Source: a virus (taxonomy: Duplodnaviria; Caudoviricetes). From it: a stretch of 64,000 bases of DNA. This document shows, in pieces, positions 1-64,000 of this stretch. Under the pieces are notes generated by a model, which made no database searches, had not been told where the DNA came from, and worked only from the letters and a program-made list of their open reading frames with translations. The stretch lies in the IMG/VR virus record IMGVR_UViG_3300031901_000001, positions 3,303 through 67,302 of that record; one strand, 5' to 3'. The position numbers were made by a program, and so were the translations under genes. Position 1 is the first letter of the stretch. The number at the start of each line of letters is the position of its first letter.

Positions 1-2
1 AG

Positions 3-1139
3 ACAGTCTCCATTAACTCGGTCCACTGGATTGAGTATGACATCACTATCCATAATACTAACGGTATCATCAAGATTTGGCTGGACGGGGTAATAACCTC
101 AATCAACCTTACCGGGCAGAATACTCGGGTTTCTTCGAACAACAGCTATAATCGTCTTTATAATACCTGTCGAGCAGCTTCAGGTTTCAGCCACGACTTT
201 ACCTTCGATCATCTTTATTTGTGGTGCTATACAGCCTCAGGCGGTAGCGAGACACCCGCATTGACTAACCCGATCATCGAAACTCAATGGGGAACGTCCG
301 ATGACTCGGTCGCATGGACCGTGGGCCTTCACGCTTGGCAAAACGAATACGAACTATTCACCTCAAACGCACCGGGCGCTAATCAGCTTGCTATTGTGCA
401 ATCCACCTGCGATGCTACTGGCAATCTTGATGCTATCGCCTTGATGCCCCAGGCGACGAGTGCGAGTGCGAAGTTCAAGGCAGTCGTGTATGCTGACAGC
501 TCAGGATCACCGGGTGCATTGCTCGCTACCGGTACTGAAGTCACCGGATGCACTTCCGGGACGCTTTTGAACTTGCCCTTCGGGTCATCCTTAGCGGTAA
601 CTCAAGGAACTGTGTATTGGATTGGTTATATCACGGATACTTCGGTATCGATCTCGGGGAATAGGAGATCGACCGGATACAAGAAAGCTAACACCTACGC
701 TTCGGGTCCGCCGTCTCCCGCGGGGAGCGGTTTCACCACAGGGCAAACGACCTGGGACTTCTTGGGTATCATGACGGGTATCACCACCCACTATACCCAA
801 ACGGATGCATTGTTGGCTTTGGACAACCTTGACTATAACTTCAGCGGCACGGTTAATCAGGAGGACCTGTTTGGTTTTCCGGCCTTGTCATCGACCCCGA
901 CCAATATCTACTCGATTGCGGTAAAGGGTCGAGTGGTAAAGACCGATGCCGGTATCCGAACTCTTGATATGAGAACCAAGTCAGGTGCGACTTCTAGCTC
1001 GGGTAACCTTACAGCATTGCAGCCATTGGTAACTTATAGTTATGTCTCCTCATACTTCCAGACTGATCCCAACACGGGTATAGCCTGGACGGGTGCAGGA
1101 GCGAACGCTGCGAAGCATGGCATTAAGGTAGCAAGCTGA
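3..1139 (+). CDS. Tail/virion protein, 5'-truncated; concanavalin-like beta domain with a DUF4082-like insertion; paralogue of 60524-61609
   Basis: Frame is open from nt 3 (TVSINSVHWIEYDITIH...FDHLYL). C-terminus DPNTGIAWTG..GIKVAS matches NPNTGLAWTG..GVKVQS of 60524-61609. Confidence 0.75.
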   Translation, partial: TVSINSVHWIEYDITIHNTNGIIKIWLDGVITSINLTGQNTRVSSNNSYNRLYNTCRAASGFSHDFTFDHLYLWCYTASGGSETPALTNPIIETQWGTSDDSVAWTVGLHAWQNEYELFTSNAPGANQLAIVQSTCDATGNLDAIALMPQATSASAKFKAVVYADSSGSPGALLATGTEVTGCTSGTLLNLPFGSSLAVTQGTVYWIGYITDTSVSISGNRRSTGYKKANTYASGPPSPAGSGFTTGQTTWDFLGIMTGITTHYTQTDALLALDNLDYNFSGTVNQEDLFGFPALSSTPTNIYSIAVKGRVVKTDAGIRTLDMRTKSGATSSSGNLTALQPLVTYSYVSSYFQTDPNTGIAWTGAGANAAKHGIKVAS

Positions 1140-1597
1140 TGGCCGTAGGAAACTTTACTTGGTTTAACCAAGCTCTCAAGAAGATCGCCGACGGGACGAT
1201 CAACATCAACGGCACTTCCTTCAAGGCGGTGCTGACAACGGTATCTCAGTCGATCGATAAAACCTTTGCCGGGACATCGACCAACTGTAGATACGCAGAC
1301 CTCACGGCTGAGCTAACAACAGCAAACGGCTATACCGCCGGCGGTGTTGCTTTAACGTCCGAGCTATTAACCCGTGCGGCAAATGTAGTCAAATGGACAG
1401 CTGATCCAATCTCCTGGTCTTTGAGCGGGGCTATCAACTTCAAGTATCTTATCATCTATGACGATGCTGCCACCAATAAAGACCTACTATGCTTCGTAGA
1501 CTTCGATGTTGGCGGATCTTCCAACATAACGGGTAACCCGCCATCCATAGTTATCACTCCTGACACCGCCGGTATTCTTTCCTGGAGTCAACCATGA
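1139..1597 (+). CDS. Conserved virion/tail-associated protein
   Basis: 152 aa, coupled start/stop; Y(T)AGG.AL and LIIYDD motifs typical of phage structural proteins. Confidence 0.7.
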   Translation: MAVGNFTWFNQALKKIADGTININGTSFKAVLTTVSQSIDKTFAGTSTNCRYADLTAELTTANGYTAGGVALTSELLTRAANVVKWTADPISWSLSGAINFKYLIIYDDAATNKDLLCFVDFDVGGSSNITGNPPSIVITPDTAGILSWSQP

Positions 1598-3444
1598 CCA
1601 CGTTTCTTGATCGAGTTAAGTTCACCGTATCGGGAACACCGGGAACTGGCGCTGTCACTCCCGGTTCTGCAGTATCTACTTTTCAGACGCCTTCTGGTGC
1701 GGGTGCTGTTTCGGGTGATGTACTCCCCATCACCTTTGTAGATGGTACAGCCTGGGAAGAGAGTTATTGCCTGTGGAATGGTACTACCCTTACTCGAACC
1801 TTGCTTCGATCCTCCACAGGATCACTGTTGTCTTTAACGTCCGCAGCTGTGGGTGGTGTTACCCTATTCGCTCAAGACTTACCCGTAAGATCAAGTAGCC
1901 TGGTATTTGTAGATCAGCAGGTATTAGGGTCGACCGCTGCAAGCGTAACCTTTTCTAATATCCCTCAGACTTATGAAGATCTGGTTATCGTTGTTGATGG
2001 TGGTAGTGTCCTGAATAACTCCGCTACTACTGCTGTTCTAGGTATCCAGTTTAACGGTGATACGGGAAACAACTACACTTACACCATGCTCGGGACCTAT
2101 GGTGCGGGAACGGGTTTCTCGAATAACTCGGGCGCTGCTAACTCCATGGGATTGGGTCTCAATGCAAGCGCGGGCACAGCCGGTGTTCCATTTAGCTTCA
2201 ACGAGATCGAGATAGCTAACTATCGGAGTTCGACTCGCAAGTCGGGTATCTGTCAATTCTCATCGATCCAGGGGAATGTCGGTATTTGCCAAGGAACAGC
2301 CTCTGGTAACTGGACAGGCACCGCCGCAATCACCTCTGTAACTATCGTTGACAGGAATGGAAACAACTTTGCTGTAGGCTCCAAATTCACTCTGTATGCA
2401 CGTGCCAAGTCCAATGGTGTCGGGTCGAACGATCCCACCCTTTACCTGATCCATGACCAAACGCTGGCAGCCACGGCTGCAACCTATGATGTCACTGACA
2501 TTCCACAGGGGTATGAAGACCTCATTGTGATGGTGGAGTCTCGCCAGAACACGGGTGCTGTTCAGGCGTTCAACGTCAGGCCAAACAACGATACTGGGGC
2601 GAACTACACAGCATACATTGAGAACAGGTTTGGTTCGGCGACCTTTACCGATCATTTCCGATTTGGTTGTTCGGAGGCCGCCACAGCTACGGCCAGTGTC
2701 TTTGCGCCCAATGAGGGTGTGATCTTTGGGTACTCGAAGACAAACCGCTACAAGGATTTTCAGAGTCACGGCTTCTACCCTTCCCAGTCCTTTGAGGATA
2801 GGTGCAGTGGTGTATGGCGCAGTAACTCTGCGATCACCTCTCTTCGACTGTATCCAGATGCCAACAGCTTCGACATTGGGACACGGATCCGTGTCTACGG
2901 GCGGAAGCCGAGTATTGCACTCGCCTCGTTCGGGAACATCTACACTGACAAGCAAAGCTTGAACGGCCTGGCTACCAAAACTCTCACTGTCCCGGCGGGT
3001 TACTCGACGCTGCGTCTTATCCTCAATGGCGCAACCCTCCAGGCAGCCCTACAAGACAATCCGGTAATCCGGGTCAATGGACTTTCAACCTCGATATATT
3101 CCACACAACGGCAATACGGGTTCGGTAGCACTAATACGGCGGACCAAGGATTGTCCGCCACTAGTTGGAGCGCACAACTGGCGGGGCTGCCCGGGACTAC
3201 TGCTCCTGCTAATTCGTCGGGGTTCATTGACCTGGAGATCTTCGATTATGCTAACTCTGTATTCAGGAAGACCGGCAAGTTTCACGGCCGTCAGCCCTTC
3301 AGCACTGGGTCGCCCGACTGCTACAACATGCAGGGTGCCCTTGAAGTTAACCTCACTTCCGCCATAACTTCAATATCCGTGGCTACGGGTAGCGGGGCTA
3401 ACTTCAAGGATGGTTCCACCGTTGAACTGATATTGCTGCCGTGA
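1594..3444 (+). CDS. Tail fibre/minor tail protein with three tandem ~170-aa repeats
   Basis: Gly/Ser/Thr-rich; repeats FSNIPQTYEDLVI, VTDIPQGYEDLIV, LTVPAGYSTLRL. Confidence 0.7.
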   Translation: MTTFLDRVKFTVSGTPGTGAVTPGSAVSTFQTPSGAGAVSGDVLPITFVDGTAWEESYCLWNGTTLTRTLLRSSTGSLLSLTSAAVGGVTLFAQDLPVRSSSLVFVDQQVLGSTAASVTFSNIPQTYEDLVIVVDGGSVLNNSATTAVLGIQFNGDTGNNYTYTMLGTYGAGTGFSNNSGAANSMGLGLNASAGTAGVPFSFNEIEIANYRSSTRKSGICQFSSIQGNVGICQGTASGNWTGTAAITSVTIVDRNGNNFAVGSKFTLYARAKSNGVGSNDPTLYLIHDQTLAATAATYDVTDIPQGYEDLIVMVESRQNTGAVQAFNVRPNNDTGANYTAYIENRFGSATFTDHFRFGCSEAATATASVFAPNEGVIFGYSKTNRYKDFQSHGFYPSQSFEDRCSGVWRSNSAITSLRLYPDANSFDIGTRIRVYGRKPSIALASFGNIYTDKQSLNGLATKTLTVPAGYSTLRLILNGATLQAALQDNPVIRVNGLSTSIYSTQRQYGFGSTNTADQGLSATSWSAQLAGLPGTTAPANSSGFIDLEIFDYANSVFRKTGKFHGRQPFSTGSPDCYNMQGALEVNLTSAITSISVATGSGANFKDGSTVELILLP

Positions 3445-3818
3445 TCTTTGGTGATAGCCCTTTAGGGACAACCCCCTTTGCATCTTGGGATGATGATGCG
3501 GGGTATAGGCCTGGAACGGTTACTGTAACCTTTACGGGGTTTCAGCCAGCGATCAGCGGCATCAGTCCTTTACGGGTTACTCAGCTCTTCAGAGAAACAA
3601 TGTATTCACCCAACCCCACGGTTAGGGTGACACAAGTCTTTCGTGAAGTCTTACGTGCCGCTGTCGTTCCGCCTGTTCGAGTTACCCAAGTGTTTAGGGA
3701 GAGTCACTATGGACCCGTAGCACCGCCGGTAAGAGTTACCCAAATCTTTCGTGAAGTTCTAAGAAGCTCATCCTTTACCCTTGATGTGGATGATAGCTTC
3801 ATAACCATCCTATGGTAA
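3441..3818 (+). CDS. Small repeat protein (4x RVTQxFRE), probably virion-associated
   Basis: GTG start overlapping upstream stop; four RVTQ(L/V/I)FRE repeats. Confidence 0.65.
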   Translation: MIFGDSPLGTTPFASWDDDAGYRPGTVTVTFTGFQPAISGISPLRVTQLFRETMYSPNPTVRVTQVFREVLRAAVVPPVRVTQVFRESHYGPVAPPVRVTQIFREVLRSSSFTLDVDDSFITILW

Positions 3819-3829
3819 CAGGAGGAAGT

Positions 3830-4081
3830 ATGTTTCAAAAATGGAAAGATCGATTGATCGATGAAGCAAGGAACTGGCATAAGTTCTGGTCCAATCGCCT
3901 TGCGATCCTGTGGGGCCTGATCGTCACCGCATTCTGGAATGACCCGACAGCACTGCAGGAGATCGTCAATGTTCTGCCTGAGTCGACCCGGGCGCTGCTG
4001 TCACCGATAGTGCTCGCGATTGTCGCAGGACTGCCGATCATCGTGCGCCTAGTGAAACAGAACAACCTCACGAGGGAGTAG
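3830..4081 (+). CDS. Holin (2 TM)
   Basis: SD GGAGG; two hydrophobic segments; basic C-terminus; directly upstream of endolysin. Confidence 0.75.
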   Translation: MFQKWKDRLIDEARNWHKFWSNRLAILWGLIVTAFWNDPTALQEIVNVLPESTRALLSPIVLAIVAGLPIIVRLVKQNNLTRE

Positions 4082-4084
4082 AGT

Positions 4085-4609
4085 ATGGCGATTATATGGC
4101 CAAAGCCGCTTCCCGCCTGGATTGAAGTGGCGATGAAGTATCGGGGGCTCCGGGAAATTCCGGGTAAGGCCCATGCCCCCAAGATCCAACTAATGCTCAA
4201 GAAACTCAAAGCCTGGTGGTCAGACGATGAGACACCCTGGTGCGGGGTGTTCGTTGGCTTCTGCCTCAAAGAGGTCGGGCTTGCTATCCCTAAGAACTGG
4301 ATGCGAGCTCGTGACTATGAAGGCTGGGGCATCGGTAAGTTGATTGATCCCATCCCGTTCGGTTCGGTATGCACAAAGACTCGAGTTGGTGGCGGTCACG
4401 TATTCTTTGCGGTTGCACAGACCCGTGACGGGCAAACAGTCTTCGGGTTGGGGGGTAATCAATCGAACATGGTCAACATTACGGCCTTCAAGCGGAAAGA
4501 CATCACCGCTGTTCGATGGCCGAGTGATACCTCAGCACCGGTGATGCAACTGCCTTTTGCTACGTCAGCAGAATTAGCAGCTGCATCCATCGGCGGGAGC
4601 GAGGCTTAA
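4085..4609 (+). CDS. Endolysin, TIGR02594-like NlpC/P60/CHAP peptidase
   Basis: [17 protein letters not shown] and GGHVFF..GGNQSN motifs (catalytic Cys/His). Confidence 0.85.
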
Positions 4610-5337
4610 CGAAAATAGTTCTGATCATGGATGCGGCGTAATTCGTCTTGGGTGTAATCACCCCGACGCCTACGTTCTTCATCCCCACTATAGCCTCGCA
4701 TCTCATCAGTGAAGCGAGGTCTGCCCCGTCCCGGGAGTTGTAGTGATCCCATGCGATTTTCGGGCGGGGCTTCTTGCCAATCAAATTCGGGAAGCCTTTT
4801 CAATGTCGCTTCGATCAAGTCGATAGCGACCCCCGCATTTGTAATGATGTCTTTTTGGACATCGATCTCCCTCTCAAAGAAAATTTCCAGAGGATTTTTC
4901 CCTTCACCCTTATAGATCAATCGTGATTTTAATCTTTCCTGGACGGCGATCTCTCTTTCGGCCACAGGGATGCGGTCCCTTTCCGTGTGAAGCTTCCGGT
5001 TCAAGTTCTGAGATATTAACACGAAAGGGCGAGCGTTATTGAGCACCTCGACCCCATTGGTGTTGATCATCTCTTCAAAGCAAACGACAATGAAACGATC
5101 CACCTCTTCCTTGCTTCGTTCCTCCCTCTTGATCTTGCCATTGCGATCATAGTAAGCTCGCTTGTCCTCGTCGATCAAGGTCTCATAGGCTTCATTTAGC
5201 TTAGCGATCTTTTCTTCCGCCTTGGGGTCATCCGGGTTAAGATCGGGATGACACTCCATAGCCTTTCTTCGATAGGCTGACTTAATCTGCCTAATCGTCG
5301 CTGTGGTCTTCACCCCTAACAGCTCATAGAAATTCAT
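4606..5337 (-). CDS. DnaJ (J-domain) protein
   Basis: [38 protein letters not shown]: J-domain with HPD motif. Confidence 0.9.
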
Positions 5338-5636
5338 TGTCCATTCTCCGAGTTGAGGCGCTCGACCTCAGCCTTGTTCTTGTCGATAGCATCCCATGTG
5401 GAGTTGAGCTTGCTACGACAATCATCGACCGTCTCGAACAACTGGGCCAACAAGACAGACGTTGCAGTCTCATCAGCAACCTTCCGCTTCTTCGGCGTTG
5501 TCTTGCATGATCGCAAACGTTCGTCCGGTTCGACTGATTGCAGCTTTGTTTTCGTGACGATCCTAATCCCCAGCTGGGGCCTTTCTTTCCCACAGGAGGC
5601 TAGTGTCAGGGCGATCAAGGGTAGAAAGTATCTCAT
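5334..5636 (-). CDS. Outer-membrane spanin (o-spanin, Rz1-like lipoprotein)
   Basis: Signal peptide with lipobox LASC; downstream of i-spanin. Confidence 0.7.
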
Positions 5637-6025
5637 AACTTTCCTTTCATGTATTTTACTATTCTCTTGAACTCATGAAGCGACCCATTGCTCTTGAGCC
5701 AGTTAGCTCTCCAGCTTATTACCCGAACATTACCTCTCACGTAACCAAGGTCGTTGTCTATCCTATCAACGGTCGGGTAGTTATCTTCACTATAGTGAAC
5801 TTCAAACGTCAAGGGGATACCAAGGACGGGGCACTTATCAGGTATAACCAGGTCCTCTACGGTGAGATTAAAGCCCTGGCCTCTCATCCTAGATTTATTT
5901 TTGGTATTCTTCCAAAGATAATAACGAGGATCATGGGTTTTAAGGTATTCCCTACGTTTCTTCACCTGCCTACTTCGTTGCTCACCAGTTGTTCTTCGTC
6001 TCTTGATATTCCTTGCCGTGACCAT
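5633..6025 (-). CDS. HNH-type homing endonuclease
   Basis: CPVLGIPL..PTVDRIDNDLGYVRGNVRVISWRAN; paralogue of 17147-17632. Start reassigned to ATG 6025. Confidence 0.8.
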   Translation of the reverse strand: MVTARNIKRRRTTGEQRSRQVKKRREYLKTHDPRYYLWKNTKNKSRMRGQGFNLTVEDLVIPDKCPVLGIPLTFEVHYSEDNYPTVDRIDNDLGYVRGNVRVISWRANWLKSNGSLHEFKRIVKYMKGKL

Positions 6026-6027
6026 AT

Positions 6028-6459
6028 TCAGTCCCCCGACGGTGCCTTCCTGTCCCAGAGCAAGTCTAACGTCCGCTGGACAAGAGCAAAGTCGCACTTG
6101 TCAGAAGGAGCCGAGTTCGTGATGTCATGCTGGAGTTTTTCATAGAAATCTTCCCTTGCTGTGGCGAGCAAGTTTTCAGCATCGCCTATTGCCTTGTTGG
6201 TTTTCTGGAGATTACGATATTCGTTGGCAAGTCGCTCGTTCTCCTTGTTCGCATCAACCGCTTTCTCAAGTTCACCCTTGAGCTGAGTTGTTTGACGAGT
6301 TAAGGTGATCTTGTCGTCCTCGAGAGACTTGACGTAGTTGATATGGTTATAGATCGTTATGCCGATAACAACCAAGCAGATAATCGGTATAGCCCACCAT
6401 AGGATTGCCTTGATCTTATCCTTGGTGAACCACCCGAGCAATTTCAATGCCCAAGTCAT
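6028..6459 (-). CDS. Inner-membrane spanin (i-spanin, Rz-like)
   Basis: Single N-terminal TM, coiled coil, C-terminal Cys (SDKCDF). Confidence 0.7.
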   Translation of the reverse strand: MTWALKLLGWFTKDKIKAILWWAIPIICLVVIGITIYNHINYVKSLEDDKITLTRQTTQLKGELEKAVDANKENERLANEYRNLQKTNKAIGDAENLLATAREDFYEKLQHDITNSAPSDKCDFALVQRTLDLLWDRKAPSGD

Positions 6460-6854
6460 GATACCTCCTGTTTCTCGAATACTGTCCTAGCCCACTTGAC
6501 TAGGTCGGGGTCAGCTTTGTAGCCGGCATTTACCACCGTCACTATTCGCCCCGGGATGCCGGCTCGACGCATGAGCTTCCGGATGCGAGATACATGGATG
6601 TCGAAGATCTTGGGCTCGGGACCCCCATCATCCCGTTCGCCATAGATAAGTAAATGTAGTGAGTCACGGCTAACAATCGCCGGGGCTCGTTTGATCAAGA
6701 TGCCGAGGATACTCGCCTGCCTGTGGGTTATACCATGGCCGACGGACATTAATGCCCCCACTTCAGATGAACTGCCAGTCAAAGACTTTAGCTGTTCATC
6801 CTTAAGGGCCACCGTCTCCTCGAGCTGTTGTTCGCGGGTCAATTCGGTTGCCAC
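6456..6854 (-). CDS. OmpR/PhoB-type winged-helix protein without receiver domain (CtrA C-terminus-like)
   Basis: IVSRDSLHLLIYG..GPEPKIFDIHVSRIRK..IVTVVNAGY; GTG start at 6854 after SD GGAGGG. Confidence 0.8.
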   Translation of the reverse strand: MATELTREQQLEETVALKDEQLKSLTGSSSEVGALMSVGHGITHRQASILGILIKRAPAIVSRDSLHLLIYGERDDGGPEPKIFDIHVSRIRKLMRRAGIPGRIVTVVNAGYKADPDLVKWARTVFEKQEVS

Positions 6855-7032
6855 TATAAATGCCCTCCTTCCGGGGCATGATACCGTCCAGCAATGTGCC
6901 CAGTCAATACAGAGGCACATGAGGACGATTGCGTCAGCGTTCTGGCAGTTGAATTGATCGCGCAGGAAGCGCGTCAGGTGTAGCGATCAGCTCTAGTTGA
7001 TCATGTATCGCATCGACCTAGCGCAGCTACTG

Positions 7033-7065
7033 AAAAGCGCCCGGATCGTAATGACCCGGACGCTT
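7033..7065 (-). terminator. Rho-independent terminator
   Basis: Minus strand AAGCGTCCGGGTC-ATTAC-GATCCGGGCGCTT-TT downstream of the 7113-7454 gene. Confidence 0.65.
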
Positions 7066-7112
7066 ATCAAAGTTTCATCAGGAACCTCAAGGCCCTGGTC
7101 AGGCGAGAAGGA

Positions 7113-7454
7113 TCAGTCCTTGGACTTCTTCTTCTTGTCCTTCTTCTTGTCGCCCTTGCCGCTTTCCTTGTCGGCCTTCTTGGACTTGCCCTCATCGGAC
7201 TTCAGCTTGGCGGCGACTTCGTCGAGGTCACCCTTGGTGTTCCAGCCATAGCTCTTGCCGGCCTTGTCGATACCGGCGTTCCGCAGCTTGACGCGCACCG
7301 AGGCCGCCTCGATGCCCAGCTTTTCGGCCAGGTCGCTCACGCCATACTTGAACTCCGGCGCCGCAGCCTTCTCGGTCTTTTCCTTCTTGTCGGCCTTCGC
7401 AGCCTTGCCCTTGGTATCAGCCTTGGCGGCCTTTTCCTTCTTTTCCTTCGCCAT
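7113..7454 (-). CDS. Lys-rich small DNA-binding protein with a helix-turn-helix/W domain
   Basis: YGVSDLAEKLGIEAASVRVKLR..YGW flanked by K/A-rich tails. Confidence 0.8.
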   Translation of the reverse strand: MAKEKKEKAAKADTKGKAAKADKKEKTEKAAAPEFKYGVSDLAEKLGIEAASVRVKLRNAGIDKAGKSYGWNTKGDLDEVAAKLKSDEGKSKKADKESGKGDKKKDKKKKSKD

Positions 7455-7465
7455 GATAATTCTCC

Positions 7466-9007
7466 TCAGCGGTTGGTACGTTTCTTCAGACGATCGTAGA
7501 AGATGTTCGTGATCGACTGTTTTCTTGTTACACCGGTAAACAGATCAGTGTCAATAGAATTATCAGCCAGCAGTAAATAAAAATCTGCAGCCGTCGAATA
7601 AGTCAAGAAATTCAACCTAGCTAACATCTGTGAATAATCGATATAGGAATGCCCCATCGAATACACAAAGGCTTTCCTGGCACGATAAAGGTCAACGCCG
7701 ACGCCTCCGGTTTTTTGCTGACATACCATAACGTCGTATCGACCAGCTTGGAAATCTAAAAGCATCTGCGTCCTGACAGGATCGCGCTTCATATCCTTTA
7801 CCTTACCCCACAGTCTCGCGATGCTTCGTTTCGGCCATCCCAGTTCATTGAGCAATTCAGCTATAGCATGGACTTCCCAAACAAACTTGCAGAAGATCAC
7901 AAAGGGCTCATCATCAATATGTTCTTCGAGAGCCTCAATCAATGCGGCCTGCTTACCCCTGCCGACCCTGTGGACATTACCATCCTCGTCCTTAAGGAAA
8001 CCCCCGGTGATTTGCTGGAGCTTCCCCATTTGAACTATCTTGAGGGGGGTCTTAACGACAACTCCTTTATGTTTTACAACCATGTTCCGCTCGAGCTCAT
8101 CATAGACAGCTCGTTCTTTCTTGTGAAGCTTCACAGGTAACACTGTTACATTGGCCGGGATCAATCCTGCATCTTCTTCGGAGATCCGCATAGCATAAGG
8201 CGCAATCTTTTTGATAAACCTCTTACGGCCCTTTTTCGTTAGCGGTGCTTTCTTCCTTGCAATTCGTTGCTGAAGGATAGCCTTCTGTCGAGCAACCATG
8301 CCCCTTTTCTTTTCAATGTCGATCTTGACTTCAGCAACGTAATCTCTTTCCCAGGATGGAAAGCTGTCACCGAACACACCCACCTCCACAAAACGCATGA
8401 TAGCCCACAGGTCCTTTTCATCAAGGTCCATAGGCGTGCCGGTCAAGGCTAGTCGGCGTTTCGATACACGACCAAGTTTCCAAGCATTCTTGCTGCTGAT
8501 CGAGGTTCGGTTCTTCAGACGTTGAGCTTCATCGTAGATTGTTCGATCCCATTTGATCTTCAGCAAATCTTTGATGATGCTATCTACAGCTTCGTAGTTA
8601 AGCAGGAGTATTCGGTGGGGCGGATAGTTGAACGGTATTTCTTGTTTACCCGCCTCGATAAAAGACTTCAGGTCAAGGTGCACCGAGTACCAAGGTAGCT
8701 TCTCCGCCAGGAATTTTACCCAAGTGCTTTTTAAGTTCGTTTTTGGCCCAATCAGCAGAACGTCGTGGACGTCTTGTTTTTCCACGTCCAGTACTGCGCC
8801 CGTAACCCATGTCTTCCCCGAACGCTGCGCGAAGAGTGCGGCAAATCCACTTATAGAGCTTGCGGCCCTTACGCCTTTTACCTGATGAGGATGTAGCTGC
8901 TTTAACCAAGGCGATCGCTTGTGCGCTGCTTTCCACAATACACGCCACTGATCCTTCGTCACGCCACTCTTCGAGTGTTTGAAGTTGTAGTTCCGAAGGT
9001 TTCCCAT
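7466..9007 (-). CDS. SNF2-family helicase (start uncertain)
   Basis: LHPHQ Q-motif, QRSGKT Walker A variant, DEAQ, ALTGTP, GGVGVDL, QMLAR motifs. Confidence 0.9.
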   Translation of the reverse strand: MGNLRNYNFKHSKSGVTKDQWRVLWKAAHKRSPWLKQLHPHQVKGVRAASSISGFAALFAQRSGKTWVTGAVLDVEKQDVHDVLLIGPKTNLKSTWVKFLAEKLPWYSVHLDLKSFIEAGKQEIPFNYPPHRILLLNYEAVDSIIKDLLKIKWDRTIYDEAQRLKNRTSISSKNAWKLGRVSKRRLALTGTPMDLDEKDLWAIMRFVEVGVFGDSFPSWERDYVAEVKIDIEKKRGMVARQKAILQQRIARKKAPLTKKGRKRFIKKIAPYAMRISEEDAGLIPANVTVLPVKLHKKERAVYDELERNMVVKHKGVVVKTPLKIVQMGKLQQITGGFLKDEDGNVHRVGRGKQAALIEALEEHIDDEPFVIFCKFVWEVHAIAELLNELGWPKRSIARLWGKVKDMKRDPVRTQMLLDFQAGRYDVMVCQQKTGGVGVDLYRARKAFVYSMGHSYIDYSQMLARLNFLTYSTAADFYLLLADNSIDTDLFTGVTRKQSITNIFYDRLKKRTNR

Positions 9008-9182
9008 CAAGGGGGATTTTGACTTCGAATTTGAAGCTGACTGTTTCACATACGCCGTCGATGTCGGGCATACCCGCTTCCTGGAACCCCGACCCATGAA
9101 CCTTCCACCATTTCCCGCCACACTCACGCTTCAGGTCCTTCTTGATCTTCTGTTGAAGTCGGCTCTCGGCTTTCTTCGCCAT
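8673..9182 (-). CDS. VRR-NUC nuclease/resolvase
   Basis: ESRLQQKI..GMPD..FEVK..SELQ PD-(D/E)xK motif. Confidence 0.85.
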   Translation of the reverse strand: MAKKAESRLQQKIKKDLKRECGGKWWKVHGSGFQEAGMPDIDGVCETVSFKFEVKIPLDGKPSELQLQTLEEWRDEGSVACIVESSAQAIALVKAATSSSGKRRKGRKLYKWICRTLRAAFGEDMGYGRSTGRGKTRRPRRSADWAKNELKKHLGKIPGGEATLVLGAP

Positions 9183-9421
9183 TATTCCGGGTTCTTATAA
9201 CCGGGGAGAAAACGAACCCCGTGAGTATTGACTTTAGCAGGTCTCCACACAAGGCCGCACTCCTGACAAGCATGGGTATGATGCGGAACCTTCTCGAACT
9301 CAAGTTCATCGATATGCCTGTGCCCATTTGGGCAGAAAAGGATCATGGGTATTGTCTCGTAGTCATTACCCTTCTCAGTGAACAATAAGAAAGGGGGCTC
9401 CTGGGGTAATTCAGTGCTCAT
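9182..9421 (-). CDS. Small putative Zn-binding protein
   Basis: CPNGHRH and HACQEC motifs; SD AGGAGG. Confidence 0.7.
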   Translation of the reverse strand: MSTELPQEPPFLLFTEKGNDYETIPMILFCPNGHRHIDELEFEKVPHHTHACQECGLVWRPAKVNTHGVRFLPGYKNPE

Positions 9422-9432
9422 ATAATCCTCCT

Positions 9433-9467
9433 AAAAGAAAAGGGAGACCCGATTGCTCGAGCCTCCC
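9433..9467 (-). terminator. Rho-independent terminator
   Basis: Minus strand GGGAGGCTCGA-GCAA-TCGGGTCTCCC-TTTTCTTTT. Confidence 0.8.
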
Positions 9468-9582
9468 ACCTTCGGTATGCCACGATCACCCATCAGCCTG
9501 GGCTCTCCATAACATGATGTTAGGCAGCTATCCTGGGATATCCGGTCCCGTGACATGCGACCCGAAGGATTTACCAGGGCAA

Positions 9583-10326
9583 TCAGTCTTCGATCAGGTC
9601 CTTGTCCTCAAGGGCGCTGATCACAGCAGCAGCCTTCTTCTTGTCGGACTTGAAGTCGCTGAGGTCGACATCCAGGTCATGTTCCTTGATGAGCTTCTTC
9701 AAGCCCTTCTCGTCAAGTTCCTTGACCTCATCGGCGTCGAGTTTCTTCGCCTTCTTGGACTTCTTGCCGTCGTCCTTTTCCTTCTTGCCGCCCTTTTCGG
9801 ACTTGTCCTTCTTCGAGGATTTTTCCTCCTTGTCAGACTTCTTGTCCTTCTTGGACGACTTCTCCTCGTCGGCGCCCTTGTCCTTGGACTTCTTGTCCTT
9901 CTTCGACTTCTTGTCATCCTTATCGCCTTCATAGGCAGAGGCAACATCGAAGTCGACCAGGCGAGCGTTTTTCTTGCCCTGATAGGTCTCGTGACCGACG
10001 ACACCCATGAACTCCATGTCCACGTAGTCTTCGTATTCGAGCTCCATCTCGTCGTCGGGAACATCGACGCCCAGTGCCGTCAGGAAGGCATGCAGCTTCC
10101 ACAGGCTGGTTTCGGTGTGCGGGCAATAGAGATACAGCTTGGCGCCTTTGTATTCGCCGGCTGCAATCTCGCAGATGAACACTGATTGGTCATTGCCCTT
10201 CGAGGACTCTTCCTGCTTCGCTTCGAGGACCTTGCAGAGGTAGTCACCCTCGGCCGGTGTCCGACGCGACTCGACGCCCTTGAAATTGACCTTCACGGTG
10301 CTCTTCTTGGTGGAACGACGTGCCAT
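9583..10326 (-). CDS. DUF669-like single-stranded DNA-binding protein with K/D low-complexity tail
   Basis: PAEGDY.CKV..EI..GEYKG.KL..WKLHAFL.ALG pattern; located next to the AAA_24 gene. Confidence 0.75.
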   Translation of the reverse strand: MARRSTKKSTVKVNFKGVESRRTPAEGDYLCKVLEAKQEESSKGNDQSVFICEIAAGEYKGAKLYLYCPHTETSLWKLHAFLTALGVDVPDDEMELEYEDYVDMEFMGVVGHETYQGKKNARLVDFDVASAYEGDKDDKKSKKDKKSKDKGADEEKSSKKDKKSDKEEKSSKKDKSEKGGKKEKDDGKKSKKAKKLDADEVKELDEKGLKKLIKEHDLDVDLSDFKSDKKKAAAVISALEDKDLIED

Positions 10327-11189
10327 TAATTATTTCCTTCCTTCACTATGGCCATAATATCTTCGTAGGTTGGGTCGACGATAAAATCGGGAGCCTTGAT
10401 CTTCTTCGGCTTCCGCACCTTGGTGGTGTAGATTTCGTGGGGCCCAAGATGCAGCGAAAACTGCTTCTTGATATCCCAGTAAGTCTTATTCTTCTCGTCC
10501 TTCTTCTTCGTCCTTTTGACTCGGATGAAGGTGTGACCGATGATGCTGACCGAAGCATTCAGATCATCTTTAACTGACGGTGACAGGCGGGCACCAACCT
10601 CCGGTGCAAGCGCCTCATCCTCGTCTTCCTCATCCCCCAGGTTGAAGATCCTCTCCTGGCAGATGAAAGCTTGTTCAAGCGGCAGGTTGCGAACATCCTG
10701 GATTGCCGCCTTCATGTCGCCTGCGATAGCACCCCAGTCCTGTTTGGTCATGGTGCCCCAATCGCCGGCTTGTTTGTCTTTAAGTCTGCTGTCCTTCTTT
10801 TTCTTTTCCTCGAACATCTCACGGACAAGCATACCCTGAAGCTGTGTCAGGGTATCAACCACAATGGACTTGTATTTGAGCTTGCCTTTGTTGGCCTTCT
10901 CCAACGCCCATTGAATGATCTTGTGGAAATCATCACTGGACTTGATGTCTACGACAGTGATGTCTTTCTCATCATTGATGGAGTCAGTTCCATCATCGAG
11001 AATGTTCAGATAAAGGATCGGCTTGGGGAAAGTCGCGGAGAGCGTTGTTTTCCCAGTACCGCTGCGACCGTAAATAGCAAACCCATTATGGTATTCCTTT
11101 TCGGCTACCGGACGACCACCGGGCGGCATGTCCTCCTTACGCAACACGGACACTTCTTTGTCCTTGCGTTTTGATTTGTCTTTGGGCAT
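10326..11189 (-). CDS. AAA_24 (Sak4-like) P-loop ATPase/annealase
   Basis: IYGRSGTGKTT, IVVDTLT, QDWG, FICQE motifs. Confidence 0.85.
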   Translation of the reverse strand: MPKDKSKRKDKEVSVLRKEDMPPGGRPVAEKEYHNGFAIYGRSGTGKTTLSATFPKPILYLNILDDGTDSINDEKDITVVDIKSSDDFHKIIQWALEKANKGKLKYKSIVVDTLTQLQGMLVREMFEEKKKKDSRLKDKQAGDWGTMTKQDWGAIAGDMKAAIQDVRNLPLEQAFICQERIFNLGDEEDEDEALAPEVGARLSPSVKDDLNASVSIIGHTFIRVKRTKKKDEKNKTYWDIKKQFSLHLGPHEIYTTKVRKPKKIKAPDFIVDPTYEDIMAIVKEGNN

Positions 11190-11251
11190 AAGTGGTTCCT
11201 TCGGCTCAGGCTGTCGTTATATCACCGCGAAAAACTACAAGCAACCGCTTT

Positions 11252-12325
11252 TTAGTCATCGCTGACGCGGTCCGAGGCATCCCGTTTGTGACTTTGGTCC
11301 TCAGCGGTATAGTGAGCCTTGATAACGAAGTCTACATCGTTCCCATGGACTTCCGCTTTGCAGATAGCCTGATAGTCACACATGCGGCAACCCCAACCGA
11401 TAGTCCTTGGTTGATCGCCTCTGTGGAGGTCGTGTATCTCCTTGGCGGTCTGAACAAAGTCATTCCATATGCTATCAACTACTCGAGGACGAACGGGCGC
11501 GAATACGCGGACAAAGCGTGTCGACCGATTTTCTTTTGCGTCAGTCAGCAGCTTTGTATACTGCTTCTTATCATGGCCTTCCTTTTTGATCCAGGCCTTG
11601 ATTGCTGAAGGCAGGGAGTCAATCCTAGCCTGAGATACCTTGCCTGTTTTTGTCAGCATCCCGGGAACCATTAACGGTTTACTGCTGATATAATCCCACA
11701 GGACGCCGTCCAATGAAGGACCCCCAACCATCTCCATTGCACGGATATAGGTAGCGCCTTGGACTGAACGCCAACGGTCTTCTTCGCTCGGTTGACGCTT
11801 AAATGTCTTATGCTCCTCAAGCCACTTGAGTTTATTCGCTTTGACCATCGAGTCTATTCGACCCGTAAACCAAAGCCCGTCCTCGAGCTCTATCCGGAAT
11901 TCATGCTCAGACTTACGACCCTTGAACTCGATAGGCTTGAGGCTTCCCTCGTAGTGATCGAAGTAGTCCTTCATGATAAGGCGGATGTCCTCGATGATGT
12001 CGCCATACATCTCTCGTTCCTTTCGGAACATCTTGCCTTCTTCAAGATCGATTTTCTTCAAGACCTTGAAGGCATCCTGACCCTCGAAATCTGCCTCGAG
12101 CATTTCATGAACAATGCCGCCGAAGGCAAAAGGCCTCCGACGACGCTTGGGAACAATCTGCAAGATATACTTATAGTAGAACATCTTGCGGCACTTACGC
12201 CAGGCGTTTACCTTAGATTGGCTGACATTGATATAGCCTTCGGGGCTGACTATGCTGCCATGGTCGTGACCCGGTGATGCCTTAGGCGTACTCGATTTCG
12301 ATGTCTTTTTGCTTGACTTCGCCAT
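11252..12325 (-). CDS. PD-(D/E)xK exonuclease, Cas4/AddB-like
   Basis: S.SK..AW..C, FG..VHEMLE, GRID..EHKT, C..C.Y..IC Fe-S staple. Confidence 0.85.
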   Translation of the reverse strand: MAKSSKKTSKSSTPKASPGHDHGSIVSPEGYINVSQSKVNAWRKCRKMFYYKYILQIVPKRRRRPFAFGGIVHEMLEADFEGQDAFKVLKKIDLEEGKMFRKEREMYGDIIEDIRLIMKDYFDHYEGSLKPIEFKGRKSEHEFRIELEDGLWFTGRIDSMVKANKLKWLEEHKTFKRQPSEEDRWRSVQGATYIRAMEMVGGPSLDGVLWDYISSKPLMVPGMLTKTGKVSQARIDSLPSAIKAWIKKEGHDKKQYTKLLTDAKENRSTRFVRVFAPVRPRVVDSIWNDFVQTAKEIHDLHRGDQPRTIGWGCRMCDYQAICKAEVHGNDVDFVIKAHYTAEDQSHKRDASDRVSDD

Positions 12326-14852
12326 ATTTCTCAATCCACTTCTCGTAACTGATCCCAGCACCCCAAGGACCTATCGTTCCATCAGCACAGATAGGCACCT
12401 TAAGATCGATTTCAAACTTCTGCAACAGCTCGGGTCCTGACATAATTCTCAGTCCGTGATCCCAAACAGCCTTGACATGATCGTTCCGGACCATCATCAA
12501 GATAGCGTCATGCACAGTCCCGACAATGCGGAATGCTTTCTTCGGGAAGTACTTAGCCATTTCAAGTGCCGCCATGAGGTTGAGCTCATTGGCGAACGAT
12601 TGGACCGGGCTGTTGATCGCCTGACGTTCAGCCTCTCTCCTCTGCGGAGTATCCCTGTGGGACATAGCATGAGGCAGTCGACGTTTACGACCGCTGAGTG
12701 AACGGACATAACCATTGGCGTTTGCGAACCGACGTTGGCGTTTATGCCACTTGGGGAATGCGGGGTAAAGGTCGAAGAATGCGACACGCGATGCTTCGGC
12801 TTCCTTGTCCGTAACTTCAACGCCGTAGTTATCACGTGCATATAGTTTGAACTTCTTCCACCACATGCCGTATAGATAACCGAAGTTGATAGCCTTTGCT
12901 TTCTTGCGATCCTCCTTCCAGTTAACGAAGGCTTCCTTGAGCTGCTTTGTTTCAGTCCAGTGCTTGACAGCATTGACTGCCTCATCGCCACCAATCGACA
13001 GCACATATTCTACTGCCTCATGATACTTCATCTTCTTGTACTTCTTGCCCTCCATTTTGTGGTGGGCTTTGGCAGTCTTTATCATTTCCTTTTTACGACC
13101 ACCACCGCGTTCAATCTCACGGATCGCCGTTTGCCAGTGTGGATCGCCGTCTTCAAAGAAGATCTGTAATAGGTTTTCTTCATTAGCCAACTCAGCTGCA
13201 ATACGCAACTCAATCTGACTAAGATCCATTTCCATTAGTGTCCATCCTTCCGGCGCTGTAATCAGCGTTCGGATGCGTGGGTCACGGGGGACTTGCTGGA
13301 GGTTGGGGTGCTCACAAGATAGCCGCCCAGTAACAGTCCCGTGAAGCTTGAAAACAGGATGAAGATAACCCTCAGTGTCGAGGAAAGGCTTCCACCCTTC
13401 AATGAACCCGGACAGTTGCTTAGTAGCAGCCCTAAACTTAAGAAGGTCGTTGACCATAGGATGATCGATACGAAGCAGTACAGACTCACTGGTCGACTCC
13501 TTTCCACCCTTGGTTTTTTCAACACTCTTTATCTTCAGGACATTGAAAAGAAGGTCAGCGAGTTGATCGCTTGACCCCCAGTTTATTTTCCCAGTCTTTG
13601 CATCGACCTTCTTAGCTTTTGCTGCCCATGGCTCGAGGTTTGTTTGAGCCTTTGACAATTCCTCACGCAGATAGGCTTCAGCATCGTCCATTTGCTTAAG
13701 GTTGATGTAAACGCCTTGGTACTCAGCATTCACGAAGAGTCCCACACAGGGCATCATAATATGCTTGAAGACTCGATTAACTTCGTAATCTTCACTTAGA
13801 CGCTTTGCAAAGATCGGCTTGAGCAACCGGGTGTAGTAAACGTCATGAGCCGCATACTTCGCGTTATCCGGAGACCACTCAGTCTTTTCTTTACCGTCAA
13901 TATCCCAGTCAGGAACACCGAGCTCTTTCTGTGCGAGATATTTCAGACCATGCTGGTCATTCTCATCCAATAGGTAGTGAGCAAGCATGGTGTCGAAATC
14001 GACTTTCCACTTTGCCCCGAACCTCACCTTCATCCACAGGCAGTCGAACTTGCCGTTATGGAAAACAGTGATGCACTTCTTCAGTGCCTTGCTAACTTTT
14101 TTGACTATCCAGCGTAGTCGTTGTTTCGACCATACACCGGCAGTCTCCATGGGCACGACCCATTGACGTTTCCTGCACCCGAACTGCATAGCTACCACTG
14201 CGGGAAGGTTCCCGTTGTGGGTAGCCTTGTGATCCTTGATGTCGTTGGGGGAAGCTTTCTTCGATGCGATTAACTCATCGAGCATCGTCATGAAGGGGTA
14301 GAGTCTCGAGGTTTCAAGGTCAACGGCAACAGTGCCGGTAAGGTCCTTGAGCATTTGTTGCACCTTTTTCTCGGTGTCAACAATAGTGTAGTCTAGTCCC
14401 TTTTCTTCAGGAATACCCCCAAAATCAAGGCACTCTTTCAATCTCCTAACATCACCTTCAATAACGCTTACCCACTTTTCATCGTGGAGTGCATAGTTGG
14501 GATGGTAGATAGGCAGGACAACCCGGCCTTCATGATCGATGGGCTTCCCCCGGAGGTTCCTAATACCACTACGCCCGAGCAACGCCTCACAAGGAGTGTT
14601 GCCCAGGAGTAGCATAAGTTTAGGATCAACTTTCTTGACACGCTTCTGGACCTGTGGGATACGATCCCGAAGCATTGTCTTCGTTACCCGTTTGCCGTCG
14701 GGCAATCCCTCCTCAAGAACATCGGTATATGATAGCTTCTTGGGGTTGAAGCCCGCCTTCACCAAGGCCTCGTTGAGGATCTTCTTGGCCCGGCCGTTCA
14801 TGTCGGGGTCTTGCCCGACAATCATGATGTCTTTTTGTTTTAGTTTCTTCAC
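12282..14852 (-). CDS. polA: Family A DNA polymerase with N-terminal uracil-DNA-glycosylase-like domain and 3'-5' exonuclease
   Basis: GQDP..LLLGN..PIYHPNY (UDG4-like); DLET, HNGKFD, YAAHD (exonuclease); DLSQIELR, KAINFGYLYG, VHD (polymerase motifs A/B/C). Confidence 0.95.
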   Translation of the reverse strand: MKKLKQKDIMIVGQDPDMNGRAKKILNEALVKAGFNPKKLSYTDVLEEGLPDGKRVTKTMLRDRIPQVQKRVKKVDPKLMLLLGNTPCEALLGRSGIRNLRGKPIDHEGRVVLPIYHPNYALHDEKWVSVIEGDVRRLKECLDFGGIPEEKGLDYTIVDTEKKVQQMLKDLTGTVAVDLETSRLYPFMTMLDELIASKKASPNDIKDHKATHNGNLPAVVAMQFGCRKRQWVVPMETAGVWSKQRLRWIVKKVSKALKKCITVFHNGKFDCLWMKVRFGAKWKVDFDTMLAHYLLDENDQHGLKYLAQKELGVPDWDIDGKEKTEWSPDNAKYAAHDVYYTRLLKPIFAKRLSEDYEVNRVFKHIMMPCVGLFVNAEYQGVYINLKQMDDAEAYLREELSKAQTNLEPWAAKAKKVDAKTGKINWGSSDQLADLLFNVLKIKSVEKTKGGKESTSESVLLRIDHPMVNDLLKFRAATKQLSGFIEGWKPFLDTEGYLHPVFKLHGTVTGRLSCEHPNLQQVPRDPRIRTLITAPEGWTLMEMDLSQIELRIAAELANEENLLQIFFEDGDPHWQTAIREIERGGGRKKEMIKTAKAHHKMEGKKYKKMKYHEAVEYVLSIGGDEAVNAVKHWTETKQLKEAFVNWKEDRKKAKAINFGYLYGMWWKKFKLYARDNYGVEVTDKEAEASRVAFFDLYPAFPKWHKRQRRFANANGYVRSLSGRKRRLPHAMSHRDTPQRREAERQAINSPVQSFANELNLMAALEMAKYFPKKAFRIVGTVHDAILMMVRNDHVKAVWDHGLRIMSGPELLQKFEIDLKVPICADGTIGPWGAGISYEKWIEKYGEVKQKDIEIEYA

Positions 14853-15331
14853 GGGTGCTCAACCACCTGTCGAGAAAAGTAATCCACGATGTAACCCGCC
14901 GGTGTCACCTCGAACACAGGGACTTTCTTTTCCCATAACAACTTCAAGGGTGAAGGGTCTCGATAGGCTCGTTCAAAGAATACCCTGCCGATAACCTGGC
15001 TATCGATGATAAGCCTGGCACAATCCTCACAAGGACTATCAGTGCAGTAAAGGTCAAGTCCGCCATTGGGGCAATACCCTACCAGCGACATCGGCAAATG
15101 ACTGATGGCATTACGCTCAGCGTGGGTTGTGCCGCAGCGACCCGGTACTACGCCCGGGCATTCGTTGCCGGCGCAATGCGCTGCTCCAGGTGCTGCACCG
15201 TTCCAGCCGATTGAGACCGGTCGATTGTCATGCGTAATGACGGCGCCAACATTCAACCTCATGCACGTTGATCGCTGGGATGCCAGTCTTGCGATCCCCA
15301 TAAACATCACGGCCCTCGAAATACGTCCCAT
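14849..15331 (-). CDS. dCMP deaminase
   Basis: STC.RL.VGAVI, GWNG, HAE.NA, SPCEDC zinc motifs. Confidence 0.9.
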   Translation of the reverse strand: MGRISRAVMFMGIARLASQRSTCMRLNVGAVITHDNRPVSIGWNGAAPGAAHCAGNECPGVVPGRCGTTHAERNAISHLPMSLVGYCPNGGLDLYCTDSPCEDCARLIIDSQVIGRVFFERAYRDPSPLKLLWEKKVPVFEVTPAGYIVDYFSRQVVEHP

Positions 15332-15380
15332 CTAACCGATCCTTTTCAAGATGTATGCCGCGGCTTTCTTGGAACCTGGC

Positions 15381-15419
15381 AGAGAGAAACCCCAGCGAGC
15401 CTTGAATAGCTCGCTGAGG
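15381..15419 (-). terminator. Probable terminator
   Basis: Minus strand CTCAGCGAGC-TATTCAAG-GCTCGCTGGG followed by TTTCTCTCT. Confidence 0.55.
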
Positions 15420-15441
15420 CAAACCCAACGGATCAGGAGTC

Positions 15442-16329
15442 TCACCGGCTGAGCCCCCAAAGTTGAAGGTAGTCATTCTTGAACATATGCAGGGAACCGA
15501 TCTGCATGTAGAAGTTCCCCAGCTTGAGGGGCTCATCTCGTCCCAGACTATGTAGTCTATCTGCCACCCATTGAACGAGACGGAGGGTGAGGAACAGGTC
15601 GTCACGGAAGTGTCGGACGAAGTCACAGGACCGGATATGATAATTAATGTGCATACGGCCATCGCGGACAAGGAAATGGTACCCAATAGTGCAAGGCGCG
15701 CGCTTGCTACCACCGCCCGTGTCTTCAGGGAACCATATGGGCAAATAGGCCTGTCGAGTGAGTTCATCACCTGCAAGAAGTTCGACCACGTCATTGAGGT
15801 CTCCATACTCGTACTTGATACCATGATGAGGACGAGGCATCACACCGCCGTTACTGTCACGATATTCATGGAGAGGGCCCATGATCTGCTCAGGCTCTCG
15901 GGTAGCATTGGCTATGAAGCCTGCGTATTTCGGCCAGTACCGCTCCATGTAGTTATGATTGAACTTGCCATTATCATCAAGGAAGGTTGAGGCCTTGTTA
16001 CCGTAGGGCCACTTGGACCATTGAACACCAGGATTGACGGGATACCCACAGACTCGTTCCCAAAAATGCTCCTCAGCCCAAGGCATATTAGGTTCAATAT
16101 CGCTGACTGCATTGTTCATCGCATCAGCAAGACCATGAACTCCTCGGTCATACTTCGACATCTCAACCCCAAAGGAACAGTTCGCTACTTCGAAGGTAGC
16201 CATCTCCGGCATTTTGGAGATGTCGGTCCCCTGCCATCGAGAGGTATGAACAACACTGCTGCGATACCTCAACCAGTGCGCTGCCTGGTCGATGCACTGC
16301 TTGAAATCAATATATAGCTGAGGCTTCAC
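15442..16329 (-). CDS. Thymidylate-synthase-fold enzyme 1, cytosine-type (putative dCMP C5-modifying enzyme)
   Basis: TRQA, APC, RSCDFVRHFRDD, GSLHMF; Asp at the ThyA N177 / T4 gp42 D179 position. Confidence 0.85.
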   Translation of the reverse strand: MKPQLYIDFKQCIDQAAHWLRYRSSVVHTSRWQGTDISKMPEMATFEVANCSFGVEMSKYDRGVHGLADAMNNAVSDIEPNMPWAEEHFWERVCGYPVNPGVQWSKWPYGNKASTFLDDNGKFNHNYMERYWPKYAGFIANATREPEQIMGPLHEYRDSNGGVMPRPHHGIKYEYGDLNDVVELLAGDELTRQAYLPIWFPEDTGGGSKRAPCTIGYHFLVRDGRMHINYHIRSCDFVRHFRDDLFLTLRLVQWVADRLHSLGRDEPLKLGNFYMQIGSLHMFKNDYLQLWGLSR

Positions 16330-17150
16330 TTGCTGTCCCCCTTCTTCTCAACATAGGCGTTCCGATGGCCAGGATGATTGTCCCGAAGATATTTCGTAAG
16401 CTTCTTTCGCTTCTTCCCCGTAATCATTTTGTCTGCTGTTTCCTTGACCTTCATAGCTTGAGCGAACTTCTCGATCCCGCGAAAATGCTCATCGCATAAG
16501 TATCGAGCTGTCCATTTTATCCACCAGTCAAAGAAGTGCCGGTCTTTTTCCCTGAGTTTATTTAATTTATCCTCCCACCCTTTCCAGTGAGCTATTGCGG
16601 TTGCGGCATATTGAGGATGAATAGTAACATTTGCAAAGTGACAAGTCATCCCCATAAATTCCATGCCCGAGAAGTCAAATCCGTCTAGCAGGATGTCTCG
16701 AATAAACACGAGGTCGGCGGGGAATTTCTTGAACAGCTCTGTGGTCCTATAGAATACATCGATCTTATACGCTTTCTTGCTCAGCTGAGTGATAACGACC
16801 GACTGAATGCAAGGCCCCATGACTGAGGCCCGCTTCGACTTCTTCACGATGTCATTCTTGAGGAAGTGATTGTAGGTGGTAAATCCCACAGAGCCGTAGG
16901 AGGGTTTCTTGCGACGTTCTTCCCAGAGCTTAAGAGCTGCGGCCTTCGACTCGGGATGAAGGTATCCCTTGATCAATAGGCCGAGCTTGTTGCGGGTATA
17001 TCCGCAGTCAGCTAGCGTGAGAGGGTCGTCCTCGTCCCATAAGTCGTAGAATACAAGCTTTCGGGTTTCTAGGATTTTCCTAGCCCCCGAGAATAAGTCA
17101 GCCTTCATCAAAGAAAGCCTAAAACAATGATCAAGCCATTCTTTTTTCAA
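16326..17150 (-). CDS. Highly divergent thymidylate-synthase-fold protein 2
   Basis: GPCIQSVVI..FYRTTELFKKFPAD: Cys-to-Arg spacing 21 and Asp at Arg+11, as in the TS fold. Confidence 0.65.
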   Translation of the reverse strand: MKKEWLDHCFRLSLMKADLFSGARKILETRKLVFYDLWDEDDPLTLADCGYTRNKLGLLIKGYLHPESKAAALKLWEERRKKPSYGSVGFTTYNHFLKNDIVKKSKRASVMGPCIQSVVITQLSKKAYKIDVFYRTTELFKKFPADLVFIRDILLDGFDFSGMEFMGMTCHFANVTIHPQYAATAIAHWKGWEDKLNKLREKDRHFFDWWIKWTARYLCDEHFRGIEKFAQAMKVKETADKMITGKKRKKLTKYLRDNHPGHRNAYVEKKGDSK

Positions 17151-17632
17151 GTGAGCCTCCGCTTCATGTATTTATAAATAGCCTTTATTTCTTCAAGGGA
17201 GGCGTCCGACTTAAGGCGATTAGCCCGCCAGCTTATTACTTCGACATTGCCCTTGATGTATCCTTTTGAGGTATCCACCCTGTCAAGAGTGGGTGAACCG
17301 TCTTTAACTGTTCTTGATCCCATCACTATAGGAATACCCAAAACGGGGCATACTTTCGGTATTTGAATGTCTTTCTCAGTGATGGTTACAGGCCAACCCC
17401 TTTTGTTGGCTAATCGAATTAAAGACTTTTCGGGGTTTTTTCTCCTCCAGGATTTGGCTTTCTTTTGGATTGTTATCTTATCCTTAGGTTGGCTATCCCT
17501 GTCCTTAATACATAATACACATCCGCCTTTAACTTTTCTTTTAGCGATGTGCCCCCGTTTACAGGGCTTACCGGTGAAGTAATAGTCTTCACCGTTATTG
17601 ATAGCCTTTCGTCTTAATCCCGGAGGAGGCAT
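17147..17632 (-). CDS. HNH-type homing endonuclease
   Basis: FTGKPCKRGH N-terminus; CPVLGIPI..PTLDRVD..GYIKGNVEVISWRAN. Confidence 0.8.
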   Translation of the reverse strand: MPPPGLRRKAINNGEDYYFTGKPCKRGHIAKRKVKGGCVLCIKDRDSQPKDKITIQKKAKSWRRKNPEKSLIRLANKRGWPVTITEKDIQIPKVCPVLGIPIVMGSRTVKDGSPTLDRVDTSKGYIKGNVEVISWRANRLKSDASLEEIKAIYKYMKRRLT

Positions 17633-17647
17633 TAGTATTCCCCGCTG

Positions 17648-18421
17648 TTACTGAGCTGTGTTTATATCAGTAATGTCACCCAAGTTCAACGCCGGTTTAT
17701 GAGCATGATCTCGTACCAGGTCCCGGTGATCCGGCTCAATCCAGCCTTCCGGTTTAACTACATCAAAGGTCGATCCCCGCTTTGACTCCTCGGGCTTCTC
17801 AGCACGCTTCTTTAGCATATTCGCCCTGTGGACTCGGCGCCATGCTTCTTTGAAAATACGAGGACCGAATTGAAGGTAGGCCGTACCGAGTTTGACATAA
17901 ACGCCGTCGACCAGTGCGTCGAGCTGTTTATGTAGTCCCTCGACAATGCCCTCGTCATCCTCTGTCTCGGCAGCGATGACAAGGGCCTCTCCCTCTTCTT
18001 GATATTCGTCGGTCTCCTCCCGGTCAAACAGGATGCGGAAATCCGCTAAGTCCTGACCGACATCATCAAGAACTCCGTTCAACAATCGGGGTTTGCCGTG
18101 ATAGCCCAAGTCGAATTTCTCATGGAAACCAACGATGTCGCCCATCATGTCGACCGGTAAGTCTTGGGGGTCGATGCCGAGCGCAAGTTCAACGGTGGTC
18201 GACAACGCCTCAAGGGCAATGATGGTGTTCTTGTCAACACCGACACGATAGTTGTCCCCGTGCGCGTGAGCAGCCTTACGCATGGAGACAAGCAAGGTGA
18301 TGAATTCTGTTGCTTCATCCTTATGGAACTTAATATGAAGGAACTCTGCGGGGTTTCCTTCCCGGTCAGTGAAGGCGACCAGGCGATCCCCGACTTCAAT
18401 GGTTTCAATATCCAAAATCAT
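17648..18421 (-). CDS. All-alpha NTP pyrophosphatase (MazG/DR2231-like) with extra N-terminal domain; possible dCTPase/dUTPase
   Basis: EETDEY..QLDALVDGVYV..G..W..VH.ANM.K. Confidence 0.8.
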   Translation of the reverse strand: MILDIETIEVGDRLVAFTDREGNPAEFLHIKFHKDEATEFITLLVSMRKAAHAHGDNYRVGVDKNTIIALEALSTTVELALGIDPQDLPVDMMGDIVGFHEKFDLGYHGKPRLLNGVLDDVGQDLADFRILFDREETDEYQEEGEALVIAAETEDDEGIVEGLHKQLDALVDGVYVKLGTAYLQFGPRIFKEAWRRVHRANMLKKRAEKPEESKRGSTFDVVKPEGWIEPDHRDLVRDHAHKPALNLGDITDINTAQ

Positions 18422-18912
18422 TCTCCCTTCGTGCGAGCTTCAAAGAATATAACTGTATCGATCAATGCATCCATGTCGTCTCCAATGCGATAGACGAAGT
18501 GAGCATGCTCCGCCGCCCATTGGCGATATAGGTAGAGAAGTTTGTTGTAATTGTTTTCGACATCGGAGAGATGCTTCTCCGTGTCATGATCCTTGACCAC
18601 GTGGCCACCGAGACCCCTGATGCCCGCATCGCAATAGATAATGATTGGGCGGCTCTCATAAAAGAGTCCAGTGCGTCCTGGAGTGATCGGATTTCCTTCG
18701 ACCCTAACAGCTCCATAGATAGCGTTGGAAATAACAGGGTGTCTGACAAAGACCGTGTCTTTGAGGTCATGGTAGCGATCCACTCTTTCATTAATTTCTT
18801 TGTCTGACAAGGGAGGTCCTTCACTCTCTTGCACGAGACGATTGAGCGCGTTGGCAAGATGGATACCCAAGGTACTCTTACCACTGTTGTCCATACCTTC
18901 TATCACGATCAT
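18418..18912 (-). CDS. Deoxynucleoside monophosphate kinase (P-loop)
   Basis: MIVIEGMDNSGKSTL; VRHP.IS..IYG (thymidylate-kinase-like). Confidence 0.85.
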   Translation of the reverse strand: MIVIEGMDNSGKSTLGIHLANALNRLVQESEGPPLSDKEINERVDRYHDLKDTVFVRHPVISNAIYGAVRVEGNPITPGRTGLFYESRPIIIYCDAGIRGLGGHVVKDHDTEKHLSDVENNYNKLLYLYRQWAAEHAHFVYRIGDDMDALIDTVIFFEARTKGE

Positions 18913-18942
18913 GAGCTAGGTCACCCCTTCAAGTATGCGGTG

Positions 18943-18971
18943 TTGACGCGGTCAACAAACGGTGTTAGTAA
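18943..18971 (+). promoter_or_regulatory. Sigma70-like promoter toward the primase operon
   Basis: TTGACG-N17-TAGTAA; the -35 lies inside palindrome GTTGACGCGGTCAAC. Confidence 0.5.
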
Positions 18972-18993
18972 GTCTTTTCCGGCTCAATGTCAA
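18965..18993 (-). promoter_or_regulatory. Divergent sigma70-like promoter toward the modification/replication operon
   Basis: Minus strand TTGACA-N17-TACTAA. Confidence 0.55.
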
Positions 18994-19015
18994 CCGCCGG
19001 TATCGTCGGGGTTTT

Positions 19016-19480
19016 ATGAAACTTGAAGATTACTACACCGCCAAAGAGGCGGCGGCAGTTATGTCGATTGAGTATAAAACATTCCTTATGAGAGTTTCAC
19101 GGGGGAAAATAAAAGTAGCTCGAATTGGACCGATGATCTTTGTGGAGAAAACTGTTATCCACAGTCTCCTCGATGATCAGGATAATGGGGAACCTCCCAT
19201 TCGAGACCATCCACTCTACGGTCTCTATCGGGGGATGATCAGCAGGTGTGAAAACCCCAAAGCCAACGCTTATCATCGATATGGAGGCCGAGGGATTAAG
19301 GTTTGCAAGCGTTGGAGAGACGATTTCAAGGCATTTGTTGAGGACGTGGGCAAGCGCCCCAGCAAGAAACATTCTCTAGATCGTTACCCTAATCCCGATG
19401 GTGACTATGAGCCGAGTAACACTCGGTGGGCAACTTCAAAACAACAAAGAGCAAATCTTTCTAAGGGGTTGTCCAAGTGA
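19016..19480 (+). CDS. Excisionase-type HTH fused to HNH endonuclease
   Basis: YTAKEAA.VM..; Y..M..RC.N...Y..YGGRGIKVC..W..F..F..D; SLDR..N.DGDYEPSN.RWAT. Confidence 0.85.
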   Translation: MKLEDYYTAKEAAAVMSIEYKTFLMRVSRGKIKVARIGPMIFVEKTVIHSLLDDQDNGEPPIRDHPLYGLYRGMISRCENPKANAYHRYGGRGIKVCKRWRDDFKAFVEDVGKRPSKKHSLDRYPNPDGDYEPSNTRWATSKQQRANLSKGLSK

Positions 19481-21420
19481 GCTCAGTCATCTTCAACCTT
19501 TGGAACCATTTCCCCGGAAAGTACTTTTGTATCTCCACTAAAGATGGGGATGATAGGTGGAGAGACCATTTCTTCACTCCAGAAGACTTTGCAGAAGCAA
19601 AACAAAAAATCAAGACTGAGTGGGTGGATAGGAATATTTATTTCTGTGCCCACGGGTTCAATCGGCGCAATAGGCAGAAGGGTGACGCAGTCATGCCTCC
19701 CTGCCTGTGGGCTGACCTTGACCATGTCGATCCCCGAAAAATATCCCCGAAGCCTACAATCGCCATCGAAAGCTCCCCGGGTAGGTATGTCGGTTTGTGG
19801 CTGTTCAAAAACAAGAAGCCTCCTGAGCTCGAATATGGCGAATCTCTTAATCGTCGGCTCACCTATCACTTGGGCTGTGACAAAGGCGGCTGGGACATAA
19901 CGCAAGTCTTGCGTATGCCCGGCACGAGAAACTTCAAGTATAACAGCCAACCTCGTGTCCGCCTTCTGTGGGATGACGGTCCAGTATGGCCTATCGGTAA
20001 ACTTGAACAGATGCTGCCGCCTGATCCTCATGCTCGGGGTGTAGAGTCCGAGGGTGACCTCGATCCTGCTGAGGTGTTCTCGCAGTATGCCAAGAAGCTA
20101 CCCAGCTGGGTTCGCCGTGAACTGACAGCCACTCGTCGTGTTGGCAAACATGACCGAAGCGAAATGCTTTGGAAGCTTGAGAACGAATGCATCGAAGTCG
20201 GCATGGACATGGATGAGGCATTTGCTGTCATCAAGGCCTGCGTGTGGAATAAATTTGCCGGTCGTCGTAACGAAGACCAACAACTTCGGGGAGAAATACA
20301 GAAAGCAGTTGACCTTCACTTCCGTCAAAAGTCCACAGGGAAAGATAGCCCCAAAGATAAGACCGACATCGAGAAACGACAAGAGGAAGAAGATGATGAG
20401 AACAGGGTTGGTCGCTTTTCTCTCAAGCCTTTGGGAGATGTTGAACGCGAAAAGATCAACTGGCTCTGGTATCCTTATCTTGCCCGGGGTGAAATCACGA
20501 TCTTTGAGGGTGACCCAGGCCTCGGTAAATCTTACGCAGTCCAAATTATCTCCGCCCATATCGCAAGCAAAAAACAACTCCCCGCTCAAGAAGGAAAGCC
20601 AAAAGCCAAAGGCGGAAGTGTCGTTTACTTTGACTTCGAAAACAGCATGGCATCTGTCACAAAGCCTCGGATTGAAGACAACGGATTTAAAGGACTAAAG
20701 AATTTCTTCCAACAGGAAGTACCCTTCACGATTGATGACGATGAGGCGATGGAGGAAGTTTATGAGTTACTCCGAGAAGCAAAACCTAAACTCCTCGTGT
20801 TCGATACTCTCAATACTTACATCGGACGGGCTGATACCCACAAAGCTTCCGAGACCGCGCAAGCCTTTGGTATGTTCAAACAACTTGCCCGAGACTTCAA
20901 CTGTGCCGTCGTCGTTATCCGACACCTTACAAAGTCTGGAGGATCCGCTATCAATCGAGGACAGGGATCCATCGTCTTCACGGGTACTGCCCGAATGGTT
21001 TATGTGGTGGGCGTTGACCCGGCCGACCATGAGACACGAGTGATCTGCTGTGTTAAGAACAACTTAACCAGAGCGCCTGCGGGCCTTTGCTTCACCATCG
21101 AGGAACGACCGAAGAAACGATCCGAGTTCATGTTTACAGGATGGTCAAAACTAACAGCTCAAGAGGTCCTCGACGCCTCAGCAAATGCACGTAAGGAAGG
21201 CGGTGAAGGCGAGGGCGTTCAGGAGGCAATGGAGTTCATTGAGGAACACTGCCTCAATCAAGCTATTGCCAAGGACAAGCTCATGCGTATGGCTGAAAAA
21301 CGCGGCGTCGATACATCGATGATCGAACGGGCTGCGAAACGTATGGGAGTCAAGGTCAAGAAACGCGGTAAACTCGGTACCGAAGAATGGACCTTGAAGA
21401 AAAAGGAAATCGAAGACTAA
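19477..21420 (+). CDS. Primase-helicase (RepB/AEP-like primase + AAA_25 helicase + C-terminal wHTH)
   Basis: LWADLD, IESSPGRY, DITQVLRMPGT.N; EGDPGLGKS, LVFDT, IRHLTK, QGSI. Confidence 0.9.
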   Translation: MSSVIFNLWNHFPGKYFCISTKDGDDRWRDHFFTPEDFAEAKQKIKTEWVDRNIYFCAHGFNRRNRQKGDAVMPPCLWADLDHVDPRKISPKPTIAIESSPGRYVGLWLFKNKKPPELEYGESLNRRLTYHLGCDKGGWDITQVLRMPGTRNFKYNSQPRVRLLWDDGPVWPIGKLEQMLPPDPHARGVESEGDLDPAEVFSQYAKKLPSWVRRELTATRRVGKHDRSEMLWKLENECIEVGMDMDEAFAVIKACVWNKFAGRRNEDQQLRGEIQKAVDLHFRQKSTGKDSPKDKTDIEKRQEEEDDENRVGRFSLKPLGDVEREKINWLWYPYLARGEITIFEGDPGLGKSYAVQIISAHIASKKQLPAQEGKPKAKGGSVVYFDFENSMASVTKPRIEDNGFKGLKNFFQQEVPFTIDDDEAMEEVYELLREAKPKLLVFDTLNTYIGRADTHKASETAQAFGMFKQLARDFNCAVVVIRHLTKSGGSAINRGQGSIVFTGTARMVYVVGVDPADHETRVICCVKNNLTRAPAGLCFTIEERPKKRSEFMFTGWSKLTAQEVLDASANARKEGGEGEGVQEAMEFIEEHCLNQAIAKDKLMRMAEKRGVDTSMIERAAKRMGVKVKKRGKLGTEEWTLKKKEIED

Positions 21421-21430
21421 GACTGATACT

Positions 21431-21470
21431 ATAAAGGCGTCACTTCAAATCGAGGTGACGCCTTTATTTT
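21431..21470. terminator. Bidirectional terminator
   Basis: ATAAAGGCGTCAC...GTGACGCCTTTATTTT, between convergent ORFs. Confidence 0.8.
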
Positions 21471-21473
21471 AGC

Positions 21474-21836
21474 TTAGCGCTTACGGTAAGCCTTCTTCTT
21501 TATTTCTTCCTTGGGAATGAACTTCTTCTTCCCTTTTGCGCGAAGAGCCTTCGACTCCTCATGTTCCTTTGGCGTCATGCCCGCGTCAGGGTGGTACTTC
21601 GAGAGATTTGCACGTATGGTCAATGGACTTCTCCTACCAAAATAAGAGGAGACACTATCGGGGGAGGTGATAGTGTCTCCTCGGGGGGAACAATGTTTGC
21701 GTCGCTTCGAACTGTTGGTCTTGAGCCCCGCGTCAACAGTCACAATGTTCGGGGCTACATACTGATCCAAGTCATACACATCTCCTGATGTCGGCGCGTT
21801 CGTTGTCAGACATATGCAATATGATGCGATAATCAC
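21474..21836 (-). CDS. Hypothetical basic protein (start uncertain)
   Basis: Fills the gap between terminator and early promoter; K-rich C-terminus. Confidence 0.4.
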   Translation of the reverse strand: MIIASYCICLTTNAPTSGDVYDLDQYVAPNIVTVDAGLKTNSSKRRKHCSPRGDTITSPDSVSSYFGRRSPLTIRANLSKYHPDAGMTPKEHEESKALRAKGKKKFIPKEEIKKKAYRKR

Positions 21837-21893
21837 CCTTCGTCAACCAGTTTAATCTGCATCAAAATCCGCTCAACTCTCAATCAAGAAATG

Positions 21894-21928
21894 AGCAGTT
21901 GACTACCAGACCTGGCATCGTTTATTGT
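21894..21928 (+). promoter_or_regulatory. Early promoter
   Basis: AGCAG-TTGACT-N18-TATTGT. Confidence 0.55.
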
Positions 21929-21972
21929 GTTCCTTGCGTTAATCATGACGCAGATGCACAATAGGGGTTACA

Positions 21973-22779
21973 ATGACAACAACGCTTGCCAATCTCGAGA
22001 AGCTCAACAGACTTCGGGTCAATGCGAATATGTCTGAGCTCAAATCATGGAAGGCTTCCTCCGCGAAGCTCCAAGAAAAAATCCAGGAACTTATCGACGC
22101 CGGCCACAGTGATGCGCTCCCGGGCGCCAATCTTAAGGCTGCACCTTCAGTCACTCCTGAACTTCAGGAAGAACTGAAGAAGGAGGAAGAAACTGCAAAG
22201 ACAGTTCTCGGTGAGTCAGCACTTGCCAAGTCAATCGACAACTCAACGCCCGAAGAGCCGAAGAAGGAAAAGCCTCGTGCTAAGCTTGCTCGCGGTCTTG
22301 ACACTGACAGTTATGCTCGGCAGTCTCGCGAGAAAATCCGCGATCAAGCCGAAGCTGACAAGAGGGAAGCCAAAGCGAAAAGGAAAGCTGAGAAAGCTGC
22401 TCAAAAAGTTCAAGAGGGCGGTAAGAAAAAGAAGAAAAAAGACAAGAAGAAAAAGCAGCACGTGATCGATGACGCCAAGATCGTCGGCAAGGTTGACGAG
22501 AAGGCTGATCCCGAAAAGGCCGCTCGCCAAAAGAAACACATCGAGGACAAGCAGAAAGCTCGGGCTGCCAAGAAAGATAAGCCAAAGGAAGTCGATCCTG
22601 ACAACTTCACTGTGGCCGACCTGGCACGTGAACTTGACATCGATCCGAAGACTGCGCGCAACAAGCTTCGGCGCCATGTCGACAAGATCGACAAGCTGCA
22701 CAGTAAGGGCCAGGATAAGTGGACTTTCCCGAACTCTGCGAAGAAGGAAATCGCCAAGATCCTGCGGGGTGATAAGTGA
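21973..22779 (+). CDS. Lys-rich protein with C-terminal HTH/W domain
   Basis: FTVADLARELDIDPKTARNKLR..KWTF. Confidence 0.85.
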   Translation: MTTTLANLEKLNRLRVNANMSELKSWKASSAKLQEKIQELIDAGHSDALPGANLKAAPSVTPELQEELKKEEETAKTVLGESALAKSIDNSTPEEPKKEKPRAKLARGLDTDSYARQSREKIRDQAEADKREAKAKRKAEKAAQKVQEGGKKKKKKDKKKKQHVIDDAKIVGKVDEKADPEKAARQKKHIEDKQKARAAKKDKPKEVDPDNFTVADLARELDIDPKTARNKLRRHVDKIDKLHSKGQDKWTFPNSAKKEIAKILRGDK

Positions 22780-22991
22780 AGAATAAGGCCGCTATCGCCA
22801 AGGACCATGACGCTCGGGCTAAGGCTCGGCGTCATGACGCCACCCAGGCTATTAAGAATGACGACCGCAAGGAGTATGACCGGCTTATGCTCCTTGTCGG
22901 ATACCACACAATCCAACGAGACCTGTGGTATAAATCACTGGCGAACTTTGGAGAAAACAATGCCGAATTGGATATTATGGGAGATAGGTAA
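22776..22991 (+). CDS. Hypothetical protein
   Basis: GTG start overlapping upstream stop. Confidence 0.6.
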   Translation: MKNKAAIAKDHDARAKARRHDATQAIKNDDRKEYDRLMLLVGYHTIQRDLWYKSLANFGENNAELDIMGDR

Positions 22992-23001
22992 GCGACGTTT
23001 A

Positions 23002-23154
23002 ATGGACGCCGGTTATCATGTAGAAAAAGAGACCTCGAGACTTGCTGCTCGTGTAGGGTTTATGGGGTTTCCCACGTTCTTATACCTTAAGAACGGTAAG
23101 GTGTCAGAGATAAGGGTAAATCAACTTATAAAAAAATTGAACGGATCAAAGTAG
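23002..23154 (+). CDS. Hypothetical small protein
   Basis: ATG within the 22807-23154 ORF; fills the gap before the next promoter. Confidence 0.4.
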   Translation: MDAGYHVEKETSRLAARVGFMGFPTFLYLKNGKVSEIRVNQLIKKLNGSK

Positions 23155-23183
23155 TTGATACTCATGACCCGTTGACGCATTAT
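23150..23183 (+). promoter_or_regulatory. Early promoter
   Basis: AGTAG-TTGATA-N17-CATTAT. Confidence 0.6.
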
Positions 23184-23219
23184 CGCAACATCGCAATGAC
23201 GCGATGAAGGAGGTTACAA

Positions 23220-23549
23220 ATGGAAAAGGTTGATAAGCCTTCCGAAGAGCAAATCACCGCGGTACTCGCTGCCTGCTTTGCTGTTACGAATATGGGGCAA
23301 GGCGTCTTTCAGGATCGATTGGAAAGATTGCTTGAACCGAGTCGACATCGTATCTCCGCCGGCTACGCTGTTTGCGAATACGCTAGCCACTTCATGGAGA
23401 GCGATGAACATGAGCGAATTTTTACCGAAGAGGCGGAAGGGTGGGAAAAAGACATCAAGGAGAAAGGGCTCGAGAAATTCCTTGATGAGTGGATTGCTCT
23501 TAGCCCCCACTACAGCTACTTGTCGATCTTCAAGGAAAAGCTGCCATGA
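23220..23549 (+). CDS. Hypothetical protein
   Basis: SD AAGGAGG. Confidence 0.8.
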   Translation: MEKVDKPSEEQITAVLAACFAVTNMGQGVFQDRLERLLEPSRHRISAGYAVCEYASHFMESDEHERIFTEEAEGWEKDIKEKGLEKFLDEWIALSPHYSYLSIFKEKLP

Positions 23550-24379
23550 GCGACATCGAGAAGAAAAAGGAACGCATCAAGAAGCTTCTCGCGTTCGCCG
23601 CCGGCAATCACAACAGTGAAGAGGAGGCGGCCAATGCAATGCGTATGGCTGCCGGCCTTGCAACGTCAATAGGCATCGAGCTTGACTCGCTCAGATCGAA
23701 GGATGCACCGATTCCGAAGGCCGTATTGAAGAGCAGCCTCACGAGCCTCAAGGTATATGAGTCTTATTGCGCTGAGGCGGCGGGTGTTCTCTACGGCTGC
23801 GAGTGTAGCGCACCGAACTTCGGCAAGCACGGCTACTGGTTCGTTGGGCGTGAAGAGAACATTGAGCTCGCTGAGCAAACGATGCTGTGGCTGGTGCAAC
23901 AAGTCGAGGCGCTTTACAAGATCGCTTTGCCTCGCGGCCTGTCGAAACGTGATCGTGCCGAGTTCCGAGGCTCATTCAAGGATGCCTGTGGTCAACGGTT
24001 ATACCATCGAGCTTATGACCTCATGAGGAAGATGAAGACTGACGAGCAAACTGCTCAAGCTACCACAGGCTCGAATGCCCTTGTCGTAGCTGGTCACTTC
24101 AAGCAACTTCAGTCCGAGGTTGAAGCCTATTGGGAAGAGAAGTATTACGCTCCCGCTCGCAAGCGAGCCGAAGAAGCTCAAGAAAAGCGGCAAAACATGC
24201 TTGCTGCCATGACCGAAGCCGAACGGGTTAAATTCCTTGAGAAAGAGGCGAAGGAACAGGCAAAGGAAGACGCCAAGCCTTACAGACTACGTAAAGGTAG
24301 ATCCATGAAGATCGGGTTCGGTACTCAGGCTGGGCGGGAAGCTGGTGATCGAGTTCAGCTGAGACAAGAAATTAAGTAG
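23546..24379 (+). CDS. DUF2786-family protein
   Basis: RIKKLLAFA..EEEAANAM..A N-terminus and G..AGREAG C-terminus. Confidence 0.8.
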   Translation: MSDIEKKKERIKKLLAFAAGNHNSEEEAANAMRMAAGLATSIGIELDSLRSKDAPIPKAVLKSSLTSLKVYESYCAEAAGVLYGCECSAPNFGKHGYWFVGREENIELAEQTMLWLVQQVEALYKIALPRGLSKRDRAEFRGSFKDACGQRLYHRAYDLMRKMKTDEQTAQATTGSNALVVAGHFKQLQSEVEAYWEEKYYAPARKRAEEAQEKRQNMLAAMTEAERVKFLEKEAKEQAKEDAKPYRLRKGRSMKIGFGTQAGREAGDRVQLRQEIK

Positions 24380-24384
24380 AACGA

Positions 24385-24418
24385 AGTAGTTGCAAGCATT
24401 ATGCCATAATCGTATTAT
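24385..24418 (+). promoter_or_regulatory. Early promoter (TGCCAT class)
   Basis: AGTAG-TTGCAA-N6-TGCCAT-N5-TATTAT. Confidence 0.7.
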
Positions 24419-24460
24419 GATTGCATCAAAACGCAATGACGCGCATTGATGGAGGATACA

Positions 24461-24688
24461 ATGTTAGGTTCCCTTGAGGCACAACGTCTCTTTCATGTCT
24501 CGCCGGATGACAAATGGAAAGTCTTCCGCTCTGTTCATTCCTACCCGACTTGTCTCGACGACATAACAGTCGAAGCCGATATGTCCTTCTGGTCGAAGAC
24601 TTTCGCTGTTCTTTGCAAACTCGAAGACGAAGGCTTGATCATCATCCACAGCGAAGAACACCTCGAATGGAGGTTGGCTGATGACTAA
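24461..24688 (+). CDS. Hypothetical protein
   Basis: SD GGAGG at 24451. Confidence 0.7.
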   Translation: MLGSLEAQRLFHVSPDDKWKVFRSVHSYPTCLDDITVEADMSFWSKTFAVLCKLEDEGLIIIHSEEHLEWRLADD

Positions 24689-25202
24689 CATAGTTATCTA
24701 TGCCACCGGTAAGCGTAAGGGTGATGAACACCCTCGCACTTATACGCCGATCTTTTCTTCAGCTTCACAGGCTCGAGCCTGGTTCCGTAAATTCATCAAT
24801 AACCAAGAGCACTACTGGGAAGACGATAGGACCATTGTCCTTGAAGCTGAGTTCACCATGAAGCTTCGATGCGATAATTGGCAAGCTGTCTTCACCGAGT
24901 CTGGTGATGAAGTCTTACCGATTGCCATGAACTATATGATCCTTCGGTTCAAATATGGCGTATGGGAAGACCAACCGAAACCCGCTGAGGTTATCGTCAA
25001 GCCTTCAAAGGTGACCGTTGAGGTTAAGACAAAGACCACAGTGCCGGAGGGGTATATCTCGATCTCTGAACTCTGCAAAGGAACCAACATCGCCCCGACA
25101 AACGCTCGAGCTATCCTTCGAACTGTTCGAGAGAAACCGCCGTATGGCTGGGCCTTTGATCCAAACGAAATACCCGCAATCCGTAAGCTTATAGGTGCTT
25201 GA
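24681..25202 (+). CDS. Protein with C-terminal HTH/W domain
   Basis: YISISELC..NIAPTNARAILR..YGWAF. Confidence 0.75.
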   Translation: MTNIVIYATGKRKGDEHPRTYTPIFSSASQARAWFRKFINNQEHYWEDDRTIVLEAEFTMKLRCDNWQAVFTESGDEVLPIAMNYMILRFKYGVWEDQPKPAEVIVKPSKVTVEVKTKTTVPEGYISISELCKGTNIAPTNARAILRTVREKPPYGWAFDPNEIPAIRKLIGA

Positions 25203-25494
25203 AATGACCGTCGCCCATTATCGCCGCAAGACTCTCTCCTGCTGGAGGGTGGATACTTCCCACATGGTGTCGGTTCCCAAATACTTCGAGGTTACTTCAC
25301 TTGAAGAGCTGAAGAGGAAGGTTGTCAAGATTGCTGACAGCAAGGACCGCCGGCCGATTATCGGATTGCTCGAATACTCACACATTATTCGCAACGGTCA
25401 GGAAATGCTGTTGGTCCATTTCCGCCATCACAAGACCAACAAGAAGATGCGCTTCATGCGCCTGGTTAGGGAGACTGCTCATGCAATTCACTGA
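25195..25494 (+). CDS. Hypothetical protein
   Basis: Overlapping starts/stops within the operon. Confidence 0.65.
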   Translation: MLEMTVAHYRRKTLSCWRVDTSHMVSVPKYFEVTSLEELKRKVVKIADSKDRRPIIGLLEYSHIIRNGQEMLLVHFRHHKTNKKMRFMRLVRETAHAIH

Positions 25495-25960
25495 TGAAGA
25501 ATTCGCCATGGTAACGCTGGGCTTAGCGTTGCTCGCCAACAAACCCAAGCTCTTCGATCCTGTGGCGACGATGGACCTATACAAAAGGTTGCACATCGAA
25601 CGGGTTGAAGCTTCGAAGCCGGCCCTGTGGTTATCACCCACATTCACCGATGCTGAACGGACTATCTTCCTTGAATACAAAGAGGAAGAGATCCGTGATT
25701 GCGTCAAGGAGATGGCTGAGTCTCAACTTGATCAAACTGATATGTGCGAGCTCATTGGTTACCTGGTCGATGATGTCACGGAAATGACAATGTGCTTGAT
25801 AGCTATACGTGATGGTAATGCCGACCTCTCGGACTACATGAGCGGGGAGCATAAAGAGCATGAGATTGTAGCCGGCTGGATAAATCGGTTCAAGATGACA
25901 AATCCCGATGGCTCACTCACTCAACTGGCCCATGACTTTATAGACCAGTTCCCCGAGTGA
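25481..25960 (+). CDS. Hypothetical acidic protein
   Basis: SD GGGAG before ATG 25481. Confidence 0.75.
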   Translation: MQFTDEEFAMVTLGLALLANKPKLFDPVATMDLYKRLHIERVEASKPALWLSPTFTDAERTIFLEYKEEEIRDCVKEMAESQLDQTDMCELIGYLVDDVTEMTMCLIAIRDGNADLSDYMSGEHKEHEIVAGWINRFKMTNPDGSLTQLAHDFIDQFPE

Positions 25961-26029
25961 TATAGTCCTCAAGCTTTATAGGCTAGGGTCACCTTTTGGT
26001 CGGGACATGAGAATGTCTCGGCCATTATG

Positions 26030-26265
26030 GTGATATACGATGCGCGATTGCGTCGTTTGATCGCATGAAATGGGCGTATGAACGAGGATTTGGGGCATGC
26101 TTAGCGCGTACCGGAGGCGTGTCATGCATCATTGCACGTTCAACAAACATCGATCGCCTGAAACGCCTTAAAATTCTCGTCAAGATTTAAGCAGAACTGA
26201 GTGGTTGCGTCACGGATGCCATGCGTTCATTGTGCATGTGTCGATGCAATAACGCAATGACGATG
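26030..26265. repeat. Periodic CC/CT/GG/AG-free blocks, degenerate copy of 41527-41781
   Basis: Blocks 26030-26072, 26117-26157 and 26204/26220-26265; shares GTCGTTTGATCG, TCGCATGAAA and ACGCCTTRAAATYCTCGT with the 41.6 kb locus. Confidence 0.6.
26200..26233 (+). promoter_or_regulatory. Early promoter (TGCCAT class)
   Basis: AGTGG-TTGCGT-N6-TGCCAT-N5-CATTGT. Confidence 0.6.
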
Positions 26266-26275
26266 GAGAACGATC

Positions 26276-26563
26276 ATGAATATCCGTGAGTATTACATCT
26301 CGAAGCTTGGCGATACGCCTCGTCTCAATCATGATGGCGGTGCGGGTGACGGATGCACAAGGGGTGACATTCTCACGGAAATGCCCTATGAGTCCGTCTG
26401 CGGCAATGATTGCGCGGAAGCAATATCGAATGCCGCAAATCTCAAGGCCAATGTCGTTATGGCTTTTGGCGAAGGTGAAGGGGCTCATCCTGACAGCGCC
26501 GTCCATATCGATGCAATCCATGCGCTCGTCCTTGACGTTTGCTGCTGCTATATCCGGGGGTAA
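26276..26563 (+). CDS. Hypothetical protein
   Basis: SD GGAG; follows promoter. Confidence 0.7.
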   Translation: MNIREYYISKLGDTPRLNHDGGAGDGCTRGDILTEMPYESVCGNDCAEAISNAANLKANVVMAFGEGEGAHPDSAVHIDAIHALVLDVCCCYIRG

Positions 26564-26568
26564 AGACT

Positions 26569-26775
26569 ATGACCGAAGAACAAAAGGCTAAAGTCCGTCG
26601 TGAACTCATCGCTGAGCTTCATCTCCACAGGACGATGGAACCGAAGCTTAACAAGCTCTGGGAACTCGCTGACTCTTGGCATTCCGATGTCATGGCTACT
26701 CGAACTGCCGATGTTGATCGAGAAGAATATCGGGAGATTGTTCGTCAACTCGTAGCCTTCGGAAGGATATTTTGA
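26569..26775 (+). CDS. Hypothetical protein
   Basis: ATG after GGGGG SD-like run. Confidence 0.65.
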   Translation: MTEEQKAKVRRELIAELHLHRTMEPKLNKLWELADSWHSDVMATRTADVDREEYREIVRQLVAFGRIF

Positions 26776-26781
26776 GAGTTG

Positions 26782-26815
26782 AGCAGTTGCATCGCGGTTG
26801 CCATACGCATATGAT
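26782..26815 (+). promoter_or_regulatory. Early promoter (TGCCAT class)
   Basis: AGCAG-TTGCAT-N6-TGCCAT-N5-TATGAT. Confidence 0.7.
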
Positions 26816-26846
26816 GATTGCATCAACGCAACAACGCGAGGATGAC

Positions 26847-27101
26847 ATGAACAACGAATATCTCGATCACCTTACCGCTCACCTCGAAATCGAGCTCAAG
26901 CGGTATTACCCTGACTTGACATCGCTCGAGCTTTCATTTGCCGACGATGCAATCGTGCTCACCTTCACCACCGATCCTGACCGTTCGATACCGCTCACCT
27001 TATCTCAAATCAACGCGGGTGAGTCCGATGCCGATTGGTTCGTGTTCGTGACCGACTTGGGCACTCCTTTGACTATGCCCCTCTACCTCGAGGAGGGTTG
27101 A
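26847..27101 (+). CDS. Hypothetical acidic protein
   Basis: SD GAGG before ATG 26847. Confidence 0.7.
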   Translation: MNNEYLDHLTAHLEIELKRYYPDLTSLELSFADDAIVLTFTTDPDRSIPLTLSQINAGESDADWFVFVTDLGTPLTMPLYLEEG

Positions 27102-27103
27102 CC

Positions 27104-27586
27104 ATGGCCAAGGTTTATAAGCTGCCAACAAAATCTTCTCGGAAATATCGCGGGAAATATCCTACTCGTATTCATCATGCCTCATGGGGAGGACGAGAAG
27201 AATGGCTCGTGGCCAAGTATTTCCCTGATATGAAATACACCATTCACATCGAGATGAATAACGGCGACCGTTACATCGCGGATGCCGATGAGCTGCTTCT
27301 CATCTTCCCGATGATCGGTGGTATGGGCACGACTTCTTCCCGTATCCTTTACACGGATGCAATAGCCATTGTGAATGCGGCTACGGATATGGGTGAGCTG
27401 AGATACAAGGCTTGGCTCCGAGATGTTCAGGCCGCCAGGACCCTGTGGGACAGTGATCGTATCCGAGAGCTGCAGTATCAAAAGACTCAGACATCCGGTC
27501 ATCAGGCTCGGGCAAGGATCGAGGAGCAAATGATAGCGTATGTCAAAGCCGGGGTTGAGGAGATGAACAAATGTTCCGCTTTCTAA
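27104..27586 (+). CDS. Hypothetical protein
   Basis: SD GGAGGG before ATG 27104. Confidence 0.75.
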   Translation: MAKVYKLPTKSSRKYRGKYPTRIHHASWGGREEWLVAKYFPDMKYTIHIEMNNGDRYIADADELLLIFPMIGGMGTTSSRILYTDAIAIVNAATDMGELRYKAWLRDVQAARTLWDSDRIRELQYQKTQTSGHQARARIEEQMIAYVKAGVEEMNKCSAF

Positions 27587-27717
27587 GAGTCTTCCTACCG
27601 TCAACCTACACCTGCTTGCATGAGAAGCGTATCCGCCAAGCCTCAAAGGACGGCGATAACTTCCGTTGCGTGAAATGTGAAACCCGACTGGAGAACAATA
27701 ATGGGCCGCGCCTTTGA
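27571..27717 (+). CDS. Small putative Zn-ribbon protein (48 aa)
   Basis: SD GAGGAG; C.H..CVKC; translated by hand. Confidence 0.55.
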   Translation: MFRFLRVFLPSTYTCLHEKRIRQASKDGDNFRCVKCETRLENNNGPRL

Positions 27718-27844
27718 ATATGCTATCTTGATGGTCATGGTGGGTGTGTTTTTGCTCCTAGGTTCCACCTTCTTAAATGCTGCAGCCACGTCCATCAAGC
27801 AATCCGCCGCCATGATCGAAAGGGCATCGGCGAGAACAGAGTAG
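27701..27844 (+). CDS. Flp/Tad pilin-like peptide lacking a leader (47 aa)
   Basis: MGRAFEYAILMVMVGVFLLLGSTFLNAAATSIKQSAAMIERASARTE; SD GGAG 7 nt upstream; translated by hand. Confidence 0.65.
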   Translation: MGRAFEYAILMVMVGVFLLLGSTFLNAAATSIKQSAAMIERASARTE

Positions 27845-27873
27845 TTGTATGCGGTATGCCATCATCATATGAT
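27840..27873 (+). promoter_or_regulatory. Early promoter (TGCCAT class)
   Basis: AGTAG-TTGTAT-N6-TGCCAT-N5-TATGAT. Confidence 0.7.
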
Positions 27874-27917
27874 GTTTGTGTTGATGCAATGACGCACACA
27901 ACGCGAACGGAGTTACG

Positions 27918-28364
27918 ATGATGCCGCTTTCATTCCCGCTCATGATGTCTTATGATGACATCGCAAATCTCGAAGGAGCTGCCGATGCATTCGCATGGGA
28001 TGACTCTTACGATGACACGCTGCCCGAATACATCTCCGACTATTCTTCTGCCTTCCACAGCTGCGAGAAGCTCAAGCAATACCTTGAATGCATCGGCTAT
28101 CATGTCGAGTCTGCTCCTCACGGGAAAGTCTTGATCCTCAACGAAAACGCTTTGCACATGGCTGCTGCGTTGTTCGCTACCATTCAATACGAATACGACG
28201 CCACCGATCTTCCCGATTTGCCTCACCCCACAATCGCCGGCGCTACTCAACCTGCTACCTGGCAGCTCTTCGGCCTTGGGGGTGACGATGATGTCGACTA
28301 CTGCGGGACTCAGCCGTCATGTCTCACCGACCTGCTGCTCGCTCACCTCTCGAAGGAGGCATGA
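27918..28364 (+). CDS. Hypothetical acidic protein
   Basis: SD GGAG; follows promoter. Confidence 0.75.
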   Translation: MMPLSFPLMMSYDDIANLEGAADAFAWDDSYDDTLPEYISDYSSAFHSCEKLKQYLECIGYHVESAPHGKVLILNENALHMAAALFATIQYEYDATDLPDLPHPTIAGATQPATWQLFGLGGDDDVDYCGTQPSCLTDLLLAHLSKEA

Positions 28365-28846
28365 TCATGAAGCTTGAATATACCACAGATCAACATCAGC
28401 CATACTTCATGGAGATTATTCCCCCTTGGAGTGAAGACTTGATGTATATCATCGGTGAAGCCGCTGGCGGCGGTGATATGCAAGAGTTCGAGATCTGCCT
28501 TAACCACAATCAGTGGACTCAAGCGAAGCAGCTCAAAGTTGTGCGGCGGAAGGAGGGTGAGTCTGTCTTTGAGCACTGGGAGCGCACAGTCCTCGAGGCT
28601 CATGGCATCGTCTATGACGACTGGCTCAAGCACATTACTCAGAGGCAGCGCAACAAGAAGCTGCAAGAACATATGACGCAGCTCGAGACTATCATCGAGA
28701 ACTTGGAACGCTATCACGGAACTACGCTTGACATCGCTGAAGGAACTGTGACTGACGACGACCTGCAGAAGCTGACACGCGCCTTACAATCCTTGAGCGA
28801 AGGTGAAGACCTGCTCGATGATGTCTACTCCTCACACGGCGGTTAG
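28361..28846 (+). CDS. Hypothetical protein with C-terminal coiled coil
   Basis: SD AAGGAGG, coupled to upstream stop. Confidence 0.75.
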   Translation: MIMKLEYTTDQHQPYFMEIIPPWSEDLMYIIGEAAGGGDMQEFEICLNHNQWTQAKQLKVVRRKEGESVFEHWERTVLEAHGIVYDDWLKHITQRQRNKKLQEHMTQLETIIENLERYHGTTLDIAEGTVTDDDLQKLTRALQSLSEGEDLLDDVYSSHGG

Positions 28847-29424
28847 TCTTCATAGTCTAATATACCCCAGTCTGACGGCAGGGTCCAGGTGCTTTCTTTG
28901 TCTGCACCGAAGCCCTGCTGTACTTTTATGCAGCCAAGGGCATTCGCTGCTTTCCGGAATACTTCTGAATGTATATGCTTATACTTCTTTTTAAGCTTCT
29001 TCGGCGTTGTATAGCCCTGAGGTGATTTTATTATCTCCGTGATCAAGAGCTTTTCTGCCTGCTTGTAGTCTGTGGTGATTATATGATCACCATTACGGAC
29101 AAGATACTTGAACTCGACTGAGAGCTGTTTATTCATGTCCAATAGGATGTTCTCGTAGGTCCGTGTATGCTTGCTTCGGTACTTCGAAGCTTGTGTGTGC
29201 AGCTCTCGGTTAGATAAGATAGCATAATAGATCACGTAGGGCCAATACCACTCAGTCGGCGGTGTGTGATACCATCTTTTAATTATCGGCCTGGAGACTC
29301 CTAGCAAGCGGCACATTGGACTGATCTTGCCTTTACATAGTCGGTCTAGGGCTAAGAATGTAGCCTTAAAAGCTGTGATGTCTATCTGTGGAGATAATGC
29401 TTTCGATCGAGTCTTAGCGGACAT
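28843..29424 (-). CDS. DNA-binding protein: Cro-like HTH plus wHTH resembling the primase-helicase C-terminus
   Basis: MCRLLGVSRPIIKRW; FRKAANALG.IK..G...WTL vs IERAAKRMG.KVK..G..WTL. Confidence 0.7.
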   Translation of the reverse strand: MSAKTRSKALSPQIDITAFKATFLALDRLCKGKISPMCRLLGVSRPIIKRWYHTPPTEWYWPYVIYYAILSNRELHTQASKYRSKHTRTYENILLDMNKQLSVEFKYLVRNGDHIITTDYKQAEKLLITEIIKSPQGYTTPKKLKKKYKHIHSEVFRKAANALGCIKVQQGFGADKESTWTLPSDWGILDYED

Positions 29425-30238
29425 AACAGCACCGGGAGTGGTTATTAGGAATGAGTTTGAATGTGGGATGTTGGGAGTGTGGTGGGTGTGATGGAAATAG
29501 AGTGAGAGGAGTGATTAACATGTTGACGTAATCCCGTGTTAGAAGTTGCGCGAAGTTGTCGATATTTATTGGCGTTGTCCTTTATATACAAAACTGCGTA
29601 TTTTCACCCATCTGTAGAACTTACGCTTCGTGTATTGATAGCATGGAATGGTTAAGACATGCGAAAACGGTGCAAAGTATGATGGTTATAGCGTAGAAAT
29701 GCGATGTTGTCAATACCAGAAGCGTAAGTTAATAAAAAAGATAAAAAAATGAAGAATATGGTATATTCACGCGAGCAGGATTTGGTCAATGGATATGTAG
29801 ACAAGATGGATAAGGTGTAAGATACTCCAGTAATGGCAGCCCCGGAGCCATCGAGAGACCGTTTTGGGGCTTGATGTAATTACATTCTTACATGTAGTTT
29901 ATTGATGTCTTGATGGATATGGCCGTATCCGTCATGTCAATGCATGTAAAATTATGCCGCTGTGGGCAAGACAGGCTCAAGAGAAGACATGATATATCAT
30001 GACATCTGTATAGCTGTATGGGCTGTATAGGTTGGATATGGGTAGGTGGCAGCTTGTCTATCTGTGTAGGTGGGTAGGTCTATTAGTCCAGAGCTTTTTG
30101 CGGCTTGAGCAGACGAGTCGCGGGAGGCGACGACGGACGAGATGACATGATATATCATTACATTACGTGACAAGACATCATGATATATCATCACACCTGA
30201 AAAATGCGTCCGCATGAAAATAAATGTAATTACGTGTA
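29425..30238. other. Large non-coding region between divergent transcription units; candidate genome terminus/origin
   Basis: ~800 nt without credible ORF; A-tracts; three palindromes; followed by strong promoters. Confidence 0.55.
29988..30191. repeat. Three copies of the 12-bp palindrome ATGATATATCAT
   Basis: 29989-30000 (extends to CATGATATATCATG), 30147-30158, 30180-30191. Confidence 0.9.
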
Positions 30239-30266
30239 TTGACGTTGATGCATGATCGTGTATGAT
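30239..30266 (+). promoter_or_regulatory. Strong sigma70-like promoter
   Basis: TTGACG-N16-TATGAT with extended TG; a second TTGACA at 30301. Confidence 0.7.
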
Positions 30267-30378
30267 GATTTGCATGACGAACGCAATTGCATTCGTTTCT
30301 TTGACATTGTGAATATGCGATCATGTATCAATGAATACGCGCAATCACGCGCATATTCGTTGATAAGGATTACACGAC

Positions 30379-30795
30379 ATGACAAAGGTGAACATGCAAT
30401 CGAATGCGCGTGCACGCGATAACGTTTCGTCAAACGAAATGCGTAACAAGGCGCGCACGAAAACGATTGTTGAACCACGCAACATTGCGTTGAAAACAAT
30501 TCATGATGACATCATGCGCGATAATGCAAATGCGACAATCACGACGAAAAAAATGCGCGTTTGGTTACGCGCGAATGCACGTGATTTTGCACATGCGCAC
30601 AATGCATCATGGATGTTCACGCAACGTGAATATGATGTCGTTCGTTCGCAATTCGATGTGAAATATGCATCGAAAATCGAACGTGCATCGAAGCGCAACA
30701 CGCAATCGAATGACACGCCGAAAACGACGCGCAAGCGCAAAACGAACGTGAATGAAACGCCGAACGTCGAAACGCAAACGACAATCGACGCATAA
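30379..30795 (+). CDS. Early DNA-binding-like protein (HTH/W family) encoded in CY/RG-depleted DNA
   Basis: SD AAGGA; KKMRVWLR..SWMF; no Gly; Leu only TTG/TTA. Confidence 0.8.
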   Translation: MTKVNMQSNARARDNVSSNEMRNKARTKTIVEPRNIALKTIHDDIMRDNANATITTKKMRVWLRANARDFAHAHNASWMFTQREYDVVRSQFDVKYASKIERASKRNTQSNDTPKTTRKRKTNVNETPNVETQTTIDA

Positions 30796-30862
30796 CGCAC
30801 AACGAATACATGCATGAATTAACGTGCATGTATTCATTGATACATGATGAAAGGTGAAAACG

Positions 30863-31009
30863 ATGAATAATGTTAATGTTCGTTTCGACATGTCAGACGC
30901 ACACGTTCATGCGTTTGAACGCGAAATCGATCGTCGTGTCACGTTGTTTCAACGTCGTCGCGCAATCGCAATCGTCGCATCACGTTACGCATACCAAAGG
31001 AACGCATGA
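30863..31009 (+). CDS. Small early protein (48 aa)
   Basis: SD AAAGGTG; MNNVNVRFDMSDAHVHAFEREIDRRV...; translated by hand. Confidence 0.6.
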   Translation: MNNVNVRFDMSDAHVHAFEREIDRRVTLFQRRRAIAIVASRYAYQRNA

Positions 31010-31098
31010 TGATTATTGAACATCTGGAAATCAACGAATATGTGATATGCGTCATTGCAATCGCATACGTTGCGATACGATTTATCACACGTCGATGA
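31006..31098 (+). CDS. Small early membrane peptide (30 aa)
   Basis: SD AAGGA, ATGA overlap; YVICVIAIAYVAIRF followed by RR. Confidence 0.55.
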   Translation: MMIIEHLEINEYVICVIAIAYVAIRFITRR

Positions 31099-31262
31099 AT
31101 GAAAATGCATGATCGCATATTGACGATGAAATCTTTTCCGCATATGATTTCCGTGACCCGCCCCGTCCAAAATTCCAACGTCCATGCGTATCAGCAGTAC
31201 CAGCCCTCACCCGATAGAATTTGGGAATTAGGCTATCACGTAAATACGTGTAATCACCTCGG

Positions 31263-31291
31263 TTGACAAGCGCATTCCACCGCTATATTTT
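31263..31291 (+). promoter_or_regulatory. Sigma70-like promoter
   Basis: TTGACA-N17-TATTTT. Confidence 0.55.
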
Positions 31292-31339
31292 CAGCAACAC
31301 CGACGATAAGTTCGGGAACCGTCTAATAGGAGACGTTAT

Positions 31340-31861
31340 ATGCAACCCTACTCATATGCTATTGTTGGTCAGCAGTTCTTTTGGCAAGCCCAAAATGATA
31401 TGATCTCTATCACCGCTATTCCTACGGGGTGGTTGGTTGTTATGGCTGACCATGAATATGACTCCCTTACTCCCCAGAATACCATAATGATCCCGGATAA
31501 AGACCACCACCTTAATCCACGGGCTATTATTCCGGCAGGTTGGCAAGAAATCCTTGAAGACTGCACCGGCCATAAGACTGAGCACCAGGACATGGCCAAC
31601 CTCCTGTGGGATAAGGGTGGCCAAAGGTCCTTCGAAGATACCTACAAGGGTAAGTGGGCTTCTGTGGAGTCGGATGTCAGCGGTATACCTCTACTCCAGT
31701 CGATCTATGATGCTTTGCGACAGTGTAACTTCTCAGATGTCCATATTGCTGGCCCAAGGCCGTCGGGTGACTGCAGGGGCTTTTGGGTTAACCCCGCTAA
31801 GAAGGGCAAGAGCACCGGCAAGAAGCAGTTCCGTATTGTCATCCTTGAAGACAAGAACTGA
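31340..31861 (+). CDS. Hypothetical protein
   Basis: SD AGGAG. Confidence 0.75.
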   Translation: MQPYSYAIVGQQFFWQAQNDMISITAIPTGWLVVMADHEYDSLTPQNTIMIPDKDHHLNPRAIIPAGWQEILEDCTGHKTEHQDMANLLWDKGGQRSFEDTYKGKWASVESDVSGIPLLQSIYDALRQCNFSDVHIAGPRPSGDCRGFWVNPAKKGKSTGKKQFRIVILEDKN

Positions 31862-31872
31862 GGAGGTTTACT

Positions 31873-32424
31873 GTGAGATCAGTATCAGTACCAAGAGACC
31901 ATCTTGATGAAATCATAGCCAAGCTTCTATTCGAGTATAGGACGGTTCATCATATTACCCCGCTTACTCTTAGGCCCGACTCCTCCGGTGAGTATATTGT
32001 CACTCGATATCTCATATTCTATGAGGAAGCAGGACCAAGGGTTGAGTTAAAGCTACCTGAAGGCTATGAGTTTCCAAAGGAGATACTTGACAGTCTATCC
32101 CGTCAGACTTACCGTATGGTTCCTCTGGGTGATCCAGAAATCCGCACTAGACTAAAGCTACCGACTTGGTGGCCAGACAAGCTCATGACCTTTGAGGATG
32201 GTAACCCTAAGCCGGCACTAGATGGGGTGAGGTATGCCGGACTAAGGGACGATGATCGGTTCCTCTACAACCCGGAGTGCGTACTCTGTAATAATACAGG
32301 CAAGGTCTCAGGACTACCCTGCCCTGAGATGGGCTGCGTATGGACTCAGCTTAAACCTGTATGCTCAGTGGATGGCTGTCATAGGCGCCGAGACTGTGGA
32401 CCACACTGTAGGAATAGGAACTGA
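31873..32424 (+). CDS. Hypothetical protein with Cys-rich C-terminus
   Basis: SD GAGGAGG; several CxxC/CxxxC motifs. Confidence 0.7.
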   Translation: MRSVSVPRDHLDEIIAKLLFEYRTVHHITPLTLRPDSSGEYIVTRYLIFYEEAGPRVELKLPEGYEFPKEILDSLSRQTYRMVPLGDPEIRTRLKLPTWWPDKLMTFEDGNPKPALDGVRYAGLRDDDRFLYNPECVLCNNTGKVSGLPCPEMGCVWTQLKPVCSVDGCHRRRDCGPHCRNRN

Positions 32425-32426
32425 TC

Positions 32427-32693
32427 ATGACTGATCGTAAACTTTACTGGGAAAGTGACACTCTTCTCGACAAGCAACAACACCCACCGGGAACTCGGCT
32501 GATCCTGTCGATGAAGAGCACCAATCCTATCGACCCCTATGAGGTAGTCGTTGGAGAATGGGCGCCTAGCGGTCGTAGGGTGAAGCTTCGACATGAGGAC
32601 GGCAATAGCCGTTGGGTCGAGTGCTGGGACTATACTCCTGTGGTGATCGAGGTATTACCGGAGCCGTTTCAGCCAGTAGGTATTTCGAGGTGA
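32427..32693 (+). CDS. Hypothetical small beta-barrel-like protein
   Basis: SD AGGA; EWAPSG..VKL..W pattern. Confidence 0.7.
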   Translation: MTDRKLYWESDTLLDKQQHPPGTRLILSMKSTNPIDPYEVVVGEWAPSGRRVKLRHEDGNSRWVECWDYTPVVIEVLPEPFQPVGISR

Positions 32694-33034
32694 CTGAGCT
32701 CTACATGCCGAAGACAGTCTGGGTTATGAGTGAGAAGCCTACGGGAAGGTTTAGGACTTTCCAGCATCGCTCATGGCCTATGGCTTATTATCATCACAAG
32801 GAGGGGCCGCCTGCTGCGCGGCTCATTCCTGTTTGCGTAGAGCACAAGAGCTATGACCCATCACTTAAGGAAATCGCTCAGTTGCAACTCGGCGTTGCAG
32901 ACTACAGAGTAACCACACAGAGCTTCGTATGGCGGAAGCTTACAATGGCAGTGACGGGTTACTCCGCCGCAATCGACCTGTGGGAGAATTGGCTCTATAG
33001 CCATCTTGAAGATTGGAGGATACCATGTTTATAG
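32690..33034 (+). CDS. Hypothetical protein
   Basis: GTG start overlapping upstream stop. Confidence 0.65.
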   Translation: MTELYMPKTVWVMSEKPTGRFRTFQHRSWPMAYYHHKEGPPAARLIPVCVEHKSYDPSLKEIAQLQLGVADYRVTTQSFVWRKLTMAVTGYSAAIDLWENWLYSHLEDWRIPCL

Positions 33035-33198
33035 TTACTAGAGGACCGAGTACTCCCGAAGATGAAGGTCGAGTAACCTTCTGTGGGGTATTTTATACAA
33101 GGGAAAGAGCGGAAAGCTACATGAAAGATGAAGTACTGAGTAGTAAGGGTTACTTTGTTAAGAATGACTTCACTCTATGGCTTCCTGAAAAGGAGTAG
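33025..33198 (+). CDS. Hypothetical protein
   Basis: SD GGAGG; FCGVFYTRERAE motif. Confidence 0.65.
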   Translation: MFIVTRGPSTPEDEGRVTFCGVFYTRERAESYMKDEVLSSKGYFVKNDFTLWLPEKE

Positions 33199-33201
33199 AT
33201 C

Positions 33202-33327
33202 ATGAAGGATTTTGTGACAGGATGCGTTTGCTTTCTTCCTGGATTGCTTATTGTAGACCATTTTCCACACTTCGGAGCACTCGTTTGTTTTGCGGGTGGT
33301 TTAGTAGCAGCACATTTGAAGAAATAA
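33202..33327 (+). CDS. Small 2-TM membrane peptide
   Basis: SD AAGGAG; translated by hand, hydrophobic. Confidence 0.55.
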   Translation: MKDFVTGCVCFLPGLLIVDHFPHFGALVCFAGGLVAAHLKK

Positions 33328-33331
33328 AGAG

Positions 33332-33360
33332 TTGATTAACAGGCGATACTAGCGTAATAT
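33332..33360 (+). promoter_or_regulatory. Early promoter
   Basis: AGAG-TTGATT-N17-TAATAT. Confidence 0.55.
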
Positions 33361-33392
33361 GATCGTGTCATCACTGTAAAGGAACACATGAC

Positions 33393-33707
33393 ATGAAGGT
33401 TAAATTACTCGACACGGGCGAGAATGCTGTGGTACAAGCTCTCGTCGTCACGAACAACGACCCTGAGTTCATCTCACCCACCGCTATGGACATAGACCCT
33501 GATGGGTATGTCACGCTATTGCTCCAGGTCTGGGGTGAAGACAAGCCTCGAGAGTATAGCTTCCACCTCGATGAGATGAGCTTCAGCGTTCAACGCGGTG
33601 ACACGGTCCACGCTGACCATTACTTGCCCTCTAGTGGCAACTGGCCCCTACTCCCGCAAATCTATGAGAAGCTCGAAAAACAAAGGAACATGAAGAATGG
33701 CAAATGA
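33393..33707 (+). CDS. Hypothetical protein
   Basis: SD AAGGA. Confidence 0.7.
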   Translation: MKVKLLDTGENAVVQALVVTNNDPEFISPTAMDIDPDGYVTLLLQVWGEDKPREYSFHLDEMSFSVQRGDTVHADHYLPSSGNWPLLPQIYEKLEKQRNMKNGK

Positions 33708-33996
33708 AGAGACATGGCCCGATTGGGTGAGACGTCTAGGACAGGAGCGACAACAACTTCAGCACAAGATCGATGCACTCGAGGCCTGTGTGGTGGAGAG
33801 TCGCCTTCCTGACAGCACAGATATTGGGCGCATTCTGCTCACGCAGCAGCTGGTGTTCATGAAGTCCTACAAGACTATCCTGGACTTGCGTTGGGAACGG
33901 GCGATCATCAAGCGGGCTGAAGACGACTTGAATGAAGTCGAGCCCGGTATGGCAATACCGCCTGACAGCTCGGGCATGAGGGATAGCCATACATGA
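33697..33996 (+). CDS. Hypothetical coiled-coil protein (crAss001_48-like pattern)
   Basis: ERQQLQHKIDALEA..LLTQQLVFMKSY..IL..R. Confidence 0.7.
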   Translation: MANEETWPDWVRRLGQERQQLQHKIDALEACVVESRLPDSTDIGRILLTQQLVFMKSYKTILDLRWERAIIKRAEDDLNEVEPGMAIPPDSSGMRDSHT

Positions 33997-34202
33997 GGAT
34001 CAGGCTTCACAACAAGATGGGATACTTGGACTTTAATATCCCTGAGGATCGACAAGATGCCGTATCTCAAGCCGGTACCCTTCACTACATGGCTCGAGCC
34101 TACACCTTTCGAGGTTTAGCGGGAGGCAAGCTTCTCTATGACGAGGCCGGCCCTGCTGTGGTATTGAATGATGGATGGCTGGATCGGGAGGTGATACGAT
34201 GA
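33993..34202 (+). CDS. Hypothetical protein
   Basis: Coupled ATGA overlap. Confidence 0.6.
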   Translation: MRIRLHNKMGYLDFNIPEDRQDAVSQAGTLHYMARAYTFRGLAGGKLLYDEAGPAVVLNDGWLDREVIR

Positions 34203-34378
34203 AGTCAGCAATTATTCTTGGGGTCTTGTTCTTTGTTGCTTCATTGACATTGGATAGCGGTATCCTTAGCCCGAAACTTGTCCTAGCCATTATGACCCTT
34301 GTCTCATACTTTGTTGGGGATCAACGGTTATGACTGTCAAGATACTCAGGGCTATGCCAAAGAGTGGCAGCAATGCTA
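34199..34378 (+). CDS. Small 2-TM membrane protein
   Basis: SD GGAGG, ATGA overlap; translated by hand. Confidence 0.5.
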
Positions 34379-34599
34379 ATCCTGAAGATTGGCGTCCAAC
34401 GCCGCGGTGTGAGTCAACGGTGCAGATTGTTGGCGATCATGCTAAGTCTTGGCGTCAAGGCAGGTATGGCGAAAGCTGGAAACAATGTAGTCGTCCGTCG
34501 ACTGTGGAACTCAACGGCGTGAAGCTATGTCGTCGTCATGCCGGCGAGCGTTTGTTGGATGACATGATCGAAGGAAAACTCAACTACAAGGAGGGGTAA
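34330..34599 (+). CDS. Small C3H zinc-finger-like protein
   Basis: RC..QCSR..LCRRHA. Confidence 0.65.
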   Translation: MTVKILRAMPKSGSNANPEDWRPTPRCESTVQIVGDHAKSWRQGRYGESWKQCSRPSTVELNGVKLCRRHAGERLLDDMIEGKLNYKEG

Positions 34600-34881
34600 A
34601 TGGAATTGGGGGTTGTAATGATAGTGATTGGAGTCTTGCTTATGTGCTTGACTCTTTTCATATCGAACAGGGACTTGAAAGCCCGTGTCCATAAATTGGA
34701 TAGAAAGGTAAGTGAGCATTTCAACTGTCACCACAGGCAAGTCTATGATCGGTTACCCGACTATGAGGATCAAGGACCAGCCATGTGGATTGACAAGTAT
34801 CAACCATGGCCTACAAGGAGTATCCGCAATGATGATACCGCCCGTGATAAGGCGGGGACATCCTACAGAGCCTCAGCCTAA
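34600..34881 (+). CDS. Single-TM membrane protein
   Basis: SD GGAGG; N-terminal hydrophobic helix. Confidence 0.65.
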   Translation: MELGVVMIVIGVLLMCLTLFISNRDLKARVHKLDRKVSEHFNCHHRQVYDRLPDYEDQGPAMWIDKYQPWPTRSIRNDDTARDKAGTSYRASA

Positions 34882-35058
34882 CTGTATCGGATATGTCTGT
34901 CTCGTTCGAGGATGGGGCTGGATGATCCTTAATTGGACCCAAGTTCACGGCTTCCACGTAGAGACGATCCTTTATCCCGGCAGCAATGGCCTCGTGGACC
35001 AAACCTTTATCAAAACTGAAGACATCCTGTGCTGGATGCCGCAAGACGGGAGCTGACT

Positions 35059-35226
35059 ATGATTTACCTTATTGTTACCCTACTGACATATCACGGCGCA
35101 GCGATCACCTCTGTGCCTATGACCGACATGAGCGCCTGTATCAAAGCCGGCGAGATTATTAAGCGACAGCATAGTCGACAAGACCTAGTAAACATCAGCA
35201 TCGCTTATTCCTGCGTGAGGAGCTGA
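35059..35226 (+). CDS. Small secreted/membrane protein
   Basis: SD GGGAG; signal-like N-terminus; C..AG..C pair. Confidence 0.6.
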   Translation: MIYLIVTLLTYHGAAITSVPMTDMSACIKAGEIIKRQHSRQDLVNISIAYSCVRS

Positions 35227-35228
35227 CC

Positions 35229-35420
35229 ATGATTGACTTTAGTAAGTTACTTGAAGAAGACGCCAAGGGCATGTCGAGCAGCATTATCCAGCCGAGTGAG
35301 GAGCTCGCGTGTCTTTTGAGCATCGCTATCAGCACCAAACGGATTGCTGATACCTTGGGTCAACTTGTAGTCCACAGTCCTTACGGCAGGCCTCAACTAA
35401 ACACGGGTAACATTGACTGA
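35229..35420 (+). CDS. Hypothetical protein
   Basis: SD GAGGAG. Confidence 0.6.
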   Translation: MIDFSKLLEEDAKGMSSSIIQPSEELACLLSIAISTKRIADTLGQLVVHSPYGRPQLNTGNID

Positions 35421-35426
35421 GAAATA

Positions 35427-35460
35427 AGTAGTTGACGCTTATTTCCTTGTTGCATATGAT
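35427..35460 (+). promoter_or_regulatory. Early promoter
   Basis: AGTAG-TTGACG-N17-TATGAT. Confidence 0.75.
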
Positions 35461-35501
35461 GCACAGGTCAATCATGACATATTGAACAGGAGGTAAATCA
35501 A

Positions 35502-35681
35502 ATGGCGAAGGACAAGGGTGTTACCGTCAAGCTGACGAAGGACCGCGATACCAAGGGGACCTACGTCTACAAGACGGATGACCGCGAAGCAGCGATCCGT
35601 TCGCTCTACATCACGAAGTCGGCGGTCGATGATGCTCCCGAGGAAATCACCGTGACCATCGCCGGCATGTCGCCCGCCTGA
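35502..35681 (+). CDS. Small conserved-looking beta-rich protein (59 aa)
   Basis: SD AGGAGG; MAKDKGVTVKLTKDRDTKGTYVY...; strong codon bias; translated by hand. Confidence 0.75.
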   Translation: MAKDKGVTVKLTKDRDTKGTYVYKTDDREAAIRSLYITKSAVDDAPEEITVTIAGMSPA

Positions 35682-35815
35682 TGAAACCTAATTTTAAGGC
35701 ATACCCGGTCGAATGTCCCGTCTGTTCGGCTCAGCCGGGTATGCGTTGTCGTGAACTTGACGGGGACCATCAACACATTATGCGTAAGGGCCATAGGGCC
35801 CGTAAGGGGGACTGA
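35681..35815 (+). CDS. Small zinc-finger protein
   Basis: CPVCSAQPGMRC..H; paralogue of 36101-36328. Confidence 0.55.
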   Translation: MKPNFKAYPVECPVCSAQPGMRCRELDGDHQHIMRKGHRARKGD

Positions 35816-35816
35816 C

Positions 35817-36053
35817 ATGGCGAAGAAGCAAAGCCAGGCACCGACGCCCACACCGGGCAAGAAGGCCTACATTCTGCAGATCGAAAAGCTGCGGAAGCTG
35901 TATCGGAAATATGCCGAAGGCGAAGCGGAGGACGATGACTTCCCGACGCCGGCCAAACAGAAGAAGGTCGCCAAGCAACTGGCGAATGCTCACAACCGTT
36001 TGCTGAAGAAGGTGCCTGAGTTCAACTTCGAAGAACTCGACGCCGACATCTGA
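35817..36053 (+). CDS. Hypothetical protein
   Basis: SD AAGGGGG; host-like codon bias. Confidence 0.75.
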   Translation: MAKKQSQAPTPTPGKKAYILQIEKLRKLYRKYAEGEAEDDDFPTPAKQKKVAKQLANAHNRLLKKVPEFNFEELDADI

Positions 36054-36056
36054 TCT

Positions 36057-36084
36057 TAAAGGCGGGGATAAACTCCTCGCCTTT
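36057..36084 (+). terminator. Terminator hairpin
   Basis: TAAAGGCGGGGA-TAAAC-TCCTCGCCTTTA. Confidence 0.65.
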
Positions 36085-36100
36085 ATAGTAGGTATTGAAG

Positions 36101-36328
36101 ATGGAAAAGCTGACACACCGAGACTACCTCCGCATCCGTTGCCCAAAGTGTAGCGCTGCGCCTGGTCGTCCCTGTATTCAACCTCGAGTTAAGAAACCGA
36201 CGCCGCATCTTGCTCGTCGACTAGAAGCAAGGAGATTGCACCGTGATGGGCTACTTCGACTTAACCCTCCTGACTCCCTACCTAAATCTGTGTCACCTGA
36301 TACAGGAGGAGTCGAGGAAGATATATGA
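36101..36328 (+). CDS. Small zinc-finger protein
   Basis: CPKCSAAPGRPC..PHLAR. Confidence 0.65.
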   Translation: MEKLTHRDYLRIRCPKCSAAPGRPCIQPRVKKPTPHLARRLEARRLHRDGLLRLNPPDSLPKSVSPDTGGVEEDI

Positions 36329-36545
36329 CGACATACCCGTAGCGAACGCACAGGCTGCTGTGGCTGTATCAGGCGCTGAAGTCGTAGGCCTTGCGCGTTT
36401 GATGATCGACAAAGGCCTGATCACACCTGAGGAGTATACTCTGGCGATTATTGATGGACTTCAGGTAAAACTTGAAGCGTTACAGAAACTTTCTCAAGAA
36501 CAATCCAAGAGAAAACGATGGTATCTTGGGTTTTTTAATGATTGA
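36243..36545 (+). CDS. Hypothetical protein
   Basis: SD AAGGAG before GTG; LMIDKGLITPEEY motif. Confidence 0.6.
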   Translation: MMGYFDLTLLTPYLNLCHLIQEESRKIYDDIPVANAQAAVAVSGAEVVGLARLMIDKGLITPEEYTLAIIDGLQVKLEALQKLSQEQSKRKRWYLGFFND

Positions 36546-36570
36546 CTCCGTCATGCGATTACATTAAAAC
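36542..36570 (+). promoter_or_regulatory. Probable promoter
   Basis: TTGACT-N17-TAAAAC. Confidence 0.45.
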
Positions 36571-36593
36571 AATTGCATGAAAGGAGATAAATC

Positions 36594-36965
36594 ATGATCA
36601 CGACGCCGATGAAAATACCGAAGTCCGCCATCACGGAGCGTAAGCTGCGTAAGCTTCTCCAGGAAGCGATTAACAAGAACGGCACCTCGACGGGGTGGGC
36701 GATCGAAAACGAGATTACGCCCCAGGCTGTCAGCGCATTTGAGCGACAGATCCAATCGGCGGGATTGCAAATCCCTGCGGCCCTCGGCTACAAGCCGGCT
36801 CTGGTGTTCATCCCTGTGGATGAAGAAGACTTGGCGGTCAAGCCCCCGAGTCGACTGAAGGAAACGCCTCCAACCAAGGATGAGGTCCTGGCGAAGAAAG
36901 CGAAGGACAAAAAGAAAGCTGCCAAGTCGAAGGACAAGGATAAGAAAAAGAAGAAGACCAAATGA
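36594..36965 (+). CDS. HTH-like protein with poly-Lys tail
   Basis: SD AAGGAG; WAIENEITPQAVSAF; K-rich C-terminus. Confidence 0.75.
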   Translation: MITTPMKIPKSAITERKLRKLLQEAINKNGTSTGWAIENEITPQAVSAFERQIQSAGLQIPAALGYKPALVFIPVDEEDLAVKPPSRLKETPPTKDEVLAKKAKDKKKAAKSKDKDKKKKKTK

Positions 36966-37297
36966 CCTGGGAAAGCTTGAAAACCGACTTTTTCTTTGAT
37001 GAGATATTGGGGGTGATTGAAAGAGATTGGCCCGATCATGACTACGTAGTTCAACGGGTAGCTCGTGACAGGGCTAATATGTGCGGGAAACACCGTAGGC
37101 AAGATGGTGATGACTATTATGCCGCGATCTTTCCTCCCGAGTTTGTTGACAGTCGAGGAAAAGACGGTGACAGGTTCGTTGGGTTCGGGCCCACAAGGCT
37201 GGAGGCTATCAAGGCTGCATACTCCAATTTCATCAACCTTGTCCCCGATGAGCACTGGCGAAATGCCCGAGTAAGAAGAAGGGGGAGAAAGAAATGA
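36962..37297 (+). CDS. Hypothetical protein
   Basis: Coupled start; GFGPTRLEAI.AA motif. Confidence 0.7.
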   Translation: MTWESLKTDFFFDEILGVIERDWPDHDYVVQRVARDRANMCGKHRRQDGDDYYAAIFPPEFVDSRGKDGDRFVGFGPTRLEAIKAAYSNFINLVPDEHWRNARVRRRGRKK

Positions 37298-37551
37298 TCG
37301 AGTATTTAATGGTAGCGGCGCTCTGGGGTTGGTGCGGCATGGGAATTGTCCGTCCTCATTGGAAGAGCATCGTTCAAAAGATGAAGGCCCAGGACATCTC
37401 AGCTTATAGCCTAAGGCTAAAGCCTCACAACTCAGATATGGATTATGCCATAGTTCGGATAGTCTGCATTCTCTTCGTGATCGTATGGCCGGTCTTTCTG
37501 TTTATCTTCGCTTTTGCGGTATATAGGAAGTATCGAGAACGTGGGAGTTGA
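37294..37551 (+). CDS. 2-TM membrane protein
   Basis: Two hydrophobic segments. Confidence 0.7.
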   Translation: MIEYLMVAALWGWCGMGIVRPHWKSIVQKMKAQDISAYSLRLKPHNSDMDYAIVRIVCILFVIVWPVFLFIFAFAVYRKYRERGS

Positions 37552-37576
37552 CCGCGGTCAACATCGATTGTAAATT
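37547..37576 (+). promoter_or_regulatory. Promoter overlapping a perfect 16-bp palindrome GTTGACCGCGGTCAAC
   Basis: TTGACC-N17-TAAATT; palindrome at 37547-37562. Confidence 0.55.
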
Positions 37577-37600
37577 ATGATTGTTGAAAGGAGAATGCTA

Positions 37601-37831
37601 ATGTCTGTTGTCCCCATGCGTCGCCCCAAGATCAAAAAGGGATACATGCCTACCGAGCAGGACTTGCTCGCTATGCCTCTCGCTGCAACCAACGAGTATG
37701 AGCTGAGCGACCTCGAGACGAAGAAGCTTCGTCAACGAGTTTACGCTCTCAACAAAGAAAACGCCTCCTTCAAGTGGCGAACGATGCGAGAAGCTCCTTA
37801 CACCATCCTGTGGAAATTGAGGAGGCGGTGA
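37601..37831 (+). CDS. Small basic protein
   Basis: SD AAGGAG. Confidence 0.7.
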   Translation: MSVVPMRRPKIKKGYMPTEQDLLAMPLAATNEYELSDLETKKLRQRVYALNKENASFKWRTMREAPYTILWKLRRR

Positions 37832-37832
37832 C

Positions 37833-38174
37833 ATGCCGCATTTCCTTTATGGGACTTATATCCCGTATACCGAACCTCATCTATATGGTGAAAGCCTCGG
37901 GATCGTAACTGATCCCGAATGGTTGTATAAATACACTACTCTCGGTGAACTTACTCCCCGTAAGAAACTTCACCATGTTGCTCGCCTTTGGCATATCCTC
38001 GATCTTGAGTGTAGTGCATTATCTTGGATAGAGCATGGCAAGGAGCAAACGGTATTTGTTCCTGGTTTTCATAACCAACAAGAAACTCTTCTTATAGCGA
38101 GGAGTGTATGGGGCCCCTACATACCATCGCCAACCACTTTCAGGATCAAGGAGCAGGTATGGCAAATTACATAA
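37833..38174 (+). CDS. Hypothetical protein
   Basis: SD GGAGG. Confidence 0.65.
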   Translation: MPHFLYGTYIPYTEPHLYGESLGIVTDPEWLYKYTTLGELTPRKKLHHVARLWHILDLECSALSWIEHGKEQTVFVPGFHNQQETLLIARSVWGPYIPSPTTFRIKEQVWQIT

Positions 38175-38413
38175 ACGGTAAGCCTGACTTCGATTTGTAC
38201 TCAGGCGTAGGAGTTAGCCCGACGATACGCGATCAGGCCTTGCAGGACGATCATTACCAAGGATCATTCAGCGACTATGGTGACGCTCATGCTGAGGCGT
38301 CCAGGTTGCGCTCGGGCGGCGACATCGACTGGTTTGTCATCATGCACGGGCAAACGAACTACGCCGGGTGGCAGAGTGGCCTCACCGGACCTCGTCAACG
38401 TCAAGGGGCTTAA
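38159..38413 (+). CDS. Hypothetical protein
   Basis: SD AAGGAG. Confidence 0.6.
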   Translation: MANYINGKPDFDLYSGVGVSPTIRDQALQDDHYQGSFSDYGDAHAEASRLRSGGDIDWFVIMHGQTNYAGWQSGLTGPRQRQGA

Positions 38414-38414
38414 G

Positions 38415-39317
38415 ATGAAGATAACGCGGGTTATGAAGGGGGAACTGATCGAGGATTATACCAAGATCAAATTTCCCGTGCTTGCTTCACCAAAGATTGA
38501 TGGCTTCCGTTGCGTCGTAGGATCACAGGCCTACACTAGTCGGATGGGACGATTTCCCAACAAGAAAGTCCATAAAGCTCTCAAAGACTTGTTGACTGAT
38601 GAGACGCCTATTGACGGCGAAATCGTGGTGGGTAAGCGTAGGGGCCCCGGAGTTCTACAACGAACCTCATCGGGGGTTACCTCAGAGAGCGGTGATCCGG
38701 ACTGGCGCCTGTGGGTATTCGATGCTCCTCGTGAGGGTGTCAGCAAGCTTAATCGACTAAAGCTAGCCGCTAAGTCTGTAAAGGCTTTAGGCGATAAGCG
38801 CATCCGTTTTCTCAAGCATGAAGTTATCCACAATATCGAGGAATTGAAGGAGTACATTGAAGCTTGCTTGAAATCGGGATTTGAGGGGGTCATGATCAGT
38901 GATCCCGAGGGTCCCTATAAACAGGGCAAGTCTACGCTTCGCCAAGGTTGGTTACTCAAGATTAAACCCTTTGAGACCAGCGAAGCCAAGATTACCGGTT
39001 ACTTCGAGGAGATGGAGAATACCAATGAGCAAACGAGGGACGCGACAGGCAAGGCGAAACGCTCTTCGAAAAAGGAAGGTAAAAAACCAAAAGGCACTCT
39101 TGGTGGCTTCATCGGAACCGACATCCACACTGGCCAACCTGTTCGGTGTGGAGGTGGATTTTCTGCGGCACAGCGTAAAGCCTTTTGGCGAGTAAAGGAT
39201 AGGCTTGTTCGGGACGGTGAAATCTTCACCTACTCGAAACAATCGACAGGAGAAAAGGATGCACCGCGTCATCCTAACTTCTGTCACCTTCGTCCCGGCT
39301 GGGATATTGACAAGTGA
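38415..39317 (+). CDS. ATP-dependent DNA ligase
   Basis: SPKIDGFR (motif I), IDGEI, WVFD, GFEGVM, LLKIK, PRHP. Confidence 0.92.
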   Translation: MKITRVMKGELIEDYTKIKFPVLASPKIDGFRCVVGSQAYTSRMGRFPNKKVHKALKDLLTDETPIDGEIVVGKRRGPGVLQRTSSGVTSESGDPDWRLWVFDAPREGVSKLNRLKLAAKSVKALGDKRIRFLKHEVIHNIEELKEYIEACLKSGFEGVMISDPEGPYKQGKSTLRQGWLLKIKPFETSEAKITGYFEEMENTNEQTRDATGKAKRSSKKEGKKPKGTLGGFIGTDIHTGQPVRCGGGFSAAQRKAFWRVKDRLVRDGEIFTYSKQSTGEKDAPRHPNFCHLRPGWDIDK

Positions 39318-39550
39318 GCGCCAAGCGTAAGGCGGCGATGTTTCGACAGAAAGCACAAGAAGATAAGAAACGATTTAAGAAAGGTCCCTGTTGTGCTATC
39401 TGCATCGAGACGCCATTTACCTCCGCGGACCTGCCCTTGCCTGGCCAGTTCAATAGGCCATCGAGCATGGACCACTTCTGTAGCCGTAGGAATGGTTTAC
39501 TCGTGAGCCCTGACTCTGGTCGGCACTGCTCCGTGTTCCAACGAAAGTGA
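39314..39550 (+). CDS. Small Cys-rich protein
   Basis: CAIC..DHFC..C. Confidence 0.6.
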   Translation: MSAKRKAAMFRQKAQEDKKRFKKGPCCAICIETPFTSADLPLPGQFNRPSSMDHFCSRRNGLLVSPDSGRHCSVFQRK

Positions 39551-39578
39551 CGGAGAGTTTTTTCGAGAATTTAGAGAG

Positions 39579-39607
39579 TTGTGACCATATTACTTAAATT
39601 GTAATAT
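39579..39607 (+). promoter_or_regulatory. Probable promoter
   Basis: AGAG-TTGTGA-N17-TAATAT in AT-rich intergenic DNA. Confidence 0.5.
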
Positions 39608-39655
39608 ATGTTTATCTGATGACATATAGTCATCGATAGAATGGGGCAATAAAAT

Positions 39656-39865
39656 ATGTATCTCGATAAGATTGAATTGGGTATCGCAGTATCGATCCTT
39701 CGCACACATGCAGGCATGTCCGACCTGAGTATCCATAAAGCAATGTCGGAACATATGCCTGACCTTGAAACAATCAATGACCTTGAGGAAGATCGTGATG
39801 TCTTGTCTGAAATTGCAGACAAGATGGAACGCATGATCCCCTCAGCTCCCGCCTGCGTTGACTAA
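39656..39865 (+). CDS. Hypothetical protein
   Basis: Follows promoter. Confidence 0.65.
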   Translation: MYLDKIELGIAVSILRTHAGMSDLSIHKAMSEHMPDLETINDLEEDRDVLSEIADKMERMIPSAPACVD

Positions 39866-40404
39866 TGTCGATGCTACCTTTCAAGATCGTTCAATCTGAC
39901 GGCGGGGACTTAAAGGTCCTCGCCACAGTGGCAGACGCATCCACCGCCCATGCCTTGTTCAGCTTCTTCGTTGAAGACTTGCATGAAGAACAAGGTAGCT
40001 ATCCAACCATCTGGCTTGAGGAGTGGAAGGAAGATCGTTGGGTTATATCCCACAAGGAAGACATCGAAGAAAACAAGCGCCTGATATTGGCTATGACTGA
40101 AGGTCAACCAAAAAGCCGTCGCCTCCTGTGGCGTCATATTGGCAAGGCCGAGCAGCGATTTATTATTCGAGCTATGGAAGAATATATCCAGACCAACGAG
40201 CTTTCACTTCACGCTAGGACTCGAGGTGTCTTCAAGAAAATGCATGAAGACTGTTCCTACGGTCATAGTGAATTTATAAGCAAGGTTGAAGAACATCTGT
40301 TCAAGCCCTATGAAGAGCTTGATCGCATGAAGAACCTTGTCGCGTTTTTGCGTGATCGTCCGATCATCGTAGAAACCTACGTCTTAATTCCCGAACAGCT
40401 TTAA
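39865..40404 (+). CDS. Hypothetical protein
   Basis: TAATG coupling. Confidence 0.7.
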   Translation: MSMLPFKIVQSDGGDLKVLATVADASTAHALFSFFVEDLHEEQGSYPTIWLEEWKEDRWVISHKEDIEENKRLILAMTEGQPKSRRLLWRHIGKAEQRFIIRAMEEYIQTNELSLHARTRGVFKKMHEDCSYGHSEFISKVEEHLFKPYEELDRMKNLVAFLRDRPIIVETYVLIPEQL

Positions 40405-40415
40405 GGAGAATACCC

Positions 40416-40859
40416 ATGAACGGTGCAGAAGCGCTTACCCGACTTATAACCTCCGCGGATGAGAGGATCGGGAAAGACCCCGCGCCCCTGACGCCGGCGG
40501 AAAGCGATGAACTGCAGGTTGCCGCTGCTGTTTGTCAGGCGATGCTTAACACGATGTTGCCGATTGCCCGTTTCCGTGCTCATGTTGAGATCGACGCAGA
40601 TCAGGCGAAGCGTACTCCTGGGAAGGCGAAGCTTGCAGCAACGTCTGAGTTCACGGCTTGCTCGGTTTCGATGGATGGTATCCGATCTTCGCTGACCGCG
40701 TTATCCTCTGTGGAAACCAATGTCCGTATCTCGATTTGGGAACAACGGGCAAATGGCGCTGACATGCTCAGTGGTTTTCAGGGTAAAACGAAAACCCAAC
40801 AGTTCCGCATTTTCATGGAGGGGCTTTCGGCACTCGAAGCTCTACCGACGATCCAATGA
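40416..40859 (+). CDS. Hypothetical protein
   Basis: SD AAGGAG. Confidence 0.75.
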   Translation: MNGAEALTRLITSADERIGKDPAPLTPAESDELQVAAAVCQAMLNTMLPIARFRAHVEIDADQAKRTPGKAKLAATSEFTACSVSMDGIRSSLTALSSVETNVRISIWEQRANGADMLSGFQGKTKTQQFRIFMEGLSALEALPTIQ

Positions 40860-41158
40860 GTTGCGATCATCCTCAGTTCCTTGCGGATATCAATGTTGGC
40901 CGGATCACTCAAGAGGAGGGTGGTCCGGTTGTTGCGTTTATTGCCGATGCCTCTGTCGAGTGTGCAGTATGCGGCCAGCAATTTGAAGTCTGCTGGGATG
41001 AGCCCGCTGACCCGACTATTATACCCCTGAGCATAGAATTGCAGCAACGCAGGCCCTGGGTTTCTGGTTTGGGTAGGATTATGGGGTGGTGCCTTAGGCC
41101 TGTTTCTGAGCGGGAACCCTGGCAAGGAGGCAATGTCGACTACAGCGGGAGCGCCTGA
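40856..41158 (+). CDS. Small Zn-binding-like protein
   Basis: CDH..ECAVCG. Confidence 0.65.
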   Translation: MSCDHPQFLADINVGRITQEEGGPVVAFIADASVECAVCGQQFEVCWDEPADPTIIPLSIELQQRRPWVSGLGRIMGWCLRPVSEREPWQGGNVDYSGSA

Positions 41159-41517
41159 TGGCACGTGAGAAAAGGGTTAAAGTCAAACGGGGAAGGTCGG
41201 GCCGCATTCGCTCTAGCCGAAAGGAGAACCCGACACCCAGTGATAGCGAGGACAGGTCATGGATCTTAAGGTCGAAGAACCGATCCGTAGCTGTGGCAGT
41301 ATTGAACGGCAAGTCTACCTTTAGCTTTTGGGCTTCCATAGAGAAGGACGGTCCCGCCCTAGTCAGCCATTACTTCCCGGCTTGTCACTTCATCTCGGGG
41401 GGTCGTGTCTATCACGGCTTTGCATTCCGCCATCACCGGGAAGACTTTCTCGAGCAGCATGTAGATGCCCGTCGAGAATACACTGACGTTGCCTTGATGA
41501 AAAGACGAGAAATTTAA
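41158..41517 (+). CDS. Hypothetical basic protein
   Basis: TGATG coupling. Confidence 0.65.
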   Translation: MAREKRVKVKRGRSGRIRSSRKENPTPSDSEDRSWILRSKNRSVAVAVLNGKSTFSFWASIEKDGPALVSHYFPACHFISGGRVYHGFAFRHHREDFLEQHVDARREYTDVALMKRREI

Positions 41518-41526
41518 CGCGCTTAG

Positions 41527-41781
41527 GTCGCGTTTGTGCATCGATCACGCATCATCGATCAATGAAACATCGATTAACGTCCTGAGGCGTCCCAGAATTG
41601 ATCTGAGGACGCCTTTATTGTGTCGTTTGATCGTGCGTTATGTGTTGCGTGTCGAATATCGCATGAAACTGGCACAAAAATAGCGCCTCGGGCGTTACCA
41701 AGGCGCGTCATATGCGTTCGATATGTGCAATCATGCGTCGATTGACGCGATAACGTCCTAAGACGCCTTGAAATCCTCGTT
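41527..41781. repeat. Three 55-56-nt blocks free of CC/CT/GG/AG, spaced 87-89 nt
   Basis: 41527-41581, 41614-41669, 41703-41757; blocks 1 and 3 end in TAACGTCCTRAGRCG. Confidence 0.75.
41585..41619 (+). terminator. Terminator at the convergence of transcription
   Basis: AGGCGTCC-CAGA-ATTGA-TCTG-A-GGACGCCT-TTATT. Confidence 0.7.
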
Positions 41782-42097
41782 ATTTCTTACGTTTAGGTGT
41801 CTTGCGCTTGATCAATGCCCTGACGGCATCGTTCTCTCCCCACCACTTCGAGAACTTACGAACCTTCGATAGACGACGTTTCTCAATACGCTTCCTATCC
41901 AAGGCATTGCGCTCTATAAAGTAATCGACAGCGGCAAGAACATCCGCCACCTCATCTTCTGTGGAAAGGATAAGGCTACGTTTACGACCGGGATGTTTTC
42001 CTGAAGGGAACTCTTCCAGCTTCATTAGCTCAACTACAAGCTCGCCGCATTCCTCAGCAGTCTTGCGAAGACCCATCCACCTTTTAACCCCCATATG
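41780..42097 (-). CDS. MazG-like NTP pyrophosphatase
   Basis: KTAEECGELV..K..DEVADV. Confidence 0.8.
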   Translation of the reverse strand, partial: HMGVKRWMGLRKTAEECGELVVELMKLEEFPSGKHPGRKRSLILSTEDEVADVLAAVDYFIERNALDRKRIEKRRLSKVRKFSKWWGENDAVRALIKRKTPKRKK

Positions 42098-42214
42098 ATC
42101 CTCCGAGATATAAACACAGGTTAACATATTGATGCAGCATTATAATGTCAACATCTCTTCAAGAAGTATAGCATAATATGGGATGCAGTATTCAACACGG
42201 ACTAGAGCTTTGAT

Positions 42215-42691
42215 ATGACTGCATTTCTTCGTTTGCCGCCGCTACACCCGGAACGGGCGATAGAATGGCTAATCGGGATGATCGGGTTATCATGGGGAGG
42301 TGTAGTCCTTTCCTTTACCCGAATGTTTGAGTCTCAGCCAGCTCTTTATTCTGGCATGTTGTCGATCCTTCCTCAACCTTTATGGGGTATGGCTGCCTTC
42401 GCTAACGGTCTTCTTCGACTGGGGGCATTGTATATCAATGGCAATCACTTCCGAACACCCTCGATAAGAATGGTCACGAGCTTCTTATCTATGTTGATAT
42501 GGTTTTCTGTCTTAGTCGGTCTTCTTAAAACAGGCATTCCTCAACCGGGATGGGCTATCTACCCCTGCCTACTCCTCGGCGACCTGTGGTCTGTTTACCG
42601 TGCATCGCAAGATGCCTACGTCAGTAATACCCTACACAAGAAACTCAGGACAGTCGTTGGGGGTACTGCAGGTGTCCACAGAGGTCGTTAA
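42215..42691 (+). CDS. 4-TM membrane protein (possible accessory holin-like)
   Basis: Four hydrophobic helices. Confidence 0.75.
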   Translation: MTAFLRLPPLHPERAIEWLIGMIGLSWGGVVLSFTRMFESQPALYSGMLSILPQPLWGMAAFANGLLRLGALYINGNHFRTPSIRMVTSFLSMLIWFSVLVGLLKTGIPQPGWAIYPCLLLGDLWSVYRASQDAYVSNTLHKKLRTVVGGTAGVHRGR

Positions 42692-42998
42692 TCAAGCTGC
42701 AAGTGTAGATTGGAATATAGTCGCAGGTGCAGTAGCAACTTTTTTTGTTACGGCATGGGTGGCATGGTCCGGCAGGCAGAAAGCTAAAAAGGAAGACGAG
42801 AAGACTACTCGGGAAATACCCGCGATCTTAACGGGTGCAACGTTACAAGATAACTACACAATGATCCAGCTTGCTGATGCACACAAGCAATTAGCTGCCG
42901 AGATAAAATTGCTCACGTATGTTGCTACTCAGATCAACGAACACCTGATTGAAGCTCAAGTTGAAATGCGACGGTTGACAGACGCTCTACGGCCCTGA
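42672..42998 (+). CDS. Single-TM protein with coiled-coil C-terminus
   Basis: GTG start; IVAGAVATFFVTAWVAW followed by basic stretch. Confidence 0.7.
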   Translation: MSTEVVNQAASVDWNIVAGAVATFFVTAWVAWSGRQKAKKEDEKTTREIPAILTGATLQDNYTMIQLADAHKQLAAEIKLLTYVATQINEHLIEAQVEMRRLTDALRP

Positions 42999-43123
42999 TA
43001 TAACACCGTCGTCGGATTGTTCACCAGGTTCTTGACTTTCGGGCGTTGAGATTACTCCGCCCTCTAGGTCCTGATCGCTCTTGTTCCCGACATCTCCCTA
43101 CATCGTTAAAGAAAGGAAGAGTT

Positions 43124-43372
43124 ATGGCTACTCGTGCCAAATTCGTTTGTCGGTCGATTGAAGACTTTGGAATGACCAAGCAAGTCAAGCTATCGGTTGT
43201 TTATGCACCTGACGCCAACGGCGAAGACGCCGGCTTCACGAAGGCCACGCCTTGGGGTGAAGTGGTCATGGCAATTGATAATCCGGCTGCAGCTTGTCAG
43301 TTCGTGATCGGCAAGCATTACTACGCCGATTTTCATGAGGTGCCGGAGAAGCGAGTTGACAAGTCGGCATGA
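43124..43372 (+). CDS. Conserved hypothetical protein
   Basis: SD AAGGAAG; RAKF.C..F.KATP.G...M.IDNP.A..F..GK.YY.DF pattern. Confidence 0.8.
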   Translation: MATRAKFVCRSIEDFGMTKQVKLSVVYAPDANGEDAGFTKATPWGEVVMAIDNPAAACQFVIGKHYYADFHEVPEKRVDKSA

Positions 43373-43385
43373 CGGTTGATATAAA
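43356..43385 (+). promoter_or_regulatory. Sigma70-like promoter pointing at the thyX 3' end
   Basis: GAG-TTGACA-N18-TATAAA. Confidence 0.45.
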
Positions 43386-43510
43386 CATCATCGTTGACTT
43401 GTAGGAAAGTTGATGGGTGGACGTGGGAGTCCGTTCCTTATATTTTAACCCTGGCGGTTATGAACCCGCAGCAGGAATGAAACCAAGGCACTATCCCACG
43501 TCCATTCTAC

Positions 43511-44455
43511 TTACAACTTGCGGATGTCCAATGCCCGCTCGCCCGGTATCAGCTTACGATGCTGAACCCACCCGTAAAGGTTCCCGTGAAGCAGAGGCTG
43601 TTCCCAATGGCCTTCATCCTCGTCTTCGATCCAACGATCAGGAGTGCACTGATGCTCGGACGGGGTTGCATGAGGAGGAGTGTCAGTGATCAGTCGATCA
43701 TACCGAGCGAACTCATCTGATAGCTTATCGCTCCCGTCGAAAGGCTTGTAGGAAAGTCGAGCACAACGAGCAGTCGATAGCTTGAGCGCTTCTTCAAGGG
43801 TCAGGCTATATCGTTTGCCTTCAGCATCGCTTGTCCAGAACAGCTGCTTGTCACGAACCCGAGTCCAATGGACATAAGGCATATGCCACTCACCCGGACG
43901 CAAAAGCTGAGGAGTCGAGTCCGCCAAAGCCTTGTTCATCATTGCAGCCATTGTCTGCAACTCAGGCTGAGCGGCACTGTGGATACGAAGGTTCCAGAAG
44001 TTCTGCAGGTTTGTTGAGGTGATCAGTACATCGATCCAGCCAAACCACTCGAGAGGACGATTTGCCCACTGTTTGTGAACACCCAGTTCATGAAGTTTCT
44101 CGACTTCAGCCTGAGTATGACGAGCAAGATCATACCAGATCTTTTCAGCAAGCTTTCTTGCGGGCTCGGGCATTTCTTGTAAGGCTTGCATCCCGGGCTG
44201 GTTCTGCATGAAGTGAGGCATGAAAGGGTCTTCAGCCAATAGCTTCACGGTGGGGACTGCACGACTGCTCCTCGCATTTCGGCTGAAGTCCCTGTGGGTC
44301 ATCACTTCGGCATGGATCGGCCGCCAATAACGAGCATGCCAAGTCGGGAGCCTTATCCCATCGGGACTGATGCTATCAGCGATAATCTTAACCTCAGCCG
44401 GTACTTCATTGTAGAGCATACCGGCGGGGATCGTATCAAAACCTCCAAAGGTCAT
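43511..44455 (-). CDS. thyX: Flavin-dependent thymidylate synthase
   Basis: HAEVMTHRDFSRNARSSRA (RHRx7S-type), HKQWANR.LE, HSAAQPE, CARLSY. Confidence 0.88.
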   Translation of the reverse strand: MTFGGFDTIPAGMLYNEVPAEVKIIADSISPDGIRLPTWHARYWRPIHAEVMTHRDFSRNARSSRAVPTVKLLAEDPFMPHFMQNQPGMQALQEMPEPARKLAEKIWYDLARHTQAEVEKLHELGVHKQWANRPLEWFGWIDVLITSTNLQNFWNLRIHSAAQPELQTMAAMMNKALADSTPQLLRPGEWHMPYVHWTRVRDKQLFWTSDAEGKRYSLTLEEALKLSTARCARLSYKPFDGSDKLSDEFARYDRLITDTPPHATPSEHQCTPDRWIEDEDEGHWEQPLLHGNLYGWVQHRKLIPGERALDIRKL

Positions 44456-44615
44456 TTTTATCTGCCTCCTTTAATTGCTTGAAAAACTTAGTGCGCTTCT
44501 TCTCTTGTTTTGGCGTTAATGACTGTTTGACCATTTTCCCCTTTTTGTTCATAACTGCTTCGGCCGGAACACCCCCCGTTGAGGGAGGACCAAGCCACTC
44601 TTTACTTTTTGCCAT
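44436..44615 (-). CDS. Small basic protein (59 aa)
   Basis: SD AAGGAGG before ATG 44615. Confidence 0.65.
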   Translation of the reverse strand: MAKSKEWLGPPSTGGVPAEAVMNKKGKMVKQSLTPKQEKKRTKFFKQLKEADKNDLWRF

Positions 44616-44625
44616 AGGACCTCCT

Positions 44626-44654
44626 TTGACGACAGCGTTTATATTCGATATAGT
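44626..44654 (+). promoter_or_regulatory. Sigma70-like promoter
   Basis: TTGACG-N17-TATAGT. Confidence 0.6.
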
Positions 44655-44706
44655 CGATGATCCAAACGCCGTAATTCTTAGCGTTTGATTGCAAGGAGAA
44701 GTGATT

Positions 44707-45003
44707 ATGGGTAAGTCCACGTTCACGCAGGAAAGTGTCACCGGCCAGGAACAGGCGAAGCCGGAAACGGAAGAGCAGGAGAAGGTCGAAGTCGTCGAGG
44801 GCGAGAAGCCCGAAGAAGAAAAGACTGATCCTGAAGCAACCGAAGCGGAAAAGCCCGTCGAGGATGTCGCTGAAGTCGATGAGCTGTTGGCCGATGCTGA
44901 CACGCCTGTCGAAGTCGAACTGCCGGCGCCGCATGGGACGCAGGAAGCGGCCAACCTCGGTCTGCAGTCCGACGCCTCGGGTTCCTACACGACCAATCGC
45001 TGA
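44707..45003 (+). CDS. Very acidic disordered protein
   Basis: SD AAGGAG; E-rich. Confidence 0.75.
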   Translation: MGKSTFTQESVTGQEQAKPETEEQEKVEVVEGEKPEEEKTDPEATEAEKPVEDVAEVDELLADADTPVEVELPAPHGTQEAANLGLQSDASGSYTTNR

Positions 45004-45036
45004 TAACATCGAGGCTCCGGCAATCATGTCGGGGCC

Positions 45037-45486
45037 TCACTCTATAGCGTTATGTCGAAGACGCTTGCCTCGACATTCAGGACCGAAACCTTCTTGCACA
45101 CTGATAGGATCGGTCAATTTCCTTCCACACATGCCACACTTGCCTGTATGATACAGCTCAGCGTCCTGTGGAAGTCTTCCTTTATCAACGATGTCCTTTA
45201 GCCACACGAATGCAGCGAAGGCGTCATGTCGGTATAGGTAGGCAGGAACTTTCTTGTCTTTGTCGAACTTCCCTTGACGATTGATATGGCCGATGTAGTG
45301 CCAATTGCTTTGACCGCCGAGGAAGACGACATAGTAGATGTCTTCCTTTTTCTTAATCTTGTAGGTGAAGTGCTTCCCGGTCTTCTGGGACTTCAAGGAG
45401 AACACGGCCTTTCCGGCAAGCATGAACTCCTTGAAAGTTTTGGCTGACAGGAACGGCATGCTGAACGTCGAGGCCGGGAACATCAC
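45037..45486 (-). CDS. DUF6011-like protein with C-terminal Zn motif
   Basis: CGMCGRKLTDPISV..GFGPEC. Confidence 0.8.
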   Translation of the reverse strand: MMFPASTFSMPFLSAKTFKEFMLAGKAVFSLKSQKTGKHFTYKIKKKEDIYYVVFLGGQSNWHYIGHINRQGKFDKDKKVPAYLYRHDAFAAFVWLKDIVDKGRLPQDAELYHTGKCGMCGRKLTDPISVQEGFGPECRGKRLRHNAIE

Positions 45487-46229
45487 TTCAAGGCACCTTT
45501 CACTTGCTTCTTGATTTTCTCCGCTTCGTCAGTGGGCCAATGCCAACCACCCTCGGGCTTGACCAGCTTTAGCTTTCGTAGCGCACCCCGGAAATCACGT
45601 GCAAGGATACCCATCTGATCAGCAAGCTCACCCGCGGTCACCATGCCGGCCATGTCTTTCTTCGGCTTTTTGACCTTCTCGGGATTTGCCTCTCGCTTGC
45701 GGTTTTTCTCTTCGCGTCTCATTGCGCGCTCAGCTTTCTTGATTTCACGACGGGTGAGCTTCACCTCCTGTGGGCCATCCTCGGTTTCGATGATGTTGAC
45801 ATTGGCTGGGCGATGTTCCCATTTACCCCACTTGAGGTGTGCTACCGATCGAGCAAGGCTATCATCTTTCCAGTCCTCCTCTTCATGGGATTTGAACTCA
45901 TAGGAAAGGACTTCCTCAAGAAGATTGCCGCACATCCTGACCTGGATACCCTTGGAAGTCGTGAGTATCACATCCGTTTCATGGAATTTCCAGTGACCCA
46001 TTTCATAATCGTCATCGCCAATAATACGGTTGATAAACCACTTGGCGGCATAGGTGGCAAGGAAGGAATAAACAATCACTCGAGGATGTTCTTCGCCCTC
46101 GGGGTGATAATCAACATAGACAACATATTTGTTGCCACCGACTTTTGAAGAGTAAGGAGCAGCCGATAACCCGATGGGTATCTTTGCTGTCTCTTTATCG
46201 ATTTCGGGTGATTTTTTCCTTCGTGCCAT
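45483..46229 (-). CDS. Protein with C-terminal HTH/W domain
   Basis: VTAGELADQMGILARDFRGALRK..GGWHW. Confidence 0.8.
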   Translation of the reverse strand: MARRKKSPEIDKETAKIPIGLSAAPYSSKVGGNKYVVYVDYHPEGEEHPRVIVYSFLATYAAKWFINRIIGDDDYEMGHWKFHETDVILTTSKGIQVRMCGNLLEEVLSYEFKSHEEEDWKDDSLARSVAHLKWGKWEHRPANVNIIETEDGPQEVKLTRREIKKAERAMRREEKNRKREANPEKVKKPKKDMAGMVTAGELADQMGILARDFRGALRKLKLVKPEGGWHWPTDEAEKIKKQVKGALK

Positions 46230-46296
46230 GTTGTGCTCCAATCATTCAGGAATGCAACATCAATATAAACCTTGTTCATATGAGTGACAACCGCTT

Positions 46297-46836
46297 ATGT
46301 CCGTTTTCGTCCGAACGCACAAACGCAGATCAAGATTTCTTGAGGCGTTGGAAGTAGGTGACTCCGAGTCAGCTGCTGCTCGATATGCTAACGGTACCGT
46401 CAAACAATTCCGAAAGTGGCGAGCGGAAGATGAGAACTTCGACAAGGATGTCCAAGAAGCTATCGAGATAGGAACTGACTTCATCGAGGATGTAGCTACC
46501 AAGCGAGCCCTCGATAAGTCGGATACCCTGATGGTGGCAATCTTGAAAGCCCGTCGTCCGGATAAATTTGATCGTGGTGCTGGCAAAGCTGGTGTAGAGG
46601 TAAATATCAATGTCGAAGGCAGCAAAGCGAAACTCCTCAACCGACTCGCGAGACTCCGCGATCAAGGAAAAGAAAGGGAAGAAATCGAAGAGCTCGAAGC
46701 GGAAAAAAGACAAGAAGAAGAACAAAGGAGGCTCCCGGCCCCAGACTCCGTGGGTGCAGCCAAGGCCGAGCGAGGATCTCGAGGAGTTAAACGTCGGCAA
46801 AAGGTTGGTGGCGGACGGGAGCAGCCTTCGGTCTGA
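46297..46836 (+). CDS. terS: Terminase small subunit
   Basis: FLEAL..G..AA..W..D..F..A..SDTLM..LKARRP.KF; directly upstream of terL. Confidence 0.8.
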   Translation: MSVFVRTHKRRSRFLEALEVGDSESAAARYANGTVKQFRKWRAEDENFDKDVQEAIEIGTDFIEDVATKRALDKSDTLMVAILKARRPDKFDRGAGKAGVEVNINVEGSKAKLLNRLARLRDQGKEREEIEELEAEKRQEEEQRRLPAPDSVGAAKAERGSRGVKRRQKVGGGREQPSV

Positions 46837-48373
46837 AGACCTCAAATATATCGACCCAGATGAACTCACCGACTTAACTGATGAGGAAGCAGATGACCTA
46901 CTCCACAGATGGGAAATCTGGGCTCGAGCAAATCAGCTTGAACCTGAAGGAGCTTGGTGGACAACTTGGCTCATCCTCGCGGGACGTGGTTTCGGCAAAA
47001 CTCGCTGCGGCAGTGAGACGGTTATTAAGTGGGTTCGGACAGGTCAGTGCAAGCGAGTTGCGTTGGTTGCAGAAGATAGCGCTGACGCGAGAGACGTTAT
47101 GGTTGAAGGCGAGTCTGGAATACTTGCATGCTCACCCCGCGACTTTATGCCAAAGTACGAACCTTCGAAAAGAAGACTCACCTGGCCGAACGGTGCACGA
47201 GCTACACTATTTTCTGCTGAGGACTACGACTCTCTCCGCGGTCCTCAGTTTGATGGCGCATGGTGTGACGAGCTCTGCAAGTGGCGGTACGCTCAAGAAG
47301 CGTGGGACAACCTACAGTTCGGCCTCCGCCTCGGTGAACACCCGAAGCAAATTGTTACCACGACGCCTAGGCCTATTGCCCTCCTCAAAGACATAATCAA
47401 GAGAAACGATACAGTCATCACCAAGGGCTCCACAATGGAGAACCTTGCTAATCTTGCTCGCCCCTTCCGTAAAGCGGTGGTCGACAAATATATGGGGACA
47501 AGGATCGGTCGTCAGGAACTCGAAGCAGAATTGCTCGATGATACGCCCGGCGCCCTGTGGAGTCGGACGATGCTGGACAATCTCCGGTTCAAGGGTGATA
47601 TTCTTCCCGACTTCAAACGAGTTCTTATCTCGGTCGACCCGCCTGCGACTTCCGAAGGTGAAGCCGGTATTATCGTTACGGGCCTTGCGCCGAACGGTCA
47701 TGCTTACGTTCTCGAGGATCGTTCACTTCAAGGGTCGCCTGACGAATGGGCTCGTGAAGCTGTCAAGGCTTACGATGAGTGGGAAGCTGACAACATCGTC
47801 TATGAGGCTAACCATGGTGGTGAGATGGTAGCGGCTGTTCTCCGGAGTGCGGCAAAGGCGTTGAAGGAAGAGGGGTGGAGAACCGCTGATTTCGTCCCGC
47901 TCAAGGATGTCCATGCAACTCGCGGTAAGTATAAAAGGGCTGAACCGATCAGTCAGCTTTACGAGCAGAACAAAGTACACCATGTGGGAACCTTCTCGAC
48001 CCTTGAGGATCAGATGGTTGAGTATACCCCTGAAGCTGAAGTCAAGGCGATACATTCACCGGACCGGATGGATGCCCTCGTCTGGGGTCTGACCCAGCTC
48101 ATGATTGGCTCGGTTCGTCATGAGGGCTTGCTTGATTTCTATGCGGAGGAAGCTCGTATGGTTCAGGATAGACTATCGGGTAAGACGCAGGCAGAACCTG
48201 GTACTATGATTTCTCTATACTCCCCAACCGGTACAAATACCGCATACGGGAGGTCTGGCATCAAGTATTTGCCCGACGCCGACGGCATTTTCGAGGTCGA
48301 GGAGGTAGATGTGTCCGCATTGATTGCCGCCGGTTTTGTCCGAAAGGCACTGGAGGATCAGTCGAATGGCTAA
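46808..48373 (+). CDS. terL: Terminase large subunit with C-terminal extra domain (start uncertain: 46610 or 46808)
   Basis: LAGRGFGKT, RGPQF..AW.DE, TTTP, SVDP, SPDRMDALVW. Confidence 0.95.
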   Translation: MADGSSLRSEDLKYIDPDELTDLTDEEADDLLHRWEIWARANQLEPEGAWWTTWLILAGRGFGKTRCGSETVIKWVRTGQCKRVALVAEDSADARDVMVEGESGILACSPRDFMPKYEPSKRRLTWPNGARATLFSAEDYDSLRGPQFDGAWCDELCKWRYAQEAWDNLQFGLRLGEHPKQIVTTTPRPIALLKDIIKRNDTVITKGSTMENLANLARPFRKAVVDKYMGTRIGRQELEAELLDDTPGALWSRTMLDNLRFKGDILPDFKRVLISVDPPATSEGEAGIIVTGLAPNGHAYVLEDRSLQGSPDEWAREAVKAYDEWEADNIVYEANHGGEMVAAVLRSAAKALKEEGWRTADFVPLKDVHATRGKYKRAEPISQLYEQNKVHHVGTFSTLEDQMVEYTPEAEVKAIHSPDRMDALVWGLTQLMIGSVRHEGLLDFYAEEARMVQDRLSGKTQAEPGTMISLYSPTGTNTAYGRSGIKYLPDADGIFEVEEVDVSALIAAGFVRKALEDQSNG

Positions 48374-49988
48374 GGCCAGGTCGCAACGTGCCAGGGCTGG
48401 TGGTGGCAAGGAAATTGCCCTCAATGCCAACTCTCGTCCTTACTCAAACGGTTATTCCTTGAGCACCAGCATCCGTCTCGACAGTGGGGCGGGTGCTTCT
48501 TGGTTTGGGCCCGGTCAGCCGATGTCGCCACAGGCGCCAAAGGAAGTTGCGGGTCGGGCATGGGATTTCCCCCAAGCTATTAACACTATGTATAGGCCCC
48601 GCGCTTACGAGGCTGTTGGGTTCGAGATACTTCGTGCGTTTGCTGATAACTATGACTTGCTGCGCCTGATCATTGAGACACGCAAGGACCAGATGGAGCG
48701 CTTGCGTTGGGTGATCCAGCTCAAGGACAGCAAGGAAAAGCTGACCTCTCAGAAAAAGAATAAGATCAAGGAACTAACCAAGTTCTTCCGCAAGCCGGAT
48801 GGGGAGAACGGTTGGAATGCTTGGCTTCGGATGGTCTTGGAAGATTTGTTTGTGATCGACGCGGTGACCTTGCATCGTCGTCGGACACGAGGCGGGCGTC
48901 TCGTAGCGCTGGATCAGATCGACGGGGCAACGATCAAGCGCATAGTGGACGACTGGGGTCGCACCCCTGAGGACCCTGCGGATACGGCTTATCAGCAGTA
49001 TCTGAAAGGGATGCCCGCCGTTAACTATCGCGGTGACGAGATTTATTATAGCCCGCGTAATAAGCGAGTCCATAAGGCATATGGCTACAGCCCTGTGGAA
49101 CAGCTAATGATGACGATTAACATTGGTCTTCGTCGTCAAGTCTTCCAGCTTCAGTTCTTCACTGAAGGCAATATGCCTCCCGCACTTATCGGTGTTCCCG
49201 AGGATTGGACGCCAGATCAGATCAGGACATTCCAAACCTGGTTTGATAACATGCTGTCCGGCAACACAGCTGAACGGAGCAAGGCCCGCTTCGTACCGGC
49301 AGCTGTGGGTAAGACCTACATCCCGACTCAGGAAACTGAGCTTTTTGGTAAGGCGGAAGAATGGCTCGCACGAGTCACCTGTTTTGCTTTCAGCATCAGT
49401 CCTCAGCCTTTCTTGCAGATGATGAACCGCGCTACCGCGGAGACTGCTAACGAACAGGCTGCAGTCGAAGGACTGACTCCGATCCAGAATTGGGTCAAGG
49501 ACATGATCGACTCCATCCTCGAGGAAGACCTCGATGCGGATGAGTATGAGTTTGTCTGGAAGGGTGATGACGAGCTTGACCCCTTCAAGCGTCAACAGAT
49601 CACCTCCGGCTACCTGAAGGATGGTTTGCTCACGATCAATGAAGGACGAGTCGATGCAGGCAAAGAGCCCTACGATGATCCCATCTTTGATCAGCCTATG
49701 TTCATGACTTCCAATGGTCTTGCACCTTTGGCCTTGACCGCATCGGCTCAAGGACGAGGTCCCGGACTCGGTAATGAGAACCCGGATAATCAACAGGTCG
49801 ATGAGAATGGTCAACCCGTTAAGCCCGCTCAAGGCAAAGACGGTACCGGCATTTCCAGTAAGGATGGCGGTGCAGGATCATCGACCAAGAACCCCAGTCA
49901 GGTGATGGACAAGGTGAGTCAGCTGATTGCAGAGGGCGATGAGGACGCCTTGACTAAGTTCCTTGCCACCTTGAAGGAGACTGAATAA
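48366..49988 (+). CDS. Portal protein
   Basis: Position after terL; YGYSP, F..G..P..., FSISPQ, T.NE.R motifs. Confidence 0.9.
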   Translation: MAKARSQRARAGGGKEIALNANSRPYSNGYSLSTSIRLDSGAGASWFGPGQPMSPQAPKEVAGRAWDFPQAINTMYRPRAYEAVGFEILRAFADNYDLLRLIIETRKDQMERLRWVIQLKDSKEKLTSQKKNKIKELTKFFRKPDGENGWNAWLRMVLEDLFVIDAVTLHRRRTRGGRLVALDQIDGATIKRIVDDWGRTPEDPADTAYQQYLKGMPAVNYRGDEIYYSPRNKRVHKAYGYSPVEQLMMTINIGLRRQVFQLQFFTEGNMPPALIGVPEDWTPDQIRTFQTWFDNMLSGNTAERSKARFVPAAVGKTYIPTQETELFGKAEEWLARVTCFAFSISPQPFLQMMNRATAETANEQAAVEGLTPIQNWVKDMIDSILEEDLDADEYEFVWKGDDELDPFKRQQITSGYLKDGLLTINEGRVDAGKEPYDDPIFDQPMFMTSNGLAPLALTASAQGRGPGLGNENPDNQQVDENGQPVKPAQGKDGTGISSKDGGAGSSTKNPSQVMDKVSQLIAEGDEDALTKFLATLKETE

Positions 49989-51886
49989 TGAGTAAGGCGA
50001 AAGCGCGGGTTTTCGTCCCGCTGACGAAGGTGGACGAGGAACAGCGCCTCGTCTACGGCGTTATCACCGAAGAGGTCCAGGACAAGGCCGGTGAAACGAT
50101 GGACTATGAAACCTCGAAGGCGAACTTCGAGAAGTGGTCCGGGGACATCGAAAAAGCATCGAACGGCCTGAGCAAGGGCAATGTCCGTGTCATGCATCAG
50201 CTGAAGGTCGGCGGTAAGCTGACCGACATCAGCTTCAATGACGAAGACAAGTCGATCGAGGTTTGTGCCAAAGTCACTGACGATGCCGAGTGGAACAACG
50301 TCTTGGAAGGCTGCTACACCGGCTTCTCTGTGGGTGGTAGTTACGGGAAGAAATGGACCGAGAAGACCACAGGGTTGAAGAAGTATACGGCTGTGCCGAA
50401 TGAAGTCAGCCTGGTGGACAACCCTTGCGTTCATGGCGCAACCTTCACGATGGTCAAGGCTGACGGCGCCGAGGAAGTCATGAAGTGGGACGATGAACCC
50501 ACAGACGGTAAGCTGAAGTTCTCCAAGGCCGAGAGCGGTGAGGCTGAAGAAGTCAAGACCGAGGAAGAGCCTTCGGCTTTGGAGAAGCAGGCAGCTCAGG
50601 CAGCTGCGATCACCGCGCCGGCATACACCAATGATCAGCTTGCGGCTAAGTGCAAGGAATTGCAGAAGGCAGCGGCTGATGGTCGTGACTGGATGAGCTT
50701 CCTCGATGAGGCTCGCGGTCTTCTCGATGCGGAACTCAACAAGGCAGCGGCTGACGATGGGGACGGGAAGAAGAAAGAAGAGGACAAGGGAGCCGACAAA
50801 GGCAAAGCCGCAGACGATGATGCGAAGACCGGTGAGGGAGACGACAAGGACGACGATGACAAGTCTGTCGCTAAGTCCACCCCCGCAGGAGTGAAGCAAG
50901 TCTGGACTGCTTCGGACGGTGCAACCTTTGAGAAGAAGTCGGATGCGGTTGCTCATGAGGAGGAACTCGCCAAGACTGTGACCGCCGAGGACGACGAGGC
51001 AACCAAGGTCATCAAGACTGTTGGTCGCATCAAGGACTTGCTCTCGAAGGGCGAAGGTGCGGTGGTTGTCGAGGAGGAAGAAGTCGTCAGCATCTTGTCG
51101 CTCGACCGTGTCGATGACTTGCACAAGGCGCTGCTCGAACTCGAGCTTCCCCGCGGTGAGGATGGTGCACCCCTGCTTGAGAAGGGCATGTATACTGTCA
51201 GCCGCTTCGCCAACATGCTCGGGGATGTCGCCGGACTTGCCCGAACGATCAAGGCGGAAGGCTCGCTCGAGTCGGACAAGAATGACGAGAACATCGCCAA
51301 GACCCTGACCGGCCAGCTCGGCACGTTTGGTGACAGCTTCATGACCTACGCCAAGCAGCAGATCGCTGAACTTGTCGCCGGCCTGGACACCGACCTGTCA
51401 CCGCGTTGCGCCTACGACTACTATTATCGTTGCGCTGAAGCCGATCCAGAAGACGCCCTCGCCAAGAACGTCTGCGAACTCATCGAGGCAGTCGAAGATG
51501 AACGGGAAGCTGCCATGGAGAAGTTGGCGAAGTTCGCCACCGACCCTGTGGATACTCCCGAGACCCTTCAGAAGGTCGCACAGCTTGAGGCTGATAACGA
51601 CAAGCTGACCAAGGCCTTCGCTGAGATTGCTCCCACGGTGGAGGCTCTCGAGAAGCGCCTGAAGGTTGTGGAAGATACGCCACTTCCCCGGGCACCTCGC
51701 GGTAGCATCCTTGAGAAGGCTGCTGACGGAAATCTCGGTGGCAACAAGAGCAAGGAAGATCAACAGGCTGCCGCACTCACCCAGTTGGATGAGATGCTGA
51801 AGACCATGACACCGGAACAGGTATCGCTGGCGCTTATCAAGGCGTCCCAGCGTAGCCCCCAGAAATTGGGCGTAGTGAACCGGTAA
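49988..51886 (+). CDS. Prohead protease with long acidic scaffold region
   Basis: RVMHQ, YTGFSVGG, EVSLVDNP. Confidence 0.85.
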   Translation: MSKAKARVFVPLTKVDEEQRLVYGVITEEVQDKAGETMDYETSKANFEKWSGDIEKASNGLSKGNVRVMHQLKVGGKLTDISFNDEDKSIEVCAKVTDDAEWNNVLEGCYTGFSVGGSYGKKWTEKTTGLKKYTAVPNEVSLVDNPCVHGATFTMVKADGAEEVMKWDDEPTDGKLKFSKAESGEAEEVKTEEEPSALEKQAAQAAAITAPAYTNDQLAAKCKELQKAAADGRDWMSFLDEARGLLDAELNKAAADDGDGKKKEEDKGADKGKAADDDAKTGEGDDKDDDDKSVAKSTPAGVKQVWTASDGATFEKKSDAVAHEEELAKTVTAEDDEATKVIKTVGRIKDLLSKGEGAVVVEEEEVVSILSLDRVDDLHKALLELELPRGEDGAPLLEKGMYTVSRFANMLGDVAGLARTIKAEGSLESDKNDENIAKTLTGQLGTFGDSFMTYAKQQIAELVAGLDTDLSPRCAYDYYYRCAEADPEDALAKNVCELIEAVEDEREAAMEKLAKFATDPVDTPETLQKVAQLEADNDKLTKAFAEIAPTVEALEKRLKVVEDTPLPRAPRGSILEKAADGNLGGNKSKEDQQAAALTQLDEMLKTMTPEQVSLALIKASQRSPQKLGVVNR

Positions 51887-51903
51887 ACGAAGCAACGAGG
51901 CGA

Positions 51904-51946
51904 CCGGGGACGGGAGCTTCAATCCGCACCCATCGGGGACGATGGG
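51904..51946 (+). promoter_or_regulatory. Two GGGA-loop hairpins in the capsid-gene leader
   Basis: CCG-GGGA-CGG (51904-51913) and CCCATCG-GGGA-CGATGGG (51929-51946). Confidence 0.5.
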
Positions 51947-51994
51947 ATCAACGTCCACTCTAACCAAACCTGTCCATTGAAAGTGAAGGACGAT

Positions 51995-53521
51995 ATGAAC
52001 GCAACACAGCTCATGCAGAACTCCAACGGTCTCGTTGCGGGAGCCAGCATGGATGCTCTGATGAAGGCACTTGCGAGTGCTGATCAGATCACCATGCCCG
52101 GTATGCCCGAAGCGTTGGCCAAGTCCACCTTCGCGCAATCGGTATCCGCGACTTCGGGTCTGACGTTTTATGACCTCGAAGCCGGCGCCAAGATGCTCTA
52201 CCCGGTGCTCACACCGCTGCGGAATGAAATTCCTCGCGTCTCGGGCAAAGGCGGCATTCAGGCGAACTGGCGCGCAGTCACCGGCATCAATACCTCGGGT
52301 ATCCGCATCGGCGTTTCGGGCGGTAACCGTGGCGGTGTCATGGCTGTCACGACCGCTGACTATGCTGCTTCCTACAAGGGGATCGGCATCGAAGACTCGG
52401 TCGACTTCGAAGCGCAGTATGCTGGTGAAAACTTCGAGGACATCCGCGCCCTTGCAGGCAAGGTCGGTCTCGAAGCCTTGATGCTTGGTGAAGAGCTGCT
52501 CCTCCTGGGCGGCAACGGCACTCTCGCATTGGGCACGACGCCCACTCCTTCGACTTCCGCATCCACCACGGGCGGCACGATGACTGCGACCACCAAGGTC
52601 GTTGTCGCTGTGGCTCTGACACTGGAAGGTTACGTCAACGCCTCGTTGGCCAACGGTATCCCGACTTCGGTGACCCGTACCAACGCAGACGGCTCGTCGG
52701 ATACCTTCGGTGGCGGTTCTGCGCAGAAGTCGGCGGGTGCATCGCAGGCAACGACCGGCACGACGGGCTCGATCACCGCAACGGTGACTGCAGTTCCCGG
52801 CGCTGTCGCCTACGCCTGGTATGTGGGTGCATCGGCGGGCGCCGCAACGCTTGCACAGATCACCACTGTCAACAAGGCGGTCCTGACGACCGACGCCGGC
52901 GCTTACACGCAGACTGCGGGTTCGTTGCCTTCGGCGGACAACTCGACCAATAACCTTGTCTTCGACGGTCTGATCACTCAGGCGGCCAAGTCGGGTTCCA
53001 ACAGCTACTACAAGTCGCTCGACGGTGCGGCACTGACCACGGATAATGCGGGTGGTGTTGTCGAAATCGATGCGGCTCTGAAGAGCTTCTGGGACAACTA
53101 TCGTCTCTCGCCCGATACCATCTGGGTGTCGTCGCAGGAGGCGCTGACCATTTCGCAGAAGATCCTGTCCGGCGGTACTGCCAACGGCGCCTTCCGCATT
53201 GTGGTCAACATGGAGCAGGGAATGATTGCAGGCGGCGTCATGGTCGCCACCTACCTGAACCGGTTCTCCATGTCGGGTGCGAACGTTCTCAAAGTCCGCA
53301 TCCATCCCAACATGCCGGCAGGCACGATCCTGTTCACCTCGAACCGCATCCCTTACCCTGTGTCGGGTGTCGGCAACGTGTTCCAGGTTCGTTACCGCCA
53401 GGAGTACTACCAGATCGAATGGCCGCTGCGCTCGCGTAAGTACGAGTACGGCGTCTATGCAGACGAGGTGCTCCAGCACTACTTCCCGCCGAGCATGGGT
53501 GTCATCACCAACATCGGCTGA
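51995..53521 (+). CDS. Major capsid protein with Thr/Ala-rich internal beta insertion
   Basis: Position, strong codon bias; YDLE..AK.LYP..TPLRN.IPR. Confidence 0.9.
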   Translation: MNATQLMQNSNGLVAGASMDALMKALASADQITMPGMPEALAKSTFAQSVSATSGLTFYDLEAGAKMLYPVLTPLRNEIPRVSGKGGIQANWRAVTGINTSGIRIGVSGGNRGGVMAVTTADYAASYKGIGIEDSVDFEAQYAGENFEDIRALAGKVGLEALMLGEELLLLGGNGTLALGTTPTPSTSASTTGGTMTATTKVVVAVALTLEGYVNASLANGIPTSVTRTNADGSSDTFGGGSAQKSAGASQATTGTTGSITATVTAVPGAVAYAWYVGASAGAATLAQITTVNKAVLTTDAGAYTQTAGSLPSADNSTNNLVFDGLITQAAKSGSNSYYKSLDGAALTTDNAGGVVEIDAALKSFWDNYRLSPDTIWVSSQEALTISQKILSGGTANGAFRIVVNMEQGMIAGGVMVATYLNRFSMSGANVLKVRIHPNMPAGTILFTSNRIPYPVSGVGNVFQVRYRQEYYQIEWPLRSRKYEYGVYADEVLQHYFPPSMGVITNIG

Positions 53522-53529
53522 CAAGGAGT

Positions 53530-53549
53530 GGAGGGGCTTCGGCTCCTCC
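53530..53549 (+). terminator. Stable UUCG hairpin after the capsid gene
   Basis: GGAGGGGC-TTCG-GCTCCTCC; no U-tract. Confidence 0.6.
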
Positions 53550-53599
53550 CTCTACATGAAGCATGATGCGGTGTCATGCTTCTGTTAGAGGAAACTACA

Positions 53600-53893
53600 A
53601 TGGAAACTGAAGTCAAGAAGATGAAGGCCCCCCGCGGGACCAACTCGGCAACGATCCAGGGCCATCCCTATTCAGTCGACAAGAACGGCCTGATCGATGT
53701 CGCTGTCCAGGCGCATGTCGGTGACCTTCGCCGGCACGGCTTTGTGGAGTTCATCCCTGAAATCTCGGCCGATGATGTCCGCGATATGGACAAGGCTCGC
53801 CTGATCGAGTTCATCGAGTCGCACGGTGAAGACGTCGATTATGACGACAAGGAAAAGGCACTGCGGAAGCAGGCCCTGGCGCTGGTCAAGTAA
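53600..53893 (+). CDS. Small head-associated protein (terL-like N-domain + HeH/LEM-like C-helix)
   Basis: SD GAGG; APRGTNSA..YSVDKNG..GFV. Confidence 0.75.
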   Translation: METEVKKMKAPRGTNSATIQGHPYSVDKNGLIDVAVQAHVGDLRRHGFVEFIPEISADDVRDMDKARLIEFIESHGEDVDYDDKEKALRKQALALVK

Positions 53894-53903
53894 GGCATAA
53901 GCA

Positions 53904-54725
53904 ATGGCGGATCGTCTCACCTCTCTTGCCGCGGTCAAGGATTGGCTGGGTCTCGAAACCGATAGTTCGGATACCGAGCTAACGCGGCTGATCGAGGCCG
54001 GGTCCGCTTACGCTTATGGCTTTATGAACCGAGGACCCTTCGGGGCTCACGAGGTGATCGAGACTTCACGAGGCAACGGCAAGGACACCATGCTCCTTCG
54101 CGAATGGCCCGTTATCTCGATCACCTCGCTCGGTATCCAGGGCAGCGAAGTGAAGGCCGCATCTGTGGGCAACTTCGGTCTGGCGTCAAACGGCTATCAG
54201 ATTTCTGACTTCAGTCAGCCTAACTCGCCTCAGAGTCTTAATCTGTTTGGTACTTGTTTTTTTTACAAGTCTCAAGTTCAGGTGATATACCGGGCGGGGT
54301 ATGAAGCAACCGAAGAGTATGTCATTGAGACAAAGACAGTTGACTCCACAGAAAGCGTTGTCGGGATCACCCCCGGCTCTTCTGGTTTTTGGCTGGTCGA
54401 CTTTGGTGTCTTGATCGACGGTGTTGCAGCTACGAAGGTTGCGAGTGATCCTGCAACGGGTGAGTACTCAGTTGACGGCTGGGGGGAATATACCTTCTCA
54501 ATTGACGACAAGGATAAGACCGCCTCGATTTCTTATGGCTATGTGCCTTGGGACATCTCGCAGGCGGTCTGCGAATTGGTCGGTGAAACCTTCCGTTACA
54601 AGCAACGCATCGGTGTGAAGTCGAAATCGCTTGCGGGACAGGAAACTGTATCTTACTTCGATAGCGTTATGACTCCCACAGTGTCGGGGACTCTTAATCT
54701 CTATCAAAACGTGGTACCGATGTAA
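53904..54725 (+). CDS. Head-tail connector/adaptor with inserted beta domain
   Basis: LTSLAAVKDWLG..D..L..LI..S; Y.AGY; VP.DI..AV.ELV. Confidence 0.85.
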   Translation: MADRLTSLAAVKDWLGLETDSSDTELTRLIEAGSAYAYGFMNRGPFGAHEVIETSRGNGKDTMLLREWPVISITSLGIQGSEVKAASVGNFGLASNGYQISDFSQPNSPQSLNLFGTCFFYKSQVQVIYRAGYEATEEYVIETKTVDSTESVVGITPGSSGFWLVDFGVLIDGVAATKVASDPATGEYSVDGWGEYTFSIDDKDKTASISYGYVPWDISQAVCELVGETFRYKQRIGVKSKSLAGQETVSYFDSVMTPTVSGTLNLYQNVVPM

Positions 54726-55240
54726 TGGCCGCGATTGACCTCTATGTCTCTGTCAGCGGGGATCGCAATATCCTCAGGAACTTGGACCGGATGCCGGTTC
54801 AAATTCAAGAGATAGTGGCCAAGAAAATGGACAAGCTCGCCTATGATTTGGCAGATCAGGTCCATGCGAATATCGCTGCTCGCCTTCAGCGGAAAACAGG
54901 TCAGCTGGAAAATGCCGTAGGCTATGAAGTTATCAACAGCGATGGTAGGGTTATGGCTCGAGTTTTTGTTGACGGTACCAAAGCTCCCTACGCTGCGGCT
55001 CAGGAAGGAGGTGCTACGATACCTCCCCATATGATTTACCCGAAGAACGCACGGGTGTTGAGCTGGATGACTCCGATGGGAGAACGTGCATTCGCTATGA
55101 GAGTGTCACACCCCGGCGCTGTGCTCGCGCCTCAGCACTTTCTTCGTGACGCTTATCGTCAACGAGGACCGAAGATCAGTCGTGAAATCAAGAAGGCTAT
55201 CGTTGATAGCATTCGTCAGAGAATGAGGAACGGGTCATGA
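54725..55240 (+). CDS. Tail completion protein (HK97 gp10-like)
   Basis: YA..QE.G..IPPH..V.HPG..FLRDA. Confidence 0.8.
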   Translation: MAAIDLYVSVSGDRNILRNLDRMPVQIQEIVAKKMDKLAYDLADQVHANIAARLQRKTGQLENAVGYEVINSDGRVMARVFVDGTKAPYAAAQEGGATIPPHMIYPKNARVLSWMTPMGERAFAMRVSHPGAVLAPQHFLRDAYRQRGPKISREIKKAIVDSIRQRMRNGS

Positions 55241-55701
55241 GCGAGGCCATCTACGCCGCTCTCCGCCAGCGCATGGACCTTGTCGAGTGGACTCGTGCTG
55301 ACAATAGCACTCACACCTTCAAGACCAAGACTCGTCGGATTGTCATGTTCGACCAGGTGCCTAGCGAACAACAAGCATGGTGCGGACAAGCTGAGTATGG
55401 TGAACAGGAAGAACAGACTTCCGGTCTACCCTACAAGACTGTGCTAGAAGCCCATTGGTTGGTCTATCAATGCATCGCAAAAGACCCTAAGGCTGAAGCG
55501 ACCATTGAAAACAACTTGATTATCGCTGGTGTCAAGAAAGCCTTAGCTGCTATCCCTTCAGACGTAGGTTTCTTCGAGAAACGTAATACTCTCGGAAACC
55601 TTGTCCATAAGTGCTTCATCAATGGTCGTATATTCAAGGACCCGGGCGACATTGATGGTCAGGGATTGATCCTGATACCAATCCGTATCCTGGTTCCGTA
55701 G
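55237..55701 (+). CDS. Tail terminator protein
   Basis: Position before major tail gene; size 154 aa. Confidence 0.7.
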   Translation: MSEAIYAALRQRMDLVEWTRADNSTHTFKTKTRRIVMFDQVPSEQQAWCGQAEYGEQEEQTSGLPYKTVLEAHWLVYQCIAKDPKAEATIENNLIIAGVKKALAAIPSDVGFFEKRNTLGNLVHKCFINGRIFKDPGDIDGQGLILIPIRILVP

Positions 55702-55710
55702 GAGGTCATG

Positions 55711-55926
55711 ATGGAAAAGGAAGAAGAACAAGATTTGCCGATCACCTCAGCAGATGATGCTGCGGCAGATGTCGAGCTTGAAGCCAAGATCGACAAGGTG
55801 TTGGAGGATTGGGTTGCTTCCACTTATCGGAACAGTCCAATCGGCCGAGATACGCCAGCTTACAACCATCTTCGGTCGAAGCTGCCGGATCTGAAGAGTG
55901 CAATCTTGAAGGAGTTGAAGGAATGA
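55711..55926 (+). CDS. Small acidic structural-region protein
   Basis: SD AGGAGG. Confidence 0.65.
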   Translation: MEKEEEQDLPITSADDAAADVELEAKIDKVLEDWVASTYRNSPIGRDTPAYNHLRSKLPDLKSAILKELKE

Positions 55927-56672
55927 CACAGTACGTCTTCGGCACCGGGCAGCTTTTCTCGATGCCCGTCGGCGGTGGCGCTCCTCTGAAGTTCGGCGCG
56001 TTGCAAGACGTGTCTGTGGACTTCTCGGGCGACATCAAACAGCTGCATGGCCAATACCAGTACGCACTGGACGTGGCTCGCGGCAAAGCAAAGGTGGAAT
56101 GGAAGGCCTCGACCGGCAACATCGATGTCGAAGCTTTCAACTCCATCTTCTTCAACGGCACTGTGGATGAAGGTACCGAGCTCGTCCAGGTCTTTAACGA
56201 GTCGGGGACTATCCCGACGACCCCGTTTCAGATCACGGTCGCAAACGGTGCGGACTTCGCTTTCGACCTCGGCGTTATTCTTGCTTCGGACGGTTCGGCG
56301 TTCAAGCAGGTTGCTTCGTCGCCGGCCGCGGGTGAATATACAGTCAGCGCTGCGGGTGTTTACACCTTCAACACGGCTGACGCGACCAAGGCAGTCCTCA
56401 TCACCTACATGTATGAGGAAGCGTCGGGCGGTTCGCTGACCATCACCAATAACCTCATGGGCTCGGCGCCTCGTTTTCAGCTGGTCCTTTCGCAGGTCTA
56501 TGACGGCAAAACGTTCACGCTGATCCTCTACAGCAACGTTGCCGACAAGCTGAGCCTTCCGCTCAAGCAGGACGACTACTTGATCGGGGAGCTTTCGGGT
56601 CAGGCGTTCGCCAACTCAGCGGGCAACGTAGCGCGGGTGACCACCACGTCGGTATCCGGCGGCGGCGGTTAA
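55923..56672 (+). CDS. Major tail protein with inserted beta domain
   Basis: FGTG..FG.LQDVSVDF..K.L.GQ..Y. Confidence 0.85.
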   Translation: MTQYVFGTGQLFSMPVGGGAPLKFGALQDVSVDFSGDIKQLHGQYQYALDVARGKAKVEWKASTGNIDVEAFNSIFFNGTVDEGTELVQVFNESGTIPTTPFQITVANGADFAFDLGVILASDGSAFKQVASSPAAGEYTVSAAGVYTFNTADATKAVLITYMYEEASGGSLTITNNLMGSAPRFQLVLSQVYDGKTFTLILYSNVADKLSLPLKQDDYLIGELSGQAFANSAGNVARVTTTSVSGGGG

Positions 56673-56682
56673 TCCGTGACCA

Positions 56683-56725
56683 GGGTTGGGTGGGTCAACG
56701 CCGCTGGCTCACCCAACTTCTTTCT
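56683..56725 (+). terminator. Terminator after the major tail gene
   Basis: GGGTTGGGTGGGTCA..TGGCTCACCCAACTT-CTTT. Confidence 0.6.
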
Positions 56726-56752
56726 ATGCGGTAACATGATGAGGGATCAATC

Positions 56753-57241
56753 ATGAAGAACCTGACCACAGTAACTATCGGCGGAGTCGAATACGATTGC
56801 CCCGAACTGAATTTGGCCGGCCTGGAAATGGCTTGGCCTTTTATCGAAGAAGCGATCTTTGCATCCAATCCCGTTCAGGGACCGGTCGCCGGCATCAACA
56901 TCCTCCTCTGCCTGTGGATGGAGTCGGAAAACTGGGACATCAATCACCCCCGTTGGGACGACGCTCGTGAGAAGATGAAGATCACGGCTGAGTCTTCCTA
57001 CAAGTTCACCTTTGACTCCCTTGCCCTTTACCTGAAACGTAAGGTTGCAGCCAAAGAAGTGAACCAACTTCGCGCTGCTATTCAGCTGATCCTTGAAGAT
57101 GCTGAAGTTGTGGCAAAGGTGGGTGAGGACGCACCCAAGCCGGGGGAGGAAGCGGGGGCCGCCCCTTTGACGGAAACTGTGACGACATCATTGCCGAGCT
57201 CGTCGCCGCTGGCTGCGAGGGAGGTAGCTGGGACAGCATAA
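56753..57241 (+). CDS. Tail assembly chaperone (gpG-like)
   Basis: Between major tail and tape measure genes. Confidence 0.8.
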   Translation: MKNLTTVTIGGVEYDCPELNLAGLEMAWPFIEEAIFASNPVQGPVAGINILLCLWMESENWDINHPRWDDAREKMKITAESSYKFTFDSLALYLKRKVAAKEVNQLRAAIQLILEDAEVVAKVGEDAPKPGEEAGAAPLTETVTTSLPSSSPLAAREVAGTA

Positions 57242-57417
57242 GGAAAAGATGGGGATTGAAGCATTATCACAAGATGCTTCATCATTGGAAACACAATGGT
57301 CCCCCGGTGTATGTCTCTGTCGCGGGATATTTGGGGCTTATCAAGGAAGAGAAAGATAATAAGCCCGGTGATTTAAATGAGCTATTGAAGATGTCCAGAG
57401 GCGGGATGATACAGTAA
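57163..57417 (+). CDS. -1 frameshift extension (gpT-like) of the tail chaperone
   Basis: Slippery heptamer C CCT TTG at 57163-57169 in frame; -1 frame open 84 codons to the tape-measure start (PFDGNCDD..W..GPPVYV.VAGYLG). Confidence 0.8.
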   Translation, partial: PFDGNCDDIIAELVAAGCEGGSWDSIRKRWGLKHYHKMLHHWKHNGPPVYVSVAGYLGLIKEEKDNKPGDLNELLKMSRGGMIQ

Positions 57418-60400
57418 TGGCTACTGAGAACGACGATCTTAATATCCATATCAATGTCGACCCGAGTGGCGCCGAGCAAGGTTCCAACCGGGCGAAGTCG
57501 GCTATTGGGGGTATCGGGAATGAGGCGAAGCAACTCGAGTCTTCGTTCCGTCGTCTCATGTCAGCCATTGACCCGACATTTGCTGCACAGGAGAAATATA
57601 ACCAATCTCTCTCTGAAGCCCGCCAACTGTGGTCAGCTGGTCGTATTTCAGTGGAGGAGTATCGTCAGGGTGTAGCAGCAGCGCGCACTGAGTTGCAGGC
57701 GTCAATCGAGGCAATCAACAATAACAGCGCTGCTGCACGTGCTGCTGCCGCCCAAATCAAACAGGCCGCTGCTGATGAGGCTGCCGCTGCGCGTCAAGCG
57801 GCACGGGAGAAAATACAGGCTGCCGCACAGGCAGCTGCCGCAAGACGCCAAGCCTTGAAAGAGGAGACTGCCGCTGCACGTGAAGCCGCGGAGGTGACTC
57901 GCCGTCAGGGTATCGAGACCAGGGCATTGGCAAATACCGAGCGAGAATTGCGTTCGGCAATAGATCCGCTCTACGCCGCACAGGTTCGCTACAATGCGAC
58001 GATGCAGCAAGCGACTCAGTTGTTGATGGCAAACAAACTTCGGGCGGGTGAGTTCACCGCGATCCAGAAGAACGCCGCACAGCAGATGGAGATTAACGCT
58101 CGTAGCCTCGGGCGAATGAATACAGGTTACGTCCAGTTGGGCTATCAGGCTCAGGACGTTGTAGCATCACTTGCCTCGGGTATTAGTCCTCTTGTCATTC
58201 TTGCACAGCAGGGTGGTCAGACCGCCGCTGCCATGTCTCAGATGGGCGGCAAGATGTCCGGCGTTGCAACCTTCATGGCTGGTCCATGGGGGGCTGCAAT
58301 CCTCGGTGCTGTCATGGTCTTGGGGATGCTTATCCCAAAGCTGTTTGACACTGAGTCCGCGTCGGACGCCGCTGCTGCCGGACAAAAGCGTTTTGCAGAC
58401 ATGGTCGACTCGGCAACGGGATCGATCAAGACACAGATCACTTGGCTGGAAAGACTAGCGGAAGCTAATCGTCAAGCTAAAGACGCGGAGAAACAAAGGA
58501 CTCAAGCTTCGGAAGATAGCCGAAAGCTTATGTTCAATGTAGCTCAGGCCATTTCTCCCCAGACAATAAGTGGTGGGTATGGTCAAACTATTGAAATGCC
58601 TGCCGAAGTTCAAGGCAAGTCACAGCAATGGATTAAGGCTTGGGTTGCTGCGGTTAAAGCTGGCCGTATGGAAACGACTGAGCTTGCTGCCCGTATTGCT
58701 CGACTTGGAAACCTCGACCCGTCTGTGGCCGGGTTGTCAAAGCGAGTAGTTGAACTCGGCGGCGGGATCAATAAGATCAATCGTGAGGCTGAGACCGCGG
58801 ATGCCCGTCGTGCTCAGTTGCTCGGTAAACAGCTTACCGATAGGCAGAAGCTACTCCTTGACATCAAGGATACCACTTCCAAGACGACGGAAGCTGAGCT
58901 TCGTGCGAATGTTGACCTTGCTGTATCCACAGATATGGTGGAGAAGGCTCGTGCGAAGCTGACGATTGCTGAAGCTCAGGCTACTCGTACTCGTGCGACT
59001 ATGATCGCTCAGGGTAAGACCCAGAAAGAAGCCGACCAGGCTTACATGGATGGGATCAAGGGTGCGACTGCTGAACTTCAAAAGGCTGAAGCTGCAAAGG
59101 AAGCTGCGAACAAAGCGGCAGCCGCGGGTCGTCGTCAAGATAGGGCTGATGCGGCAGCTGCAAAACGAGAACTTAAAGAACAGCAGCAATTTGTTCTTGA
59201 GGACCTAGACTACAGGCGTGACCTTGCTCAGGATGACTTCGCTGAGCAGATGAGACTCCAAGATGAGAAGGTCGCTAAACTCAAAGAATTCTATGGCGAG
59301 GACAGTCGGAACTACGTTCAGGGACTACGCGAAAAGGAGCGCATGACCCGACAGCACAATCAGGTGCTGTTGCAGATCGAGCGCGATCGAGTCCGGACAC
59401 AGAACGATATTGCTCAGGCCCGTGAAGAGTCTGACTTCAATATCTCTCAGACTGGTTTTGCTGCAGGTCAAGATCAGACTAAAGCAATGGCCTCGATGGG
59501 TCAGCTTAATCCCCGTCAGGAAATTGAGGCTCGTAGGACTCAGCTCAATGAGATGTATCAGATGCAGATTGCTCATGAAGAGCGGATGTATCAACTCAAG
59601 CTGAGTGGCCTTCAGCAACAGCTTGCCCTATTGCCTCGTGAGAGCGCTGAGCATGCTTCGGTCAACAACCAGATCTTGATGCTGGAAGCTCAACATCAAA
59701 TGACCGAACGCGAGCGGGCTGCCTCACATTTCCGCGATATGGCTCAGCTTAACCTTGAAGCTGCACAGCTGAGTTATAACAAGTGGAAAGAAGTTACCGA
59801 TAGCGTTGCGCAATCCTTTGGGCAGATGTTCCAGGGGATTTGGATGAGGTCGGGTAACTTCAAGCAGAACCTGTTGAATATCGCTGACCAGCTTGTCTTT
59901 AAGTTCGTCAACTCGGCACTGCAGATGGCGTCAAGTTGGATTGCGGGTGAAGCGACGAAGACCAATGCGACAGTTGCCGGGAATGCGATCCGCACATCGG
60001 CTGCTGTGGCCGGTGCTTCAACTCAGACCGCAGTATCTTCCGCTGCTGCCTCGACGGAAATTGCGAACAGTGCGGCAACTGCTGCGGCGGGGGCATACAA
60101 GTCGACTGTGGTCATCCCGTTCATCGGTCCCGTTTCCGCGCCGGCAGCTGCTGCTCTTGCATTGGCGACTGTGATGGGCTTTTCCGCGCTGCTGTCTGCA
60201 CGTGGCGGTCTTGGTGAAGTCGAGGCCGATGGTCAGCCCGCATTGCTACACAAGAAAGAAATGGTGCTGCCGGCATGGATCGCAGAGCCTTTCCGTCAAT
60301 CCTTGAAATCGCCTCAATCCAGTGCTGGGCTGTTCGGCGGAGCAGCTGCTGCTGGATCGTCCCTTCGTTCATCGACCACTAATAATGGTGACAGCTACGC

Positions 60401-60527
60401 ATTCCACTATCAGCCCAAACATACGAATATGGGCGCCAGTATGGATACGTTGCTGAGGAATGATGGTCGAGCACTTCGTAAGTGGATCAGAAATGAAGTC
60501 AAGAACGGGAGCTTGAAGTTAAAATGA
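57417..60527 (+). CDS. Tape measure protein
   Basis: 1036 aa helical A/Q/E-rich; LGYQAQDVVASLASG.SPL..LAQQGGQ motif. Confidence 0.92.
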   Translation: MATENDDLNIHINVDPSGAEQGSNRAKSAIGGIGNEAKQLESSFRRLMSAIDPTFAAQEKYNQSLSEARQLWSAGRISVEEYRQGVAAARTELQASIEAINNNSAAARAAAAQIKQAAADEAAAARQAAREKIQAAAQAAAARRQALKEETAAAREAAEVTRRQGIETRALANTERELRSAIDPLYAAQVRYNATMQQATQLLMANKLRAGEFTAIQKNAAQQMEINARSLGRMNTGYVQLGYQAQDVVASLASGISPLVILAQQGGQTAAAMSQMGGKMSGVATFMAGPWGAAILGAVMVLGMLIPKLFDTESASDAAAAGQKRFADMVDSATGSIKTQITWLERLAEANRQAKDAEKQRTQASEDSRKLMFNVAQAISPQTISGGYGQTIEMPAEVQGKSQQWIKAWVAAVKAGRMETTELAARIARLGNLDPSVAGLSKRVVELGGGINKINREAETADARRAQLLGKQLTDRQKLLLDIKDTTSKTTEAELRANVDLAVSTDMVEKARAKLTIAEAQATRTRATMIAQGKTQKEADQAYMDGIKGATAELQKAEAAKEAANKAAAAGRRQDRADAAAAKRELKEQQQFVLEDLDYRRDLAQDDFAEQMRLQDEKVAKLKEFYGEDSRNYVQGLREKERMTRQHNQVLLQIERDRVRTQNDIAQAREESDFNISQTGFAAGQDQTKAMASMGQLNPRQEIEARRTQLNEMYQMQIAHEERMYQLKLSGLQQQLALLPRESAEHASVNNQILMLEAQHQMTERERAASHFRDMAQLNLEAAQLSYNKWKEVTDSVAQSFGQMFQGIWMRSGNFKQNLLNIADQLVFKFVNSALQMASSWIAGEATKTNATVAGNAIRTSAAVAGASTQTAVSSAAASTEIANSAATAAAGAYKSTVVIPFIGPVSAPAAAALALATVMGFSALLSARGGLGEVEADGQPALLHKKEMVLPAWIAEPFRQSLKSPQSSAGLFGGAAAAGSSLRSSTTNNGDSYAFHYQPKHTNMGASMDTLLRNDGRALRKWIRNEVKNGSLKLK

Positions 60528-61609
60528 CACTCCGAGTCATAGAGGGTTTTGAGTGGTTCCCGTCCGGGGGTAACGCTACCCAGTTGTTCGCAGCAGCTGG
60601 GTATTATAGCACCTTCAACAACGGCATCTACTCAGCGCCGACCACAGGGAGGTTTGATTACGGCAAGACATTTCAATATGCTCTTGCTCCTGGTAACCTT
60701 GATCCCAACCAGGTGATCGCACTGACCGACTCGTCGGATGATTTGAATACTTCGGGCATGGCGGTCTACGTTGATCAAGCCAACAGCGCCTACGTGTGGT
60801 ATACCCTATTCGACGCGGTGACCGGTGCACCCCAGCTTTCTTTCTACTTCACCGAGTACGGCGTTATCCGTATCTATCGAGGTTATCCTTGGACCGGGAC
60901 GCTGATCGGTACAACAAGTGCGGGTGCTTATCGGGATAATGAGTGGTTCTATTTCGAGGTTCAGTCTGTTACCCATGCAACAGCAGGGACGGTCAAGCTT
61001 CGTATTAATACCAAGGTGGTGTTCGATGGGATAGATTTGAATACCAAGAACACAGCCAATTCCTTTGTAGACTCCTACGGCTTCGGCTGTTTCCGTAATG
61101 GCGGCGGTAACTCCGCCTTCATCAAGTTCGATGACTTCTACTTCTGCGACGGTCAGGGATCGATCAATAATGACTTCCTTGGGAATGTCAGAGTGAAGCA
61201 ACAACTTGCGATTGCCAATGGCCCCAACATCGACTTTGCTATCGGGGGTACTGCTCCTGCTGCGACCAACTGGCAGTCCGTGTTAAATGCTGCACTTGAC
61301 GATACCAAGTATGTCTACTCGGGAACACCCGGAGACTATGATCTTTATGATCTTGATCCCAACCTTAATACACCTTTGGTCTTGGGGGTTCAAGTCCGCG
61401 CAGGCCTGAGACAGGATGATGCTACTCAGCGGATTGCCCGACTGATGTTGAACACCGGCGGTACCGACTACGTCGGTTCGGTCGATCACTACCTCAACCA
61501 GTCCTATACCCACTACCGAGACCTATGGGAACTCAATCCTAATACGGGTCTTGCTTGGACGGGGACTGAAGTCAACGGGATGTATGCGGGGGTTAAGGTT
61601 CAGTCGTGA
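60524..61609 (+). CDS. Minor tail/virion protein (paralogue of 3-1139)
   Basis: Shared W.YFEV..FDDFY and NPNTG.AWT motifs. Confidence 0.75.
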   Translation: MTLRVIEGFEWFPSGGNATQLFAAAGYYSTFNNGIYSAPTTGRFDYGKTFQYALAPGNLDPNQVIALTDSSDDLNTSGMAVYVDQANSAYVWYTLFDAVTGAPQLSFYFTEYGVIRIYRGYPWTGTLIGTTSAGAYRDNEWFYFEVQSVTHATAGTVKLRINTKVVFDGIDLNTKNTANSFVDSYGFGCFRNGGGNSAFIKFDDFYFCDGQGSINNDFLGNVRVKQQLAIANGPNIDFAIGGTAPAATNWQSVLNAALDDTKYVYSGTPGDYDLYDLDPNLNTPLVLGVQVRAGLRQDDATQRIARLMLNTGGTDYVGSVDHYLNQSYTHYRDLWELNPNTGLAWTGTEVNGMYAGVKVQS

Positions 61610-62751
61610 GCGAGATAAGATCACCGCTTGTTGAAGTTGATAGCCTCGGGGAAGGTGTATCCTATCTCCGGGGTAGTTTGGTGGAAACAAACCCCCTTAT
61701 TGGCGGTTACTCCAACATCCGGACGACTTTCTTCAATGTCGAGCCCCTGACAGGCGGCTTCTCTCAAGTCCGAGTAACCTTCTTCGAGTCTACCCCCCTT
61801 ATGGGTGGTTACTCGCATATTAGAAATACCCTGATTTCCGTGGAGTCCCTTCATCCCGTATTGCCGGAGTTACCCATGAGCACGATACCTTTCCCGGGGT
61901 TTGGAAACAGTCCGACTGATCCCTCTGTCCCTGCGGGGGCTAACCCCGTAAATACTGCATTGCCCGGCCTGGAGTTCTCGATCCACAAGGTGCCGATGTT
62001 CAAGACAAATATCAAGGAAGCGGCATCAGGTGCAGAAACTCGAAACTCCCTGTCGGAGTATCCTCGCTGGCGGTTCGAGATGTCTTATGAGTTTCTCGAA
62101 GACAGTACCGGCGCTGAGTCCTCCCTGAAGACTATCCTCGGTTTCTTTCTTCAACGCCATGGTGCCTATGACAGCTGGCTGTTCAAAGACCCCGATGATT
62201 ATCTCGCGGTTAACAGCTATTGCATGACCACAGATGGTGTTACGACGCAGTTCCCCTTCCGTAGGGACATGGGAGGATACGCGGAAAAGGTTGGTCAGGT
62301 AGATACGGTAAACGACATCGACGTCTTCCTGTCTGTGGGGGAGAACGGGACAATCCCCGCTATTCCAGGCCCATACGCGATTACTGTTGCTCACGCCGCC
62401 TCACTTGTTGAAGACCTCGGTGTTACCAAAGGTGGCGTTGCCATGACCAGGGTAACGGGTGCACCGGGGGCGGGTCAGTATGCTGAAGCTTCAGGTGTCT
62501 ATACCTTCAATTCGGTGGATCATGATGATGCAGTGGTTATTAGCTATCGCTATACGGTTGATCCTTCGGATTACACCGTCACGCTTCCTAATCTTATGGT
62601 CTTCGACTCTGCTCCGCCGGAAGGAACACTGTCCTCCTCATTCCAGTACTACTTTGCCTGCCGGTTCGAGGAAGACGAGCTAGACTTTGAGAAGTTTGCT
62701 GATAAACTCTGGAACTTGCAAGAGTGTAACTTCAGGAGCATTATCCAATGA
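61606..62751 (+). CDS. DUF2460 (TIGR02217)-like distal tail protein with N-terminal repeats and inserted beta domain
   Basis: P.F.TNI..AASG.E.RN..YP.W.F...Y; FF..R.G..SWLFKDP.D; RF..D.L. Confidence 0.85.
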   Translation: MSEIRSPLVEVDSLGEGVSYLRGSLVETNPLIGGYSNIRTTFFNVEPLTGGFSQVRVTFFESTPLMGGYSHIRNTLISVESLHPVLPELPMSTIPFPGFGNSPTDPSVPAGANPVNTALPGLEFSIHKVPMFKTNIKEAASGAETRNSLSEYPRWRFEMSYEFLEDSTGAESSLKTILGFFLQRHGAYDSWLFKDPDDYLAVNSYCMTTDGVTTQFPFRRDMGGYAEKVGQVDTVNDIDVFLSVGENGTIPAIPGPYAITVAHAASLVEDLGVTKGGVAMTRVTGAPGAGQYAEASGVYTFNSVDHDDAVVISYRYTVDPSDYTVTLPNLMVFDSAPPEGTLSSSFQYYFACRFEEDELDFEKFADKLWNLQECNFRSIIQ

Positions 62752-63659
62752 GGCCTGTTACCCCACAGCCCGGTTACACTGAGGCAGATGTGGTCGCTGT
62801 CATGGACAGTGGCCAATTCGTGTATATGGATTGCTATACGATCATCCCGATCAGGGGTGATCCCTTGAGATATACGACTGCTCAGTTCGATGAGACAGTA
62901 GTCTCACTCGGCGGTATTGTTCGTCATACTTATATAGGTGGTCGTCAGGTGATCATCACAGGCCTCAGGGTCAAGAATAATCTCGGCGTTGAGGTTGACG
63001 AACAAGAAGTCAATATGAGCTATCCAGAGGGCCCGATCTATCAGGCATCTTTGACTTGGGCCCAGGCATTCTTGCAAGGAAGACTCGATGGCGCTTCTAT
63101 TCGTCGGGATCGGTATATCGCTGCTGATTGGGGGACTCCTTGGCTTGGTGGGATGCCCATGTTCTCGGGACTCGTCTCGACGCTGAATAAAGTCGGTCGA
63201 ATGTCCGCAACAGTCAATGTCAAGTCTGACTTGGTTAATCTTAGCAAGCAGGCACCACCCTACTTGTGGGTGGCAAGCTGTAAGAACAACTGGGGTGATG
63301 ACGCCTGCGGGGTTATTCAGTCTGACTGGGCAGTGGTTGGGGCAATGGGGGCTTCTCCCACCCGATCAGTTATTCCCTGGTCAAGTTCAAGCACGGATTA
63401 TAACCGCGGGAAGATCCATGTGTCCAACGGTGACGACGTAACCCGAGTAAGAACAGTTGCTCGAGCTACGGCTACTGAACTATTCCTTGCCTACCCGCTT
63501 GACTTCGACCCTGTGGCTGGCATGGAGTTCACCGCCTATCCTGGCTGCACCCGTGATGACAATGCAACGACTGGTTGCCCGAAGTTCCATGGCGTAGACT
63601 GGCGCAGCAAATTCAAGGGCTTCCCGTTTATCCCAGTATCGGAGACAGCACTTGGATAA
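62748..63659 (+). CDS. DUF2163/BR0599-like baseplate hub protein
   Basis: C...GD..CG; YPGC..C.KF..FKGFPFIP. Confidence 0.85.
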   Translation: MRPVTPQPGYTEADVVAVMDSGQFVYMDCYTIIPIRGDPLRYTTAQFDETVVSLGGIVRHTYIGGRQVIITGLRVKNNLGVEVDEQEVNMSYPEGPIYQASLTWAQAFLQGRLDGASIRRDRYIAADWGTPWLGGMPMFSGLVSTLNKVGRMSATVNVKSDLVNLSKQAPPYLWVASCKNNWGDDACGVIQSDWAVVGAMGASPTRSVIPWSSSSTDYNRGKIHVSNGDDVTRVRTVARATATELFLAYPLDFDPVAGMEFTAYPGCTRDDNATTGCPKFHGVDWRSKFKGFPFIPVSETALG

Positions 63660-64000
63660 CATCGAAGAGCGGCAACGACTGGTCGATGAGGCTAGGCGTT
63701 GGCTGGGGACTCCCTATCATCATCGCGGTACACGACTAGGAGTAGGCGTTGATTGCGTCCAGCTGCTCATCCAGTCGTCGCTCGCTGCCGGTTTGATCGA
63801 TGATCCTGAGGCAGCCGGCAAGTATACATGTGACTGGCACCTCCATCGAAGCGAGGAGCGATATTTGGCTGGCCTCGAGAGGTTTGCGGCAAGGATAGAT
63901 GACAGTGAGCTTAAGCTAATTGATAGACCCAAAGACTTCACTGCCAATAAGGGCGACATCTTGATGTGGCGTGTTGGTAGAACCTTCAGCCATAGTGCTA
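63652..64000 (+). CDS. Tail-associated NlpC/P60 peptidase (3'-truncated)
   Basis: TTG start; EARRWLGTPYHH.G..GVDC..GDIL..SH.A; translated by hand. Confidence 0.85.
   Translation, partial: MDNIEERQRLVDEARRWLGTPYHHRGTRLGVGVDCVQLLIQSSLAAGLIDDPEAAGKYTCDWHLHRSEERYLAGLERFAARIDDSELKLIDRPKDFTANKGDILMWRVGRTFSHSA

What the first reader, a model, noticed from the sequence alone, without database searches (positions are those of the whole stretch)
14849..18912. Candidate novel cytosine-modification gene cluster (two cytosine-type TS paralogues, kinase, NTP-PPase, deaminase) next to a UDG-PolA
Seen: one leftward operon encodes dNMP kinase, a MazG/DR2231-like pyrophosphatase, an HNH, two TS-fold proteins, dCMP deaminase and then the polymerase. 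Established: in the TS fold, the residue 11 positions after the RS-motif Arg sets base specificity (Asn177 in E. coli ThyA = dUMP; Asp179 in T4 gp42 = dCMP). Both paralogues have Asp here (RSCDFVRHFRD-D; RTTELFKKFPA-D). The kinase plus pyrophosphatase mirrors the T4 logic (gp1 kinase, gp56 dCTPase) for replacing dCTP with a modified dCTP. TS1 has His where ThyA/gp42 have Gly (RHF vs LGL/FGF), so its chemistry may differ from plain methyl/hydroxymethyl transfer. No glycosyltransferase or TET/MTase is recognisable in the window, so any second step would be of an unfamiliar type.
Basis: partly seen in the sequence, partly recalled or inferred. Interest (0 to 1): 0.88.

Follow-up and report, generated by a model that had tools for sequence, protein, structure and literature searches.

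The report
Two-TS-fold phage cytosine modification cassette
This soil phage carries a tightly packed, widely conserved gene cassette that most likely replaces ordinary cytosine in its DNA with a chemically altered cytosine. The cassette holds a nucleotide kinase, a pyrophosphatase, two linked thymidylate-synthase-shaped enzymes and a deaminase, and the second of the two enzymes belongs to an unstudied, phage-only family, so the final chemical product is unknown.

Summary
Window 14849-18912 (minus strand) encodes a Tmk-like kinase, a MazG/DR2231-like NTP pyrophosphatase, an inserted HNH endonuclease, two TS-fold proteins (TS2 then TS1, 4-nt overlap) and a dCMP deaminase, and runs into a UDG-like PolA. 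Both TS proteins keep the catalytic Cys and an Asp at the E. coli N177 position.

ThyX is also present in 4 of 4 complete relatives, so dTMP supply is covered and TS1/TS2 must do something else.

TS1 is gp42-like: no C-terminal tail, and it keeps the folate Trp pair and the Arg matching T4 R177. Its C5 pocket is lined by invariant His/Arg instead of Ser/Asp/Gly.

TS2 matches no Pfam family. Its model has a TS fold, nearest to the flavin dCMP hydroxylase AfhB, and lacks the folate-binding segment. In 54 of 55 IMG/VR loci TS2 sits directly upstream of TS1.

Published MetaGPA work already links TS(Asp177) + PRA-PH + deaminase + PolA neighbourhoods to cytosine-modified phage DNA, so the cassette type is known. 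The obligate second TS-fold enzyme and the product are not.

This scan found the same pair before on three other genomes. Verdict: new variant of a known kind; chemistry unresolved.

The parts
18418..18912 (-). Tmk-like dNMP kinase (164 aa)
   Evidence: phrog_761 thymidylate kinase, E 3.9e-8. P-loop GMDNSGKST. NCBIfam dTMP kinase hits lie far below cut-off. Present in 43 of 55 related loci at this position. Overlaps the PPase start by 4 nt.
17648..18421 (-). MazG/DR2231-like all-alpha NTP pyrophosphatase (257 aa). The C-terminal ~160 aa form the catalytic domain; the N-terminal ~90 aa are unassigned.
   Evidence: phrog_671 nucleotide pyrophosphohydrolase, E 7e-14. Weak PDB matches 3nl9 and DR2231, E 0.09-0.23. 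No Pfam or NCBIfam hit. Present in 45 of 55 related loci.
17147..17632 (-). HNH homing-type endonuclease, inserted between the PPase and TS2
   Evidence: phrog_3322 E 6e-31 and phrog_1035 E 1e-23. No homologue at this position in any of 55 related loci. The closest relative, L011, has only a 196-bp gap here.
16326..17150 (-). TS2: divergent TS-fold protein (274 aa). Residues 1-190 form the TS core and lack the folate-binding segment; residues 190-262 are an extra helical domain, followed by a basic tail.
   Evidence: No Pfam or NCBIfam hit. AF2 pLDDT 87.9. Foldseek and VIA give Z 13.2 to 9iqu (AfhB dCMP hydroxylase), 12.2 to MilA and about 10.5 to ThyA. C114 and D146 are invariant, and R135 and E138 nearly invariant, in 69 diverse relatives. 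903 homologues in metagenomes. Found only in phages and phage contigs.
15442..16329 (-). TS1: gp42-like TS homologue (295 aa) with Asp at N177, no C-terminal tail and a His/Arg-lined C5 pocket
   Evidence: PF00303 24.9 bits. hhalign 93% to E. coli ThyA and 91% to T4 gp42. Residue equivalences: C213=C146, R233=R166, D236=D169, H240=G173, R242=T4 R177, D244=N177, R210=L143/T4 D145, H125=T4 S94, Y127=Y94, W104/W107=W80/W83. Its GTG start overlaps the TS2 stop (GTGA).
14849..15331 (-). dCMP/dCTP-type zinc deaminase (160 aa)
   Evidence: PF00383 E 1e-16. phrog_174 E 9e-38. HAE and PCEDC motifs. Present in 52 of 55 related loci.
12282..14852 (-). Family A DNA polymerase with 3'-5' exonuclease and an N-terminal family-4-UDG-like domain
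   Evidence: PF00476 E 3e-69, PF01612 E 3e-18, PF03167 E 1e-9. The N-terminal 160 aa match T. thermophilus UDG 1ui0, E 3.6e-5, with HPNY at motif B. Present in 52 of 55 related loci.
11252..12361 (-). PD-(D/E)XK (Cas4/RecB-like) nuclease, a conserved downstream neighbour
   Evidence: PF12705 E 8e-14. Present in 49 of 55 loci.
43511..44455 (-). ThyX, flavin-dependent thymidylate synthase (314 aa). It lies outside the cassette and is the phage's own dTMP synthase.
   Evidence: PF02511 25.4 bits against a cut-off of 24.8. phrog_85 E 4.6e-76. ThyX is present in 4 of 4 relatives that are at least 90% complete, and inside the cassette in MW202777 and MW202455.

Best explanation
The cassette is a nucleotide-level pathway that feeds the phage polymerase a C5-substituted dCTP in place of dCTP. 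Every step below is inferred, not shown.
1. The MazG-like pyrophosphatase turns dCTP into dCMP. This removes the canonical precursor and supplies the substrate.
2. TS1 is a folate-dependent, non-reductive (gp42-type) enzyme. Cys213 attacks C6 of dCMP, Asp244 reads and protonates N3/N4, CH2-THF donates a methylene, and the exocyclic methylene is trapped by water or another nucleophile. The basic pocket of His125, Arg210, Arg239 and His240 would guide that step. The product would be 5-hydroxymethyl-dCMP or a 5-(X-methyl) derivative.
3. TS2 is obligately co-encoded and translationally coupled to TS1. It keeps the Cys nucleophile, the phosphate Arg and the cytosine-reading Asp but has lost the folate segment. 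It either forms a hetero-oligomer with TS1 or carries out a second Cys-dependent step on the C5-substituted dCMP. I put these at roughly even odds.
4. The Tmk-like kinase phosphorylates the product, host NDP kinase completes the triphosphate, and PolA incorporates it.
5. The deaminase and ThyX supply dTMP separately.
For: Residues and fold.
- TS1 aligns with ThyA and gp42 with every catalytic residue in register and Asp at N177, invariant in 41 homologues.
- TS1 ends about 10 residues after the SLH(M/V)(F/Y) motif, as gp42 does. It keeps the Arg (R242) that in T4 dCH binds the folate glutamate tail in place of the C-terminus (PMC6400193).
- The folate Trp pair and Tyr94 are conserved in TS1.
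- TS2 has a TS fold. C114 and D146 are invariant across 22-50% identity, which argues for a working active site.

Gene context.
- 54 of 55 TS2 loci have TS1 immediately downstream, and 27 of these show the exact 4-nt overlap. The deaminase and PolA are each in 52 of 55 loci.
- The same pair is found in Serratia, Yersinia, Pseudomonas and Brevundimonas phages.
- ThyX is in this genome and in 4 of 4 complete relatives, so TS1/TS2 are not needed for dTMP.
- There is no phage DHFR, which fits a non-reductive reaction that regenerates THF.

Literature.
- On metavirome contigs selected for modified cytosine, 70% of dCMP deaminases lie within 3 kb of a TS. The corresponding figure for unmodified contigs is 6%.
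- PRA-PH and DNA_pol_A are among the top co-localised domains, and most of those TS carry Asp177 (10.1101/2024.12.05.627091; PMC8670742).
Against: - There are no chemical data for this phage or any cultured relative. The papers on Serbin, P744 and PMBT14 say nothing on DNA modification.
- The residues that T4 dCH uses to position the hydrating water (S94, D145) are replaced by His and Arg in TS1, so hydroxymethylation itself is not assured.
- TS2's residue equivalences rest on spacing and an insignificant profile alignment, not on a superposition.
- The pyrophosphatase and kinase specificities are unknown, and both score far below any curated family threshold.
- In the published screen, five of seven deaminase-linked TS homologues made 5-methyl-dCMP, not 5hm-dCMP.
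Confidence: 0.55

Rival explanations
1. This is an XP12/PaMx74-type 5-methylcytosine phage. TS1 (with TS2) reductively methylates dCMP to 5-methyl-dCMP, and the adjacent deaminase is 5mC-selective and makes dTTP from 5m-dCTP.
For: The PPase-TS-deaminase order matches PaMx74. Five of seven deaminase-linked Asp177 TS homologues tested made 5mdCMP, and such deaminases prefer 5mC nucleotides.
Against: TS1 is only 22% identical to the PaMx74 enzyme over 130 residues. It lacks the long ThyA-type C-terminal tail that PaMx74 keeps and that seals the site for hydride transfer. PaMx74 encodes a DHFR, but this phage has none. A 5mdCTP-to-dTTP route would make ThyX redundant, yet ThyX is conserved. PaMx74 has no TS2-like gene in the cassette.
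Confidence: 0.15
2. The cassette manipulates the nucleotide pool and does not modify DNA. It would boost or rebalance dNTP supply, or counter host dCTP-deaminase or dNTPase defences, with TS1/TS2 acting as redundant or regulatory nucleotide-binding proteins.
For: The kinase, pyrophosphatase, deaminase and ThyX are all ordinary nucleotide-metabolism types. No downstream hypermodification enzyme was found.
Against: Two TS-fold proteins with an invariant catalytic Cys and the dCMP-type Asp have no role in canonical dNTP synthesis. The domain combination is enriched on cytosine-modified contigs.
Confidence: 0.1
3. This is a thymine-side modification. TS1 makes 5hm-dCMP, the adjacent deaminase converts it to 5hm-dUMP, and 5hmU partly replaces T. 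The UDG-like PolA polices plain dU.
For: Deaminases from this gene context deaminate 5hmdC nucleotides to 5hmdU in vivo. [quoted passage not shown]
Against: The conserved ThyX makes ordinary dTMP. No 5-HMUDK or aGPT-Pplase type gene was seen among the ORFs scanned. The published UDG-PolA clades (SPO1-like, SP15-like) are much larger enzymes in other phage groups, and membership was not tested.
Confidence: 0.07
4. TS1 is simply a divergent thymidylate synthase acting on dUMP, TS2 is a decayed duplicate, and the DNA is canonical.
For: Public records annotate TS1 homologues as thymidylate synthase. A dCMP deaminase next door would supply dUMP.
Against: Asp, not Asn, is at position 177 in all family members. 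ThyX is already present. TS2 is the most conserved gene of the cassette, with median identity 51.5% against 44-48% for its neighbours, and keeps an invariant Cys and Asp, so it is not decaying.
Confidence: 0.05

Closest known systems
Phage T4 dC-to-5hmC pathway (gp56 dCTPase/dUTPase, gp42 dCMP hydroxymethylase, gp1 dNMP kinase, cd dCMP deaminase, td)
   Same: The set of activities is the same. TS1 shares Asp at N177, the missing C-terminal tail, the F-R-x-D helix start with the glutamate-tail Arg, and the Cys-Thr after the nucleophile.
   Different: - The proteins are not orthologous: a MazG-like PPase replaces gp56, a Tmk-like kinase replaces gp1, and ThyX replaces td.
- The genes are clustered in one operon.
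- T4 S94, D145 and G175 are His, Arg and His in TS1.
- T4 has no TS2, and no glucosyltransferase is found here.
Xanthomonas phage XP12 / Pseudomonas phage PaMx74 5-methyl-dCMP synthase cassette
   Same: The PPase-TS(Asp177)-deaminase order near the replication genes is the same (10.1101/2024.12.05.627091).
   Different: The PaMx74 TS keeps the ThyA C-terminal tail and sits next to a DHFR. It shares 22% identity with TS1. There is no TS2 and no ThyX in its cassette.
Flavin-dependent 5-hydroxy-dCMP synthases (HY126 AfhB, PDB 9iqu/9iqc; RB69 gp48; DLP3 gp80)
   Same: These are the best structural matches of both TS2 (Z 13.2) and TS1 (Foldseek rank 1-2). They are compact TS folds acting on dCMP with Asp at N177 (PMC13326640).
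   Different: The diagnostic D169N substitution is absent: TS1 has Asp236 and TS2 has Glu138. No arabinosyl- or glycosyltransferase genes were found. Cofactor use cannot be tested here.
MetaGPA-defined 'modified-cytosine' neighbourhoods (Thymidylat_synt + PRA-PH + dCMP_cyt_deam_1/MafB19-deam + DNA_pol_A)
   Same: The domain combination and order are identical to this window.
   Different: Those studies were Pfam-based. TS2 matches no Pfam family, and in the passages read no second TS-fold gene is mentioned. The product was assigned only for a few tested TS homologues.
MilA, CMP 5-hydroxymethylase of mildiomycin biosynthesis (PDB 5b6d/5jp9)
   Same: It is the second-best structural match of TS2 (Z 12.2) and a high match of TS1. 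It is a cytosine-nucleotide-specific TS homologue.
   Different: MilA is a bacterial secondary-metabolism enzyme acting on CMP. It keeps the folate site and shows no sequence-level similarity to TS2.

Membership tests
Thymidylate synthase / pyrimidine hydroxymethylase superfamily (PF00303, TS fold) | TS alpha/beta fold | tested here: met
   TS1: 396 PDB hits with E<=1e-3, and every hit listed is a TS-family enzyme. TS2: Z 10-13 to AfhB, MilA and ThyA over residues 1-190.
Thymidylate synthase / pyrimidine hydroxymethylase superfamily (PF00303, TS fold) | Catalytic Cys (E. coli C146) and phosphate-binding Arg166, 20-21 residues later | tested here: met
   TS1 has C213 and R233, both invariant. 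TS2 has C114 invariant and R135 conserved in at least 90% of 69 relatives. The TS2 register is inferred from spacing and secondary structure.
Thymidylate synthase / pyrimidine hydroxymethylase superfamily (PF00303, TS fold) | Score over Pfam's gathering threshold | tested here: inconclusive
   TS1 scores 24.9 bits against 24.3, so it passes only just. TS2 has no hit at E<=0.01, and its profile-profile links to ThyA, gp42 and TS1 are insignificant.
Canonical dTMP synthase (ThyA) | Asn at position 177 (dUMP specificity) and a C-terminal tail closing the active site | tested here: not met
   Both proteins have Asp at this position. TS1 ends shortly after the SLHMF motif. TS2 has an unrelated helical C-terminus.
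T4-type dCMP hydroxymethylase (gp42) | Asp179, no C-terminal tail, and Arg177 binding the folate glutamate tail | tested here: met
   This holds for TS1 only: D244, R242 and a short C-terminus (features taken from PMC6400193).
T4-type dCMP hydroxymethylase (gp42) | Polar Ser94/Asp145 pair that positions the hydrating water, and Gly175 | tested here: not met
   TS1 has His125, Arg210 and His240 at these positions. His125 is at least 90% conserved; the other two are invariant.
5-methyl-dCMP synthase (XP12/PaMx74 type) | Asp177 together with a ThyA-like C-terminal tail for reductive methyl transfer | tested here: not met
   Asp is present, but the tail is absent from TS1 while PaMx74 ThyA keeps it. 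Identity is 22%.
5-hydroxy-dCMP synthase (AfhB / RB69 gp48) | D169N together with N177D | tested here: not met
   TS1 has D236 and TS2 has E138 at position 169. The signature is from PMC13326640.
5-hydroxy-dCMP synthase (AfhB / RB69 gp48) | Flavin (FMN/FAD) cofactor in place of folate | not testable with these tools
   Only the fold resemblance is known, with TS2 Z 13.2 to 9iqu.
MazG / all-alpha NTP pyrophosphohydrolase | Match to a curated family model or a solved member | tested here: inconclusive
   phrog_671 E 7e-14. There is no Pfam or NCBIfam hit, and the PDB matches DR2231 and 3nl9 reach only E 0.09-0.23.
dCMP/cytidine deaminase (PF00383) | Pfam threshold and the zinc motifs H-A-E and P-C-x-x-C | tested here: met
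   60.9 bits against a cut-off of 25. The motifs HAERNA and PCEDC are present. Substrate preference (dCMP versus 5m/5hm-dC nucleotides) was not tested.
ThyX (PF02511) | Pfam threshold | tested here: met
   25.4 bits against 24.8, backed by phrog_85 E 4.6e-76. The NCBIfam thyX equivalog is not reached, at 31 bits against 87.9.

The most novel reading that the evidence does not exclude
TS1 and TS2 together form a two-component TS-fold enzyme system. It installs a C5 substituent on dCMP that is not methyl, hydroxymethyl or hydroxyl, for example a 5-(X-methyl) group made when the exocyclic methylene is captured by a nucleophile other than water. This would give a new non-canonical base in a widespread group of phages of soil, water and enteric bacteria.
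Probability: 0.2. Interest if true: 0.85.

Novelty: new variant of a known kind. Interest (0 to 1): 0.62.

Why it matters
- Non-canonical bases in phage DNA decide whether restriction enzymes, CRISPR nucleases and sequencing chemistries can act on it. The enzymes that make them have repeatedly become biotechnology tools.
- This cassette is common: 903 TS2 and 3714 TS1 homologues in metagenomes, at least 55 IMG/VR loci, and cultured phages of Serratia, Yersinia, Pseudomonas and Brevundimonas, probably also of Gordonia.
- Its most conserved gene, TS2, matches no curated family and has no assigned reaction.
- Pfam-based surveys cannot detect TS2. Assays that express only the annotated TS from such clusters may therefore miss a required partner.
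- Cultured relatives exist, so one nucleoside LC-MS run and one co-expression assay would answer the question.

Tried and rejected
- Complex prediction of TS1 + TS2: the verdict was 'no answer'. It is not used for or against binding.
- Fused TS2-TS1 proteins: a search among longer proteins found none (weak evidence). P0229, a 387-aa TS1 relative, is not a TS2 fusion.
- Sequence-level link of TS2 to TS: PDB profile search and hhalign against ThyA, gp42 and TS1 were all insignificant. Only the fold comparison links them.
- Sequencing runs: two rhizosphere metagenomes held as contigs, one probably the source. No RNA holder is listed and there are no raw or long reads, so signs of modification in reads could not be sought.
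- Palindrome avoidance as a proxy for unmodified DNA. The window shows depletion, for example GTAC 72 observed against 163 expected. The modified-DNA controls PaMx74 (5mC) and T4 show depletion by the same measure, so the statistic does not discriminate and was dropped.
- Megablast of the cassette against 50,697 phage records gave no near-identical record.
- The literature on cultured relatives (Serbin, Opt-155/Tlacuache, P744, PMBT14) gives no information on DNA modification. The DLP1/DLP2 paper turned out to concern phages without a TS.
- A profile from the diverse TS2 alignment A3 was too variable for a locus scan, so A2 was used.
- A weak DHFR-like hit of 16.6 bits in a 63-aa frame was dismissed.

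Full report
**What is there.**
- The window is bases 3303-67302 of a 67,302-bp IMG/VR virus record with direct terminal repeats. It was recovered from rhizosphere metagenomes.
- On the minus strand between 18912 and 11252 lies one tightly packed operon:

| Coordinates | Gene |
|---|---|
| 18418-18912 | kinase |
| 17648-18421 | NTP pyrophosphatase |
| 17147-17632 | HNH endonuclease |
| 16326-17150 | TS2 |
| 15442-16329 | TS1 |
| 14849-15331 | dCMP deaminase |
| 12282-14852 | UDG-like/exo/PolA |
| 11252-12361 | PD-(D/E)XK nuclease |

- Kinase/PPase, HNH/TS2, TS2/TS1 and deaminase/PolA each overlap by 4 nt.
- Only the deaminase and the polymerase clear curated thresholds comfortably. TS1 passes Pfam by 0.6 bits. 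The kinase and pyrophosphatase are recognised only by PHROG profiles. TS2 is recognised by nothing sequence-based.

**The two TS-fold proteins: TS1.**
- TS1 aligns with E. coli ThyA (hhalign 93%) and T4 gp42 (91%).
- The register is C213=C146, R233=R166, S234/C235/D236=S167/C168/D169, H240=G173, R242=P175 (T4 R177) and D244=N177. All of these residues are invariant in 41 homologues.
- A MAFFT alignment with homologues from Brevundimonas, Serratia, Yersinia and Gordonia phages shows the same R-S-C-D-x-x-R-H-x-x-D-D signature throughout.
- It also shows that the whole family, like gp42, lacks the ThyA C-terminal tail. The 5mC-making PaMx74 enzyme keeps that tail.
- TS1 retains Glu47 (E58), Trp104/Trp107 (W80/W83) and Tyr127 (Y94), so use of CH2-THF is plausible.
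- The T4 dCH structure paper (PMC6400193) assigns Arg177 to binding the folate glutamate tail in the absence of the C-terminus. It assigns Ser94, Tyr96 and Asp145 to the hydrating water.
- TS1 keeps the Arg and the Tyr but has His125 and Arg210 in place of Ser94 and Asp145. It also has Arg239-His240 where T4 has Phe-Gly.
That is the best reason to suspect chemistry beyond plain hydroxymethylation.

**The two TS-fold proteins: TS2.**
- TS2 was modelled at pLDDT 87.9.
- Foldseek and VIA-align return only TS-family enzymes. The best is the flavin-dependent dCMP hydroxylase AfhB (9iqu: Z 13.2, rmsd 3.8 Å over 181 residues). MilA follows at Z 12.2 and ThyA at about 10.5.
- The match covers residues 1-190. 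Residues 190-262 are an added helical domain. The segment that carries W80, W83 and Y94 in ThyA is missing (secondary structure).
- In 69 relatives of 22-50% identity only K55, L59, Y63, C114 and D146 are invariant. S87, R135, E138 and F143 are nearly so.
- C114, R135, E138 and D146 have the same spacing as C146, R166, D169 and N177, and sit on the same secondary-structure elements.
- The only profile alignments, though insignificant, are in this register. I therefore accept the Asp equivalence as inferred.
- Conservation of the nucleophile and the base-reading Asp argues that TS2 is an enzyme rather than a decayed copy. It is in fact the most conserved gene of the cassette.

**Context.**
- A scan of IMG/VR with TS2 gave 55 loci. 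TS1 lies immediately downstream in 54, and the exception is cut by the contig end. The deaminase and PolA are each in 52, the nuclease in 49, the PPase in 45 and the kinase in 43. A divergently transcribed primase-helicase is in 45.
- Half of the pairs show the exact 4-nt stop/start overlap.
- The HNH is at this position in none of the 55 loci, so it is a mobile insertion.
- The same kinase-PPase-TS2-TS1-(ThyX)-deaminase-PolA-nuclease order occurs in Brevundimonas phages Strzyga and Polewnik, two Manatee Spring viruses, Serratia phage Serbin and Yersinia phage P744. Pseudomonas phage PMBT14 carries both TS1 and a TS2 structural homologue, but its gene order was not read.
- Gordonia phage Troje probably carries it too. 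Its upstream 305-aa protein matches the TS2 profile at 69% probability.
- In 185,579 prokaryote genomes TS2 was found only on four MAG contigs that look like binned phage DNA.

**A dedicated thymidylate synthase elsewhere.**
- The phage encodes a ThyX at 43511-44455.
- ThyX is present in 4 of 4 cassette-bearing relatives that are at least 90% complete, and inside the cassette in two public phage genomes.
- With the deaminase this gives a complete dCMP to dUMP to dTMP route. TS1 and TS2 must serve another purpose.
- No DHFR, Tet/JBP, C5-MTase, carbamoyltransferase or GT2 gene was detected in the genome. About 30 further ORFs gave no relevant Pfam hit.

**Literature.**
- NEB's MetaGPA studies report that the Thymidylat_synt domain is the one most associated with cytosine-modified metavirome contigs (eLife PMC8670742; bioRxiv 10.1101/2024.12.05.627091).
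- Positions 177 and 147 discriminate modified from unmodified contigs.
- On modified contigs dCMP deaminases co-localise with TS, PRA-PH, DNA_pol_A and its exonuclease. That is exactly the layout seen here.
- Five of seven tested TS homologues from such loci made 5mdCMP.
- The 2026 NAR paper on 5-hydroxycytosine (PMC13326640) defines D169N as the signature of flavin-dependent 5hodCMP synthases. Neither TS1 (Asp) nor TS2 (Glu) has it.
- In the passages of these papers that I read, no second TS-fold gene paired with the annotated TS is mentioned.
- The cassette type is therefore known, but TS2, the TS1 subfamily and the product are not.

**Interpretation.**
- The most likely reading (0.55) is a T4-style replacement of dCTP by a C5-substituted dCTP at the nucleotide level. 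TS1 would be the folate-dependent, non-reductive one-carbon transferase. TS2 would be an obligatory partner, either a hetero-oligomer subunit or a second-step enzyme.
- Rival readings are an XP12-like 5mC pathway (0.15), pool manipulation without modification (0.10), a 5hmU route through deamination (0.07) and plain dTMP synthesis (0.05).
- None of this can be settled without chemistry. The decisive experiments are simple because cultured relatives exist.

**Earlier notes of this scan.** The same TS2/TS1 pair was reported on three other genomes (e1-5361404, e1-3285435, e1-5933013), with conclusions that agree with mine. A note on this genome (e1-5940399) suggests that TS2 acts on DNA. The retained mononucleotide-type Arg, Cys and Asp constellation makes a free-nucleotide substrate more likely, although the basic C-terminal tail leaves that idea open.

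Noticed in passing
window 43511-44455 (-): A 314-aa ThyX (phrog_85 E 4.6e-76; Pfam just over threshold) lies far from the cassette, next to a DUF6011 protein (45037-45486). It has a longer N-terminus than typical ThyX, because the match starts at residue ~21-45.
   Followed up: partly
window 17147-17632 (-) and 18962-19480 (+): Two different HNH endonuclease genes flank the kinase-PPase pair. The first splits the PPase from TS2 and is absent at this site from all 55 related loci, so it behaves like a recent homing-endonuclease insertion.
   Followed up: partly
window 12282-14852 (-), N-terminal 160 aa: The PolA N-terminus matches family-4 UDG (T. thermophilus 1ui0, E 3.6e-5) with HPNY at motif B. 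Whether it is catalytically active, or belongs to the published N4-like (inactive) or SPO1/SP15-like (active) UDG-PolA groups, was not determined.
   Followed up: partly
whole window: GTAC is strongly under-represented (72 observed against 163 expected from a maximal-order Markov model, z about -10). CGATCG (10 against 34), GGATCC (3 against 15) and ACGCGT (0 against 7) are also depleted, and GANTC occurs at about half the base-composition expectation.
   Followed up: partly
window 38277-39317 (+): An ATP-dependent DNA ligase (phrog_114 E 3e-49). The DNA ligase domain is another of those that MetaGPA found enriched on cytosine-modified contigs.
   Followed up: no
window 4606-5337 (-): A 243-aa protein with an N-terminal DnaJ (J) domain (PF00226, E 2e-23) lies in the leftward operon downstream of the replication genes.
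   Followed up: no
window 15228-15824 (-): A 198-aa ORF in another frame overlaps the 3' part of TS1 and the TS1-deaminase spacer. It has no family hit and is probably not a gene.
   Followed up: partly
L066-L069 (genome contigs): TS2-bearing contigs are binned into MAGs labelled Phenylobacterium, candidate division WWE3 and Gammaproteobacteria. One is 42,669 bp, the same length as the IMG/VR viral contig of L027. These look like phage contigs swept into bacterial bins.
   Followed up: no
P0229 (387-aa TS1 homologue on a 1.6-kb contig): A TS1 relative about 90 residues longer than the family norm, with extra sequence inside the protein. It could be an insertion (intein or endonuclease) or an assembly artefact.
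   Followed up: partly

Follow-up and report, generated by a model that had tools for sequence, protein, structure and literature searches.

A basic phage protein with a predicted thymidylate-synthase fold is encoded in tandem with a cytosine-type thymidylate synthase homologue

The phage pathways described so far for modified cytosine use a single homologue of thymidylate synthase (TS). In phage T4 this is the dCMP hydroxymethylase gp42 (PDB 1b5d/1b49), a single homodimeric enzyme that has a trans Arg-Arg pair, an H-x-Y motif (GSLHVY) and a folate-binding segment and is acidic at the position of L143 in E. coli ThyA. It belongs to a dC-replacement pathway together with the dCTPase gp56, the dNMP kinase gp1 and the deaminase cd. 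In the Xp12/PaMx74-type dCMP 5-methyltransferase pathway, C5-modified cytosine is made before replication and a 5mC-selective deaminase (mSCD) supplies thymidylate (10.1101/2024.12.05.627091); Xp12-type 5mC phages and Pamexvirus phages carry one TS together with DHFR (PMC9206674). AfhB of E. coli phage HY126 (PDB 9iqu/9iqc), RB69 gp48 and DLP3 gp80 are flavin-dependent 5-hydroxy-dCMP synthases. AfhB acts on dCMP with a TS fold and an Asp at the N177 position, showing that a non-folate cofactor is possible for this fold (PMC13326640), and in the accessible text of that paper it is not reported as paired with a second TS-like subunit. Such an Asp in place of Asn177 (N177D) marks cytosine-specific TS homologues (PMC13326640, PMC8670742). 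Neighbourhoods of deaminase, Asp177 TS, PRA-PH and PolA genes have been reported on modified-cytosine contigs, with TS homologues that made 5mdCMP as mononucleotides (bioRxiv 10.1101/2024.12.05.627091; PMC8670742).

The window, meaning the whole 64,000-nucleotide stretch of viral DNA that was analysed, encodes two TS-related proteins side by side, here called TS1 and TS2. They lie in an operon that runs kinase-like gene, MazG-like gene, HNH gene, TS2, TS1, dCMP-type deaminase and PolA, and a ThyX-like gene is found elsewhere in the window.

18418..18912, (-) strand: P-loop protein with a weak match to the dTMP-kinase P-loop (NCBIfam 1e-3), kinase-like by position
17648..18421, (-) strand: MazG-like nucleotide pyrophosphohydrolase (phrog_671 7.3e-14, in the C-terminal part of the protein)
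17147..17632, (-) strand: HNH endonuclease (phrog_3322 6.2e-31), between the MazG-like gene and TS2
16326..17150, (-) strand: TS2, 274 aa, TTG start, divergent protein with a predicted thymidylate-synthase fold, from an uncharacterised phage-only family
15442..16329, (-) strand: TS1, cytosine-type TS homologue, 295 aa, GTG start (Pfam PF00303 1.4e-5, phrog_160 6.8e-28)
14849..15331, (-) strand: dCMP/cytidine-deaminase-family protein (Pfam dCMP_cyt_deam_1 1.1e-16)
12282..14852, (-) strand: PolA (Pfam DNA_pol_A 2.8e-69, exonuclease 2.6e-18, UDG 9.8e-10)
43511..44455, (-) strand: ThyX-like flavin-dependent thymidylate synthase (phrog_85 4.6e-76, Pfam Thy1 1.4e-5)

The pyrophosphohydrolase, TS-like enzyme, kinase and deaminase of this operon resemble the T4 pathway, and its deaminase, Asp177 TS, PRA-PH/MazG and PolA genes form the same type of neighbourhood as in the Xp12/PaMx74 pathway. 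In relatives, the position of the MazG-like gene is taken by an NTP-PPase, PRA-PH or dUTPase gene and that of the P-loop gene by a thymidylate/dNMP kinase. A GTGA overlap joins the stop codon of TS2 with the start codon of TS1, and the stop of the HNH gene overlaps the start of TS2 (TTGA); the HNH gene, which in relatives is absent or placed between TS2 and TS1, is probably a mobile insertion. As the ThyX-like gene, also present in Strzyga, offers a separate route to dTMP, the TS2/TS1 pair is not needed for that purpose. Positions 15000-19000 gave no megablast match to deposited phages, and tblastn with TS2 or its PMBT14 homologue gave no match to a Pamexvirus. Among sequencing runs, the stretch was found solely in contigs from two rhizosphere metagenomes, of which one is its probable source, and no RNA run is listed as containing it.

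TS2 has no match in Pfam or NCBIfam, and PF00303 is absent at E <= 1 both from TS2 and from its homologues in Strzyga, MW202455 and Yersinia phage P744. Unlike T4 gp42, TS2 escapes the Pfam TS model and always comes with a second TS-like gene; as screens such as MetaGPA mine by Pfam domain, its family is invisible to them. The family nevertheless comprises 903 matches in at least 262 clusters at 50% identity, all from phages, and homologues start with MKxEW at the same position. Searches of PDB sequences by phmmer and hmmsearch, with the TS2 sequence and two family profiles (one built from 112 TS2-family sequences), returned chance matches only. Between TS2 and TS1, BLASTP gave an E value of 3.7, and alignment of the TS2-family profile with the TS1 profile by hhalign was not significant (E 0.024, probability 2%); the same alignment pairs C114, R135, E138 and D146 of TS2 with C213, R233, D236 and D244 of TS1. 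A global hhalign of the TS2-family profile against E. coli ThyA was meaningless and was discarded. As these sequence links to known TS failed, residue equivalences outside positions 114-146 rest on structure-alignment ranges and the order of secondary structure. The ESM Atlas clusters nearest to TS2 are viral 'hypothetical proteins', a few of which have PF00303 on 10-23% of their members, and they provided no functional lead. In the literature we found nothing on the TS2 family or on any heteromeric TS.

The AF2 model of TS2 alone (pLDDT 94.1, pTM 0.90) has a TS fold, as the original prediction had expected. All top Foldseek matches are TS-family proteins, and among the 396 PDB chains that VIA-align returned at Z >= 8, the top 50 listed are likewise all TS-family. 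The best of these is AfhB (9iqu; Z 13.2, rmsd 3.9 A, 180 residues) at a sequence identity of 12%, followed by MilA (Z 12.4) and by L. casei TS, E. coli ThyA and T4 gp42 at Z 10-11 (gp42 at 10.3, also with 180 residues aligned). No methyltransferase appeared in the Pfam search of TS2 or among the top structural matches listed, and the model differs from a DNA cytosine-C5 methyltransferase, which would have a Rossmann-type SAM-binding fold and a target-recognition domain. With E. coli ThyA and L. casei TS (PF00303), the model shares the alpha/beta fold, the order of core elements and the register of Cys146, Arg166 and the acidic and 177 positions. The structural alignment ranges place TS2 1-192 on ThyA 1-223 with a constant offset of +31, joining C114 to C146, R135 to R166 and D146 to N177; overall, the AF2 model and structural alignment indicate that TS2 spans ThyA 1-261 and then adds basic C-terminal helices that ThyA does not have.

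One segment of ThyA appears to be missing. In the model, helix 53-63 leads directly into helix 66-79, followed by strand 86-91, and the net offset to ThyA C146 is -32 despite an 8-residue insertion, on a register taken from alignment ranges rather than from residue-level alignment; this points to a loss of about 40 residues, which would be the roughly 40-residue folate "lid" of ThyA (66-109; W80, W83, Y94). AfhB is longer by about 34 residues across the stretch that aligns and lacks this deletion. TS2 would thus probably be unable to bind methylene-tetrahydrofolate in the canonical way. TS2 also has a short inserted basic loop:

16830..16841, (-) strand: basic loop K104-S105-K106-R107, a lineage-specific insertion just before the catalytic Cys

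This loop has the lowest confidence within structured residues 1-260 (pLDDT 74-84 over residues 91-110) and is invariant only among close relatives, being variable in the wider TS2 family.

The putative active site can be followed in four features:

16962..16988, (-) strand: helix with K55, L59 and Y63, invariant or near-invariant columns on one helical face (i, i+4, i+8), within model helix 53-63
16809..16811, (-) strand: codon of C114, presumed catalytic nucleophile, at the ThyA C146 position
16746..16748, (-) strand: codon of R135, at the position of ThyA R166, a 5'-phosphate ligand
16713..16715, (-) strand: codon of D146, at the ThyA N177 position, where Asp is the cytosine-specific state

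An alignment made by eye had led the original prediction to state that TS2 keeps a catalytic Cys in GPC, an Arg 21 residues later and a cytosine-type Asp, and all three are borne out as C114, R135 and D146. C114 follows G112-P113 (SVMGPC), R135 lies in YRTTE 21 residues further on, and D146 lies in KKFPAD, 8 residues past E138, the register from D169 to N177 in ThyA; C146, Arg166 and the acidic residue 169 of ThyA thus have counterparts in C114, R135 and E138 at the same spacing. T4 gp42 likewise has the catalytic Cys, followed by an Arg at a distance of 20-21 residues, together with Asp at N177, an Asp that TS2 also has in common with Xp12 TS and MilA. The gp42-type acidic residue at L143 is found in neither protein, the position being M111 in TS2 and Arg in TS1, and the D169N substitution diagnostic of AfhB is absent from TS2 (E138). 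Among 112 diverse TS2-family sequences with a mean column identity of 25%, there is no variation at K55, Y63, C114, R135 or D146, and E138 is conserved in 96%, with Asp or Glu there in 100%. Even the distant actinophage versions keep Y63 and the Cys, Arg and Asp, with the Cys in GSCM. R24/K25 are conserved at the position of ThyA R21 and would be expected to hold the 5'-phosphate together with R135.

Other contacts of ThyA are lost, also in agreement with the earlier reading by eye. The trans Arg-Arg pair (R126', R127'), for which TS1 has TRQA, is replaced in TS2 by SYG 84-86 (family consensus YGS), with Y85-G86 at that position, just ahead of the strand equivalent to ThyA 128-133; this register comes from secondary-structure order rather than superposition. 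The H-x-Y motif, for which TS1 has SLHMF, is replaced by NVTIH 174-178 at ThyA D205-Y209 (family consensus FHFANxT), so that T176 and H178 stand in place of H207 and Y209 if the constant +31 offset and the secondary-structure order are followed. Where ThyA has the folate-contacting residues L172 and G173, TS2 has the conserved Lys141/Lys142, and K55, K61 and K106 are further conserved lysines. The protein is as Lys-rich as first described (37 K in 274 residues, pI 9.6). Across the family the median pI is 9.3 and the net charge about +10, compared to a median pI of 6.2 for TS1; Zuko gp75 (pI 5.7) and the MW202455 member (pI 7.1) are not basic, and the C-terminal tail, Lys/Arg-rich here, is poorly conserved family-wide.

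The pairing of TS2 with TS1 extends well beyond this phage. The AF2 model of TS1 matches TS, AfhB and MilA at Z ~15, and the protein carries T191-R192-Q193-A194, S279-L280-H281-M282-F283 and an Arg at the L143 position (KRAPC). TS2 followed by TS1 is the order in every informative relative checked. It is found in the Brevundimonas phage Strzyga, MW202455 and P744; in PMBT14, Serratia phage Opt-155 and Clostridium phage P21, where the upstream gene is TS2 at an hhalign probability of 98.7-100%; and on metagenome contigs L004, L005 and L017, with the downstream 295-aa gene of L005, which has no Pfam match, counted as TS1 by its TS1-clade motifs. In Muddy (gp47/gp46), GTE2 (gp39/gp38) and Zuko (gp75/gp76), the upstream gene resembles TS2 less clearly (hhalign probability 33-81%), and contigs L006, L016 and L018 are too short in context to be informative. 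All TS2-partnered TS1 proteins have (T/S)RQ at ThyA R126-R127, Arg at L143, RSCD, Asp at N177 and SLHxF, with R127 changed to Gln and Y209 to Phe in every orthologue except that P21 ends SLHxF with Tyr instead of Phe. On these sequence motifs they form a distinct clade, which differs from the Xp12/PaMx74-type TS in having RQ instead of RR and Arg at L143. Conservation of the two-gene unit thus spans phages of Proteobacteria and Clostridium and probably also actinophages, including Muddy. The two proteins are also complementary in architecture, as TS1 has the long stretch from helix B to helix G and ends at about ThyA residue 218, and TS2 appears to lack that stretch but spans ThyA 1-261, and in charge (pI 6.4 for TS1, 9.6 for TS2). 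Among close relatives, mean column identity is 76% for TS2 and 60% for TS1. No DNA composition was found in the literature for PMBT14, the Serratia phage Serbin, Tlacuache, Strzyga, P744 or Muddy.

Our preferred reading, to which we give a probability of roughly 45% and which is thus tentative, is that TS2 is a catalytically equipped member of the TS superfamily, a cytosine-mononucleotide enzyme that works with TS1 before replication, most likely as a heterodimer. TS-fold enzymes are obligate dimers in which active sites borrow residues from the partner, and a heterodimer would therefore be natural for this pair. The fold, the conservation of the active site, the coupling of TS2 to TS1, the TS1 clade, the complementary architecture and charge, and the operon context all support this reading. 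TS2 would bind a cytosine mononucleotide, with D146 reading the base, R135 and R24/K25 holding the 5'-phosphate and C114 attacking C6, within a TS2-TS1 heterodimer acting ahead of replication. The MazG-like enzyme would release dCMP from dCTP, and TS1/TS2 would turn it into a C5-modified dCMP such as 5-methyl-dCMP, 5-hydroxymethyl-dCMP or a derivative. Once phosphorylated by the kinase-like protein, the product would be incorporated by the phage PolA, and the deaminase and ThyX would cover the supply of thymidylate. The most likely output of the pair is thus a modified cytosine nucleotide for phage DNA, although its substrate, its assembly as a heterodimer and its product are inferred. Counting against the heterodimer, both proteins have the full Cys/Arg/Asp set and could equally be two sequential homodimeric enzymes, TS2 would lend no trans-arginine to the site of TS1, and a search for natural TS2-TS1 fusions of 514-2000 aa found none, which is weak evidence. 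In addition, the apparent loss of the lid and Lys141/Lys142 at folate-contact positions count against the preferred reading, and the consistently basic family would also fit nucleic-acid binding.

A possible but on balance doubtful alternative is that TS2 forms homodimers of its own, apart from TS1, and is a second enzyme for mononucleotides that uses a non-folate co-substrate, such as the flavin of AfhB or some other anionic molecule. Its substrate might be dCMP or the TS1 product, and it could for instance trap or reduce the exocyclic-methylene intermediate of 5-hydroxymethyl-dCMP or hydroxylate C5. This would agree with AfhB, a flavin-dependent dCMP 5-hydroxylase, being the closest solved structure (Z 13.2 against 10-11 for folate-dependent TS), although that gap is small, and with the apparent absence of the folate lid, the lysines at L172/G173 together with K55, K61 and K106, and the complete nucleophile, phosphate-binding and base-reading residues in both proteins. 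That Xp12-type phages manage with one TS and a DHFR, without TS2, also suggests that TS2 adds chemistry rather than structure. However, TS2 has Glu138 and lacks the D169N that is diagnostic of 5-hydroxy-dCMP synthases (PMC13326640), and the strict TS2-then-TS1 order with stop/start overlap across distant phages exceeds what a shared pathway usually demands.

The original prediction had also allowed for a non-catalytic partner in a TS1/TS2 heterodimer, and of this proposal the heterodimer is the likelier half. TS enzymes show half-of-the-sites reactivity, which together with the strict pairing, the translational coupling, the loss of the Arg pair and H-x-Y and the apparent loss of the folate lid would suit a pseudoenzyme whose part is to stabilise TS1 or to tune the specificity of TS1, in a subfunctionalised half-of-the-sites enzyme. 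We consider this unlikely. Pseudoenzymes normally lose the nucleophile first, but here Cys114, Arg135, Asp146 and Tyr63 are invariant at 25% mean column identity and kept in the motif-poor actinophage versions, and conservation among close relatives is no lower for TS2 than for TS1 (76% vs 60%).

Finally, the original prediction took the lost contacts to mean that TS2 acts after replication on cytosine, or 5-modified cytosine, inside a DNA strand, possibly with a CC/CT context preference. TS2 would then be the first TS-fold enzyme on a pyrimidine inside a polynucleotide, admitting a flipped-out cytosine to install or remodel a C5 substituent, and the early island free of CC and CT could reflect avoidance of that preference. 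Such an enzyme would fit the loss of the trans Arg pair and of H-x-Y, which in ThyA binds the 3'-OH, as well as the apparent deletion of the lid that shuts the active site of ThyA and the basic charge of the family and of the TS2 tail. The island itself is real: positions 30101-31200 form a 1.1-kb stretch nearly free of CC, CT, GG and AG (fraction 0.045 vs 0.249 +/- 0.04), and a context-dependent process at the DNA level may operate in this phage. As a common trait of TS2 phages the island was rejected, since PMBT14 has none and Strzyga only a faint 300-bp stretch at 0.10, which is weak evidence at n=2. It was this island that had motivated the proposed CY preference. The DNA-substrate reading is very unlikely. 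No TS-fold enzyme is known to act on a polynucleotide, and none was met in the literature consulted. All TS1 orthologues have undergone similar losses (R127Q, Y209F), TS2 retains R135 and R24/K25, and its gene sits inside a nucleotide-pool operon, where it is translationally coupled. The basic tail shows little conservation, Zuko gp75 and the MW202455 protein are not basic, and the island is missing or weak in two phages that encode TS2. Because half of these contacts are gone from TS1 too, their loss characterises the gene pair rather than marking a DNA enzyme, and it gives the proposed DNA substrate of TS2 no specific support.

In total, the results indicate a distinct two-gene unit, in which a reduced, basic TS-fold protein that retains its nucleophile is joined by a member of a TS clade marked by RQ and Arg143. 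The unit probably reaches actinophages, among them Muddy, a therapeutic phage. If the heterodimer or a second, non-folate step is true, the unit would be an exception to the textbook picture of a homodimeric TS family, could account for some cloned phage TS homologues being inactive alone, and may open the way to an as yet undescribed DNA base or enzyme tool. To know the modification would also help predict the fate of the phages that carry this unit against restriction and type IV defence systems.

TS2 is encoded in an operon with the following gene order, in which TS1 is a cytosine-type thymidylate synthase (TS) homologue.

18418-18912: P-loop kinase-like gene
17648-18421: MazG-like gene
17147-17632 (-): HNH endonuclease gene
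16326-17150 (-): TS2, 274 aa, TTG start
15442-16329 (-): TS1
14849-15331: dCMP-family deaminase
12282-14852 (-): family A DNA polymerase (PolA) with a UDG-like N-terminus

The TTG start of TS2 overlaps the stop codon of the preceding HNH gene (TTGA), and the GTG start of TS1 overlaps the TS2 stop codon (GTGA); both start calls are sound, as homologues begin at the same positions. All relatives share the operon order, with dUTPase or PRA-PH replacing MazG. Searches with TS2 yielded no Pfam family above noise, no NCBIfam model, and no PDB sequence using either the single sequence or profiles of 25 or 112 sequences, and the sole PHROGs match was a family of unknown function. TS1 matched Pfam Thymidylat_synt weakly but above threshold and phrog_160 well.

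An AlphaFold2 model of TS2, built from an alignment of 112 diverse family sequences, had a mean pLDDT of 94.1 and a pTM of 0.90. The top Foldseek matches of this model in the PDB were exclusively thymidylate-synthase-family chains, and structural alignment with VIA-align returned 396 chains at Z >= 8, including the phage HY126 dCMP hydroxylase AfhB (Z 13.2, rmsd 3.9 A over 180 residues), the CMP hydroxymethylase MilA (Z 12.4), and L. casei TS, E. coli ThyA, M. tuberculosis ThyA and T4 dCMP hydroxymethylase (Z 10-11). In BFVD, the best match was an uncharacterised Pseudomonas phage PMBT14 protein (TM 0.76-0.79), with viral TS and gp42 proteins ranking next. TS2 is thus a TS-fold protein by predicted structure, as the original prediction had proposed.

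Close relatives share an invariant KKSKRASVMGPC stretch, the motif YRTTE and KKFPADL. In the family as a whole, where mean column identity is 25%, K55, Y63, C114, R135 and D146 are invariant, and L59, S87, E138 and F143 are more than 90% conserved. The spacing of C114, R135, E138 and D146 equals that of ThyA C146, R166, D169 and N177, and hhalign aligned the same residues with TS1 C213, R233, D236 and D244, in alignments that were non-significant. An Asp in place of ThyA N177 is the established hallmark of TS homologues specific for cytosine (PMC8670742, PMC13326640). As the nucleophile, the phosphate Arg, the cytosine-reading Asp and Tyr63 are all invariant, we argue that TS2 probably binds a cytosine nucleotide and performs Cys-dependent chemistry.

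The register to ThyA was taken from the structural alignment ranges (TS2 1-192 with ThyA 1-223; TS2 2-240 with ThyA 1-261), in which the offset after the Cys is constant at +31. In this modelled register, T176 and H178 occupy the positions of ThyA H207 and Y209, while Y85 and G86, counted from the strand starting at residue 86, occupy those of R126 and R127. These positions match the by-eye alignment behind the original prediction, which had reported loss of the Arg pair and of the H-x-Y motif, and that alignment appears reasonable. The modelled helix 53-63 runs directly into helix 66-79, followed by a strand at 86-91, and, even with a basic insertion of 8 residues, the offset at the Cys is -32; from these two features we infer that TS2 lacks the roughly 40 residues equivalent to ThyA 66-109. 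In ThyA, this segment (the lid) contributes to folate binding and bears W80, W83 and Y94. Basic residues conserved in TS2 are R24/K25 (at the ThyA R21 position), K55, K61, K106, R135 and K141/K142, the last standing where ThyA has the folate-contacting L172/G173. TS2 has a pI of 9.6 (family median 9.3, net charge about +10), and TS1 is mildly acidic (pI 6.4, family median 6.2).

A set of 5.8 billion proteins contained 903 TS2 relatives, none with a Pfam domain; the family comprises at least 262 clusters at 50% identity, nearly all of them viral. A TS1-type gene follows TS2 in every informative context, and the TS2 stop codon often overlaps the TS1 start codon. These contexts are Brevundimonas phages Strzyga and Polewnik, uncultured MW202455, Yersinia phage P744, Pseudomonas phages PMBT14, Almagne, Lebethron and STP12, Stutzerimonas phage STP9, Serratia phages Opt-155, Serbin and Tlacuache, Clostridium phage P21, and metagenome contigs L004, L005 and L017 (the L005 gene has no Pfam match and was counted as TS1 by clade motifs). 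In actinophages, a remote TS2 relative (hhalign probability 33-81%) that still keeps Y63, Cys, Arg and Asp lies upstream of a TS1 orthologue in Muddy (gp47), GTE2 (gp39) and Zuko (gp75). Two of these are annotated as "hypothetical protein" directly upstream of an annotated thymidylate synthase.

L007 2961-3854: Mycobacterium phage Muddy gp47
L010 1907-2800: Gordonia phage GTE2 gp39

The TS2-partnered TS1 proteins form a separate clade with (T/S)RQ rather than SRR, Arg at ThyA L143, RSCD, Asp at N177 and SLHxF, and all carry Gln at the R127 position; the published L143 rule does not tell whether they make a methyl, hydroxymethyl or other product. The TS1 model (pLDDT 81; Z about 15 to TS, AfhB and MilA) stops at about ThyA residue 218, without the C-terminal segment that in ThyA closes over folate. 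In the models, the lid is present in TS1 and apparently missing from TS2, and the C-terminal part is missing from TS1 and present, with extra helices, in TS2.

The best-supported reading, to which we assign a probability of roughly 0.45, is that TS1 and TS2 would form a heterodimer acting on mononucleotides. Three points favour it: TS2 is translationally coupled, in strict gene order, to a TS1 clade dedicated to it; the TS fold is an obligate dimer; and the two proteins complement each other in architecture and charge. The main rival, which we consider unlikely, is that TS2 would be a second enzyme in its own right, using a cofactor other than folate; the lysines in the TS2 folate pocket and the slightly higher structural similarity to the flavin enzyme AfhB speak for it, but TS2 lacks the D169N signature that a 5-hydroxylase specifically would carry. 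That TS2 acts on DNA, as originally proposed, is very improbable: the protein is indeed basic and the contacts are lost, but those losses are partly common to TS1, the basic charge is not universal in the family, and the tail bearing much of the charge is poorly conserved. A pseudoenzyme is disfavoured, as such a protein would probably have lost the invariant residues over this much divergence.

A striking 1.1 kb island (30101-31200) is nearly free of CC, CT, GG and AG (fraction 0.045 vs 0.249 +/- 0.04 elsewhere in the window), with all other dinucleotides present. A 138-aa ORF lies inside it (30379-30795, +), its composition forced by the dinucleotide constraint. No such island occurs in PMBT14, and Strzyga shows just a weak one of 300 bp (L013 19641-19940), so the island is not tied to TS2 by co-occurrence.

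Metavirome contigs with modified cytosine have the same neighbourhood as the TS2 operon; their Asp177 TS homologues made 5-methyl-dCMP as mononucleotides, and their deaminase used 5-methyl-dCTP, supplying dTTP (bioRxiv 10.1101/2024.12.05.627091). The well-studied Xp12/AXL1-type 5mC phages carry a single TS with DHFR and lack TS2 (PMC9206674), and tblastn with TS2 or its PMBT14 homologue found none of them. The window has, in addition, a gene for a ThyX-like (Thy1) flavin-dependent thymidylate synthase (43511-44455, -; phrog_85 4.6e-76, Pfam Thy1 1.4e-5), which brings its "thymidylate synthase" genes to three, with two unrelated folds among them. ThyX accompanies the TS2/TS1 pair in Strzyga and MW202455 as well, and in the window phage and Strzyga dTMP synthesis is therefore independent of the pair.

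The polymerase of the operon has a UDG-superfamily domain at its N-terminus (Pfam UDG 9.8e-10), a fusion that also accompanies the cassette on L004. HNH endonuclease genes lie in or beside the cassette at 17147-17632 (-) and 18962-19480 (+) in the window and at 1086-1751 on the related contig L017, where the HNH gene separates TS2 from TS1; the cassette resembles an insertion hotspot for homing endonucleases. TS1 and the deaminase gene are 110 nt apart (15332-15441), and this spacer holds a GC-rich inverted repeat (CCTCAGCGAGC...GCTCGCTGGGG) and, after it on the coding strand, a run rich in T. The arrangement resembles a terminator or attenuator that would separate the TS pair from the deaminase and polymerase genes.

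We found no description in the literature of the TS2 family, of a two-subunit TS, or of the DNA composition of any carrier phage. On sequence and predicted structure, TS2 represents a new branch, so far without annotation, within the TS superfamily, and the retention of Tyr, Cys, Arg and Asp in gp47 suggests that the therapeutic phage Muddy carries the same uncharacterised two-gene unit.

Follow-up and report, generated by a model that had tools for sequence, protein, structure and literature searches.

In the genome of a phage related to viruses of Brevundimonas we find a small gene which, in our reading, codes for a phage-specific protein of 47 residues. This protein would span the host inner membrane as a single helix and dock on an inner-membrane complex of the host, and it is not a homologue of the Flp pilins; we put the probability of this reading at about 0.6. 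The family that the peptide represents is conserved and so far undescribed, and its N-terminal motif is sharply constrained. Gene callers routinely overlook small phage membrane peptides, although some of these act as potent switches of envelope machines in the host. The initial annotation had interpreted the open reading frame as a leaderless mimic of a Flp/Tad pilin. Of that interpretation the gene, the register that a Glu-Tyr pair would take after removal of Met and the pilin-like length have held up; a similarity to Flp pilins by profile or structure has not.

The window, i.e., the complete stretch of 64,000 nucleotides that was analysed, corresponds to bases 3303-67302 of an IMG/VR virus record of 67,302 bp with direct terminal repeats at its ends. 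Matches to PHROG families identify a helicase, a family-A DNA polymerase and a primase-helicase as well as terminase, portal, capsid and tape-measure proteins. Its major capsid protein shares 72% identity with those of the Brevundimonas phages vB_BpoS-Polewnik and vB_BpoS-Strzyga. With Polewnik there is synteny across the replication and structural modules, where amino-acid identity lies at 30-73%. Brevundimonas, a genus whose genomes encode Flp pilins, is the host of the nearest cultured relatives. The G+C content amounts to 51% in the window phage, 52-61% in its relatives and 59% in Polewnik, as against 68-71% in Brevundimonas, the host genus of Polewnik; the lineage as a whole (window; L001-L003, L124-L129) spans 51-61% and stays below the host of its cultured members. 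Between about 21.4 and 45 kb, in the interval from primase to terminase, a run of small plus-strand genes is located, most of which are unique to the window phage. The sole minus-strand gene of the neighbourhood (28843-29424), homologous to POLEWNIK_00150 and to a gene of the related locus L125, provides a synteny anchor for this accessory block. Four further small ORFs of the block, all on the plus strand (34199-34333, 34600-34881, 37438-37551 and 42470-42691), each encode one strong hydrophobic helix; none of the four resembles the 47-aa peptide.

A tightly packed unit ends with the peptide gene (Table 1). The 47-aa ORF with a good Shine-Dalgarno sequence that had been annotated is reproduced by direct reading with the same translation. 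A 183-aa gene ends at 27586, and a 48-aa ORF overlaps both the stop of this gene and the start of the peptide gene, the latter by 17 nt. The overlap with both neighbours makes translational coupling likely, and in translation the 48-aa ORF and the peptide gene probably constitute a tiny coupled pair. The product of the 48-aa ORF is zinc-ribbon-like, with a weak match to Pfam zf-C2HC_3 (E 0.035). An in-frame GTG at 27677 was considered as the start of a prepilin-like leader and rejected: it has no Shine-Dalgarno sequence, the homologues begin at the position of the ATG, and the Gly of such a leader would sit four, not five, residues ahead of the Glu.

A promoter-like element of about 65 nt is present in four copies, two of them at 24375-24450 and 26190-26270, the other two on either side of the peptide gene (Table 1). 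Their alignment shows the layout AGAAC.GAGTAG-TTGCA/TTGTA, a spacer containing TGCCAT, TATGAT/TATTAT, and then GCAATGACGC. These repeats divide the accessory block into short units; a simple sigma-70 scan called none of the four copies. In the copy directly 3' of the peptide gene the upstream box AGAAC.GAGTAG-TTG holds the last four codons of the peptide gene and its stop. The peptide gene would stand at the end of one of several units with similar promoters in the primase-terminase accessory block, would probably be coupled in translation, and would presumably be expressed early in infection.

Table 1. The peptide gene, its parts and its immediate surroundings (window coordinates)
Feature	Position	Strand	Evidence
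Promoter-like copy, probable start of the transcription unit ending with the peptide gene	26772-26850	+	four-copy alignment
Upstream 48-aa ORF, C-x-H ... C-x-x-C	27571-27717	+	codon test positive; weak zinc-finger match
Shine-Dalgarno sequence GGAG, 7 nt before the ATG	27690-27693	+	direct sequence reading
47-aa ORF, small single-pass membrane peptide	27701-27844	+	ATG 27701, TAG 27842-27844; homologues P0001, P0002, P0005; AlphaFold2
N-terminal motif G-R-A-F-E-Y, residues 2-7	27704-27721	+	alignments
Hydrophobic helix, residues 8-29, conserved LM-MVG and LLLGS	27722-27787	+	hydropathy scan, alignment
Polar, amphipathic tail, residues 30-47, conserved S..SA.MI	27788-27841	+	alignment
Next promoter-like copy, directly 3' of the peptide gene	27830-27905 (to about 27920)	+	four-copy alignment

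The homologues of the peptide are the principal evidence for a gene. A phmmer search of 1.84 billion protein representatives returned proteins of 46 and 49 aa (E-values 5e-10 and 3e-9); another one, of 47 aa, came from a profile search. All three (P0001, P0002 and P0005) are 57-65% identical to the window peptide over the full length and without internal gaps. They originate from contigs of 1.1, 11 and 55 kb (Logan and ENA assemblies); they were compared as proteins, and the genes had been called independently on these three other assemblies. Across the four close homologues G2, R3, F5, E6, Y7, L10, M11, M13, V14, G15, L18-S22, S31, S35, A36, M38 and I39 are invariant, and the substitutions are conservative (I/V/L/M, S/T, K/R). 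In a codon-frame log-likelihood test the frame of the peptide leads its two alternatives on the same strand by 13 and 30 bits, margins that were not reached by any out-of-frame control piece; an antisense ORF scores similarly, and the test leaves the strand undecided. AlphaFold2, supplied with the four-sequence alignment, predicts one helix comprising residues 2-46 with a pLDDT of 90.7.

Relatives are scarce. Scans with the family alignment found none in IMG/VR, in JGI metagenomes or in one genome per species across 185,579 prokaryote species. A word-index homologue search with the peptide alone, a tblastn search of a phage collection with the peptide and a megablast search with the region gave no match, and the exact sequence of the window peptide is absent from a collection of 15 billion proteins. 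Neighbouring genes used as bait in IMG/VR retrieved nothing close; the primase retrieved one contig (L003), which ends before the locus. Because species genomes, IMG/VR and JGI metagenomes hold no relatives, the family is to be viewed as rare and known from phage or metagenome contigs only. That the gene is real and of this limited distribution we regard as highly probable.

A second type of peptide was encountered in the same slot. With a conserved 277-aa early protein as bait six related IMG/VR loci were collected, one of which (L126) contains a 45-aa ORF (11695-11832) that starts with MKTIEY and has AGGAG 8 nt upstream. This ORF is flanked by homologues of the window genes 25195-25494 and 27918-28364, i.e., it occupies the syntenic interval of the window peptide. 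It corresponds to the called protein P0006, to which a relative, P0007, is 84% identical. In L126 (11695-12002, plus strand) the 45-aa peptide is start/stop-coupled (ATGA) to an ORF of 57 aa with two hydrophobic helices, and the two possibly form a two-gene membrane module; no counterpart of the 57-aa ORF adjoins the window peptide. Between the window type and the L126 type there is no significant sequence similarity (28% identity; hhalign P 0.049), and a homology of the two finds no support in the sequences; it would be argued from position and architecture. Different genes are found in this slot in L125 and L127, which identifies the peptide as a sporadic accessory gene. A Glu-Tyr at the start of the helix is almost the sole feature common to all six peptides.

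Methionine aminopeptidase removes the initiator Met before Gly and keeps it before Lys or Met. According to this rule the predicted processed ends are G-R-A-F-E5-Y6 for the window peptide and P0001, and M-K-T-I-E5-Y6 for P0006 and P0007. Removal before Gly and retention before Lys would thus bring two different N-termini into the same E5-Y6 register. If the rule holds, the register is realised in four of the six peptides; P0002 (MGGRVFEY) would end up at E6-Y7, and in P0005 (MMGRAFEY) the register is ambiguous, as it depends on the Met that is used. The initial annotation had proposed the end G1-R2-A3-F4-E5-Y6 after loss of Met. The proposal stands in that the register is reached if Met is removed and the Glu-Tyr is kept in all six peptides; P0002 breaks the exact register.

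The frequency of such a register was determined in a null set, to which ORF/start combinations were admitted if they comprised 30-80 aa and contained a hydrophobic stretch at processed positions 7-22. E5-Y6 occurs in two of 124 combinations from ten phage loci, exclusively in the window ORF and the L126 peptide, with about 0.1 expected, and in none of 280 combinations from about 1 Mb of bacterial loci. In view of these counts pure chance is an unlikely origin of the motif, and the Glu-Tyr is under selection. Since the hypothesis of a mimic was built on this very motif, the motif cannot double as a test of mimicry.

Real Flp pilins were assembled for comparison. A degenerate DNA pattern for T-A-I-E-Y-G-L-I led to 120 bacterial loci, Brevundimonas and Caulobacter among them, and 139 distinct mature alphaproteobacterial Flp sequences were extracted, mostly of 39-50 aa. 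Their profile reads A-T-A-I-E-Y-G-L-I, followed by hydrophobic positions 10-24, Gly25 (0.78), Leu28, an aromatic residue at 32 (0.85), Val/Ile35 and Leu/Val/Ile39. A position matrix was built from 138 alphaproteobacterial Flp pilins. According to the cryo-EM structure of the Tad pilus of Caulobacter, a single helix of 45 residues makes up the mature pilin; Glu19 and Tyr20 of the prepilin, equivalent to E5 and Y6, take part in a hydrogen-bond network at the core of the pilus and are needed for assembly, not for processing (PMC11067988). The mature layout given by the initial annotation, x-x-x-x-E5-Y6 plus a hydrophobic helix, agrees with both the 139 sequences and this structure.

Flp genes are also present on viral contigs. 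When IMG/VR was scanned with the Flp alignment, 20 such contigs emerged (L131-L150, 9-65 kb), and in all 20 the gene has an ordinary leader ending in Gly. The leaders comprise 13-20 residues, after which the mature (A/V)TAIEY begins. A typical leader, e.g., in L136-L147, is M-K-K-L-F-S-K-L-x-R-D-E-S-G-A before TAIEY, and several are near-identical across contigs. They may represent pilin genes carried by phages or prophages, or else host DNA from the edges of prophages. Among the PHROG families none matches Flp pilins.

Membership of the peptides in the Flp family is rejected. Pfam Flp_Fap (PF04964) gave no match at E<=10, either for any of the six peptides or in a six-frame search of the phage, and the same search recognised three real Flp pilins with 69.4, 42.1 and 32.6 bits (curated cut-off 32.2). 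Our own Flp HMMs assign 0-3 bits to the peptides. A profile search of the PDB returned no pilin; the best match was a chance FEYAILM string in a membrane helix of Hrd1. In hhalign comparisons with the Flp alignments the proposed register was picked (AFEYAIL... over AIEYGLI...) with a probability of 3-8% and P-values of 0.013 and 0.0045 over 7-16 columns; with the mixed alignment of all six peptides just five columns align. When the matrix is anchored at Glu-Tyr and positions 7-39 are scored, the peptides obtain -10 to -22 bits (window peptide -12), real pilins of the training set +30 to +72 and independent IMG/VR pilins +43 to +64. Segment-preserving shuffles score much like the window type itself (P 0.31-0.85); in the L126 type the tail scores above the shuffles (P 0.002-0.01, with F32 and L39 in register) and the helix below them. 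By these scores the conserved Flp body as a whole (G7-L8-I9, hydrophobic positions 10-24, Gly25 and then L28/F32/V35/L39) is missing from the peptides, the tail of the L126 type alone standing out.

The window ORF possesses no leader ending in Gly(-1) for a TadV/CpaA-type peptidase, the ATG being directly 3' of the Shine-Dalgarno sequence, and no tad genes were found near the peptide gene. Foldseek with the lone helix returned nothing, the ESM Atlas only chance-level neighbours (up to 0.81; the Blr divisome peptide family at cosine 0.79), and PHROG no match better than E 0.05, with a chance-level holin PHROG at E 0.13. The size of 46 aa after Met removal and the single helix (2-46) do conform to a mature pilin; this feature is unspecific. 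Profile, matrix, Foldseek and ESM Atlas results taken together leave three points of likeness: an x-h-E-Y start, the chain length and the helical form. The Flp_Fap search suggested by the initial annotation gave no match, its positive controls did, and similarity to Flp is essentially absent from the Pfam, PDB profile, hhalign (3-8%), Foldseek and matrix comparisons, the very outcome that the initial annotation had named as contradicting its proposal.

What, then, might the peptide do? Judged by the distribution of charges, the short N-terminus with the invariant Arg3 would be located in the cytoplasm and the neutral-to-acidic tail in the periplasm. The strongest constraint acts on the N-proximal G-R-x-F-E-Y at the membrane boundary and on a glycine/small-residue face of the helix. 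The conserved motif and the small-residue face most likely form a surface for helix-helix docking on what may be a host inner-membrane complex. By docking the peptide could act as a factor of host takeover or superinfection exclusion, of the kind which phages encode as tiny membrane peptides.

A different task in the membrane, such as superinfection exclusion by blocking of injection, inhibition of cell division, or the action of a holin/antiholin-like or depolarising peptide, is unlikely. The early block does contain several further small membrane ORFs, and the L126 peptide is start/stop-coupled to the 57-aa ORF with its two helices; the locus is, however, far from the tail/lysis end, as judged by synteny with Polewnik, and this position rules out a holin of the lysis cassette. 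The database leads for such a task, i.e., the holin PHROG (E 0.13) and the Blr family (cosine 0.79), are at the level of noise. Further, a generic membrane peptide, be it in this reading or in our main one, provides no explanation for the strict conservation of precisely the Flp hallmark pair Glu-Tyr in two very divergent types.

Pilin mimicry is the most specific candidate mechanism and in our estimate an improbable one. It claims that the processed G-R-A-F-E5-Y6 and a helix of pilin length enable the peptide to join the host pilin pool without prepilin peptidase. It would then poison polymerisation, e.g., through the Arg at +2 in the would-be filament core, or else occupy the CpaG/CpaH platform, and we consider either route doubtful. 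The supposed outcome would be abolished pili and a block of pilus-dependent phages or of pilus sensing. Tad prepilin peptidases are not known to have an N-methyltransferase domain, and a leaderless copy would need no further modification. In its widest form the proposal sees in both the MGRAFEY... and the MKTIEY... types leaderless look-alikes of the mature pilin which preserve nothing beyond the needs of the pilus core, Glu5-Tyr6 on a 45-residue helix, by convergence or by a divergence so extreme that profiles cannot detect it, and which strip Tad pili during infection as poison subunits or platform blockers; to this, too, we attach a low probability.

Several observations speak for mimicry and several against it. 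Glu-Tyr is invariant in six of six peptides from two types which otherwise share almost nothing, and E5 and Y6 are assembly-critical core residues of the Caulobacter Tad pilus (PMC11067988); yet the hypothesis started from this motif, which consequently is not its test. Two N-termini arrive at E5-Y6 where chance predicts about 0.1 in phage loci, but P0002 would depart from the register and P0005 is equivocal. The processed length of 45-46 aa conforms to the 39-50 aa of the 139 Flp pilins and hhalign selects the exact register at the low P-values reported above, whereas the attached probability is 3-8% and profile similarity to Flp is lacking. The tail of the L126 type places F32 and L39 at Flp positions (P 0.002-0.01); positions 7-39 nevertheless remain at -10 to -22 bits (real pilins +30 to +72), shuffled versions of the window type score equally well, and Gly25 as well as the G-L-I after Glu-Tyr are absent. 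The host genus of the nearest cultured relatives encodes Flp, but all 20 Flp-like IMG/VR genes fetched carry normal leaders. Pilin mimicry is retained as a candidate because Glu-Tyr in register is otherwise unexplained and because the phage lineage infects Tad-piliated Caulobacteraceae.

The least probable view is that no gene exists and that a chance ORF in a 330-nt gap between two real genes has apparent homologues which are translated conserved regulatory DNA: the ORF has just 47 codons, its 3' end overlaps the conserved promoter-like box, the antisense ORF passes the codon test as well and the exact sequence is missing from 15 billion proteins, but gapless full-length protein matches at E 5e-10 with conservative substitutions, a good Shine-Dalgarno sequence, packing by start/stop overlap on the strand shared with all neighbours, and homologues predicted by independent gene callers on three other assemblies speak against it.

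Should mimicry nevertheless be true, the peptide would exemplify a peptidase-independent sabotage of Tad pili by a phage and supply a minimal tool for the role of Glu5-Tyr6 in assembly. Should it be false, the case cautions against inferring membership of a family from a two-residue hallmark on a membrane helix.

A comparison of the phage-specific membrane peptide with known systems delineates its position. With the Flp/Fap pilins (PF04964, e.g., Caulobacter PilA) the peptides of both types share a processed length of 45-46 aa (39-50 in Flp), a single α-helix, a hydrophobic residue followed by Glu-Tyr at presumed mature positions 4-6 (in four of the six, if the Met rule holds), and a hydrophobic segment at about 7-24 ahead of a polar amphipathic tail. 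Unlike Flp pilins they have no leader, no Gly(-1) cleavage site and no profile match (42-69 bits in real ones). They lack G-L-I after Glu-Tyr, the window type in addition lacks the Gly25/Leu28/Phe32/Val35 pattern, position 2 is Arg or Lys, and the gene belongs to an accessory block of a phage and has no tad/cpa genes beside it. The Flp prepilins from IMG/VR are likewise small genes on viral contigs and indicate that alphaproteobacterial phages or prophages carry pilin genes; they differ in that they have a leader and a body which scores +43 to +64, in contrast to the leaderless window peptide at -12.

A known counterpart in kind is PfsE of the Pseudomonas filamentous phage Pf4, a membrane peptide of 30 residues. 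PfsE binds PilC, the platform protein of the pilus, and shuts out phages that depend on pili (PMC8764522). PfsE differs by its length, its YAWGW motif and its origin from a filamentous prophage; the window peptide contains no Trp and has no sequence relation to it. Both are tiny phage peptides of the inner membrane with a short conserved motif that includes aromatic residues, and PfsE is the known case in which such a peptide switches off a type IV pilus machine.
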